Of a stretch of DNA of 32,000 nucleotides, positions 1 to 32,000 are shown piece after piece (positions within the stretch are counted from its first letter, which is position 1; each line of letters begins with the position of its first letter). Position numbers and translations under genes: made by a program. The stretch comes from Candidatus Baldrarchaeota archaeon (lineage in GTDB: Archaea > Asgardarchaeota > Baldrarchaeia > Baldrarchaeales > DXJG01): positions 60,001-92,000 of the forward strand of contig DXJG01000001.1 of the NCBI GenBank assembly GCA_019056805.1, in the 5' to 3' direction. The notes below the pieces were generated by a model. The model worked only from the letters and a program-made list of their open reading frames with translations, was not told the origin of the DNA and ran no database searches.

Positions 1-205
1 GCCTGCCTCTGCCGTCACCCTTCACTGGAACTTTTCGGACCTTGCCCTTTAGAACTAGTTTGATAAGCTTGTCGTAGAGAGTCGTTCGGGGCACTCCAGT
101 TATTTTCATTAACTCAGTTCTCGTAAGGGGCCCCTTCTCTTTGAGTATTTGAATTAATTCTTCTTCCTGAATTCCCTTTTTAATATTGGTTGTGTCTTTG
201 GTCAT
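1..205 (-). CDS. Small winged helix-turn-helix DNA-binding protein (TrmB/ArsR-like), truncated by window edge
   Basis: Not in ORF track. Manual translation from ATG at 205 (GAGG upstream): MTKDTTNIKKGIQEEELIQILKEKGPLTRTELMKITGVPRTTLYDKLIKLVLKGKVRKVPVKGDGRGR..., with HTH pattern LTRTELMKITGVPRTTLYDKL and wing GRGR. Confidence 0.8.
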   Translation of the reverse strand, partial: MTKDTTNIKKGIQEEELIQILKEKGPLTRTELMKITGVPRTTLYDKLIKLVLKGKVRKVPVKGDGRGR

Positions 206-307
206 TTGTATCGCCTCTCAGAAGTAGAAATATGCTTTATTTATAACTTTTTCTAAACACGGTTAATTCAAAAGATAGGTTATTTGAAAAATTCGTAAGA
301 GATTTTA

Positions 308-745
308 TTAAGGAATTTCTTTTTCTAAAGCTTTTTCAACTACTCTGTATTCTCTTTTTGATCTTTCTCCACGTCTGTCGAGTAATCCACTGTTGTATAG
401 CCTTGCTAGGTATGTTGAGACTGTACTAGGGTTTATTGGTTCTCCAAACTGTCTTTGGTATTCTTCTTTTATGTCTGTTGACCTGAACCATCCGTATTTG
501 AAGTTGTTTCTAATGATCCACCAAAGTTTTTCTTTTATTGATAATGAGTTTAGGTCTAGATATATAACTTCATCTGAACGTAGCTCTCTCTTTTCTTGTT
601 TTGCTTTCGAGAGAATTGCATCAATGTATCCTTGAATTTGTTCCTTATCCAGTGCGGCTTTTCCTCTGACTATCAGTTTTATTTCTCCTTTTCCTGGTAT
701 TTTAAGCTTTATTTCCACTTCTGCGTTGCTTTCCACTGTTTTCAC
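308..745 (-). CDS. Winged-helix DNA-binding protein, 145 aa
   Basis: C-terminal wHTH pattern WFRSTDIKEEY...STVSTYLARLYNSGLLDRRG...REYRV; N-terminal beta-rich segment. Confidence 0.75.
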   Translation of the reverse strand: MKTVESNAEVEIKLKIPGKGEIKLIVRGKAALDKEQIQGYIDAILSKAKQEKRELRSDEVIYLDLNSLSIKEKLWWIIRNNFKYGWFRSTDIKEEYQRQFGEPINPSTVSTYLARLYNSGLLDRRGERSKREYRVVEKALEKEIP

Positions 746-764
746 CAGTATTCACTATTCACAG

Positions 765-788
765 TGTGAAGTGTATATACACTTCACA
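765..788. promoter_or_regulatory. Perfect 24-bp palindrome, candidate operator
   Basis: TGTGAAGTGTAT|ATACACTTCACA is self-complementary and lies 20 bp upstream of the GTG start of the wHTH gene. Confidence 0.7.
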
Positions 789-1033
789 TGTAAATGTGTG
801 GTGAATGTGTTTAAAGGTTTGTATATTACCTTTGAAGGTGGGCGCCATGATAACAATATTGAATCTATTTTTAGATTTTTAATACTTCAGGTTCACTTGG
901 AAGTTACTTGAGTATCTGAGTTTTTTATCAGCATTTTATCACTTTTTGAGGGAAGATTGCATTTTATTCTTTTTTCACTTTATTCACATTTTGTTTTTTT
1001 GGTTTTTTAAGTCTAGGGGGACCAGTAGATATC

Positions 1034-1054
1034 TTCCACTGGAAACAAAGGGGT
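1034..1054 (+). promoter_or_regulatory. Origin recognition box (ORB)
   Basis: TTCCACTGGAAACAAAGGGGT matches the archaeal ORB consensus (TCCA-N-TGGAAA-C plus G-string). Confidence 0.85.
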
Positions 1055-1399
1055 CGATAATTATACACCAATTATCAAAATGATAGTGGCACAATACGAA
1101 TAATGTTTATTTTTGACAGACTTCTTGGATTATGCATTTCACAATCACATAGCGCCAAACGTCAAGTAGTTAACAAAATCACAAGATGTGAAGTGAAAGA
1201 GTTAAAAGAGAAGCAACATAACATTATAATTTGCTGCAATGATGTGTTTAATATTACCGAGTTTAATGACGATGTGACAGGCCGCTGAGCAACATATATT
1301 TTCAATTAACAATAGGATCCTGGTCCCTTTCTCCTAAAGAACTGTTTTGCAACGTCTTTAGACGTATTTGTGAGGGTTTACATTTTTGTTCCGATAAAG

Positions 1400-1405
1400 T
1401 TATAA
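1400..1405 (+). promoter_or_regulatory. Putative TATA box of cdc6
   Basis: TTATAA preceded by purine-rich GATAAAG (BRE-like), about 40 nt upstream of the GTG at 1443. Confidence 0.4.
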
Positions 1406-1442
1406 CCCTTATTTCGTGTGGAGTATTGTTGGGGGTTTGGGA

Positions 1443-2684
1443 GTGTCAAAAGAAAAGCCACTAGACAGCATATTTAAGCGTTTTCTGACTGCACCAAAGA
1501 TATTTAAAAATAGAGATGTTCTTAGACCGACCTATGTGCCAGATGAGCTTCCTCACAGGGAAAAACAAATAGCAAAGGTCGGTATGATTCTTGCATCTGC
1601 TCTTAGAGGGGGAACGCCTTCTAATATTTTTCTTTACGGCAAAACTGGCACTGGTAAAACCGTTGTTGCTCAATACGTTTTAAAGCATTTAAAAGAAAAA
1701 TGTATAGAGTTCGAAGTCCCCGTACCTATTACCTCTTACGTTAATTGTCGCATCGTTGATACTAGCTATCGTGTTTTAGCTCACTTATGTAACGATGTTG
1801 GTGTTAGTGTTCCCATTACAGGTTTGCCAACTGACACAGTTTATGATAAGTTTAGAAGGGGCCTAGATTCTAAAGGTCAACTTATGATTATTGTTTTAGA
1901 CGAAATAGATCAACTTGTTAGAAAAAATCGTGAGAGCGCGAACGATGTACTTTACGATTTAACGAGAATCAATTCGAGCTTAGAGAATTCTAAAGTAAGT
2001 ATTATTGGCATCTCTAACGATTTAAAATTTAAAGATCACCTAGATCCTAGGGTTATTAGTAGTTTAAGCGAGGAAGAAGTAGTTTTTCCACCTTATACCG
2101 CTGATGAACTTAAAGATATCCTCATTCAAAGAGCAAATATGGGATTTAACGATGGGGTTTTGGAGTACGGTGTAATAAATTTATGTGCTGCTTTTGCTGC
2201 TAGAGAACATGGAGATGCTAGAAGAGCGTTAGATCTTCTTCGTGTTGCAGGTGAAATCGCTGAAAGGGAAGGATCAAATAAGGTGACCGAGGAACATGTT
2301 AGATTAGCTCAGAGGGAAATAGAGAAGGATACCGTAAGTGAAGTTCTTGAAACTTTACCTATTCAATCAAAGCTTGTTCTTTATAGCATCTTTCTACTGG
2401 AAAAACATAGAGTATCTGAGATAAATACTGGAGATGTTTATGCTGTGTATCAAGATTTATGTAGGTATCTCAAAATGGACAGTCTTACTCAACGAAGAGT
2501 CAGTGATATAATAAATGAATTAGATATGTTGGGTCTTGTTTATGCTAGAGTTATTAGTAGAGGAAGATATGGTAGAACTAAACGGATTAAAATAGGGGTC
2601 CCCTTAAATCTTATCGGCGATGTTTTAGAGAAGGATCCACGTATTAAAGGAATATCTGGTTATGTACCACGAACTACTCAGTAA
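1443..2684 (+). CDS. cdc6: Orc1/Cdc6 replication initiator
   Basis: Walker A GKTGTGKT, Walker B IIVLDEID, sensor GDARRALDLLR, C-terminal wHTH with SRGRYGRTKRI. ORF track starts at 1416; GTG at 1443 (MSKEKPL) is the more likely start. Confidence 0.97.
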   Translation: MSKEKPLDSIFKRFLTAPKIFKNRDVLRPTYVPDELPHREKQIAKVGMILASALRGGTPSNIFLYGKTGTGKTVVAQYVLKHLKEKCIEFEVPVPITSYVNCRIVDTSYRVLAHLCNDVGVSVPITGLPTDTVYDKFRRGLDSKGQLMIIVLDEIDQLVRKNRESANDVLYDLTRINSSLENSKVSIIGISNDLKFKDHLDPRVISSLSEEEVVFPPYTADELKDILIQRANMGFNDGVLEYGVINLCAAFAAREHGDARRALDLLRVAGEIAEREGSNKVTEEHVRLAQREIEKDTVSEVLETLPIQSKLVLYSIFLLEKHRVSEINTGDVYAVYQDLCRYLKMDSLTQRRVSDIINELDMLGLVYARVISRGRYGRTKRIKIGVPLNLIGDVLEKDPRIKGISGYVPRTTQ

Positions 2685-4053
2685 AATTTAGAATTTTTAC
2701 CTCAAATGTCCTTAAATTTATTATTGGAACTTGACAATACTGTGATGTTTCAGATATTTCTTTTCTGTTGGCTATCCATGTTCCAGAGGAGATTATATGT
2801 ACGCCCTGATATTCGCCATGAAGTGTAAGGTGAAAGTGACCTAGGTGAAGTATATCGGGTACGGTACTTATTGCAAGTAAGTCTCCTGGATGAGGTATTA
2901 TGGGAATTGACCCGTAACATGGACAGAGATGCCGTGATTTTAATAGAAATTTCGCTAATTCAAGAGGATTTTCTGCACTAATTTCTTCAGCTAACTTTTC
3001 CATGTGTAACCCGTGAAACATTAAGATAGATGCATTATGAATTTTTACTAAGGCAGGGTTACCTAAGATTTTTACATTGGACATTTCAACGAGTTTTTCT
3101 GTGTTTTTAGTTATTGGTGGTTGGGGAAGCATTGGTAAGGTTGCATCATTTTCCCCAGGGATCATAATGATCTCTATGCTCTTCGAGATTTCCTTTAAAT
3201 AGGTGTATAGTGTGTCGTAGTTTTCTTCTTCTTTTGGATCGTTAATTAGATCTCCAGCAACTAGTAGATATTTTATCTTTTCTTTTCCTTTAGTTTTGAG
3301 CCAGTTTACAAATTTTTTAAAACCTTTTTCTTGGAACTCGGAATGTCCTATATGTAAATCCGATATAAATGCAGCATATATATCTATTTCAGCTTTCTTC
3401 GGTTCATGTGCTGGAACTATATCGGGTAAAGCCAGTGTTTTTGCTTCTATAGTTCGATTTTCATCTAGGGATCCTTCTATGAAAATTACTTGATCAGACA
3501 TGTACCTTCTTGCTTCATTAAAGAGTTGAGGATTTTTTCTTGAAATTTTAACACTTATCACTCCTGTTTCATCTTCAACTACGAATTTTAAATCGTTATT
3601 CTCACTTTTTTCAAAAATCATTCCGATGAGTTTTACATTTTCGCCAGGTTTCCCTCTTTGAAGAATATTTTCAATGGTTTGGTAAGTATATCTCTGTTCC
3701 AAAATTCTCTTTAATTTTTGATATTTGTCTCGAAAATAATTCACCAAAATATCCTTTGTAATTTGCAACGATATTTGGGTTGAAGGAGAACTTATAATTT
3801 CCATTTTAGCTGGAATATTTTCTGCACTTACTTTAGTTTCTTTTTTAACTTCAAAAATGTCTTTTACGAATTGAGGAGTTATGACTAGTAGATCCTCTTT
3901 TTTCTTCGCAGTAGCAAGAATTTTATCTAAGTAAGTGTTAAGTTGCTGATCTTCCAATGAAGACAAATATTCTAGAGCTTCCGGTGATATTTGATATCCT
4001 TCTTCAACAATTCGTTGAACTATTTTTTCCTTTTTTTCTTCCATTTTATTCAT
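2674..4053 (-). CDS. polB: DNA polymerase D small subunit (DP1) homolog with degenerate exonuclease motifs
   Basis: DP1 architecture: N-terminal helical domain, OB fold (VVEDETGVI), phosphoesterase motifs SDLHIG, GDLIND, PGENDA, FHG, RHLCP, GHFH. Confidence 0.88.
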   Translation of the reverse strand: MNKMEEKKEKIVQRIVEEGYQISPEALEYLSSLEDQQLNTYLDKILATAKKKEDLLVITPQFVKDIFEVKKETKVSAENIPAKMEIISSPSTQISLQITKDILVNYFRDKYQKLKRILEQRYTYQTIENILQRGKPGENVKLIGMIFEKSENNDLKFVVEDETGVISVKISRKNPQLFNEARRYMSDQVIFIEGSLDENRTIEAKTLALPDIVPAHEPKKAEIDIYAAFISDLHIGHSEFQEKGFKKFVNWLKTKGKEKIKYLLVAGDLINDPKEEENYDTLYTYLKEISKSIEIIMIPGENDATLPMLPQPPITKNTEKLVEMSNVKILGNPALVKIHNASILMFHGLHMEKLAEEISAENPLELAKFLLKSRHLCPCYGSIPIIPHPGDLLAISTVPDILHLGHFHLTLHGEYQGVHIISSGTWIANRKEISETSQYCQVPIINLRTFEVKILNFTE

Positions 4054-4661
4054 CCTTCTATGTTAACTGGACGAGGTATTATTATGTAGCCTTCCTTCTC
4101 GTTACCCACTTTGATAGTCTTTCCATCAAGATGTAGTTTAGCCGTAAGAGCAGCTATTACAGCATCAAGTTCATGTATAGTTATCTTATCTTTTCCTATA
4201 TCTCCTTTTAATCCGAGTTTTATAAGAGCACGTCTAATCTGCTCCACATCTTTCATAACAGGTAGTCCTAAAGCCTTTCTACTTGAAGTAGGGTGAACCT
4301 CAATAACTCGTATACCATTTTCTCGCATTTTTGAAGCTAAACGGATTCCCCTTAGAGTAAGATTTTTCATTCCGGGGAATAGTGGTGGTAAAACAGAATA
4401 TCCAAGCCTTTTCATTTCCTTATCCGCCAATCGCATTTTTCCATCTTTTGGCATGGTTAACGGTGCATCTATTGCTACAAGTAGGGGATTTGATTCCAAG
4501 GTTTTTCTCAATATCTCATCATCTGAATGAAAAGTTAAAATTTCAACTTTAAAATCTTGAAGTAAAGCCCATCCGGTTTCTTTGCTCTCTGTTCCAGCTA
4601 AATCGATTCCTACAACTCTGTAACCCCTACTTGTATATTCGGGCACTTTCTTTTCCCTCAT
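4050..4661 (-). CDS. DUF429-type predicted nuclease (RNase H fold)
   Basis: VVGIDLAG, VAIDAPL, IEVHP and HELDAVIAALTA motifs; stop overlaps the DP1 start (ATGA). Confidence 0.85.
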   Translation of the reverse strand: MREKKVPEYTSRGYRVVGIDLAGTESKETGWALLQDFKVEILTFHSDDEILRKTLESNPLLVAIDAPLTMPKDGKMRLADKEMKRLGYSVLPPLFPGMKNLTLRGIRLASKMRENGIRVIEVHPTSSRKALGLPVMKDVEQIRRALIKLGLKGDIGKDKITIHELDAVIAALTAKLHLDGKTIKVGNEKEGYIIIPRPVNIEG

Positions 4662-4802
4662 AATATGTTAACTTAAACCTATTAAAAATCCCAACATAAC
4701 TTAATAAATTGAATCTAAATTATATAGTTTTGAAGATTTGTCAGCATATGGGAGTTAATTGCGGAGTGGGTTATTTATTCTAGTATTTTGTGGGGGAAAA
4801 TA

Positions 4803-5771
4803 ATGGAGGTAAGAAGGCTTCAGAAGACTGGTGGAAGTACTTTCTTTGTCTCATTACCTAAACAGTGGATAAAAAGCATGGGATTAAAGCAGGGGGATCC
4901 ATTAGCAATTTATGTCATTAAGGATGGCCGACTTATTTTGGATCCCAGATACGGTGAACACGAACAGCCGAGAGTCGCAGTTATTGATGTTGAACAAGAT
5001 TTTTCACGAGAGGTAATCGCAAAGTATCTTTACGGGTATGATATTATTGAAATTAGAAGTAAAGAAAGAATTTCCCGTGAAGACAGGAAAACGATTAAAA
5101 ATACGATTCAGAGACTCATAGGTGTAGAAATTATCGAGGAAAATTCTAGGAAAATAGTATTACAGTGTCTCATATCTCCCACATCTCTACCTATCGATAA
5201 ATCTCTTAAAAGGATGTATTTAATTGCAACGAAAATGCAGGAAGATTCAACAACGGCTTTAATTGAAAATGATATAGAATTAGCAGAAACAGTAATTCAT
5301 AGAGATGAGGAAGTTGATAGATTATATTTCTTGGTTGTTAGACAAATAAGATCAGCGCTTCAAAATCCGTATATAGCAAGGAAACTAGAAACAACACAGT
5401 TAGAATGTTTAGATTATAGAATCGCTGCAAAAAACATAGAATCAATAGCTGATTGTGCTGTAATAATTGCTGAAAAAGTCATTGCTTTAAACGGAGCAAA
5501 GATACCACAAGATATCCTGGAACAAATACAGGAACTAAGTAACATGGCACAAAAAATACATAAATCAGCCCTATCTGCTCTACTGAAGAAAAATACGCAG
5601 TTAGCAGTAGAAGCTCTAGATTGCAAACAAGAAGCCGTAAAAATCGTCGAAGAATTGAATACAAAAATAATAAAACAACAACTAAACACTGCAATACATC
5701 TAAACACAATAGTAGATGCCCTTAACAAAATAGTAACCTATGCAGGAGACATTGCTGACCTAGCATTCTAA
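4803..5771 (+). CDS. phoU: Archaeal phosphate uptake regulator (AbrB-like N-terminus plus PhoU domains)
   Basis: N-terminal RRLQKTGGSTFFVSLPKQW (AbrB fold); PhoU signatures RDEEVDRLYFL and NIESIADCA. ATG at 4803 preferred to 4788. Confidence 0.92.
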   Translation: MEVRRLQKTGGSTFFVSLPKQWIKSMGLKQGDPLAIYVIKDGRLILDPRYGEHEQPRVAVIDVEQDFSREVIAKYLYGYDIIEIRSKERISREDRKTIKNTIQRLIGVEIIEENSRKIVLQCLISPTSLPIDKSLKRMYLIATKMQEDSTTALIENDIELAETVIHRDEEVDRLYFLVVRQIRSALQNPYIARKLETTQLECLDYRIAAKNIESIADCAVIIAEKVIALNGAKIPQDILEQIQELSNMAQKIHKSALSALLKKNTQLAVEALDCKQEAVKIVEELNTKIIKQQLNTAIHLNTIVDALNKIVTYAGDIADLAF

Positions 5772-5964
5772 TAACCAAAAACCACATGACACGAAAATAA
5801 TAATACATCGTAGCTTTCAACAAATTAATATAAATCTAAAGTAAGTTTATCTGCACATTCACATTAAATAGAAAAAATACAACAATAAATTGAAATAATT
5901 AATTGTTTTAGTTAAAGAGAGTTTTAAATTAACTTCCATAGTCATCTTTATTTTAGGAACGAGG

Positions 5965-5970
5965 TTATAA
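5965..5970 (+). promoter_or_regulatory. Putative TATA box of tRNA-Ser
   Basis: TTATAA at -26 to -21 from the tRNA 5' end. Confidence 0.45.
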
Positions 5971-5990
5971 TTAAACTGGGAAGATTTAGT

Positions 5991-6159
5991 GCCGGGGTAG
6001 CCTAGCCAGGCTAATGGCTTTATTTAAGCCGGCTAAGGCGGCAGGTACATGTACCCGCTAGGGCCTCGAGATCCAATTTTATCGGGGCTGGGTTATTCTA
6101 CACGAGATAGCCGCTGGCCCTTACGGGCCGCGTGGGTTCAAATCCCACCCCCGGCGCCA
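5991..6159 (+). tRNA. tRNA-Ser(CGA) with three introns (6015-6036 at 22/23, 6043-6061 at 28/29, 6071-6108 at 37/38)
   Basis: Spliced product GCCGGGG TA GCCT AGCCAGGCTA AGGC G GCGGC CTCGAGA GCCGC TGGCCCTTACGGGCCGC GTGGG TTCAAAT CCCAC CCCCGGC G CCA folds into a full cloverleaf with long variable arm and encoded CCA; each intron has BHB-like 4-bp helix and 3-nt bulge geometry. Confidence 0.9.
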
Positions 6160-6200
6160 CTAAAACATTGATTATGACTAATTGTTGGTGTTGAGGTGAT

Positions 6201-7061
6201 ATGGAGCAAGATTTGGATGAAATGGTTCAGAAGATTCGTAGCGAATTTGGAGTTATAGGAAGAGACCGCGAGTTACGTAAAGCATTAGCCGCAAAACTCG
6301 CTGGGAAACATTTACTTCTTGAAGGTGAAGTTGGTGTTGGAAAAACCACCATTGCCTTGGCTTTGGCCAAATTTTTTAACCAACCTTTCTATAGAATTGA
6401 TGGGGATGATAGATTCACAGAATCGAAACTTGTAGGCCACTGGGAACCTCCTCTAGTCATAGAGTTTGGTTACGATGCTGAGAGGAGTTTTGTGCCGGGA
6501 CCTTTAGTTAGAGCTATGCTGGAGGGTGGAGTTCTCTTCATTAATGAATTAAATCGTTTACCTGAATCTACTCAGAACGTTTTACTTCCTGCTATGGATG
6601 AAGGTCAAATTATCGTTCCTAAACTCGGTATTATTAAAGCTAAACCTCAATTCTATATTATAGCCACACAGAATCCTGAAGAACATGTTGGTGTAACTTC
6701 CTTAAGTGAAGCGCTACGTGACCGTTTTGTTTGGATTAAACTGGATTATCAAAGTGAGGAAGAAGAGAAAGAAATTACTGCTCTACACTCAAACTGTAAC
6801 GATTCAAAAATAATCGATTTGGCTGTCAAAATTTGTAGATTAACAAGAAAACATCCAGATATTAGGCGCGGTGCATCTGTGAGAGGAGCAATAGATCTTG
6901 CAAGCCTGGTTTCTAAACTTAATTCTCATAGTGTAGATGAATGGGTTGATGCAGCAATAATGGCTCTTGGAACAAAAATAGAGTTAGAAGATGATACCAA
7001 CAAATCCGTTGAGAGAATAATACGAGAAATAGTGGTCTCGGTTTTTCAAAATTTTCAATAG
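6201..7061 (+). CDS. MoxR-family AAA+ ATPase
   Basis: Walker A LLLEGEVGVGKTT, Walker B variant LFINELNR, IIATQNP, ALRDRF and GASVRG motifs. Confidence 0.93.
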   Translation: MEQDLDEMVQKIRSEFGVIGRDRELRKALAAKLAGKHLLLEGEVGVGKTTIALALAKFFNQPFYRIDGDDRFTESKLVGHWEPPLVIEFGYDAERSFVPGPLVRAMLEGGVLFINELNRLPESTQNVLLPAMDEGQIIVPKLGIIKAKPQFYIIATQNPEEHVGVTSLSEALRDRFVWIKLDYQSEEEEKEITALHSNCNDSKIIDLAVKICRLTRKHPDIRRGASVRGAIDLASLVSKLNSHSVDEWVDAAIMALGTKIELEDDTNKSVERIIREIVVSVFQNFQ

Positions 7062-8134
7062 TTGAGGGAATTCAAGAAAGAATTCCCGATGACCAAAGTC
7101 CAATTATACTTACTGATAAGACAAGTGAAGAAAAAATTTTAGAGAAAGAAATTGAGGTTGGAGGGAAATTACCAGAATATTATCGTCGTTTAGCTAGGGG
7201 ACTTGACTATATTTCTGTAAGAAGATTAGCTGAAGTTGCTATTAAAAAATACAATATTTCAGCACTTTTAGGACTGGCAAAGACTAATCAATATGCTGTC
7301 GTAAATGCCCTAGTTAATTTAAAGAACTTGGAGATCTTAGCAAGAAAAGCTGCTAAGAACCCTGAAATGGGATACGCGCTCTTCTTCTTAATAAGGAGAA
7401 ATATTCCAAAAAAATATTGCCGTTTATTCCTAAATTTTCTTAAAGTTTCTATACTTAAAAGTGCATTAGGAAAACATGTTAATTTTTCACCTGGACCCTT
7501 TAAGAGGAAAGTAGAATACCAGTCAGGTTTAGATGATTTTGATCTTGATGAAACTCTGGAGAAATTTTTAGAACAACGATATTTAACCTATAATGATGTT
7601 GTTGGAATCGAACGTGAGGAAAGAAGGAAGGCAGGAGTTTTAATTCTTGATACCAGTGGATCTATGTATGGAGAGAAAATAGTGGCAGCTGCATTAGCTA
7701 CAGCAACGATTGCGTATCACATGAGAAACGTAGAACATTCGATAATCGTTTTTAACACAAAAGCAACAATAATTAAGAAAATTACCGAAAGAAAACCCAC
7801 CACAAGAGTGGTAGAGGAAATTCTAGAAACGGAAGCCGCAGGATTTACAAACATAGAAGACGCAATGAAAAAAGCCTTAAAAGAACTTAAAAAAAGTAAA
7901 ATAAAAGAAAAGTGGGCTATATTAATGACCGACGGCCTTTACAACAGAGGTAAGGATCCGAGAAAACTAGCATATCTTTTCCCTAAGCTTCATGTAATTG
8001 CTTTGCCAACTCAACAGCCCATAGGCACAAAAATATGTAAACAAATAGCAAACTTAGGTCATGGAAAATTCGCACAAATAAAAGAAATACAGCAAATACC
8101 TAAAGCATTGGTAAAAATATTAAAAAGAATATAA
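7055..8134 (+). CDS. von Willebrand factor A domain protein (MoxR partner); frame open from 7013, probably reached by -1 frameshift from moxR
   Basis: MIDAS motif DTSGS...T(GFTNI)...TDG is intact. The frame has no stop from 7013 to 8134 and no ATG/GTG/TTG before 7328 (the ORF-track start); 7058-7327 reads as plausible protein (IVEGIQERIPDDQSP...LPEYYRRLARGLDY...). Confidence 0.85.
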   Translation, partial: SIVEGIQERIPDDQSPIILTDKTSEEKILEKEIEVGGKLPEYYRRLARGLDYISVRRLAEVAIKKYNISALLGLAKTNQYAVVNALVNLKNLEILARKAAKNPEMGYALFFLIRRNIPKKYCRLFLNFLKVSILKSALGKHVNFSPGPFKRKVEYQSGLDDFDLDETLEKFLEQRYLTYNDVVGIEREERRKAGVLILDTSGSMYGEKIVAAALATATIAYHMRNVEHSIIVFNTKATIIKKITERKPTTRVVEEILETEAAGFTNIEDAMKKALKELKKSKIKEKWAILMTDGLYNRGKDPRKLAYLFPKLHVIALPTQQPIGTKICKQIANLGHGKFAQIKEIQQIPKALVKILKRI

Positions 8135-8168
8135 AGAAAATAAATTCTTTAAAGATAATTTTTATCCT

Positions 8169-8316
8169 GCGGGGGTGGCCGAGACCGTTACAAACGGTGG
8201 AAACCAGGTCAAAGCCGCATGTGTTCGGCGACAAAAGGCGACGGGCCCAGGAGCTACAGTGCGGAGAAACCCGTTGGCGTAGGCCTGCGTGGGTTCAAAT
8301 CCCACCCCCCGCACCA
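8169..8316 (+). tRNA. tRNA-Leu(CAG) with three introns (8184-8203 at 15/16, 8213-8235 at 21/22, 8252-8268 at 37/38)
   Basis: Spliced product GCGGGGG TG GCCG AGCCAGGTCAA AGGC G ACGGG CCCAGGA CCCGT TGGCGTAGGCCTGC GTGGG TTCAAAT CCCAC CCCCCGC A CCA has Leu-type acceptor, D and variable arms; intron hairpins CCGTT/AACGG and GCCG/CGGC with 3-nt bulges. Position 33 reads C. Confidence 0.87.
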
Positions 8317-8865
8317 TATTTGTACAAATTAAGTTTATAATCTCGGTTTGTGTCCGCGGGGGTCTATTTTTCTTCTGAAAATGACGAAAGAATACTCGTA
8401 GATCCAGCGATTGGGTTCAAAATTAAAAACTTCCTCTTCAAAGATTCTAAAGTAGTAGCGAGATGGGCTCAAATATCGGTTTGCTAGTGTTGTAAATCAT
8501 CTTGCGAGGAGGTGTAATCAATAATTTAAATGCCATCCATCCACGGTATAGTAGTAGTTGGGGAGATTCGAATTCTTGTTTTATTTGTTGAAAGGAAAGG
8601 TATCTGAGCTAGAGTTAGTTCTTCTGTATACATAGGCCGAGAATTTAAGTCAAGTTTTAAACCTCTTCCCCGGTGCCAATTCTACGAACTACATTTAAGT
8701 CCTTGGTTGTGCGCGAGTAAGCTGTTGGACCGCCCCCTGCACTGCTTTCATACAGCTTGCTCCGTTTCTGGAGCAGATCTGGCGTAGAGACAGGTTGACG
8801 CTGATAGACCAGAAAGCCATAAAGGGAATATATTAATGTAATAGTATCGACGTAATATAGATGAT

Positions 8866-9843
8866 GTGTTGATGATGCGAAGCGTTGTGTCTATTGTGCA
8901 GAACGTGGACGTGGAACTCGCGGTTAAAGAGGCGATCAATCTCGTTGGCGGGATTGAGAGCTTTGTACATCCTCATGACAAAGTGGTAATCAAACCGAAC
9001 CTAGTTTTTGCCCTGCCCTCTGATACGGGGTTAACGACCGATCCACGAGTGGTCCAAGCTATCGTAGAATTGTGTAGACGCGTGAATCCGTCAGATGTGA
9101 TCATTGCTGAGGGCTCAGGCGGCACTGACACCAAAATGGCGTTTGAGAGGTGTGGATACTCAGAACTCGCGCGGAGATACGATGTTAAGCTCGTGGACCT
9201 AAACAAGAGCCAGACTACAATGGTGGATGTTCCTGACGGCAAGGCTCTCAAAGTGCTACGCGTTCCGAATGTCATTCTTGAGAGTGACGTTTTAATAAAC
9301 GTGCCCAAGCTTAAGTTGTATGAGCGTAACTGGGCAAGCTTGTCTATCAAGAACCTCTTAGGTGCGGTTCCTGGAAAGGGGGAATACTCACAAATTCCCT
9401 CCTCGGAATTTCCCCTTAAGCTATCTCGCGAATTCTGGACGCCTGAAGGAAAATTCTTTCTTCCCCATCATAAGCAATGGTGGGGCCCTAGGGGCGAGAA
9501 GAAGAGGGTTCACACGGACTTTGCCGAAGGTATAGTGGATCTGAATACGGTGATAAAACCGTCCCTGACCGTAATAGACGGCATAATAGTGTGCAAAAAT
9601 TCAGACATGAGAAATCCAAATCCTAAGACTCTAGAACTCAACACGATCCTTGCTGGTAGGGATCCTCTGGCACTTGATTGCATTGCCACAAAGATAGGTG
9701 GACTGAACCCACTCGACATACCATATCTCAAGCGCGCGGCAGAAAGGGGTATAGGAGAATCAGACTACAGCCGGATTCAAGTTGTAGGAACTCCCCTGTA
9801 TAAGATAGCGAGAGCTTGGGAAATCGGACTGGCCAACCCGTAA
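8866..9843 (+). CDS. DUF362 domain protein
   Basis: VVIKPNL, IAEGSGG, INVPKLK, SIKNLLG, VIDGI and DPLALD motifs; GC-richer than flanks. True start may be ATG 8872 or 8875. Confidence 0.85.
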   Translation: MLMMRSVVSIVQNVDVELAVKEAINLVGGIESFVHPHDKVVIKPNLVFALPSDTGLTTDPRVVQAIVELCRRVNPSDVIIAEGSGGTDTKMAFERCGYSELARRYDVKLVDLNKSQTTMVDVPDGKALKVLRVPNVILESDVLINVPKLKLYERNWASLSIKNLLGAVPGKGEYSQIPSSEFPLKLSREFWTPEGKFFLPHHKQWWGPRGEKKRVHTDFAEGIVDLNTVIKPSLTVIDGIIVCKNSDMRNPNPKTLELNTILAGRDPLALDCIATKIGGLNPLDIPYLKRAAERGIGESDYSRIQVVGTPLYKIARAWEIGLANP

Positions 9844-9973
9844 GATAACCCAGAGTCGAACCGCACCAACGTGTAGGACATTCTGCACGTGAAAAGGTAA
9901 AAACAAGAATCATAAACCAAAGTTTGAATCTAATCCTCGGTGTTATTCCAATTCAGCGAGAGTTAAGCCTATA

Positions 9974-11377
9974 TTAACTTTCAATATTAGATTTTATTTT
10001 TTCTTCTAAAATTTCTACGTTTTTTAATATTTCTTGATAATATTTTTCAGTTATTATTCCTTTCTTGTAAGCTTCCTCCAGCTCTTCTTTGTCCACTACT
10101 TTTACGTCGTTGTTTGGCCATTTTACGATGTCTATTGCAAGATCAATATAGGTTACTTTTTGTGGGTGAATTTCTATTCCAGTTGAGATATTGTAGTATT
10201 CTCCTTTGAGTTCTCTTTCTTCATTGTAATAACTTGTTTTCATGTACCAGGATCCTTGAGTAATTTCTGTTATACCGTAATCTCCTTCCTCTATAGGTAT
10301 GTTTAATGCGTCGTAGGTTCCTCCACCTCTGAACTTTCTTATAAGTTTTAATGTAAGTGGGTTGGTTGTTTTTTCTATAATTTTTCCAGGTGTTAAGTGT
10401 AATCGTTTTCCGTTAAGTTTAATATGTTCTATTTCGATTATTTCTCCTACTTTAGGGTATTTTTGAAGAACAGTTTCTCTAACTTGTTCTGTAACTTCCT
10501 TTTTCATATCGGGGTTTTTTGATATTATTTTTTCAGCTAGATCTACAACTAAGGCAAAATTCGAACTCAATGATTTGTAGAAGTGGTGATTTGGTATTGT
10601 TGGAGTTACTTTGCTTCTAATTTCATCCAATGTTCTTTTTGTTTCGTACGGTATTTTTATATGAGCTATTCTTTCTCCTTCATAGAGAAGTATGGGGGCT
10701 TTTTCTTTTTCTGCTCTTTTTAATATTTCTTCTGCCTTTTTTTCTAGTTGTTTTACCTCTTCTATTAATTCTTTTGGTTCTCTGGTTGCTGCAGCTGTTC
10801 TCCAAAGTATACCCCAATTCTTAGGTTTTATTGCTTTACCTAAAACAAATAACATTTGTCTAGTATCTGAATTTTTTATTTTCCTACTTATTTTTATTGA
10901 GTTTTCAGGAATAAGAATTGCATATTTACCTGGTATCGTTATGTTTGTAGTTAGCGTGATATCTTTCCTTAATCCAGGATCAACCACCCTAACGAGGATT
11001 TCTTTTCCTTCTTCTAACTTTTCACCTACAAGAATACCGTCGTCTTTCCCTAATTTTACAATACTTCCATGAAATGTTTGTTGTTCAACAATGCCTTTGT
11101 ATATTGCATTGGCTGTAACTTTTGATACATAAATAATGGGGTTTGGCAATTCTTCACTAATTACGTCTAGAAATGCATTTAGGTGTTCGTTTTTTGCTTC
11201 TACAATTATTCCTTGCTTATCTGCAGTATCTTTTATATCTATGTCTGGGGTATCTATGTCGGGATTGATATTTAATCTCTCTCTGATTATCTGTGTGCTT
11301 TGAGTTATATGAAATCCGTGGTCGAGTAGTAGTTTTGTTAGGGCTGTTGAGTAAATACCTCTGACTCTAACTTTCAA
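9974..11377 (-). CDS. fau-1: Probable ribonuclease FAU-1 (RNA-binding protein AU-1, C-terminal DUF402)
   Basis: N-terminal KVRVRGIYSTALT, S1-like region, C-terminal YYNISTGIE...YIDLAIDIV. TTG at 11377 with GGAG upstream preferred to 11521, which would overlap the UPF0147 gene. Confidence 0.9.
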   Translation of the reverse strand: MKVRVRGIYSTALTKLLLDHGFHITQSTQIIRERLNINPDIDTPDIDIKDTADKQGIIVEAKNEHLNAFLDVISEELPNPIIYVSKVTANAIYKGIVEQQTFHGSIVKLGKDDGILVGEKLEEGKEILVRVVDPGLRKDITLTTNITIPGKYAILIPENSIKISRKIKNSDTRQMLFVLGKAIKPKNWGILWRTAAATREPKELIEEVKQLEKKAEEILKRAEKEKAPILLYEGERIAHIKIPYETKRTLDEIRSKVTPTIPNHHFYKSLSSNFALVVDLAEKIISKNPDMKKEVTEQVRETVLQKYPKVGEIIEIEHIKLNGKRLHLTPGKIIEKTTNPLTLKLIRKFRGGGTYDALNIPIEEGDYGITEITQGSWYMKTSYYNEERELKGEYYNISTGIEIHPQKVTYIDLAIDIVKWPNNDVKVVDKEELEEAYKKGIITEKYYQEILKNVEILEEKIKSNIES

Positions 11378-11432
11378 ATCCGAACTCTCCTGGCTAATAA
11401 ATAAGTAAAATATAGATGCATGTAGTTGTGAG

Positions 11433-11696
11433 TTAGTCTTGTATTGTTTCCAGTATGCTGACTGCATTCCATATTTTTGTCCTTGCGTGTAACGGGCAGT
11501 TTGGATCTTGCGAGGCTTCATCTAATATCGATATGGCATTTGCCGCTCTCACGGCTGGAGTTCCTTCTCCTCCATGTAGTGTTTCTATGGCTTCATTTGC
11601 TGCTCTTCTTATATTTCTTGGTACTGATGTATCCTCCGCAATTTGTTTAAGAATTTGTGTTGCTTGTTCTATTTTTTCCTTTGTTTCTTTTTTCAC
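11433..11696 (-). CDS. UPF0147 family protein
   Basis: [12 protein letters not shown]...[24 protein letters not shown] signature. Confidence 0.93.
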
Positions 11697-12022
11697 TGCT
11701 ATTCCCCCCGTTGCGACGTATTTCTTTCATATGTATTGCTTTAAATAATTATGGAAAGACCAGTTAAATTTCTTTCTTAAACTTTTAAATTTAAAATTGT
11801 TGTTTAAGACATGTAAGATCGGTAGTGAACTTCAGCTCTACGGTACTTTTGGGAAGGAAATTGTTTAACATTCTGTTATTTTTTGACTTAACATCGTTAT
11901 TTAAGTTTAAAAATAACTCTGATTGTTATGGTTTGGTAAGCACTGTAAGTTATCAAGCAATTTCAGTGGCATTGAAAGTTTATAAGATTTATGTGGGTAT
12001 AGTTGAATGTGGAGGCTTTACG

Positions 12023-12385
12023 ATGTCTGAAGAGAATGAAAAGGATGAAAATTTGAGTCGAATGGTTAATTTATTACGTTCAGGTGCTATAATGTTACAT
12101 GAATCATGTCCTGTTTGTCATTCTCCCCTTTTTAAGGTTCGTGATGAAATTGTTTGTCCTAAGTGTCAAAAAAGAGTTGTTTTTGTCCGTAAGGATGAAG
12201 AAGCTTCAAAGGTCTTAGAAGAATCTGTTCTCTCTACGCTAGAAGGAACGTTAGTTGTTAAAATTCAAGACCTAGAAAAGGAAATTTCTAAAGAAAGAGA
12301 CCCGGACAGATTATATAATCTGTTAAGAATTTTAGTTGCCTTTTTAGAAGCACTAGAACGAATTAAAAGAATAGAATCACGATAG
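12023..12385 (+). CDS. Zinc-ribbon protein, UPF0148/SSSCA1-like
   Basis: MVNLLRSGAIMLHESCPVCHSPLF...CPKC; ATG at 12023 follows GGAGG, so the ORF-track start at 11825 is over-extended. Confidence 0.85.
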   Translation: MSEENEKDENLSRMVNLLRSGAIMLHESCPVCHSPLFKVRDEIVCPKCQKRVVFVRKDEEASKVLEESVLSTLEGTLVVKIQDLEKEISKERDPDRLYNLLRILVAFLEALERIKRIESR

Positions 12386-12389
12386 TATA

Positions 12390-14663
12390 TTACCCGGATT
12401 CTTCCTCATAGGGTAAAGTTAAAATTTCTCTAATTTTTCTAGCTGTTTTTTCACCTATTCCCTTTATTTTCTTAAGAACTTCTTCTGGTGCGGTAAATAT
12501 GTTTTCTACGGTTTTTAATTCTTTTAACAGTCTTTTTGCAAGTGTAAGATCTATTCCAGGCAGCCCCGAAACGATGTACTCCTGAAGTTCTTTATCGCTC
12601 AGTGGTATTTTTTCTCTTTTTATTGAAGGATATCTCTTTTCCTTTATTTGCTCTCTTTTTGCTATTGCATAGATAAGATGTGCTGTTTCGCTAGAAGTCT
12701 TAGCCCAAAGAATAGGTATGTTAAAATCAAGAATTATGCTAGCTAGTGCTCCTCTAATCGCCTCAGGAGATATAGCTTTCTTTCCGTAGATTGTTTCACC
12801 TTCTATTATTAGTACAGGATTTTTATAGTTACTTTTGAGGTTTGCAAGTTGTTGAAATAATCTTTTATCAATGATTGATTGTAAAAAGTCTTCAGCTGTC
12901 TTTCTTTCTATAGCGACCCTATCAGAGATTATATAGTCTGCTATAAGGAGTTGTTCTGGTACAAGTCTAACTCCAAGTTCTGTAAGATGTTTCGCAGTCT
13001 GAGATCTTAGTTCTCTGTTATCTATGTATATTTTTATTTCCTCTCGTGGTTTCATGAAAGATTCTAAGGGCTTACTTATACCAGTTTCAATTACGTCAAA
13101 TTTCTCTGATAGTTCCTTTATTGTTTGCTTCATCATTTTTTCCTTGTGCTTTGCAGACCAAAAATAGGCTTCGTCTCTAGTTTTTTCAGCTATAAGCACT
13201 ACCATTTTTCCAGGTCTTCTACGCCCTGTTCGACCTTTTCTCTGGATTTGTCGTATTGCACTTGGCACAGCATCGTAACAGACAACTAAATCACAGTCTG
13301 CTATATCTAGTCCTTCCTCTGCAACACTGGTGGCTACTAACACATTATATATGCCTTGTTTAAATTCTTCTAGGATCTTTAACTGTTCTTTTTGGGTAAG
13401 CCCTATATCGCTTTCCTTCGATGCTTGACCAACGAATCTTACAGGATTTATTCCATCAATTTTTTCTAATTCTTCAACAAGTTTCTTTGCGGTATTTCTA
13501 AATTTTGTAAAAACAATGACCCTTGTTTTCTTATTTAACTGTATTTGTCTCAAAATTATTTTCACGGTTTCCAGTATTTTTGGATGTTCGAAGTTTTCTT
13601 CTTCCAATTTTTGTACTAATTTCTGTATTTCCAACATCCTGGGATCATTAAGTAAGTTTTCTGTGGCTTTTTGATGACCAGGGCGTTTGACTTCTTTTCC
13701 CATTTTTGCCAGATATTCTGCGACAGGAGTTATTCCTTGAGTCTCTAACAGTTCCAGCGCATGAGATATTTTTAGAGCTTCAGCTACCGCTAAAGAAACT
13801 GTGAAGAGACTTGAGGGTGGTCGAAGATACTCTGCAAGTTCTCTTTGAATTTTTGCTTTAAGATCAAGCAAATCTTTTCTACTGATTTTTTTAACATCAA
13901 AGCTTTCTAAGTATCCATAATCCTTCAAAATTTTTAATTTATCCTTAAAAAGAGTTTCTAGTAATTTTTTTATTTTTAGGAAATCGGGAGGCAGCTTTAC
14001 TGTTTTCCATTCCAAAAAAATAGGATGAATGTATGGTCTTACATCTGGACTATATTCTGTTCGAGTTTCTATTTTATGTATAAAGAGATTTTTACAAACT
14101 TCTTCTATCTTCTCTCTTTCAGATCCAGGTGATGCTGTTAAACCAAGTATTAATGGATGATCTGCCTGCTTCATATATTCCTTTGCTATGTATGTATAGG
14201 AGTAACTTCCAATAGCACGATGAGCTTCGTCGAAAATTAATAATGATATGTCCTTTAAATCATATCGTCCGGCAATTAAATCATTTTCTAGTATTTGTGG
14301 GGTCATTAATACGGCTCTTGAAGAATTTAAAATATTTATTCTATTTTGAGGTTTAATATTTCCAGTTATAGCGTTAATTTCATGAGAAGGAAGGTCTAGA
14401 ACTTTTCTAAAGATTTCGCAATGTTGATTAACTAAAGGTTTGGTAGGGGCAAGCATAATGCATTTTGAGTTTGGATATTTTAGTAGTCGATGAGCAGCGA
14501 CTATCGCTGCTATTATAGTTTTACCAAGGCCTGTAGGAAGTATTACAAGTGTATTTCCTTTTAGACATTTTTCTACTATATTTATTTGATATTTTCTGTA
14601 TTCTATGGTGTTTGGTTTGATTAATGGCTGCGTAATGAAGTTTTGATAATGTTTTACTGACAT
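12390..14663 (-). CDS. hef: Hef: SF2 helicase fused to ERCC4 nuclease (FANCM homolog)
   Basis: PTGLGKT, DEAH, GLTASPG, QRKGRTGR helicase motifs; ERKTAEDFLQS ERCC4 motif; C-terminal HhH2 (LPGID, IKGIGEK). Start uncertain (14663 vs 14768). Confidence 0.95.
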   Translation of the reverse strand: MSVKHYQNFITQPLIKPNTIEYRKYQINIVEKCLKGNTLVILPTGLGKTIIAAIVAAHRLLKYPNSKCIMLAPTKPLVNQHCEIFRKVLDLPSHEINAITGNIKPQNRINILNSSRAVLMTPQILENDLIAGRYDLKDISLLIFDEAHRAIGSYSYTYIAKEYMKQADHPLILGLTASPGSEREKIEEVCKNLFIHKIETRTEYSPDVRPYIHPIFLEWKTVKLPPDFLKIKKLLETLFKDKLKILKDYGYLESFDVKKISRKDLLDLKAKIQRELAEYLRPPSSLFTVSLAVAEALKISHALELLETQGITPVAEYLAKMGKEVKRPGHQKATENLLNDPRMLEIQKLVQKLEEENFEHPKILETVKIILRQIQLNKKTRVIVFTKFRNTAKKLVEELEKIDGINPVRFVGQASKESDIGLTQKEQLKILEEFKQGIYNVLVATSVAEEGLDIADCDLVVCYDAVPSAIRQIQRKGRTGRRRPGKMVVLIAEKTRDEAYFWSAKHKEKMMKQTIKELSEKFDVIETGISKPLESFMKPREEIKIYIDNRELRSQTAKHLTELGVRLVPEQLLIADYIISDRVAIERKTAEDFLQSIIDKRLFQQLANLKSNYKNPVLIIEGETIYGKKAISPEAIRGALASIILDFNIPILWAKTSSETAHLIYAIAKREQIKEKRYPSIKREKIPLSDKELQEYIVSGLPGIDLTLAKRLLKELKTVENIFTAPEEVLKKIKGIGEKTARKIREILTLPYEEESG

Positions 14664-14788
14664 TTCTTGGCGCCACACTTTTATTGAATTGACTTCACTT
14701 AGGTTAAATATTAAATTATCAATTCGACTATATTTCTTACCCAATTTAATTTGTTTCATATTTCTCATAGATTGTGGAGGTGTGATTA

Positions 14789-15127
14789 TTGAGTAAAGGG
14801 GATTTTATCCCCTCATTTGCTGAAGCAGAGCTCTATGAACTTTCCATGCCAGGCCGTCTTATCGGGAAGGAAGTCTTAGATGGTAGTGCTCGTAGAATTG
14901 GTATCGTTAGGAGTGTTCGTGTAAGATTACCAGATCTAAAGGTTGAACTAGTAGTTAAGGGGCTTGAAATAGAGTTTCCAGTAGATGTGAGTAATATTTC
15001 TGCCGTTGGTACAGTTATTCAATTAAAAAACGTGATCAAGGAAGCAGAAGAAATAGAGATACATGATGTTGTGCGCCTACGAAAAGAGGTTTGGGAGGAA
15101 ATTAAAGCTTATTTAGGAAGTAGATGA
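14789..15127 (+). CDS. Small PRC-barrel-like protein
   Basis: LIGKEVLDGSARRIGIVRSV pattern and ISAVGTVIQL resemble PRC barrels. Confidence 0.65.
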   Translation: MSKGDFIPSFAEAELYELSMPGRLIGKEVLDGSARRIGIVRSVRVRLPDLKVELVVKGLEIEFPVDVSNISAVGTVIQLKNVIKEAEEIEIHDVVRLRKEVWEEIKAYLGSR

Positions 15128-15151
15128 GGAATTGAAAGTTATATTTGGTAA

Positions 15152-17083
15152 TTATTGAAGGAGAGCAGGGCATTCTCCCAAACAGTCCCCACAATGTGTA
15201 CAAGATTTTTGGTTAATAACTGCTTTACCATTAACTATGCTAATTGCATTGTTCGAACATTTGCTCACGCATATGCCACATCCTACACAGTAAAGAGATC
15301 TAACAACTGTTTTATACATTCTCTTAGTAATTTTCTTTAAACTTTTTCTGTCACTTTTAGTTTTTATTATAAAATGTCCTGTTTGGAAAATCATACCTGT
15401 AAAATCCTTACCTCGTATATGGATAGCACCTAATTCTTTTCCACTCTTAACTTCTCCCAGAGTTAATAAGAAATTAGAGAGTCTTTCTAAATCCAAATGA
15501 GTATTAAACATGCCCTTAATGATACTTTCGGTCACATTTGCACTACATGTTTCATTTTCATAAGTTATTGTATATTCTAATTTTTCTGGCAGGATCCTTG
15601 GTTTTTGAGCAATAAAGGTCAAACCTAAAGTTTTTGCCAACTCTACCTGACTTTTTGAAAGTTTTTTCCACCTCCAAAATCCATGCGTTACCCATTCTTT
15701 GGGAAATCCGTAAATCCTTCTCCACTTCTCCAATTCTTTCTCCCACTTCTTCCAAAGAGTAGGATGCGTTTTCTTTATGTTCTCTATTTCTGCAAGCTTT
15801 AGAGCTGGACAAACCCAGCAACCTATCCTGAAGAAACCAGTTTCGTAGAGTGGATTGTACGGTGTACACGCGTCAAAAATGTATAACCAAGTTTGAAGCG
15901 CGGTCCAATCATGGATAGGGCTTGCACCAATTTGACCTGGAACCCACGGGTTACGCCATATCTTCGGCTCTTTTGACCTTCTCTCCGATTCATATTTTCG
16001 TTGTCCAATAAATGTTAAACAGCCGTTTGGAAAATTTTCCTTAATTAATCGTGTAGTTGGCCCTAATTTGTTGGTTTTACAACATATTCTGTAATCTCTA
16101 CCAGGAGGTCCAAATTTCTCAACTGTTTGCCAAAAAACATTTTTATCAACAGTTCTTACAAGCAAATTATTTTCTAAACCAAGCTGTTGAAGAACTTTTA
16201 GCGTGTATTTTACAGTTTCAGGGAATTCTATTCCAGTATCTATAAAAATTATTTTTATTTTTGGTCCTAGTGCTTTAAGAACTAGTAGCAGTGTTGCTAA
16301 GCTATCCTTTCCCCCACTAAAAGCAACAGTGGGAGGTTTATGAATATTTCGAGTTACATTTCTAATGAATGTCAGTGCTTGTTTCTCTTGTTCCTTTAAG
16401 AACTCCATATTGGCATCTATTACATCTTTCCAAGTTTGTCCTCCAGATAAAATTTTACTTTGTGTAGGAGGTTCAGCTTCCCTTATTTTAACAGCCAATC
16501 CTCGCGATCTTTTCTTCATTTCTTTACCGTTTATCTTAGCAGCCCCAACCGCTATCACTTCATCTTGTTCATCAACTACTATTACCTGTTCTCCTTCTAA
16601 TATCTCATCATCACACTCTATTATTCCTGGTGCTAAAAGATTCTTTCCATTAATAATGGCTTGAGCAGCAACATTATCTATTTTTACCCATTTTTTACAG
16701 TGATGAAACCATAGTAAGCGGGCAATTGGAAGTTTAGGTACAAATTCCCAATTCATGCTAAGTGGAGAGAAACGAAGATATCCCATGATTTTTCCATCAA
16801 ATATGATTTCCTCCATTCTATCGACGTAAGAGGTTTTATTCAGTAGTATAATTTTATCTTCTGGTATTACCTTTTTCCCCAGAGATTTACCAAATTGAAG
16901 ATCTATTAGCTTTCTGATTAGTTCAATGTCAGATTTAAAAGCCGGTCTTACATCTCCTGGTGGGGCAATAGGAACTTGGACTAAGGGGCCATTACAACGG
17001 TTACATTTATCACCCAATATTGGAAGATTGCAAGATATACACCACTGTAACCTTATTTTTCCAAAATACGGTGCTTTTGACAT
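15152..17083 (-). CDS. Zn-ribbon/PUA/PAPS-reductase-family (PP-loop)/2x[4Fe-4S] multidomain protein
   Basis: CxxC..CxxC N-terminus, PUA-like LLAPGIIECD, SGGKDS PP-loop, CC and RIGCWVCP cluster motifs, C-terminal CVGCGICVSKC and CTHCGDCLGEC. Confidence 0.88.
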   Translation of the reverse strand: MSKAPYFGKIRLQWCISCNLPILGDKCNRCNGPLVQVPIAPPGDVRPAFKSDIELIRKLIDLQFGKSLGKKVIPEDKIILLNKTSYVDRMEEIIFDGKIMGYLRFSPLSMNWEFVPKLPIARLLWFHHCKKWVKIDNVAAQAIINGKNLLAPGIIECDDEILEGEQVIVVDEQDEVIAVGAAKINGKEMKKRSRGLAVKIREAEPPTQSKILSGGQTWKDVIDANMEFLKEQEKQALTFIRNVTRNIHKPPTVAFSGGKDSLATLLLVLKALGPKIKIIFIDTGIEFPETVKYTLKVLQQLGLENNLLVRTVDKNVFWQTVEKFGPPGRDYRICCKTNKLGPTTRLIKENFPNGCLTFIGQRKYESERRSKEPKIWRNPWVPGQIGASPIHDWTALQTWLYIFDACTPYNPLYETGFFRIGCWVCPALKLAEIENIKKTHPTLWKKWEKELEKWRRIYGFPKEWVTHGFWRWKKLSKSQVELAKTLGLTFIAQKPRILPEKLEYTITYENETCSANVTESIIKGMFNTHLDLERLSNFLLTLGEVKSGKELGAIHIRGKDFTGMIFQTGHFIIKTKSDRKSLKKITKRMYKTVVRSLYCVGCGICVSKCSNNAISIVNGKAVINQKSCTHCGDCLGECPALLQ

Positions 17084-17122
17084 ATTGTTATCCCTAATTA
17101 TTTTTAAATGAAAAATTGGAGG

Positions 17123-18400
17123 TTAATATGATATTCTTGCACTATATGGTGGTACGCCTATTATTGACTCGGCTGCTTTTGCTACTTTTTCCCTATATTG
17201 TTCCCAGGTATAGACTCTTATTATGTTCATAAATCCTCTTAAAGCATCGATCAATTGAGATGCATCTCTTAGATTGACTGGAATTTTATTTCCTTCTTTT
17301 GTTCTGTAGAACACTGGTATTCTCATAGGTTCCATTTCTATAGAATGTCTATAAGGCACTGATGGAAGTGTTGGTACATCAATTATAACGTTTTCCCTTT
17401 CTACACCAGCTTTTTCGGCGATTTCTTCTTCAATTTTATTTCTTACTCTTTCATTTGTAAAAATGCTAGAAACTGTTTCATCACGTACATAAAAGGTACG
17501 ATTATATGCTGCTTTAAGTAGTTCTCTTCTTTCAAGTTTTTGAATAAGTTCGTTGGATTTCTTAACTTTCCTTAACATTGTCCAAACTGTATAGTCATCT
17601 AGGGAGAGATATTCATCTATATTCGTGAAGTTAACAAGGGGGATTTCATCTTTAGCTAGCTCCATGGCTTTTAAAAGCATTATTTGAGCAGCTCTAGCAA
17701 CCTTGTGAAAATATATGCTTTTAAACGATTCTATGCGAGCAAGGATGAAAGCTTCTAAGCTGGAAAGAGCAGTTAGATCCACTGATAAATTACCGTTTAA
17801 TACATCCATAGTGTATATCAACCTAAAGATATCTACATAGCCGTACTCGGCACCAGTATGATAACTATCTCTAATTATGAAGTCCATTTTATCTACATCA
17901 ACAGCGCTGGAAATTATTTGGTCCAGGAAAAGTTTTCCTTCTTCTCTCATGTCTCCAGTTGCAAGTTTACTTATTTTTTGTGGTGAATACCCCGCATCGC
18001 TTAATATGTCTGCAAGTTCCGATTCTAAAATTATCCATCGTGTTAGGTCCTCATGGGTTTTTTCAAGGTATTTTATCGATAGAGATTCATATATGTGCGA
18101 AAATGGCCCGTGACCAACATCATGGAGTAATCCAGCGATTCTAACCATTTGTATATCTTCTTCCGATAACTCCACAGGTAAATTTTCAGCTAAAACTCCA
18201 GCAAGATACATTACACCAATGCTATGTTCAAATCTGGTGTGATTAGCACCTGGATAAACATATTCTGCTCCTGCAAGCTGTCTGAGTCTTCTAAGTCTTT
18301 GAACTACACGAGTATCGATAATATCTTTTTCTAAATCTGTTATATGGACGTAACCGTAAATCGGGTCTTTAATGAATCCCCAATAAATCCTTCTGCTCAA
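17123..18400 (-). CDS. HD-domain phosphohydrolase (dNTPase/SAMHD1-like)
   Basis: IKDPIYG, RLRRLRQL, HTRFEHSIG, LLHDVGHGPFSH and DVDKMDFIIRDS motifs. Confidence 0.92.
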   Translation of the reverse strand: MSRRIYWGFIKDPIYGYVHITDLEKDIIDTRVVQRLRRLRQLAGAEYVYPGANHTRFEHSIGVMYLAGVLAENLPVELSEEDIQMVRIAGLLHDVGHGPFSHIYESLSIKYLEKTHEDLTRWIILESELADILSDAGYSPQKISKLATGDMREEGKLFLDQIISSAVDVDKMDFIIRDSYHTGAEYGYVDIFRLIYTMDVLNGNLSVDLTALSSLEAFILARIESFKSIYFHKVARAAQIMLLKAMELAKDEIPLVNFTNIDEYLSLDDYTVWTMLRKVKKSNELIQKLERRELLKAAYNRTFYVRDETVSSIFTNERVRNKIEEEIAEKAGVERENVIIDVPTLPSVPYRHSIEMEPMRIPVFYRTKEGNKIPVNLRDASQLIDALRGFMNIIRVYTWEQYREKVAKAAESIIGVPPYSARISY

Positions 18401-18484
18401 TTTTAATCTCCCTTTATGACATTTTACACATGCTTAATAGATGTGCGTATATTTTGAATTTAAAACATTTTTATTGTTTTTGTT

Positions 18485-18916
18485 TTAGGCCTTCGAGAAT
18501 ATGAACACAGTTCCAGTAGTTCCATCTACCCGAACTATATCTCCAGTTGTAATTGTTTTAATCGGGTTTTTATTTAACTTGTCTACTAGAGGTATATTGG
18601 CAAGCACACATCCCGTGACGATTATTGGTTCTGATTCTACATTGATTATTGCTAAGGGTGCAGTTCCTATTTTTGCCATATGATAAATTATGTAGGAGCC
18701 TACAGTGCTACCTTTACCATAAGGGAAAACTAAAATTTTACCAGAGACCGTTTTTCCTTCAAGTTCATGGCCTCTTTCAGTAACAACTCCGCTTGATGGG
18801 TCAATACCACCGTAAAATGATATGGGCTGAGAGGTAACAAGAGCTGTACCTTCGACTAGTCCTTCAACTAAACCTCTTCCCTTTAATATAATTGTCTTAA
18901 TATCTTTTTTACACAT
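18485..18916 (-). CDS. Aconitase X swivel subunit (DUF126); phosphomevalonate dehydratase small subunit
   Basis: ISFYGGIDPSSG, GKILVFPYGKGSTVGSY motifs; adjacent to DUF521. Confidence 0.92.
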   Translation of the reverse strand: MCKKDIKTIILKGRGLVEGLVEGTALVTSQPISFYGGIDPSSGVVTERGHELEGKTVSGKILVFPYGKGSTVGSYIIYHMAKIGTAPLAIINVESEPIIVTGCVLANIPLVDKLNKNPIKTITTGDIVRVDGTTGTVFIFSKA

Positions 18917-18920
18917 ATTA

Positions 18921-20141
18921 TTACATCCCTCTTACAGCAGTATCAACGCAATCTTCTAATTTTGCTATTCCAACATCTAGTTTTTCTAGTGCTGTCAAGT
19001 AGTAGCATGCTTTTGCGGAGTTTGTGAGAATCCGCTTTAGTCCCAGCGTTTTTAAAGGAGATACTACTATACAAGTATCGGTAATGATTCTACCACCGGA
19101 TTTTTCTATGATATTTGTGTAACCGATGCGATCTGCGAGTATCTTCACATTAGCAGCAGTTCCGATCCAAAGTTCAAGATCTCTCTTTATTTTCTTTTTT
19201 CTTAACATATGAGCAAGTTTTCTTATTTCTTGGATGCTTGCATGGGGGCATCCTATATATATGAGATCTGGGTTTGAAGTTAGTGCGTATTCGTCAAAAA
19301 TTGATTTTAGATCTTCTTCTTCTATCGATATTTTTTCCATATGATCTTTTTCGCTTTGATATTGTTTTTTATTTAATACGGCTTCTGTTGTGTAGTTTTC
19401 GATGTGAAAAATTGATATACTCCCCGAAGTTGCTAATCCAGCTGATAAAGCTTTTAAATCTTCTACTTTTGGAAGTATTTTGGGATTTGAGAATAAAGGA
19501 ACGCCAGTTCTTATTTTTTTACCAACTAAATAACCTAAGACGCTGTAGTCTGTCGAATTACGTAGTTCTGTCTTTAATTCTATATAATGTGTAGGGAATC
19601 TGTTTTCTTTCAAGTGAAGCCCATAGTAGGCTGTTTTTCCAGTTAGGGCTGATGCAAGGGCTAGAGGGCCGCCTTCTCTGTTTGTTTTTGCGCCTAGAAC
19701 CGAGTTAGCGTATGTTACTGCGGAGGATTCTGCCCATGCTATATGTTCATTGTAGTTTGGAGAATTGCCAATTAAATAGGGGATGCAGCTACATGTTGGT
19801 AAAATATCCATTTTCATATATAAGTTGATTATTTTTAGTTGTTTCTCAGCAAATTCCTTTGGAATATTCATCATTGTCCAGTTTTTTAAGTCCATGCCAG
19901 CTGGATTAAGTGTTGATAGTATTTTGCTTCTTCCTCCAGATCTAACTAGGTCCTCTAGGAATTGTATGCCTGGATCACCGATATTCTTATAGGATACTCC
20001 TGAAACTTGTGCACTGTTTACATTAATGAGTTTTTGAGCGCCTAGGGCTTCTCCAACTTTGACAATAAGTCTCATGGCTATTCTGGTAGCTTCTCCATAT
20101 TCTCCTTCGAGCATTTTTTCCTCTTCTTTAGTTAAGAACAT
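18921..20141 (-). CDS. Aconitase X catalytic subunit (DUF521); phosphomevalonate dehydratase large subunit
   Basis: TCSCIPY, AWAESSAVTYANSVLGAKTNREGG, IGCPH and DTCIVVSP motifs. Confidence 0.93.
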   Translation of the reverse strand: MFLTKEEEKMLEGEYGEATRIAMRLIVKVGEALGAQKLINVNSAQVSGVSYKNIGDPGIQFLEDLVRSGGRSKILSTLNPAGMDLKNWTMMNIPKEFAEKQLKIINLYMKMDILPTCSCIPYLIGNSPNYNEHIAWAESSAVTYANSVLGAKTNREGGPLALASALTGKTAYYGLHLKENRFPTHYIELKTELRNSTDYSVLGYLVGKKIRTGVPLFSNPKILPKVEDLKALSAGLATSGSISIFHIENYTTEAVLNKKQYQSEKDHMEKISIEEEDLKSIFDEYALTSNPDLIYIGCPHASIQEIRKLAHMLRKKKIKRDLELWIGTAANVKILADRIGYTNIIEKSGGRIITDTCIVVSPLKTLGLKRILTNSAKACYYLTALEKLDVGIAKLEDCVDTAVRGM

Positions 20142-21496
20142 CAGTTTTCTTCCTCTGTTAAATTATCAATGATTTTTTCTTCTACGGGTATTTTTGCTTT
20201 TTCAAATTTTTCCTTGGGTTTATTGAATGGTCTTGTTGCATCAATTCCCATTTTCGTAGTTAGTAAGGTGACTTGATCTGCAGAGGGATCTAAACTCGAA
20301 CCCCTAACATTTGGTATTATTATTAGATCTTGAGAAGCGTTAAATCTTGTTGCAATCGCCCATTCTACTTCTTCCATATCATAAGGGTTTACATCGTCGT
20401 CAACTACAATAACGTGCTTAAGGCTCGGATGACCTGCAAAGGCAGCCAATATAACGTTTTTTGCATCACCATCAGATTGTTTTCTAATTGAAACAACAGC
20501 ATGTAACCATCCACAGCCACCTAAGGTTAAATACACACCTCTCACATCGGGTACAATTGATTTAACTACATCCCAGATTTTTGCTTCACGGGGAAGACCC
20601 ATTAACAGTTTATGTTCGCTGCCTGCAGGCAGAATAGCTTGATAAATAAAATCGTCTTTATTAAGATAGATTTTTTCTATTTTTATTACAGGTTGTTTTC
20701 TCACAATGTCGTATGTACCTGTTAAATCGACGAAGGGACCTTCATCAACTTCTTTACCATATAAAATTTTTCCTTCAAGAATTATTTCAGCGCCCACTGG
20801 AACTTCTAGTTCCGTATTTGGACATATAGTTGTCTTTAATGTTCCGTCGAGAAGAGTATTAGCTACATAAAGTTCATTTACACCATATGGAACGGGAGAT
20901 GATGAAGCAATCAGAACTGCTGGATGTACTCCGATAGCAATAGCTACGGGGACGTCCCTTTTCTCTCTCCAATAATTCATTACTATTTTGTGTAAGTGTC
21001 TTGGTACAATTCTTATGGCTAGGTGATTTTTATCAATGACTAACATTCGATGTATTGATGCGTTTTGAAATCCGGTTACCGGGTCTCTTGCAAATACGAT
21101 TCCAGCTGTTATGTATGGTCCAGGGTCTTTTTCGTAATGTGTGAGTATTGGAAGAATATTAATATCTGACGAGTTCCCAATAGGTGTAGAAAAAGGAAAT
21201 TCGATAAGTTTAGGTTTTTTCGGGGATCTTGTAGCATTTATTATTTTTTCATGTAATTTGTCAACAGTTGTCTTTAAAGCCTTACAAATTTTCTCTCTAG
21301 TGCTACAAATATTTGCTACCAAAAAACCTTGTTTTTGTTTAATCTTTTGGAAATAGAGTGCTGGACCACTATCAAATTTTTTAATAACGGCTGCCACTTC
21401 ATACTTTGCACTCAATTCCTTTCTAATGACTAACAATTCTCCTTTGTCTTGTTCTAATTCCATTATAAAATTTCTTAGGCTCATTTTCCTCTCCAC
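20141..21496 (-). CDS. ubiD: UbiD-family prFMN decarboxylase (probable anhydromevalonate phosphate decarboxylase)
   Basis: DPGPYITAG, NASIHRM, EGPFVDLTG, EVEWAIATR, SLDPS motifs; clustered with AcnX genes. Confidence 0.92.
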   Translation of the reverse strand: MERKMSLRNFIMELEQDKGELLVIRKELSAKYEVAAVIKKFDSGPALYFQKIKQKQGFLVANICSTREKICKALKTTVDKLHEKIINATRSPKKPKLIEFPFSTPIGNSSDINILPILTHYEKDPGPYITAGIVFARDPVTGFQNASIHRMLVIDKNHLAIRIVPRHLHKIVMNYWREKRDVPVAIAIGVHPAVLIASSSPVPYGVNELYVANTLLDGTLKTTICPNTELEVPVGAEIILEGKILYGKEVDEGPFVDLTGTYDIVRKQPVIKIEKIYLNKDDFIYQAILPAGSEHKLLMGLPREAKIWDVVKSIVPDVRGVYLTLGGCGWLHAVVSIRKQSDGDAKNVILAAFAGHPSLKHVIVVDDDVNPYDMEEVEWAIATRFNASQDLIIIPNVRGSSLDPSADQVTLLTTKMGIDATRPFNKPKEKFEKAKIPVEEKIIDNLTEEEN

Positions 21497-22047
21497 CTTC
21501 TATATAAATCATGTTGAATACCTAATACGTCAAGAATTTTTCCTACTACAAAATTTACAAGGTCTTCAATAGTTTTTGGTTCATGATAAAATCCTGGCAT
21601 TGCAGGAATTATTATTGCACCAGCCTCAGCTGCTTTAACCATATTTCTGAGATGAATGATCGATAAAGGAGTTTCCCGAGGAACGAGAATTAATGGGCGT
21701 TTTTCTTTTAACATACAATCAGCAACCCTGACAATAAGATTGTCCGCATAACCACTAGCTATGGCAGCAAGAGTTTTCATGCTACATGGCACAATGACCA
21801 TTCCACTTACTTGATACGATCCACTGGCAATGGGAGCTGTAAGATCGGATGGAGTATAAACGAAATCAGCAAATTTTTCAATTTCCTTTACATTCAATTT
21901 TAGTTCATGTTTAATAATTACTTTAGCCGGGTCCGAAATAATTAAATGCGTACTTATCTTCAAATGCCTTAAAACTTTTAAAAGATGAACACCATATATC
22001 ACTCCACTTGCACCAGTTAATGCCACAACTAGTTCCAAATTAATCAC
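21481..22047 (-). CDS. ubiX: Flavin prenyltransferase UbiX
   Basis: ALTGASG, IASGS, PCSMKTLA, LVPRETP, PAMPGFYH motifs. Confidence 0.96.
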   Translation of the reverse strand: MINLELVVALTGASGVIYGVHLLKVLRHLKISTHLIISDPAKVIIKHELKLNVKEIEKFADFVYTPSDLTAPIASGSYQVSGMVIVPCSMKTLAAIASGYADNLIVRVADCMLKEKRPLILVPRETPLSIIHLRNMVKAAEAGAIIIPAMPGFYHEPKTIEDLVNFVVGKILDVLGIQHDLYRRWRGK

Positions 22048-22403
22048 AATCCCTTCAATCTTTTGATTAGGTTGTCAACACATTTAATCACGATTCTGTA
22101 TTTTTCCATATCTTTTTCCTTCAAGTTAACTATTGCTAAGACAGCCGTACCAAGCTCTATAGCCAGTCTTTCAGCAATAGCACGAGCAATAACTTCTCCT
22201 TTAATGTCGAAAGCCGTAAGTAACGATGATATAGCTTTTTTCCCGATTTCAGGTAGTTTGGATGGAGTTGCAAGTACAAGAGTGCCCATTTTATACGTGG
22301 TGTCAGTAACAACGACCACCACTCCGTTGTCAAGTTTTACACCTAATACAGAAACACAATAACCCTTTTCCTCAGTTTTTTCTTCAAAAATTATTTCAGA
22401 CAT
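22044..22403 (-). CDS. Hypothetical protein resembling proteasome assembly chaperone 4 (PAC4/PSMG4)
   Basis: Pattern KLDNGVVVVV..MGTLVLA..SSLL..ARAIAERLA..VLAIVNL parallels recalled PAC4 pattern. ATG at 22403 with GGAG upstream preferred to 22424. Confidence 0.6.
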   Translation of the reverse strand: MSEIIFEEKTEEKGYCVSVLGVKLDNGVVVVVTDTTYKMGTLVLATPSKLPEIGKKAISSLLTAFDIKGEVIARAIAERLAIELGTAVLAIVNLKEKDMEKYRIVIKCVDNLIKRLKGL

Positions 22404-22407
22404 ATTT

Positions 22408-23208
22408 TCATCTCCATTTTTCATGTTGTTTCTCCATAATTTTTACTGCTTCTTTTAATGATATTTCACCTCTAGCAACTTTCTCTGCAAGATCCCAGTC
22501 TATAGTTAGTTTTCCACCCGACATCAATCTACTCTTTGCTTGAATATACTTTATTTCACCTGGTTTCAGCGATATTTCAACATGGTCAAGATCTACAACT
22601 TCTCCCCTCTTTTTGGATATTAGTATGGCAGCAGTGATATCTCTCCTTGTAGTTTTAGCTCTAGCTAGGGTAGTATATGTTTCATCAACAATTTCGTAAG
22701 TAGCTTGAAGCGAAACATCCTTGAAGTATCTGAAAAGACGTCTTTGATGCAGCGGAGATCCATTACCAACTCTTATAATCAAGGTTCCGTCCGAAAACGA
22801 ATTTAAAGCCTTTTGTACAAGATTAATATATTCAATAACTTCATACGGCGAGTAGAATAAGCTTGCATCAATTATCTTTCCTCCCAAAGCTACAACAGCA
22901 CCATACACATCTCCAGGATCTATACCTACTATGATCGGGACTTTGTTTCTACATTCGGCCAATAAAGCTTTAACTTTCAAAATAGCTGCTTTTATATCCT
23001 CTTCATCAAAGTCGATCGCGATAATGTAGGCATTAGCGTTAGGAGATACTTTTTCTACTTCTTTTTTACTGGTTAAGATAATAGTTACGTCAGAAGGGAT
23101 TTTTTCTCCTGGAACTAAACTATAAAATGGAATACCAAGTTCCTTTAGTCTTTTTACAACCAAATGAAATATTTTTGGCTGTTCTGTTACTACTGCTACT
23201 TTTGACAT
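22408..23208 (-). CDS. Conserved hypothetical protein with RNase H-like (YqgF/RuvC-type) domain
   Basis: IIVGIDPG, IVDETYTT and DITAAILI acidic motifs. ATG at 23208 preferred to 23241. Confidence 0.7.
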   Translation of the reverse strand: MSKVAVVTEQPKIFHLVVKRLKELGIPFYSLVPGEKIPSDVTIILTSKKEVEKVSPNANAYIIAIDFDEEDIKAAILKVKALLAECRNKVPIIVGIDPGDVYGAVVALGGKIIDASLFYSPYEVIEYINLVQKALNSFSDGTLIIRVGNGSPLHQRRLFRYFKDVSLQATYEIVDETYTTLARAKTTRRDITAAILISKKRGEVVDLDHVEISLKPGEIKYIQAKSRLMSGGKLTIDWDLAEKVARGEISLKEAVKIMEKQHEKWR

Positions 23209-23312
23209 ATAGGCACTACTCCGTCTTCTGCAAAGTTTCATAGATAAGTTTCACAGTTAAATATATTTGTTTTTAATTTTATTACTGAATACTAAAACGG
23301 GGAAATGATATA

Positions 23313-23984
23313 ATGGTCGATCTTTTGACTACTGGTTGTGAGAGATTAGACGAATTGTTAGGTGGAGGATTACCTATTGGACATATAAGTCACATTTATG
23401 GTCCAGCAGGAACTGGGAAAACAACGTTTGCGCTTCAATGTTCCGCTAACTTAGCTTTAGGCGGATGGAAAACTATATTTGTGGATACTGAGAATTCTTT
23501 CTCAGTTGAGAGACTTGAACAAATTTCCAGGGACGCTTTTCAATCTGTAATGAAGAAAATAATCTTATTTCGACTCTCTAGTTTCGTTGAACAGTCTGAA
23601 TTAATCGACATTCTCGATGAAATTATCGATAAAGAGGTTCGTCTTATAGTTTTTGACACCATAACTGGACTGTATCGCGCAGAACTATTAGAATATAGAA
23701 ATACACATATTCTACAACATGAGCTTAATCGACAATTAGCCTTTCTTTTCAAGATCTCTAAACGAAAAAATGTAGCAGTTCTTTTAACAAACCAAGTCAA
23801 AGCTGTTTTTGACGAGGAGAATTTAGAACCTGTAGCTTCTAATATCGTAAATTGGTGGGCTAGTGTTGTTGTTAGTTTCATTCGGGATGAGAGAATTAAG
23901 CGAAAAGCAGAAATAGTAAAGCACTATAAAAAGCCTATAGGCACTTCAGCAATTTTCTCCATAGTATCGAGCGGCTTAGTGTGA
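23313..23984 (+). CDS. radB: DNA repair and recombination protein RadB
   Basis: RecA core without N-terminal domain; GPAGTGKTT, VDTENSFS, LLTNQV; RadB-type C-terminal IVKHYK. Confidence 0.9.
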   Translation: MVDLLTTGCERLDELLGGGLPIGHISHIYGPAGTGKTTFALQCSANLALGGWKTIFVDTENSFSVERLEQISRDAFQSVMKKIILFRLSSFVEQSELIDILDEIIDKEVRLIVFDTITGLYRAELLEYRNTHILQHELNRQLAFLFKISKRKNVAVLLTNQVKAVFDEENLEPVASNIVNWWASVVVSFIRDERIKRKAEIVKHYKKPIGTSAIFSIVSSGLV

Positions 23985-23996
23985 TGGTGACAAGAG

Positions 23997-24557
23997 ATGA
24001 TACCTTTATGGCTAGAGATATTAGCGGCTCTGTGGTTTATTCTGCCAGCATATGTTGCAAATGCTTTTGCTGTTGTCTTTAGTGGAGGACCTCCTATAGA
24101 TTTCGGTAAATTTTTCATTGATGGAAAAAGGGTTTTTGGCGATGGAAAAACTGTTAGAGGATTCATAGGTGGAGTTTTCATGGGTATCGTGATAGGTATA
24201 CTTCAATTATTTACATCGTCATACATCCTGAAACTAATTTCCCTCTACTATGTTATGGACGCAAATGAAATATTTCTTATTCAAGTATCTATTTCGAGAA
24301 TTTGTTTCCTTTCTTTTGGTGCATTAATGGGTGATCTTATCGGTTCATTTATAAAAAGAAGATTTGGTTTGAAGCGAGGAGCACCCGCACCTATATTAGA
24401 TCAATTAGATTTCCTTTTAGGAGCGTTACTTTTTGTCAGTTTGATAAAACCTTTACAATTAAAATATATCATAATTCTGGTGATAGTAACACCTGTAATC
24501 CATTTATGTGCAAATGGTATAGGTTATGTACTTAAATTAAAAAAGGAACCGTGGTGA
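23997..24557 (+). CDS. carS: CDP-archaeol synthase
   Basis: PAYVANA, PPIDFG, GDGKTVRG, GDLIGSFIKRR and APILDQLDF motifs. Confidence 0.95.
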   Translation: MIPLWLEILAALWFILPAYVANAFAVVFSGGPPIDFGKFFIDGKRVFGDGKTVRGFIGGVFMGIVIGILQLFTSSYILKLISLYYVMDANEIFLIQVSISRICFLSFGALMGDLIGSFIKRRFGLKRGAPAPILDQLDFLLGALLFVSLIKPLQLKYIIILVIVTPVIHLCANGIGYVLKLKKEPW

Positions 24558-24563
24558 GATATT

Positions 24564-24989
24564 TTATCTTTTTCTTCCAAATAGACCAGGCGCTTTTTTG
24601 AAAAGTAGCCAATTTAGCCCAACATATCCTACAAATGTCAGCACTATTCCTATTAATAGTAGAGTTTTTGCATACTCTGGTCTATACACATGTTTAGTAC
24701 TTTGATAAATTATTACGAATCCTATGAACCCAATAACTAGAAAGGCAAAAGCAACGATGCCTTCAATTACTGTTTGTTGAGCTAATTGTCCTACGACCAT
24801 AAATCCTTGTGGTAGCGACTTATAGTTTACAATAACGTACATGCCTCCGCTAAGTACAAACAAGATGAAGGACATCGCAACTATGAAAAGGGACTCCGAT
24901 GATGGTGTTTTTCTAGGTATCTTTAATCTGGGTTTTTCTAATCGTAACCTAGGTTTTTTTAATATTTTTGGCCACCATAGACGGACCAA
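24564..24989 (-). CDS. Oligosaccharyltransferase subunit OST3/OST6-family, DC2/OSTC-like
   Basis: Three TM segments; LKKPRLRLEKP, LSGGMY, QTVIEGIV..F..IGFIGF and KKAPGL parallel recalled human DC2. TTG at 24989 with GGAGGG upstream preferred to 25058. Confidence 0.8.
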   Translation of the reverse strand: MVRLWWPKILKKPRLRLEKPRLKIPRKTPSSESLFIVAMSFILFVLSGGMYVIVNYKSLPQGFMVVGQLAQQTVIEGIVAFAFLVIGFIGFVIIYQSTKHVYRPEYAKTLLLIGIVLTFVGYVGLNWLLFKKAPGLFGRKR

Positions 24990-25129
24990 TCGAAACCCTC
25001 CACGACAACAACTTATGTTCTGTATACAAATTTCTGAGTTTATAAGGATATCTTCCATAAAACTGCATGATCACACACAACCCTAATAGTCAAGAATTCT
25101 ATTACACGCCCCATTAGAAAAACTCATAA

Positions 25130-26131
25130 GTGTATGTGATACCGATAAAAATAGAAATAAGTGGAGGGTTCAAAATTTCCAAGGAAAAGAAAAAGACTAA
25201 GGACCTAATGGATTTACCCGGCGTTGGACCATCCATAGCCAAGAAGCTAAGTGAAGCAGGGTACAAAAATATAGCTTCAATAGCTGTTGCGACACCTTCC
25301 GAACTTGCCGCCGCTGTCGATATTGGCCAAGCGACAGCCCAGAAAATTATTGAGGCGGCAAGAAAGACTTTAGAATTTGGTTTTGAAACCGCCGATAAGA
25401 TTTACGAGCGGAGACAACATGTTGGAAAAATAACCACTGGATCCAAGAACTTAGATAGATTACTTGGAGGAGGAATAGAAACCCAAGCAATAACTGAAGT
25501 CTTTGGAGCTTATAGAACAGGCAAAACGCAACTTGCACATCAATTAGCTGTAAGTGTACAGTTACCTCCTGACAAGGGAGGATTAGAGGGGAAAGCTGTC
25601 TACATAGATACTGAAGGAACCTTTAGACCAGAGAGAATATACCAAATGGCTCAAGCACTAGGCCTTGACACCAAACAAGCATTAAAAAACATCATATATG
25701 CAAGAGCTTACAATTCCGATCATCAAATGTTGTTAGCTCAACAAGCACAAGAAATAATATCCGAACAAAACGTAAAACTCCTAATAATTGATTCAATAAT
25801 GTCCCATTTCAGGGCAGAATATCCAGGAAGAGAAATGTTGGCAGAACGCCAACAAAAACTAAACAAACACTTACACACATTACAGAGAATTGCTGATATT
25901 GAAAATATAGCTATATTCGTAACAAATCAGGTAATGGCTAGGCCTGATGTATTTTTCGGCGATCCAACTGAGCCAGTGGGTGGCCACGTACTAGCTCATG
26001 TACCCCAAACGCGGCTATATCTAAGACGCAGCAAGGACAATAGAAGAATATGTAGACTTGTAGATTCTCCATACCTACCCGAGGGAGAAGTAGTCTTTGT
26101 AATAGTTGAAGAAGGAATTCGAGACCCCTAA
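25130..26131 (+). CDS. radA: DNA repair and recombination protein RadA
   Basis: N-terminal HhH (DLPGVGP), [35 protein letters not shown]. True start uncertain. Confidence 0.97.
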
Positions 26132-26167
26132 GAGTTTACCAATTAAATTAGCAAAGTTTGTTGAACA

Positions 26168-26980
26168 TTAGCATGAAGGGGAGTAACTGCAACCTTTTCC
26201 TTTTTTAAATTTCTGATGAATGAAGTTTTTAAAAATAGACATGTAAAGACATTCACCAGGGGATATTAACATACTTTCAAGATAAACAGGTTGATCGGTA
26301 AAAGTAACCGGAGCATTTCTAATTAGGACAGCTGGAGTTCTTTCTCCAGCTTCTCCCATAAGTATTTGTGCAGCTGAAGCCAAATCATCAGCTAAAGCAC
26401 GCATTGTTATCACCAACGGTTTTCCAAAGATGTCTAACTTTCCTCTCTCATCAGATACAGGGATAAAACCAGCTACGCCCAAAGCAATACCTATAGTACC
26501 CAATCTAAGCGGTTGAGTCCTACTATCGGCAATTATAACCCCGATTTTTTTCCCAGTTTTTTCAAATATTCTTCTTCGAATTTCTTCAGCGGTTTTCATA
26601 GGATCTTCGGGAAGCAAAACAACACATCCGGGTGGAGCGTTAGATTTATCGATGCCAGCGTTGGCTATTAAAATACCATGTCTTAAAGTTAGAATAACGT
26701 GGGGAATTCCTCCAAGAATTTCATCAGCTTCCCGTAAAATTAATTCAGCTAGTTCCGGGGTAACATCGTATTTTTTTGCTAATTCTATGGCTTTAGGACT
26801 GGGCTGTACCTTATCCAGTTTTATAATTCTTCCTTCAGCTGTTGAGACGGCAGTTTCTGCTAAAACTAAGATATCCTTATCATATATTTTTTCTCCAATT
26901 CCCTTTAGAGCTTCAAGCACTACATCTACTATATCATCACCTGGAGTAATGATTCTAGTTTTTATCGGTATAAGTTTCAT
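26168..26980 (-). CDS. cofE: CofE-family gamma-glutamyl ligase (F420-0 ligase or FolC2-type)
   Basis: AETAVSTAEG, ANAGIDKSN, LLPEDP, IIADSRTQPLRLG, ADDLASAA, GEAGERTP motifs. Confidence 0.92.
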   Translation of the reverse strand: MKLIPIKTRIITPGDDIVDVVLEALKGIGEKIYDKDILVLAETAVSTAEGRIIKLDKVQPSPKAIELAKKYDVTPELAELILREADEILGGIPHVILTLRHGILIANAGIDKSNAPPGCVVLLPEDPMKTAEEIRRRIFEKTGKKIGVIIADSRTQPLRLGTIGIALGVAGFIPVSDERGKLDIFGKPLVITMRALADDLASAAQILMGEAGERTPAVLIRNAPVTFTDQPVYLESMLISPGECLYMSIFKNFIHQKFKKGKGCSYSPSC

Positions 26981-28190
26981 AACCATTTTCCTCACATACT
27001 TCCAATATTTGTTTCAAAAGTTTTGCAACAATATTAAGATCAAAAGGCATTTTTTCTAGTTTCTTTAATAATTTTTTATATTGGGCGTAGGTTCCAAAAA
27101 TGATAATGTTTCCTTCTTTTATATGGAAATCTATCATCTCTCTGGGAATAGCAGCATCCCCTCCACATGCTAGCATTTCTTGTTTTATAATTAATGCAGC
27201 TGGAGTACTGACATTTTCAATAAGTGTAGCAAGGTATATAGACTTCTGATTTAATGTTTCGCAAGCTTGTTTGTCAATACCTATTTTAACAAACAAATCC
27301 TGTAAATCATTGAAATAACTTGAGTTGTATAGTAATGTAACTCTTATTTTCCGTCTACTCAAACTCAAAACTTTTCTTCTAATTGCTTCAGCTATTTTCA
27401 CAACTTGCAAAGTTTCCTTAACGTCATGAGTTCTTATTAAATGAGCACCATTGTACACTGCAATAGCCGTCGCCGCTAAGCTGCCAATTAACCTTTCACT
27501 AGGATCTTCAAGATTAAGAACCTTTCCAATGAACGATTTTCTTGAAACTCCAACCAAAATAGGCCTGCAAAGAAATCTCAATCTACTCAAATTTCTAAGG
27601 ATATAAAGATCTTCAGAAACACTTTTTCCAAAACCAATACCTGGATCCACAACAATACTTTCCTCGGGGATTCCAACATCTGTAGCGATTTGTAAACTTT
27701 TTCTAAGAGCACTTCTTATTTTTGAAATACTTCCTACATCTCCAGGTTTTCTTTCAGCAGCCATAACAATAGTTGACGCATTATATTCAAAAATTGTCTG
27801 AGCCATTTTTTTATCAGCCTTTAACCCACTGACATCATTGATAATTTTTGCCCCTTCTTTCAGCGCAGCTTCTGCAACCTTTGCGCGAAAAGTATCAGCG
27901 CTTATAGGCACATCAACAATTTCACGTAGTACACGTATAGCGAAAACCATTCTCTCCCTTTCTTCTAAAGGCGAAATTTGAGGAACTCCTGGAGCAGTTG
28001 ACATTGCTCCTACATCTATTATATCAACTCCCTCTTCAACCATCTTTATCGCTTTTTTCTCAAGATCTTTTTCTGATTTTACAATAGAGCCTTTATAAAA
28101 AGATTCAGGACTAACATTAACAACTCCAACAACTACTACCCTGGAATCGTCACCCACTGGTATATTGGCAATTTTTCCTTTTATTTTCAT
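26955..28190 (-). CDS. folP: Dihydropteroate synthase with a C-terminal accessory domain of about 135 aa
   Basis: VVNVSPESF, IIDVGAMST, ISADT, INDVSG, VDPGIGFGK, GVSRKSF, RTHDV; extension contains AALIIKQEMLACGGDAAI. Confidence 0.93.
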   Translation of the reverse strand: MKIKGKIANIPVGDDSRVVVVGVVNVSPESFYKGSIVKSEKDLEKKAIKMVEEGVDIIDVGAMSTAPGVPQISPLEERERMVFAIRVLREIVDVPISADTFRAKVAEAALKEGAKIINDVSGLKADKKMAQTIFEYNASTIVMAAERKPGDVGSISKIRSALRKSLQIATDVGIPEESIVVDPGIGFGKSVSEDLYILRNLSRLRFLCRPILVGVSRKSFIGKVLNLEDPSERLIGSLAATAIAVYNGAHLIRTHDVKETLQVVKIAEAIRRKVLSLSRRKIRVTLLYNSSYFNDLQDLFVKIGIDKQACETLNQKSIYLATLIENVSTPAALIIKQEMLACGGDAAIPREMIDFHIKEGNIIIFGTYAQYKKLLKKLEKMPFDLNIVAKLLKQILEVCEENGYETYTDKN

Positions 28191-28405
28191 TCTCCCCACT
28201 TCAAAACAATAGTATAGTTTTCTTTTATGTTTATATCTATCTGTAATTAAAATACCTTAGCTTTAAATTAAAACACTTTCTTCTTCTTACATAATTAAAA
28301 TATCATAGACCGTTTTTATGAGATAATAGAACTTCTCATAGTAATGAAAACCTTAAAATGATTTGTTAATTGTAAGTGATAATAAATCTAAGTTGGTGAC
28401 ACTAA

Positions 28406-29554
28406 ATGGATCTCCATAAAACTCACTTGTATGAGTGGCATAAAAAAAGAGCAAAAATGGTAGAATTTGCTGGTTGGCATATGCCGCTTTGGTATGAAGA
28501 TACAGGTGGAATAATTAAAGAGCATTTAGCAGTTCGAAACAATGTAGGTATTTTTGATGTCACACATATGGGGCGTCTTTTAATTAAGGGGAGTGAAGCT
28601 GGAAGTTTTCTACAATATGTCACCACAAACAATGTTAGGAGACTAAAAAAACTTGGGCAAGGACAATATTCTGTTGTTTGTAATGAAGATGGTGGAATAA
28701 AAGATGATATTACAATATTTAAGATTGAAGATGACAAATATGTCGTTATAACTAATGCAGTGAACAGAGAAAAAATATATAACTGGTTTAAAAGACATGC
28801 CCAAAATTTCGATGTAAAAATTGAAGATATTTCTGATATAACTTGCATGTTCGCGGTCCAGGGTCCAAAAACTCAGTCCACGCTTGAAAAACTTACTGAT
28901 AATGATCTTAGCGATATTAAAAGATATTCATGTGCATTAATGAAGCTTGGAGGATATGATGTTATAATATCAAGGTCCGGATATACTGGTGAGGACGGGT
29001 TCGAAATAATTATGTTACAAGTCCCGTATTCAGAAAAAGAAAAAGCAACTGAACTATGGGAGAAGATCTTAGAAGCTGGTAAAGAATACGAAATTAAACC
29101 ATGTGGATTAGGCGCGAGAGACACGTTACGACTTGAAGCAGGGATGGTTCTGTACGGAAATGACATTGATGAATCGATCTCTCCATTAGAAGCTAAGCTC
29201 AATTTTGTTGTTAAGTTTAAGAAAGGAGATTTCATAGGGCGAGATGCACTATTAAAACAAAAAGAAGAAGGCGTAAAGAGAGTAAGGGTAGGATTGGAAT
29301 TAGTGGGACGCAGAGTTCCCAGACATGGTTATGAAATAAAAAAGAACGGAGAAAAGATCGGGTATGTTACAAGCGGGGCTTTTTCACCGATACTTGAAAA
29401 GGGGATAGGTCTAGGCCTCGTAAGTTCCGAGTATGCACAAATAAATGAAACAGTTCAAATTAACATTAAGGGAAAACTTATAGATGCAAAAATAGTTAAA
29501 TGGCCTTTCTACGACACGAATAAATATGGCTATACTAGAAAAGAAGACACATAA
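28406..29554 (+). CDS. gcvT: Glycine cleavage system aminomethyltransferase T
   Basis: FAGWHMPLWY, GIFDVTHMG, AVQGPK, SRSGYTGEDGFE, GLGARDTLRLEAG motifs. Confidence 0.97.
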   Translation: MDLHKTHLYEWHKKRAKMVEFAGWHMPLWYEDTGGIIKEHLAVRNNVGIFDVTHMGRLLIKGSEAGSFLQYVTTNNVRRLKKLGQGQYSVVCNEDGGIKDDITIFKIEDDKYVVITNAVNREKIYNWFKRHAQNFDVKIEDISDITCMFAVQGPKTQSTLEKLTDNDLSDIKRYSCALMKLGGYDVIISRSGYTGEDGFEIIMLQVPYSEKEKATELWEKILEAGKEYEIKPCGLGARDTLRLEAGMVLYGNDIDESISPLEAKLNFVVKFKKGDFIGRDALLKQKEEGVKRVRVGLELVGRRVPRHGYEIKKNGEKIGYVTSGAFSPILEKGIGLGLVSSEYAQINETVQINIKGKLIDAKIVKWPFYDTNKYGYTRKEDT

Positions 29555-29567
29555 AGGAGTGATGAAA

Positions 29568-29984
29568 ATGAAAGTGAATGATTATGAAGTTCCTGAAGAC
29601 CTTTATTATTCTGAAACACATGAATGGTTAAGAATAGAGAATGGAAAAGTAAGAGTTGGAATTACGGATTATGCACGTAAACAACTTGGAAATATAACCT
29701 ACGTAGGATTCGAGGTTAGTCAAGGCAGTGAAATTAAATTTAAACAAGCATTTGGAGAGATAGAGTCTGAAAAGGCTACAGAAGATCTCTATTCACCCGT
29801 CTCTGGCAAAGTAATTGAAGTTAATAGTGAACTAGAGGATATGCCTCAGATAGTAGAGGAAGATCCCTACGGAAAAGGGTGGATGATCGTTGTAGAACCT
29901 GCAAACCTAGAAGATGATCTAAAAAACCTTATGGATGCAAAAGAATACGCGGAATATCTCAGGAAAAAACTTGAAGAAGAATAA
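29568..29984 (+). CDS. gcvH: Glycine cleavage system H protein
   Basis: YSETHEW, VGITDYA, lipoyl motif EIESEKATEDLYSPVSG, DPYGKGW; ATG at 29568 follows GGAGTGA. Confidence 0.95.
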   Translation: MKVNDYEVPEDLYYSETHEWLRIENGKVRVGITDYARKQLGNITYVGFEVSQGSEIKFKQAFGEIESEKATEDLYSPVSGKVIEVNSELEDMPQIVEEDPYGKGWMIVVEPANLEDDLKNLMDAKEYAEYLRKKLEEE

Positions 29985-29985
29985 T

Positions 29986-31107
29986 CTAAACTACTTTTAC
30001 AATTTTTTCTTCGTTGTAATCTGTAATTACACGAGTATAACCCTTTAGTTCCCTATCTAGGTTCTTATCACCTGTATCAACTCTTAGGCAACTTATTGTA
30101 GAGAGCTTATATTTAGTTGCTATAACAATAATATTTTGTATACCAGCTTCCCTAATAACTCTCGGACTTATTTGCTGATTTCCCCTACCAAAAATAAATC
30201 CTTGATTTCCAATGGGCGTCACAATAATTTTAGCTTTTTTCCCTCTTATTATTTTCAGTATATCCCTTTCTCCTACGTCTCTTGCAACTATTTTTCCATT
30301 CTTTATTATATCCACACCAAGTAAAGTTTTTTCAATACCAAAAAGATCCGCAATGGCTTTAACTGTTGTTCCTGGACCTAATATATAAATAACATCTGGC
30401 TCCATGTTCTCAACAACATATTTTGCTATAGCTAATTTATTTTCTTCCTCTTCATTTGTAAGGGGACCGGCAGTTTTTACACCTTGTACAAGTTCAGGTT
30501 CATATGGAACTAAAAGATATCCCTTTAATTTTGCGGATAACATACCAGCTCTAAAAGCATCTTCATCAATATCCATAACTTCAGCTTGTCTCAAGGGTAG
30601 TCCTTCAGTTAAATATTTAATTACAACTTCTGCTGCTGCTCTTGGATTCACTGCAAATACAGCGCTGTGCATTTTCACCCCCGTAGGTACACCTATAACA
30701 GGGATGGTGGTACCAATAGCTTCGTATATATCGCAAGCAGTACCATCCCCACCGCAAAACATGATCAGCTCTACTTTCAATTTTTGCATTTCTTTTGCCG
30801 CTCGTCTAGTGTCATCCGCTGTGGTTTTTCCAGGAACTATATTCCCAATAACGACTGGTGAAAAACCTACATTTTTTGCTTCGTTTTCCCCCATGTCATG
30901 AGGGTAAGTAATCAGTTCTAAATGATCTTTTATTTGCAATAGAATTTCTAAGGTTTCCTCGGCTCTTTGAGGAGCAACAGGTTTCGCGCCAAGTTCTATG
31001 GCTTTTTTTAAAATTTCTTCTCCGTCTGTACCCTTTAAACCTACAATTCCTCCCATACCAGCTATGGGATTAACGATAAATCCCAGTTTCCAAACTTTTT
31101 TCTCCAC
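29986..31107 (-). CDS. ATP-NAD kinase-family (AcoX-like) protein
   Basis: IVNPIAGMGG, CGGDGTACD, GVKMHSAVFA, TPIGNQGFIFGRGNQQ motifs. Confidence 0.88.
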   Translation of the reverse strand: MEKKVWKLGFIVNPIAGMGGIVGLKGTDGEEILKKAIELGAKPVAPQRAEETLEILLQIKDHLELITYPHDMGENEAKNVGFSPVVIGNIVPGKTTADDTRRAAKEMQKLKVELIMFCGGDGTACDIYEAIGTTIPVIGVPTGVKMHSAVFAVNPRAAAEVVIKYLTEGLPLRQAEVMDIDEDAFRAGMLSAKLKGYLLVPYEPELVQGVKTAGPLTNEEEENKLAIAKYVVENMEPDVIYILGPGTTVKAIADLFGIEKTLLGVDIIKNGKIVARDVGERDILKIIRGKKAKIIVTPIGNQGFIFGRGNQQISPRVIREAGIQNIIVIATKYKLSTISCLRVDTGDKNLDRELKGYTRVITDYNEEKIVKVV

Positions 31108-31235
31108 AATTCGCGATCTCCAAGAGTTTTCTATAATTCATTACAGCTAAATAATTAAATCAGAAATTTTTAATAAGTGTTAAAGTAGTACAGTTTCGAT
31201 GTTCAAAATTAACATTTTCACTGGGGCCGAATGAA

Positions 31236-32000
31236 ATGACTGAAAAAGTGAAGAAGTTCGGAAGTTTATTAAAATCGTTAATTACTATACCCAGAGCAAA
31301 AGTTAGAAAGGATAAAGTAATTTTATATCTCTCACTTACATTAATATTCTTCTTTGCTCTACTAATAAGAATTTATCCGTACTTTTCTTATGGTGTTGTA
31401 CTTAAGGCATTTGACCCGTGGTTTCAACTAAAATCAACTTTGTATATAATAAGTCACGGCTTTTCCGCTTGGCTTAACTGGGTCGAAAAACCTCCAGATA
31501 TATCTACATGGTACCCCTATGGCCGAAATATGCCTAAAACATCTTTCCCAGGAATACCATGGACAGCAGCAACTCTGTATTTCATACTTAAATTCTTAGG
31601 AGTAGAAATAGATCCAGTAACACTTTGCTATTTCTTCCCAGCTATCATGGGAGCGCTGGCATCAATTGCGATGTACTTTTTCGCCAAAGAATTAACAGAT
31701 AGTATAAAAACGGGTCTACTTTCAGCATTCTTTCTTGCTTTTATCCCGGGATACGTTCAACGTACAACTGCAGGATTCTTTGACAATGAAGCGATAGGCA
31801 TTTTACTCATAATATTATCACTTTACTTCTTTGTAAGATCCCTAAAAAGAGAATCCGTATTATCAGGAATTATGGCAGGGCTATTTCTAGGATATCTCTC
31901 AGCCAGCTGGGGTGCTTATTTATACGCGTTTGATTTACTAGCAGTCTACGCATTACTTCTTCTTATTTCACGTAGATATTCTAGATCGCTACTTCTATCC
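31236..32000 (+). CDS. aglB: Oligosaccharyltransferase catalytic subunit STT3/AglB, truncated by window edge
   Basis: Not in ORF track. Manual translation from ATG 31236 gives ...LKAFDPWFQ...WYPYGR...RTTAGFFDNEAIG...SWGAY, the STT3 FDP, WYP and DNE motifs with multiple TM helices. Confidence 0.95.
   Translation, partial: MTEKVKKFGSLLKSLITIPRAKVRKDKVILYLSLTLIFFFALLIRIYPYFSYGVVLKAFDPWFQLKSTLYIISHGFSAWLNWVEKPPDISTWYPYGRNMPKTSFPGIPWTAATLYFILKFLGVEIDPVTLCYFFPAIMGALASIAMYFFAKELTDSIKTGLLSAFFLAFIPGYVQRTTAGFFDNEAIGILLIILSLYFFVRSLKRESVLSGIMAGLFLGYLSASWGAYLYAFDLLAVYALLLLISRRYSRSLLLS

Follow-up and report, generated by a model that had tools for sequence, protein, structure and literature searches.

What does a DP1 homolog do once its proofreading site has seemingly been dismantled, and which polymerase does it serve? 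The question is raised by a gene lying beside cdc6 in a Candidatus Baldrarchaeota archaeon, within a stretch of 32,000 nucleotides (contig DXJG01000001.1, positions 60,001 to 92,000), which we refer to as the window. Our analysis of sequence and gene content suggests, with high confidence, that the encoded protein is the single DP1 ortholog of this archaeon and that it serves a "Pol delta-like" polymerase as a B subunit devoid of exonuclease activity, in a genome where no DP2 was found. The gene and the first two domains of its product are as follows.

2674 to 4053, minus strand: open reading frame of the DP1 homolog (P0001), translated, 459 aa
3844 to 4053, minus strand: N-terminal helical domain, residues 1–70, with AF2 helices at 3–17, 24–31 and 35–51 (pLDDT 81–91)
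3424 to 3681, minus strand: OB-fold domain, about residues 125–210, with weak OB-fold Pfam matches at 124–207 and model strands at 139–208

That this reading frame encodes a DP1 homolog had been proposed in a preliminary description of the locus and is borne out here. In HMMER searches the protein matches Pyrococcus abyssi DP1 (PDB 5ihe) with an E-value of 2e-49, and it scores 66.5 bits against PF04042 (cut-off 29.1). Its AF2 model (pLDDT 89.5) aligns with P. abyssi DP1 in Foldseek with a TM-score of 0.74 at 30% identity. The window protein thus has both a DP1-type sequence and the OB and calcineurin-like phosphodiesterase (PDE) fold, its domain order being N-terminal helical domain, OB fold, PDE. 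The best NCBIfam model is NF003118, with 329.3 bits under an equivalog cut-off of 445; the protein also stays under the cut-off in each of the remaining four models ("DNA polymerase II small subunit"). Homologs start at Met4, corresponding to window position 4044. The nearest named ones belong to "Candidatus Baldrarchaeia archaeon" (65% and 32% identity), and the locus is common to genus-level and order-level relatives. The N-terminal helical domain is a retained DP1 inheritance, with a GYQISPEAL block common to the window DP1 and ordinary DP1s; by analogy with Thermococcus DP1N (PMC9023282), it may contact GINS/CMG.

The state of the active site is central to the question. Its motifs were located where they had been described: DLH, FHG and GHFH are kept, and the altered motifs read GDLIND and GEND.

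3343 to 3363, minus strand: PDE motif I, SDLHIGH, residues 231–237; metal ligands D232 and H234 kept
3238 to 3258, minus strand: PDE motif II, AGDLIND, residues 266–272; bridging ligand D268 kept, Asn271 at the position of P. abyssi D407
3142 to 3159, minus strand: PDE motif III, PGENDA for PGNHDA, residues 299–304; N450 replaced by Glu301 and H451 by Asn302
3010 to 3021, minus strand: PDE motif IV, MFHG, residues 345–348; ligand H347 (H497 in P. abyssi) kept
2830 to 2844, minus strand: PDE motifs V/VI, LGHFH, residues 404–408; ligands H406 and H408 (H560 and H562) kept

The HMMER alignment to 5ihe pairs D232/H234 with D360/H362, D268 with D404, N271 with D407, E301 with N450, N302 with H451, H347 with H497 and H406/H408 with H560/H562. 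Accordingly, six of the seven P. abyssi metal ligands (D360, H362, D404, N450, H497, H560 and H562) are identical in the window DP1, while the seventh, N450, is Glu here and Asp in some relatives. The motif I ligands are invariant in all 20 sequences of alignment A1 and in the alignment restricted to the Baldrarchaeial order (A2). Moreover, all six retained ligands (D232, H234, D268, H347, H406 and H408) are invariant among Baldrarchaeial sequences just 31% identical to each other. With six of seven ligands kept, the metal centre is probably still held.

The residues that act on the substrate tell a different story. Within the order, motif III reads G-[E/D]-[N/A/T/M/S]-D, the His451 position being occupied by N, A, T or M in one family and by S in the other. 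Of 201 DP1 representatives surveyed, about 180 keep this His, and its loss is confined to three clades. It is the proton donor and is catalytically essential (PMC4996933, PMC10721889). The reported absence of the GIYPGQ loop was also seen: the alignment to 5ihe has a 13-residue gap in the window DP1 exactly over P. abyssi GIGIYPGQYSDLV, directly after motif II. A Tyr in this loop (as Y415) is among the residues that bind the 3′-terminal base (PMC4996933). The K536 position is S, L, T or I in Baldrarchaeial DP1s, next to a one-residue deletion, and the alpha9 region is shortened. By these alignments, the window DP1 lacks what 3′-5′ exonuclease chemistry requires: the His that donates the proton, the motif II Asp that partners this His, and the groove for the 3′-terminal nucleotide (Tyr loop, K536, alpha9). 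Its nuclease activity has presumably been lost.

One might argue that GEND is merely an active variant, in which some other residue or a water molecule donates the proton to a working nuclease or phosphoesterase. Active metallophosphoesterases lacking the motif III His do exist, namely YfcE/MJ0936 (GNCD) and LpxH (GNRD), and the metal-ligand positions have stayed conserved among deeply diverged sequences, N450 having changed to E or D. Since the seventh ligand is a carboxylate that might still bind metal, some residual or different hydrolytic activity could persist. We nevertheless regard an active variant as very unlikely. No conserved substitute has settled at the His position, the partner D407 is gone as well, and deletions or variation affect K536, alpha9 and the Tyr loop that binds the base. 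In P. abyssi the single change H451A by itself abolishes exonuclease activity, and the KH and Zn domains of DP2, by which the end of the primer is guided to the active site of DP1 (PMC10721889), are missing from this genome.

The preliminary description had left open a paralog serving another polymerase. The gene neighbourhood and the content of the genome speak against a paralog.

746 to 1415, no strand assigned: intergenic region upstream of cdc6, holding an ORB-like element and a palindrome
1416 to 2684, plus strand: orc1/cdc6 initiator (NF001625, 584 bits, cut-off 501)
4050 to 4661, minus strand: DUF429 gene, a predicted RNase H-like nuclease (PF04250, 44 bits)

The orc1/cdc6 gene is convergent with the DP1 gene, their 3′ ends overlapping by 11 nt. 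We checked 11 other Asgard loci and found this convergent pair in every one; therefore the window DP1 is a positional ortholog in the ancestral Asgard cdc6–DP1 site, not a paralog. It is also the only DP1 copy in its genome (91% complete, 18 contigs), where a search for a second intact DP1, suggested earlier as a check, found none. Two other matches of that search were discarded, a 257-aa generic metallophosphoesterase on contig C11 (E-value 2e-3) and a stop-riddled fragment. On the other side of cdc6, the intergenic region contains a perfect 24-bp palindrome (765–788) and, at about 1033–1056, a putative ORB-like element. This region is likely a replication origin, in which case DP1 adjoins oriC. 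Rfam and ARAGORN gave no match on the window.

If the gene is the only DP1, does it belong to an ordinary PolD? Three models were used to look for the catalytic subunit, DP2, in the genome of the window. PF03833 and PF24846 had no match and TIGR00354 matched with its C-terminal domain only; this sole match (positions 1003–1075) lies inside a PolB reading frame. Nor was DP2 found in the four other genomes of the order, one of them 96% complete (82–96% across all five). Among the Asgard genomes searched, 34 of 41 have a DP2 match over the family cut-off, as against none of the five in the Baldrarchaeial order. We conclude that the archaeon has lost the PolD catalytic subunit. A genome 91% complete and split into 18 contigs could conceivably hide a DP2 gene in its unassembled part, which would make the window protein a small subunit of ordinary PolD. 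This is extremely improbable given the absence from all five genomes, the fact that the sole DP2-like sequence is a C-terminal domain fused to PolB, and the independent report that DP2 is absent from Baldrarchaeia (PMC12680538). The option of a PolD lacking only DP1 proofreading, raised in the preliminary description, falls with it.

The PolB carrying this domain is the likely partner. Each of the five genomes has such a PolB, in which the exonuclease motifs are intact and a two-zinc tail of DP2 origin has been added by fusion. In the genome of the window it is found on a contig other than that of DP1.

5181 to 9209 of contig C17 (genome G000): PolB3 (P0057)

PolB3 has intact FDIEC, NILNFD, YARKDA and YGDTDS motifs, Exo I–III being present. 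[quoted passage not shown] The CTD of PolB3 covers residues 1186–1342 or thereabouts. Feng et al. (2025, PMC12680538) have reported the Baldrarchaeial PolB3–DP2CTD, found that DP2 is missing and shown by yeast two-hybrid that DP1 and PolB3 interact; AlphaFold3 gave them further support for the binding of DP1 to the PolB3 CTD. That inactivation of DP1 becomes affordable once a CTD-bearing PolB has its own exonuclease was proposed by Kazlauskas et al. (2020, PMC7544198). Our reading of the locus combines these elements. DP1 would dock to the two-zinc C-terminal domain that PolB3 took over from DP2 and would act there as a non-catalytic B subunit, as in eukaryotes, while proofreading would come from the intact DnaQ-type exonuclease of PolB3 itself. 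A scaffold or replisome-tethering role for DP1 seems plausible in such a complex. The earlier suggestion of an exonuclease-dead, structural B subunit for a polymerase other than PolD is supported by all the sequence evidence examined and agrees with the two-hybrid result (PMC12680538).

Could the protein instead be a functionless relic, decaying since the loss of DP2? It does evolve faster than its neighbour Cdc6: between the two Baldrarchaeial families Cdc6 is 65% identical and DP1 31%, as compared with 57% and 39% for other Asgard family pairs. Its score under the NCBIfam equivalog cut-off points the same way. Yet 95 columns are invariant between the DP1 families despite their 31% identity, and no genome or metagenome cluster that we saw has a broken reading frame. 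The confident AF2 model, the conserved synteny with translational coupling and the published two-hybrid binding (PMC12680538) also speak against decay. A relic thus hardly deserves any credence, and the Cdc6 and DP1 identities indicate constraint that is relaxed yet continuing.

The translational coupling just mentioned involves the DUF429 gene, whose stop codon overlaps the DP1 start (ATGA). The RNase H-like assignment of DUF429 has been published (PMC3985635); our sequence search gave no match to a solved structure. Three other genomes of the order (G001, G002 and G004) likewise have the gene immediately upstream of DP1, and it is absent from this position in eight other Asgard loci. The coupling is specific to the Baldrarchaeial order and found in both of its families. 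Such a pattern, together with the conserved metal centre, raises the possibility that DP1 is no plain scaffold but a retooled B subunit, by which a new nuclease activity would be brought to the fork or controlled there. The conserved metal ligands would fit, as would a second, GC-rich clade, labelled Hadarchaeota, which has a dead DP1, a PolB-CTD and DP2 loss as in the Baldrarchaeial order and in which an MJ0936-type small phosphoesterase gene occupies the same upstream position in all four genomes. On the other hand, the sole evidence is gene adjacency, proofreading is already supplied by PolB3, and the genes found upstream in the two clades bear no relation to one another. We consider such retooling unlikely. 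A broader speculation, prompted also by metal ligands that stay invariant while the proton donor drifts, is that the Baldrarchaeial DP1 equips the Pol delta-like holoenzyme with a new hydrolase acting in trans, and that the module exists in lineages beyond the two so far published or has passed from one to another; we find this doubtful.

Returning to the non-catalytic B subunit on PolB3, how does it compare with known systems? The window DP1 is a member of the published Baldrarchaeial Pol delta-like system (PMC12680538), which comes from the same lineage, has PolB3–DP2CTD, keeps DP1 and lacks DP2; there is no difference in kind. The main text of that paper does not use "inactiv" and does not discuss the DP1 phosphodiesterase site, and the ligand states, loop deletions and DUF429 coupling described here are additions to it, not corrections. 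[quoted passage not shown] In the Aenigma group the DP1s are accompanied by B6 PolBs bearing zinc-binding tails (PMC7544198), and the "B6-aenigma2" PolBs of that study were later reassigned to Baldrarchaeia (PMC12680538). These groups and the window DP1 have a common rationale in that PolB supplies proofreading. In contrast to them, the DP1s of the order form a clade of their own (SH-aLRT 99) in a phylogeny built from archaeal sequences only. Canonical P. abyssi DP1 (PDB 5ihe, 6t8h and 8ppt) has the same fold, domain order, six of the seven ligands and position beside cdc6, but, unlike it, the window DP1 has neither the proton-donor His, D407 and the Tyr loop nor a DP2 partner.

The comparison with eukaryotic B subunits is more delicate. 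POLD2/Pol31, POLE2/Dpb2 and POLA2/Pol12 have the OB and PDE fold in common with the window DP1 (TM-scores 0.57–0.64), although sequence identity is just 13–17%. They are non-catalytic and are bound by the CysA/CysB C-terminal domain of a self-proofreading B-family polymerase. None of the catalytic residues of DP1 survives in them (PMC4996933), while the window DP1 keeps six metal ligands. As for their origin, the Heimdall-clan DP1 is favoured in PMC12680538. The site had been called eukaryote-like and compared with that of POLD2. Indeed, HMMER detects local similarity between residues 284–379 and POLD2 residues 281–377 (E-value 1e-3), a region that spans the motif III site and, at residues 309–313, LPQPP; six DP1 chains rank above POLD2. 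LPQP is the consensus of ordinary DP1s too, and so the resemblance in the LPQ stretch has no specificity. Furthermore, a Baldrarchaeial DP1 profile scores POLD2 at 26 bits and Pol31 at 13 bits, while a profile of ordinary Asgard DP1s gives 33 bits for POLD2, 27 for Pol31 and 18 for POLA2. As the Baldrarchaeial profile is not nearer to the eukaryotic B subunits, no special ancestry is shown, and the idea that this DP1 is more eukaryote-like than others was rejected on the profile scores and the Foldseek ranking. The label needs qualifying as regards the metal ligands, six of seven being kept, and closeness to POLD2.

Overall, the arrangement of a dead DP1 with a PolB is already known from the papers of 2020 and 2025. 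What may be new is the residue-level anatomy, the coupling of DP1 to a gene for a predicted DUF429 nuclease, and the Hadarchaeota-labelled clade with the same features. In eukaryotic replicative polymerases, a zinc-binding tail derived from PolD links the B-family catalytic subunit to a B subunit that descends from DP1 and is inactive. Baldrarchaeia have assembled this eukaryote-type arrangement in an archaeon, hence the attention they received in 2020 and 2025. The window DP1 represents an intermediate stage, in which catalysis has presumably been lost, the metal ligands persist and the gene has not left its ancestral place beside cdc6 and a likely origin. As such, it helps to order the steps of the transition from DP1 to B subunit, leaving the published picture unchanged.

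The DP1 homolog studied here (Baldr DP1; DP1 and DP2 being the small and catalytic subunits of archaeal PolD) is an intact gene, located in the window as follows.

Features of the window
765-788: perfect 24-bp palindrome upstream of cdc6, within 746-1415
1416-2684, plus strand: Orc1/Cdc6 (584 bits), convergent with DP1, 11-nt overlap
2674-4053, minus strand: DP1 homolog, intact ORF of 459 codons
4050-4661, minus strand: DUF429 gene directly upstream of DP1, ATGA overlap with the DP1 start codon

The remaining genes are ordinary chromosomal ones, including Hef, a MoxR-VWA pair, an FAU-1-like RNase and an HD protein; neither ARAGORN nor Rfam reported a tRNA in the window (1-32000). The DP1 product scores 66.5 bits against PF04042 (DNA_pol_E_B) and matches all five NCBIfam 'DNA polymerase II small subunit' models, the top one being NF003118 (329 bits, below the equivalog cut-off of 445). 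Its closest solved structure is Pyrococcus abyssi DP1 (5ihe, E 2e-49). The AlphaFold2 model, for which a 20-sequence alignment was the input, is confident (mean pLDDT 89.5), and with this model as a Foldseek query DP1 ranks first (TM 0.74, 30% identity), followed by the eukaryotic B subunits POLD2 (TM 0.60-0.64), POLE2 (0.62) and POLA2 (0.57) at 13-17% identity.

In P. abyssi DP1, seven residues bind the metals (D360, H362, D404, N450, H497, H560 and H562), while H451 serves as the essential proton donor (PMC10721889, PMC4996933). HMMER alignment to this protein places the ligand equivalents of Baldr DP1 at D232, H234, D268, E301, H347, H406 and H408, and N302 at the position of H451. N271 replaces D407, the second Asp of the GDVVDG motif, and the 13 P. 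abyssi residues that follow this motif (GIGIYPGQYSDLV) have no counterpart. This missing loop holds a Tyr named among the residues packing on the 3′-terminal base (PMC4996933); changes or shortening also affect the K536 position and the alpha9 region. Residue by residue, the alignment bears out what the preliminary description had reported for these motifs in every checkable detail, coordinates included.

The homologs nearest to Baldr DP1 share 83-85% and about 65% identity with it, the next step down being 32%, and those that are named come from 'Candidatus Baldrarchaeia archaeon'. In all close homologs the ligands are invariant, the loop is deleted and motif III has the pattern G-[E/D]-[N/A/T/M]-D, while the DP1 of the second family of the order (genome G004) has GDSD and the same deletions. 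Across both families 95 columns are invariant, including the six ligands, but not the H451 and D407 positions. Between these families Cdc6 is 65% identical, whereas the adjacent DP1 is only 31% identical (57% and 39%, respectively, for other Asgard family pairs). The pattern indicates that catalysis has come under relaxed constraint, with the constraint on the fold and the metal site continuing. The DP1s of the order form a single clade (SH-aLRT 99).

We also asked how common the loss of the histidine is, using 201 DP1 representatives, which were drawn from the 1005 hits of a search across 1.84 billion proteins and from hits obtained earlier. The histidine is kept in about 180 of the 201. DP1s devoid of it make up three clades, one being the Baldr order, one including a 'Nitrososphaerota' member and one consisting of the pair P0103 and P0149. 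In this alignment, Glu or Asp occupies the N450 position in 18/18 His-less DP1s versus 7/183 His-keeping ones. Hence GEND is, as far as sequence can tell, no common variant of active DP1s. A carboxylate at this position may lend stability to a site that no longer catalyses; in human POLD2 the residue is Glu as well. In another Asgard family (f8; loci L020 and L022), from DP2-bearing genomes, otherwise ordinary DP1s read GGHD instead of GNHD, having lost the ligand Asn and kept the His.

Two accounts had been proposed for such a protein: a paralog serving another polymerase, or a subunit of a PolD lacking DP1 proofreading. As to the former, a single DP1 and no second copy was found in the source genome (1.92 Mb in 18 contigs, 91% complete). 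Moreover, all 11 other Asgard loci examined have the convergent cdc6-DP1 pair, even in families that possess DP2 and a normal GNHD DP1, and this shared position rules out the paralog: Baldr DP1 is an ortholog in the ancestral DP1 position. The palindrome upstream of cdc6 is accompanied by an ORB-like element (CTTCCACTGGAAACAAAGGGG, window ~1033-1056). Region 746-1415 is likely oriC, which would leave the dead DP1 still at the origin.

The second account fails for want of a PolD, as DP2 was found neither in the source genome, searched with three DP2 models, nor in the four other genomes of the order. A DP2 match exceeding the family cut-off occurs in 34 of the 41 Asgard genomes searched, all of which lie outside the order. 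The sole DP2-model match in the source genome (TIGR00354, positions 1003-1075) lies inside a B-family polymerase.

Polymerase gene of the source genome
Contig 17, 5181-9209 (L013): PolB3 (P0057), 1342 aa

PolB3 has intact Exo I-III and YGDTDS motifs and ends in a tail of 157 residues that includes two Cys4 motifs. [quoted passage not shown] Orthologous PolB-CTD proteins occur in 4/4 other genomes of the order. A LAGLIDADG intein interrupts motif A (DFR|C...HN|SLYPS) in the source genome and G001; it is absent from G002, G003 and G004 (loci compared: L013, L031-L034).

The DUF429 product is predicted to be an RNase H-like nuclease from the RuvC/YqgF clade (PMC3985635). Its gene is placed in the same way, directly upstream of DP1, in G001, G002 and G004 (L014, L015, L019), hence in both families of the order, but not in eight other Asgard loci; the family is patchy in Asgard (9/41 genomes). 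A similar set of polymerase features emerged outside Baldrarchaeia. P0103 comes from contig CAYWSC010000004.1 (L039), titled 'Candidatus Hadarchaeota archaeon'; we compared its genome and its three nearest relatives (G041-G044; L039, L042, L045-L050), which are GC-rich (2.4-4.0 Mb, loci at 51-60% GC). None of the four has DP2. Their DP1s read GE[C/Q/H/T]D with the same two deletions (loop and alpha9), and their PolBs (~1020-1040 aa) carry a CysA/CysB-like tail and are 35-41% identical to Baldr PolB3. In all four, the position of DUF429 directly upstream of the dead DP1 is occupied by a metallophosphoesterase gene.

MJ0936/YfcE-type gene, 165 aa (PF12850, 118 bits)
L039: 1082-1579, plus strand
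L045: 978-1472
L046: 2919-3410
L047: 2856-3347

A single clade of Baldr and Hadarchaeota-labelled DP1s is not rejected by the AU test (p 0.64), with long branches involved. Since only Baldrarchaeia and Aenigmatarchaeota have been named as lineages keeping DP1 without DP2 (PMC12680538), this clade may be a third one, or else a mislabelled bin.

The kind of system is already known. Feng et al. 2025 (PMC12680538) described PolB3 fused to the DP2 CTD in Baldrarchaeia, with DP1 kept and DP2 absent, detected binding of DP1 to PolB3-CTD by yeast two-hybrid and named the complex a Pol delta-like polymerase; the condition of the DP1 active site is not taken up in their main text. Tailed PolBs of this kind, and inactive DP1s, had already been described by Kazlauskas et al. 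2020 (PMC7544198), who argued that a PolB that proofreads makes the inactivation of DP1 affordable. Our residue-level picture is an increment on this system. The core of the initial interpretation is supported, with corrections in the two details of paralogy and PolD. The label 'eukaryote-like' fits function and partner, but not especially the sequence: the Baldr-order DP1 profile gives 26 bits for human POLD2 and 13 for yeast Pol31, versus 33 and 27 bits with the profile of ordinary Asgard DP1s, which reaches POLA2 as well. Furthermore, none of the catalytic residues survives in eukaryotic B subunits (PMC4996933), whereas Baldr DP1 keeps six ligands. Baldr DP1 is most aptly regarded as an intermediate state, and these comparisons show no direct ancestry.

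Follow-up and report, generated by a model that had tools for sequence, protein, structure and literature searches.

Two overlapping reading frames in an Asgard archaeal genome, moxR and the VWA frame that follows it, probably form a single recoded gene. A programmed -1 frameshift, apparently used throughout the phylum, would produce a short MoxR-type AAA+ ATPase and a long ATPase-VWA protein from this gene. The proposal draws on sequence anatomy, conservation, covariation and in-frame fused homologues, all directly observed, and from these we infer the frameshift itself and its efficiency. MoxR ATPases and VWA proteins are a textbook pair. The locus lies in a 32,000-nucleotide stretch of DNA from a Candidatus Baldrarchaeota archaeon (the window), whose genome is a MAG of 18 contigs with 35% GC. 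A lone heptamer and hairpin in a genome of this composition constitute weak evidence, but the comparative data exceed what chance would provide, and on these grounds we consider the frameshift signal to be more than a chance occurrence.

Anatomy of the moxR-VWA junction

The relevant features are listed below.

6201-7061, + strand: MoxR-type AAA+ ATPase, zero-frame ORF, 286 aa, TAG stop at 7059-7061
7010-7012, + strand: TGA closing the -1 frame upstream, read from the sequence; entry into the VWA frame is confined between here and 7061
7049-7055, + strand: slippery heptamer A_AAT_TTT, phased on AAT and TTT; the conserved core is T_TTT (Phe285 codon after T)
7056-7063, + strand: spacer of 8 nt that holds the zero-frame stop, from locus comparison
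7064-7092, + strand: putative k-turn stem-loop, from pattern, covariation, folding and model R1
7064-7065, + strand: GA (G2n A1n) of the putative k-turn
7066-7073 with 7080-7087, + strand: C helix of the putative k-turn, a perfect 8 bp; the stem begins 10 nt after the heptamer
7074-7079, + strand: terminal loop of the hairpin
7088-7090, + strand: GAU bulge of the putative k-turn
7091-7092, + strand: GA (G1b A2b) of the putative k-turn; position 3b is C at 7093
7055-7117, + strand: acidic disordered linker of 21 aa (SIVEGIQERIPDDQSPIILTD), the first part of the -1 frame after the shift, from AlphaFold pLDDT
7118-7468, + strand: helical bundle, residues 36-152 of P0001, kept in fused and stand-alone homologues
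7328-7330, + strand: TTG, first canonical start of the VWA frame, at residue 106 within the helical bundle
7544-8134, + strand: VWA domain with MIDAS motif (DTSGS, 7649-7663), from Pfam and structure; stop at 8132-8134

Much of this arrangement had been described in the initial annotation, and the sequence bears that description out. The moxR ORF spans 6201-7061, the VWA frame is the -1 frame relative to it and is open from 7013 through its stop, and TTG 7328 is its first start codon. The heptamer is in phase, with the perfect 8-bp hairpin 10 nt downstream. The start-less segment, said to encode an acidic linker and then helices, corresponds to the 21-aa disordered linker (pLDDT is <50 for residues 1-35 of the VWA-frame product) and the AlphaFold helical bundle. 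The sequence also agrees with the predicted products, namely a 286-aa ATPase and a fusion of 285 + 359 = 644 aa in which VFQNF is followed at the junction by SIVEGIQER. Because TTG 7328 falls inside a confidently modeled helical bundle, it is unlikely to be the true VWA N-terminus.

The ATPase, the VWA domain and their fused homologues

The moxR ORF matches Pfam AAA_5 (1.7e-28) and AAA_3 (4.6e-18) and includes the Walker A motif GEVGVGKT, and its 286 aa are in keeping with the roughly 300 aa of MoxR ATPases defined by these families. The best-matching families are AAA_5, GvpN and NorQ, and the best single-domain relatives in the PDB are NorQ (61.7 bits) and MoxR 2r44 (55.7 bits). Judged by its sequence, the ATPase is of the MoxR type and is CbbQ/NorQ/GvpN-like. 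A ChlI/ChlD-type chelatase identity is not supported: the scores lie far below the cut-offs of TIGR02031 (BchD-ChlD; 37 bits, cut-off 500) and TIGR02442 (42 bits, cut-off 779), and the Pfam Mg_chelatase match covers just residues 23-58. A search of the 91% complete genome for the large CobN/ChlH chelatase subunit (PF02514) gave no match. A 'mini-midasin' identity was likewise rejected. The top midasin match, at 158 bits, adds up six domains. The best single midasin domain reaches 43 bits versus 62 bits for NorQ, which reveals no specific affinity for midasin AAA domains beyond the generic AAA_5 family.

The second frame matches VWA_2, VWA and VWA_CoxE in Pfam, and its MIDAS residues (D213, S215, S217, T279 and D307, in the DxSxS...T...D arrangement) are invariant across 63 homologues. 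Homologues that carry AAA_5 and VWA regions in a single ORF are 644-647 aa long, compared with 644 aa for the predicted trans-frame product. One of these, L119 (644 aa), matches MoxR in residues 9-286 (2e-65) and the VWA-frame product in residues 347-643 (4e-40), and it belongs to a fusion family that spans 590-680 aa. Database entries also include stand-alone VWA proteins, annotated at 296-384 aa, whose starts sit at differing, non-homologous positions.

Conservation of the slip site among orthologous loci

We compared a total of 106 orthologous moxR-VWA loci, drawn from Asgard archaea and from three Hadarchaeota MAGs. The VWA frame is in the -1 phase at 103 of these loci, which form 22 clusters at 70% identity, although related loci in both counts are not independent samples. 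The cassette clusters (at least 22) span most named Asgard lineages, including the cultured Lokiarchaeum ossiferum and Promethearchaeum syntrophicum; the predicted read-through junction of MK-D1 is ...ENF-SITAENTESLEPDEAK. The initial annotation had proposed a comparison of orthologs, and in that comparison the -1 phase, the slip site and a covarying downstream structure are all kept. In most orthologs, the two parts are not fused in frame and the VWA part has no start of its own.

Every one of the 103 -1-phase loci carries a Phe codon preceded by T (U_UUY) located 0-2 codons upstream of the moxR stop. The T is present in 22 of 22 clusters, versus an expectation of 1e-4 from codon usage. The X_XXY_YYZ heptamer that was originally proposed is indeed present in the window but does not hold in every lineage; the conserved core is instead U_UUY on Phe. 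The most common heptamers are GGATTTT (56 loci), AAATTTT (19) and AGATTTT (15), with others making up the rest. For the 15 loci with A_GAU_UUU, the P-site codon cannot re-pair, and a classical tandem slip misfits them. Experiments have established GGAUUUU as a -1 slip site in PEMV (PMC4737148). This PEMV2/umbravirus site is identical to the heptamer of 56 of the loci compared, and on it tRNA-Phe in the A site re-pairs perfectly and tRNA-Asp in the P site poorly (PMC4737148). However, the viral site functions in a eukaryotic setting and with other stimulators, unlike the archaeal cassette.

Between the slip site and the VWA domain, the -1 frame is closed in none of the 103 loci. It opens just 13 nt upstream of the moxR stop in 32 loci and 7 nt upstream in two, and so narrow an opening leaves essentially the Phe codon as a place of entry. 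No ATG, GTG or TTG occurs in the -1 frame up to +75 in 62 of the 103 loci, and where canonical starts do occur, their positions are not conserved. The sequence TTT_TGA creates a TTG at the junction in L005, L013, L020 and L023, and an ATG lies in the junction region at +2 in L020 and at +26 in L010. Each of these codons might serve as a VWA start, and independent or coupled VWA initiation is possible in these lineages. The cassette as a whole displays the hallmarks of programmed -1 frameshifting, which are a slippery site, a downstream structure and a conserved overlapping ORF without a canonical start in all but a minority of lineages.

A downstream stem-loop with a k-turn signature

The spacer had initially been viewed as longer than is typical for a stimulatory structure (about 5-9 nt). 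This is true for the stem, which starts at 10 nt, but the structured element as a whole begins 5-8 nt after the slip site, with the outer helix of the MFE structure at 5 nt and the GA pairs at 8 nt. The hairpin folds with -13.4 kcal/mol (z = -4.8), a value equaled by 0 of 200 shuffles. An 8-nt spacer followed by GA is found at 83 of the 103 loci, with the stop 0, 1 or 2 codons past Phe (offset 3, 6 or 9). Because the structure maintains a constant distance from the slip site regardless of the stop position, the element is tied to the slip site and not to the stop.

The k-turns of archaeal l7ae leaders combine a GAU bulge with tandem G:A pairs in either polarity (PMC6298567), and our motif pattern was taken from that work. 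A strict version of the pattern (Watson-Crick C helix, 3-nt bulge, tandem G:A/A:G), which describes sequence and not a three-dimensional fold, occurs at slip+8 or slip+11 in 16 of 22 clusters versus 0.15 expected. The hairpin looks like a k-turn C helix, flanked by GA on one side and GAU-GA on the other, and such an element would be predicted to fold accordingly and to bind L7Ae. Across loci, the stem-loop sequence varies while pairing persists. Double changes affect 5 of 5 pairs in the hairpin type, for which 97% of cells are paired, and 7 pairs in the Loki type; in each case 0 of 500 shuffles match. Furthermore, model R1, which was built excluding the genus of the window, matches 7049-7098 with E = 7e-5.

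The signature is not uniform. In the window genus, Watson-Crick pairs are absent from the NC side of the proposed k-turn, and the Loki-type C helix has just two conserved pairs. For Loki-type loci, model B is backed by compensatory changes; model A (C helix UAAUC/GAUUG) fits the majority consensus alone and was rejected because it fails in variants that lack GAUUG. No k-turn-like element was found in the sister lineage (Baldrarchaeia, L005) or in L023, L011/L016 and L102. The Promethearchaeum-type junctions (L107 and L122) keep GGCU...GAU-GA-AGCC, and a good C helix was not found in them. Rfam and ARAGORN searches of the window returned no matches.

The genome encodes two L7Ae-family proteins, and its l7ae leader contains CCGAUGAG, from which no convincing k-turn could be drawn. 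In known l7ae-leader k-turns (Daume 2017, PMC5539422; Huang, Ashraf and Lilley 2019, PMC6298567), the terminal loop can cap either helix and an SD-like sequence is located nearby, as is the case at moxR-VWA. However, those elements reside in 5' leaders, where initiation is switched off, whereas the moxR-VWA element is embedded in a coding overlap just 3' of the slip site.

A proposed mechanism and its alternatives

In the mechanism that we propose, most ribosomes would terminate at TAG 7059 and release the 286-aa MoxR-type ATPase, and a fraction would slip one base back with tRNA-Phe on UUU 7053-7055. In the window, this slip could be tandem, on A_AAU_UUU. Shifted ribosomes would read the -1 frame on to 8131 to make the 644-aa product, composed in order of the ATPase, the acidic linker, the helical bundle and the VWA/MIDAS domain. 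The slip would be promoted by the k-turn-signature stem-loop (GA, C helix, GAU bulge, GA) starting 5-8 nt downstream, which probably obstructs the ribosome as a roadblock where the mRNA enters and which L7Ae may bind. A likely reason for making two products is that one VWA-bearing subunit would join a ring of plain ATPase subunits, which would create a hetero-hexamer with a tethered VWA. As the cassette is conserved across Asgard archaea, there is presumably a need for both products. More tentatively, the k-turn stimulator might work only, or much better, with L7Ae bound, such that the MoxR:MoxR-VWA ratio tracks free L7Ae, although we are inclined to doubt this extension.

It is possible, if somewhat unlikely, that the frameshift is real but that its stimulator is a plain stem-loop, with GA and GAU-GA kept as acidic linker codons and with no k-turn or role for L7Ae. 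The flanks do double as in-frame Glu and Asp-Asp/Glu codons, which could in part reflect conservation at the protein level. RNAfold also pairs GUUG with UGAC in an ordinary outer helix in place of the sheared pairs, and in the window genus the NC helix is weak. However, the bulge encodes chemically diverse residues (GAU Asp, AAU Asn, AAG Lys, GAG Glu) even though the next GA is invariant, and GAU is used without exception for the first Asp, including in GC-rich Hadarchaeota, in which 38% of codons end in T. In addition, the base after the second GA is mostly C despite the AT-rich genus, L076, L104 and L108 add a Watson-Crick NC helix exactly where a k-turn requires one, and both polarities are represented, as among known L7Ae sites. 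A greater departure from our proposal is that the VWA protein is separate and arises by restart near the moxR stop on ATA, ATC or ATT, or on an occasional TTG or ATG, with the k-turn hairpin serving as an L7Ae operator. This seems improbable, but L7Ae k-turns beside ribosome binding sites are known translational switches (PMC6298567), many of the hairpins hold an SD-like GGAGG in the 5' arm, and stand-alone VWA proteins are annotated in databases. Moreover, the TTGA overlap of Baldrarchaeia looks ancestral, an ATA overlaps the stop in the window (7058-7060), and an ATC follows the stop in the Loki type. Yet the near-cognate codon is not conserved: ATA is GTA in L004, L008, L056 and others, for which reason ATA 7058 was rejected as a stop-overlapping start, and several hairpin-type loci have no AUN codon from the -1 opening to the hairpin. 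Restart also does not require the universal T before Phe, the constant spacing of the structure relates to the Phe codon and not to the stop, and the non-homologous positions of the annotated VWA starts argue against it as well.

Explanations that remove the frameshift from translation fare worse. Correction at the RNA level, through splicing of the hairpin as a BHB micro-intron or transcriptional slippage on the T run, is very improbable. The hairpin is a discrete insert relative to Loki-type loci, but such inserts are always multiples of three (18, 21, 24 or 27 nt), so their removal cannot mend the -1 phase, which loci without the hairpin share. We rejected the micro-intron on this basis and because there is a single 3-nt bulge and not two bulges about a 4-bp helix. 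T runs of 4-5 are likewise shorter than those named for transcriptional realignment (A >7, T >8; PMC3711429). The chance that the frames reflect a pseudogene in decay, or an indel introduced into the T5/A4/T4 runs by sequencing or assembly, is negligible. Homopolymer runs do occupy 7042-7055 of this 18-contig MAG, but the indel check that the initial annotation called for uncovered no difference or gap across 7040-7078 in Logan contigs from four runs and four studies, two of which runs may be the source itself. Furthermore, the frame structure is identical in three further assemblies of the genus (L002/L003, L004 and L008) and is shared by about 100 loci in other families, and synonymous changes predominate in the VWA frame from ~7125 on.

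Two other candidates were set aside. The frame-0 ATG at 7089, which is part of a GATGA conserved at the nucleotide level, was considered as a VWA start, but the short ORF that it opens is not conserved, with 17 codons in the window compared with 6 in L004 and 3-5 in L013, L017 and L018. A second shift at the A6 run (7131-7136) was also rejected because VWA-frame homology and the synonymous pattern both begin upstream of it and frame 0 of L004 stops earlier.

Relation to known systems

The closest precedent is fs-chlD (Antonov et al. 2013, PMC3711429; Kuznetsov et al. 2022, PMC9227772; review PMC5009743), in which a -1 shift at the end of an AAA+ ORF also yields a short ATPase and an ATPase-linker-VWA protein. 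As with moxR-VWA, fs-chlD is annotated as two adjacent genes, has known in-frame fused homologues and occurs in archaea, where frameshift-coupled 'magnesium chelatase' genes that encode an AAA protein and an AAA-plus-second-domain protein are present in Methanocaldococcus and Methanococcus (PMC3711429, PMC5009743). Some published carriers lack the large chelatase subunit, which was likewise not found in the genome studied here. The two systems differ in their slip sites, which are poly-A in fs-chlD (A_AAA_AAR, A7-A11) and U_UUY on a Phe codon in moxR-VWA, and in their ATPases, which are of the ChlI/ChlD type in the former and CbbQ/NorQ/GvpN-type MoxR in the latter. The k-turn-signature stimulator is also a feature that sets the moxR-VWA cassette apart. 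Asgard archaea are not mentioned in the fs-chlD papers (PMC3711429, PMC9227772, PMC5009743) or in one supplement. A 2016 review of archaeal -1 shifts lists virus tail genes, the methanogen 'magnesium chelatase' and open Sulfolobus cases (PMC5009743).

The novelty initially claimed for an archaeal recoding system of this kind must therefore be narrowed. Frameshift-coupled AAA genes in archaea are already published and the frameshifted AAA+/VWA kind is known, but the MoxR family, the slip/k-turn signal and the Asgard phylum are new. To our knowledge, archaea offer very few cellular -1 frameshifts with good support. The cassette would provide a natural system for studies of frame-shifting by archaeal ribosomes, and its cultured carriers, L. 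ossiferum and P. syntrophicum, make it directly testable. Its recognition would also fix the annotation of hundreds of 'VWA domain-containing protein' entries that have arbitrary N-termini. If the k-turn reading is true, the element would found a new class of stimulators that respond to a protein, and L7Ae would gain a new role. If frameshifting also depends on L7Ae, it would constitute an Asgard-wide, protein-dependent -1 switch in cellular archaeal genes and the first natural k-turn used as a recoding signal.

The production of plain and adaptor-bearing AAA+ subunits from one message would have arisen with a different signal in a different AAA+ subfamily. A comparable division of products is known for E. 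coli dnaX, whose -1 shift, signaled likewise by a slippery heptamer and a 3' hairpin, sets the ratio of tau and gamma, two AAA+ subunits with the N-terminal ATPase in common that come together in a single ring-like complex. However, dnaX belongs to another family, its shifted product is the short one instead of the long one, and its signal combines A_AAA_AAG with an upstream SD. No nor or cbb genes were seen in the window. In NorQ/NorD and CbbQ/CbbO, a MoxR AAA+ hexamer works with a VWA adaptor encoded by an adjacent gene, as here, but the partners are translated separately, unlike the proposed MoxR-VWA fusion. NorQ is the closest ATPase by sequence, and NorD in NorQD complexes matches the VWA domain by fold.

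The moxR-VWA Overlap in the Window

A predicted -1 frameshift linking a MoxR ATPase to a VWA protein in Asgard archaea is well supported by comparative evidence. The initial annotation had drawn attention to an open VWA frame lacking an early start codon, a slippery heptamer in phase with moxR, a perfect 8-bp hairpin beyond it, and the pairing of a MoxR-type ATPase with a VWA partner. All of these were recovered on re-reading, and Pfam assigns AAA_5/AAA_3 to the first ORF and VWA to the second frame. The parts of the overlap are as follows.

6201-7061, + strand: moxR ORF, 286 aa, C-terminus ...V F Q N F Q then TAG (ORF reading)
7013-8134, + strand: open stretch of the VWA frame, -1 relative to moxR (ORF reading)
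7049-7055, + strand: correctly phased slippery heptamer A_AAT_TTT (sequence reading)
7066-7073 with 7080-7087, + strand: perfect 8-bp hairpin with a 6-nt loop, 3' of the heptamer (sequence and folding)
7328, + strand: TTG, the first ATG/GTG/TTG of the VWA frame (start-codon scan)

The hairpin (7066-7087) has a folding energy of -13.4 kcal/mol (z = -4.8). An assembly indel had been named as a possible cause of the frame change, and none was found. Logan contigs from four runs in four studies, two of which may be the source sample itself, span 7040-7078 with zero differences and zero gaps. Furthermore, the stop position, -1 phase, heptamer, and stem are all shared by three more assemblies of the same genus (L002/L003, L004, and L008; 81-93% protein identity). 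Among these same-genus assemblies, the hairpin loop varies (AAGAAA, AAAAAA, CTTT, and AGAA, the last within a stem of 9 bp), and TAG gives way to TAA as the moxR stop.

Protein Identities and Natural Fusions

By sequence, the ATPase is a MoxR protein of the CbbQ/NorQ/GvpN type. It scores 92 bits against NCBIfam GvpN, which is under the model cut-off, and its closest single-domain matches in the PDB are NorQ (62 bits) and MoxR 2r44 (56 bits). An affinity with midasin was rejected, given that its 159-bit match is a sum over six AAA domains, the best of which scores 43 bits. Homologues of the VWA frame come from Asgard archaea and are stand-alone "VWA domain-containing proteins" 296-384 aa long, and none of the MIDAS residues varies among them. 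The entire open VWA frame was modelled with AlphaFold (mean pLDDT 80), and the model divides the product into three parts.

Residues 1-35: disordered region
Residues 36-152: confident helical bundle
Residues 178-373: VWA domain

Fold comparison pairs the VWA domain with NorD of NorQD complexes, beside other generic VWA domains. In this model, the TTG at 7328 falls at residue 106, midway through the bundle, which would make it a start that yields no credible N-terminus.

The predicted trans-frame product is 644 aa long (285 + 359), and single-ORF proteins of 644-647 aa are also present in Asgard genomes. One of these, L119, aligns with the window MoxR over residues 9-286 (37% identity, 2e-65) and with the VWA-frame product over residues 347-643, helical bundle included (31% identity, 4e-40). 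Its family consists of AAA_5 plus VWA proteins of 590-680 aa from Asgard archaea and several bacterial phyla. As judged from these homologues, MoxR-VWA fusion is an architecture that occurs in nature. Alongside the frameshift-type pair, several Asgard genomes encode more than one in-frame AAA_5-VWA fusion paralogue (637-652 aa); examples are L119, L120, and L121, and others occur in genomes G022, G032, G018, and G037. The N-terminal half of L121 is no longer matched by any AAA Pfam model at a threshold of 1e-5.

Conservation of Phase, Slip Site, and Starts

The comparison covers 106 loci at which both genes occur, drawn from relatives of the window genome and from GTDB species genomes. Their labels cover Promethearchaeota/Lokiarchaeia, Hod-, Hermod-, Odin-, Thor- and Heimdallarchaeota, Sifarchaeum, Borrarchaeum, Harpocratesius, Lokiarchaeum ossiferum, and Promethearchaeum, plus three Hadarchaeota MAGs. 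The VWA gene lies in the -1 frame in 103 of the 106, as expected if the phase is kept among orthologues, and these 103 loci collapse into 22 clusters at 70% identity, or 63 at 90%. The expectation of a conserved slip site held for its core: a TTT (rarely TTC) Phe codon that follows a T, giving U_UUY, is found 0, 1, or 2 codons ahead of the moxR stop in 103/103 loci. The exact heptamer varies (GGATTTT 56, AAATTTT 19, AGATTTT 15, AAATTTC 3, and a few others), as does the codon before Phe (GAT, AAT, CAT, CCT, or CTT), its final T being constant. Given the codon usage of each locus, T would precede Phe in all 22 clusters with a probability of ~1e-4, a figure that serves as a guide only since the clusters are related. 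The most common heptamer, GGAUUUU, has been proven to act as a -1 slip site in PEMV; there, tRNA-Phe in the A site re-pairs fully and tRNA-Asp in the P site does so poorly (PMC4737148).

Between the slip site and VWA, the -1 frame is closed in none of the 103 loci. It opens just 13 nt ahead of the moxR stop in 32 loci and 7 nt ahead in two, and this late opening confines the change of frame to the Phe codon. The start-less character of the VWA frame extends to 62/103 loci (in 12 of the 22 clusters), where the -1 frame contains no canonical start through +75 nt after the stop; the remaining loci do have canonical starts, at differing positions, and their use by gene callers is arbitrary. For example, the annotated VWA start of P. 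syntrophicum MK-D1 is a TTG 53 nt after the stop, and the -1 frame there is open across the whole of A_AAT_TTT_CAA_TAA.

A Putative K-Turn Downstream of the Slip Site

In the window genus and many other clusters (hairpin type), the Phe codon is followed by 8 nt, GA, a stem-loop, and GAU-GA. The stems differ between clusters (GGGAATTC, GGAGAT, AGGGGACTG, GGAGGTT, GGCTC, GGGGG, GAGGACAT, and others). The 8-nt spacer plus GA is present in 83/103 loci whether the stop is at offset 3, 6, or 9, and this constancy indicates that the element is positioned by the slip site and not by the stop. In a paired-NC variety (L. ossiferum, L076, L104, L105, and L063/L077), the GA is moved 3 nt and extra Watson-Crick pairs lie beyond the GA dinucleotides, as in AGGCU-GA-GGAU...AUCC-AAG-GA-AGCC. 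In the Loki type, which is the largest cluster, the block GGATTTTCAATAATCGATGATTTCTC is nearly invariant in nucleotides, third codon positions included. Here GAU-GA directly follows the 8-nt spacer and precedes a helix (consensus UUUCUCU with AGAGAUU) ending in a second GA, after which G-A can pair with U-C ahead of the bulge.

A k-turn is a Watson-Crick helix followed by a 3-nt bulge and then tandem G:A/A:G pairs, and by sequence pattern the downstream element is a putative k-turn. A strict search at slip+8 or slip+11, requiring GA, four or more stem base pairs, three nucleotides, and GA in that order, finds it in 16/22 clusters; the background rate of these loci would give 0.15. A covariance model made from 11 sequences, with the window genus left out, matches 7049-7098 (E = 7e-5) as its sole match in the 1.9-Mb genome. 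The anticipated covariation among orthologues was observed in both types. Hairpin-type sequences show both-sided changes in 5/5 stem pairs, with 97% of cells paired and 0/500 shuffles equally good, in an alignment that was fitted to the model and is biased towards structure. The Loki helix shows compensatory changes in 7 pairs; 0/500 shuffles were equally good, and every slid register was worse. The GA and GAU-GA flanks also appear constrained as RNA, beyond their Glu and Asp-Asp/Glu codons, because the bulge alternates among Asp, Asn, Lys, and Glu codons while the next GA is constant, because the first Asp codon stays GAU even in GC-rich Hadarchaeota, and because the nucleotide after the second GA is mostly C in the hairpin type. 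With the GA pairs included, the structured element starts ~6-8 nt past the slip site; the usual spacing of -1 stimulators covers 6-8 nt.

The GAUGA motif contains an ATG in the moxR frame (window 7089-7142) that is kept in nearly all loci. The ORFs that it opens are short and not conserved (17 codons in the window), and it is probably conserved as a side effect of the RNA motif. The three Hadarchaeota-labelled MAGs (L101, L106, and L116) hold the complete cassette in GC-rich form (slip site, 8 nt, GA, G5/C5 stem, GAUGAC), which suggests inter-phylum transfer or mislabelled bins.

The element is absent from Baldrarchaeia and from clusters L023, L011/L016, and L102, which may use ordinary coupling. 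The Baldrarchaeia loci L005-L007 and L012, from the nearest other family in the order of the window genome, keep A_AAT_TTT_TGA with a TTG overlapping the stop, and neither the hairpin nor the GAUGA motif is found downstream. Thus, either that family lost the stimulator or the window genus acquired it.

Archaeal l7ae-leader k-turns can have the terminal loop on one helix or the other and lie close to a Shine-Dalgarno sequence (PMC6298567), and the two polarities of the Asgard element match this arrangement. The source genome encodes two L7Ae-family proteins, and it seems reasonable to speculate that L7Ae binds the element. The l7ae leader of the source genome (L117:1410-1452, contig C10) contains CCGAUGAG; a GGAGGGAGG ribosome binding site and the ATG follow ~25 nt downstream. 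It has a GAU-GA string like the published leaders, and no convincing helix pair for a k-turn could be drawn in it.

Proposed Mechanism and Relation to Known Systems

Termination at 7059 would yield the 286-aa ATPase. At whatever efficiency it may occur, a -1 slip of tRNA-Phe on U_UUU, accompanied in the window by tRNA-Asn on A_AAU, would instead yield a 644-aa ATPase-linker-bundle-VWA protein, with the putative k-turn stem-loop at the mRNA entrance promoting the slip. By analogy with NorQD, CbbQO, and dnaX, the long form might serve as one adaptor-bearing subunit in a ring of short forms.

The main alternative is that translation restarts past the moxR stop on a non-canonical codon and that the k-turn is an operator. 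The loci share no conserved restart codon, even though a TTGA overlap in Baldrarchaeia, a junction TTG or ATG in some clusters, and SD-like GGAGG within many stems are consistent with restart. The tie of the element to the Phe codon and the universal T before that codon also argue against restart. Excision of the hairpin as a BHB micro-intron was rejected: hairpin-type inserts are multiples of three in length throughout, so the phase could not be repaired, and loci without the hairpin share the same -1 phase. Frameshifting is directly testable in two cultured Asgard archaea.

The proposed way of working is that of fs-chlD, or "magnesium chelatase", fs-genes, which shift -1 on poly-A, reach 10-63% shifting in E. 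coli reporters, and have known fused homologues (Antonov et al., PMC3711429; later fs-chlD work, PMC9227772). They belong to the very small set of archaeal -1 cases given in a 2016 review (PMC5009743). However, the Asgard cassette falls outside chlD in that its ATPase belongs to the MoxR type and the source genome (91% complete) yielded no CobN/ChlH gene, and its slip site and stimulator are both different. Our literature search found no paper tying k-turns or L7Ae to frameshifting and none on frameshifting in Asgard cellular genes.

Genomic Neighborhood

Sequences resembling tRNAs lie on either side of the moxR-VWA pair (window 5991-6159 and 8169-8316). Acceptor and T-arm ends are visible (e.g., GGGTTCAAATCCCACCCC), and neither ARAGORN nor Rfam made a call on them. 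A gene with RNase_E_G and DUF402 domains is located near the pair (window 9974-11521, - strand), and in the Baldrarchaeia locus L005 (540-1961) such a gene sits directly upstream of moxR in the same orientation. PhoU-like and DUF429 genes are further neighbors common to the window and Baldrarchaeia.

Follow-up and report, generated by a model that had tools for sequence, protein, structure and literature searches.

The gene under study, which lies 34 bases past the stop codon of a gene for a VWA-domain protein, appears to encode a functional tRNA-Leu(CAG) whose precursor would be freed of three introns by proteins. Judged from its sequence, this reading, taken as the whole explanation, is given a probability of about 0.8, and the three-intron gene is real and very probably functional. 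The three-intron layout itself is already known from other tRNAs. What the gene adds is an inherited cytosine at position 33, placed in the weakest splice helix, and an intron that was likely copied from another gene.

Gene and spliced product

The term window refers to the whole stretch of 32,000 nucleotides that was analyzed. In the raw window ARAGORN reports no tRNA at the locus. Rfam likewise misses the gene, returning for the raw window only a weak match to the end of a tmRNA, an assignment that was rejected. Once the three introns listed in Table 1 are removed, the remaining 88 nt are called tRNA-Leu(CAG) by ARAGORN. The product displays the features of a class II leucine tRNA, namely a long variable arm, A73, a leucine acceptor stem, and an encoded CCA. 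The intron-free ortholog of the sister family (genome G004, locus L004) is identical to it at 87 of 88 bases, the sole mismatch falling at position 33. The intron boundaries given in the preliminary description of this DNA, as well as its 9-nt exon between two introns of the D arm, proved to be exact.

Table 1. Window coordinates of the tRNA-Leu(CAG) gene, its parts, and the nearby tRNA-Ser(CGA) gene
Feature	Position	Strand	Remarks
tRNA-Leu(CAG) gene	8169..8316	+	spliced product 88 nt
Putative TATA box and preceding purine run	8130..8137	+	overlaps upstream stop codon; read from sequence
Exon 1	8169..8183	+	tRNA positions 1-15; acceptor 5' strand, D-stem 5' strand
Intron 1, site 15/16	8184..8203	+	20 nt; central helix 3/4; inner hairpin 5 bp; outer helix 2 bp
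Exon 2	8204..8212	+	9 nt; D-loop positions 16-21 including G18 and G19
Intron 2, site 21/22	8213..8235	+	23 nt; central helix 3/4; inner hairpin 4 bp; HBh' type
Exon 3	8236..8251	+	positions 22-37; anticodon CAG at 8248-8250
C33	8247	+	replaces near-invariant U33; faces intron base A8265
Intron 3, site 37/38	8252..8268	+	17 nt; central helix 2/4; 2-bp inner stem; full anticodon stem as outer helix
Exon 4	8269..8316	+	position 38 to encoded CCA; long variable arm, T arm, acceptor 3' strand, discriminator A73
tRNA-Ser(CGA) gene	5991..6159	+	introns 22/23 (6015-6036), 28/29 (6043-6061), 37/38 (6071-6108)

The window encodes a Cdc6 protein that shares 93% identity with its counterpart in Candidatus Baldrarchaeota Yap30.bin4.67, which GTDB places in Asgardarchaeota, Baldrarchaeia, family DXJG01 (supplement of PMC11291895). 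An independent assembly of the contig (Logan, SRR3723048), possibly built from the same reads, has the same sequence, including C33. Across the family the order tRNA-Ser(CGA), AAA ATPase, VWA gene, tRNA-Leu(CAG) is preserved, and 19 family loci, in which the neighboring protein is 82-100% identical, could be compared. The exons are nearly invariant in these loci, the anticodon and the splice-helix bases are likewise conserved, and the intron loops drift. All but one of the complete copies encode CCA, the 3' end of L346 being TCA. The spacing of the candidate TATA box resembles that of the G004 ortholog, and the element is not clearly conserved in genome G001. In a metagenome pattern search just 3 of the 80 matches corresponded to this tRNA. 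As a separate observation, the frame of the upstream VWA gene is open at 7016-7328 (+) of the window, well ahead of the called TTG start, and reaches back into the AAA ATPase gene. Since close homologs measure 331-354 amino acids, the actual start probably lies farther upstream and is of a non-standard kind.

Splice motifs of the three introns

The strict bulge-helix-bulge (BHB) motif, with four central pairs and two 3-nt bulges, is found at none of the three sites, where three, three, and two of the four pairs are formed. The 3' end of intron 1 faces tRNA positions 10-13 (G-A, C-G, C-G, G-U), and intron 2 faces positions 18-20a (G-A, G-C, U-A, C-G), the latter without an adjoining exon helix. 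Both display the relaxed motif of three central pairs plus a flanking helix (HBh' or hBH). Intron 3, which faces positions 32-35 (C32-G, C33-A, C34-G, A35-G), has two central pairs only, yet it occupies the canonical site and retains both flanking helices. The preliminary description had assigned a terminal G-A mismatch to each central helix; these are indeed present (G10-A, G18-A, A35-G), but the second mismatch of the third helix, C33-A, had been overlooked.

The boundaries were fixed by alignment to compact orthologs together with hand curation; an automated search for BHB motifs combined with a cloverleaf, which penalizes C33 and 2/4 helices, ranked wrong solutions first here. Intron 1 cannot be slid, and for introns 2 and 3 the register in Table 1 scores best among those shifts that leave the product unchanged. 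Introns shuffled in place reach an equal or better BHB score with P = 1e-5 for intron 1, 0.003 for intron 2, and 0.025 for intron 3. The helix pairs hold in 81% of the alignment cells versus 27-46% in slid registers, a lenient control in that the structure was derived from one of the aligned sequences. Covariation is sparse and does not beat the shuffle control (136/500); the hairpin of intron 2 displays one two-sided change, from C-G to U-A, across the 19 loci. Other single-intron removals in the anticodon loop were considered and rejected: none yields U33, and those leading to CAA or CGA anticodons have no splice motif.

Splicing enzymes

Two EndA paralogs and RtcB are encoded in the genome. 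The best matches of the EndA alpha protein are crenarchaeal alpha subunits (3P1Z, E 1e-44). By motif it has the Tyr/His/Lys triad, and its Lys40 aligns to the K44 residue in the broad-specificity loop. In the second paralog the catalytic histidine is missing; its nearest solved structure is the Methanocaldococcus enzyme (1A79), and it is taken as the structural subunit. The pair is thus predicted to form an endonuclease of the (alpha-beta)2 broad-specificity type, which is known to cut relaxed motifs. In the Aeropyrum enzyme broad specificity is conferred by the K44 loop (PMC3488258). A tolerant endonuclease, as proposed at the outset from the imperfect helices, fits both this subunit composition and the census that follows.

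Intron census of the genome

Every tRNA locus was aligned to the compact tRNAs of G004, after which the boundaries were fixed by motif. The census covers complete genes; assembly gaps truncate those for Trp and Ala-CGC, and the assembly, which is 91% complete, yielded neither Ile-GAT nor Ala-GGC. Introns interrupt 39 of the 44 complete tRNA genes and number 69 in all, or 1.57 per gene. Eight genes carry three introns each (Leu-CAG, Leu-CAA, Ser-CGA, Ser-GCT, Tyr, Lys-TTT, Asn, and elongator Met). In genome G004 of the sister family, about half of the tRNAs are compact and most of the others have one intron, far fewer than observed here. The suggestion in the preliminary description of a genome-wide proliferation of introns, for which it had called for such a census, is therefore right, but it has already been published for family DXJG01 itself. 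The second three-intron gene that it placed nearby, tRNA-Ser(CGA), is also real. Each of the Ser-CGA introns has four central pairs, and all three are kept across the family.

Four pairs are formed in 48 of the 69 central helices, three in 20, and two in a single one, that of intron 3 described above, such that 21 are imperfect. A natural second example of a 2/4 helix is provided by six sister-species loci (L344, L345, L347, L348, L350, and L351), in which the 15/16 helix of Leu-CAG reads G-A, C-A, C-G, G-C. The 15/16 site is occupied in eleven genes of the genome, eight of which display a purine-purine mismatch at G10. The arrangement of 15/16 and 21/22 introns around a 9-nt exon recurs in Leu-TAA. 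The census also revealed another tRNA whose spliced form has the anticodon TTT, the second of this kind (G000 C9:551-662 (+)); its acceptor stem contains a C-C mismatch, and its D-loop resembles that of the Ile-GAT tRNA of G004.

Position 33

In nearly all tRNAs the base adjoining the anticodon on its 5' side is U33. Of the tRNA genes that could be resolved in this genome, only this one has C33. The base is found in all 19 family loci, and a sequencing error was rejected as its source on these grounds. The G004 ortholog has U33, as do the six Leu-CAG genes that were read from other Asgard families. A loose C33 pattern run over 400 Asgard genomes gave matches that were mostly due to chance, and these were set aside. 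U33 is a general tRNA trait, one to which exceptions are known, and does not belong to the leucine identity elements.

Most likely, to judge from the sequence comparisons, C33 is used as encoded. It is improbable, but worth setting out, that deamination converts C33 of the precursor to U; this would repair both the splice helix (U33-A) and the anticodon U-turn and would make splicing dependent on editing. As editing would predict, the base opposite position 33 is A in 19 of 19 loci even though the intron loop varies, and the predicted pairing probability of the central helix rises from ∼0 with C33 to ∼0.45-0.54 with U33; the sister family and the six other Asgard genes have U33. The intron end is common, however, to Leu-TAG and to a CAT tRNA, and the A may merely have been inherited. 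C-A mismatches also occur in other central helices, at C11 in intron 1 of the L344 group, at C34 in the initiator Met intron, and in the Thr-TGT intron; in those positions they are uneditable, which supports tolerance of C-A. A precedent for editing is found in the archaeon Methanopyrus, where C-to-U conversion takes place at tRNA position 8. The CDAT8 type of system known there combines a deaminase-THUMP fusion with a C at the edited site of many tRNA genes. Here, in contrast, just one tRNA would need the activity, and the only deaminase of the superfamily found is a stand-alone dCMP-deaminase-like protein, with none fused to THUMP, in a genome that is 91% complete and from which the enzyme could be missing. 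Should C33 be edited after all, the site would be a novel one, with editing linked to splicing, in the archaea most closely related to eukaryotes. The dCMP-deaminase-like gene has a feature of its own: it is compact in this genome, and in relatives it gives two-part matches inside open frames of 578 and 883 amino acids (L249/L252 in G004; L250/L253 in G003), a split that resembles the pattern of an intein insertion.

The same cytosine could also be viewed as a sign of decay, the gene being a poorly spliced or unused relic that was inactivated by C33 and the weak third motif, with CUG read by Leu-UAG. A central helix with only two of four pairs and the loss of U33 would agree with this, as would the presence of a Leu-TAG gene and the fact that CUG is the rarest leucine codon in the genome (4.6% of leucine codons). 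Codons ending in G are about as rare in every four-codon box, however, and a relic would hardly be expected to keep its exons, anticodon, and splice-helix bases through 19 loci whose neighboring protein has diverged to 82-95% identity, while its intron loops drift, or its encoded CCA in all but one of the complete copies. Decay is accordingly regarded as very improbable. A Candida-type reassignment of CUG was likewise rejected: CTG codons align to leucine in homologs at 69% of 135 sites, as compared to 60-66% for the other leucine codons.

History of the introns

All 19 family loci carry introns 2 and 3; ten have intron 1 and nine lack it. A tree of the neighboring gene, the root of which is unsure owing to a long outgroup branch, groups the nine loci without intron 1 with good support (94/100), and the intron-bearing rows are not a supported clade as the tree is drawn. 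At site 15/16, Leu-TAG has an intron in each of the two branches of the genus and Leu-CAG in one of them, and the 37/38 intron is common to both genes in both branches. Within this genome, the Leu-CAG and Leu-TAG introns agree at 17 of 20 positions at site 15/16 and at 15 of 17 at site 37/38, making these the two most similar of all intron pairs. Indeed, the core of intron 1, which is free of splice-motif constraint, is 85% identical to that of Leu-TAG versus 27-38% for the nine other 15/16 introns (shuffle P 1e-4). The flanking exons of the two 15/16 introns are identical over 15 bases before and 11 after. When the introns were searched against the genome, as had been recommended in connection with transposition, only the Leu-TAG copies lay in a tRNA context; other matches, with 2-4 mismatches, did not have matching flanks and were treated as chance.

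These observations suggest that intron 1 was probably copied from Leu-TAG into Leu-CAG in one branch, with gene conversion as the probable route. Rather less likely is an old presence of intron 1 in both leucine genes, followed by its loss from Leu-CAG in the other branch. The unsure root and the unsupported clade of intron-bearing rows leave room for such a history, and the 37/38 intron sets an example of an intron present in both genes and both branches. A gain and a precise loss would be needed, however, in place of one gain, and the Leu-CAG intron differs from its own Leu-TAG counterpart at 3 positions whereas either differs from the Leu-TAG intron of G001 at 5-6. As the choice concerns history only, an old intron would be compatible with the splicing mechanism proposed below. 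Copying from one leucine gene to another would provide a concrete and datable case of how a tRNA intron arrives in an Asgard genome, between isoacceptor genes with identical exons.

Other resemblances were noted among the introns of the genome. The variable-arm intron of Leu-CAA (G000 C6:5392-5550 (-)) and the D-loop intron of Thr-TGT (C9:4085-4209 (+)) share their first 12 bases and 16 of 19 overall, and form a candidate transfer across tRNA types and positions; both are A-rich, and the core shuffle P of 4e-4 is uncorrected for the many pairs compared. Introns at the same position are 77-79% alike in the isoacceptor pairs Lys-CTT/TTT and Glu-CTC/TTC and in the cross-type pair Val-CAC/Gly-GCC.

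Proposed mechanism

[quoted passage not shown] Minimum-energy and equilibrium folding of the naked precursor do not favor the three central helices, for which the pair probabilities are 0-0.15, and thus protein-assisted or stepwise folding is assumed. The central helix of intron 1 employs the 5' strand of the D-stem (positions 10-13), and hence this intron would have to be cut before the D-stem closes. The strong anticodon stem may, together with the C32-G pair and the 3' bulge, hold the weak 37/38 site in place. C33 would be kept as encoded, and CUG would probably be read by Leu-UAG as well. The 15/16 intron would have entered Leu-CAG by way of the identical flanking exons, with Leu-TAG as its source. 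The gene constitutes a compact test substrate, and its third helix, the weakest in the genome, would mark the limit of tolerance of an Asgard EndA.

Comparison with known systems

Departures from U33 have been described elsewhere. Eukaryotic initiator tRNAs have C33, and the Candida tRNA-Ser(CAG) has G33 (PMC5041475). The latter shares the CAG anticodon with the tRNA described here, which differs in having a leucine-type body and in that CTG is still leucine. Closer in kind is the tRNA-Cys(GCA) of the Sulfolobales, with C33 (PMC7668247), likewise an inherited departure in an otherwise normal tRNA. Unlike in these tRNAs, C33 here sits inside a splice helix, opposite an A.

The predicted endonuclease resembles the crenarchaeal (alpha-beta)2 EndA of Aeropyrum pernix (3P1Z, PMC3488258) in that the catalytic alpha subunit bears the loop and the lysine corresponding to K44, and in that the non-catalytic subunit is separate. 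Among solved structures, the beta subunit here is nearest to the Methanocaldococcus enzyme.

Among Asgard archaea, introns occur in 92-95% of the tRNA genes of three complete genomes, and three-intron leucine tRNAs have been tabulated for Atabeyarchaeia (Valentin-Alvarado et al. 2024, PMC11291895). A recent preprint describes up to five introns per gene with a bias toward the D arm, two EndA paralogs in most genomes, and 1.57 introns per gene for family DXJG01, the figure also obtained in the present count (Goswami et al., 2026, bioRxiv 10.64898/2026.10.13.758758). The gene described here conforms to this picture in its several short BHB introns, many of the introns in such tRNAs lying in the D arm, and in the two EndA paralogs of its genome. 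The main text of the preprint does not mention C33, and the gene may be included in its per-gene tables. The preprint does not settle how introns arrive and found little copying from one tRNA type to another; the copying between leucine isoacceptors that is likely here would be a small and specific addition.

Three-intron tRNAs have long been known in the Thermoproteales (Sugahara 2007, 2008; Fujishima 2010, as reviewed in PMC4090602), which belong to another phylum. As in Leu-CAG, canonical and non-canonical introns occur there in one gene with relaxed HBh'/hBH motifs, the EndA is of the (alpha-beta)2 type, and similar introns are found in different tRNA genes. The Baldrarchaeia genome differs in favoring site 15/16, mostly with the purine-purine mismatch at G10.
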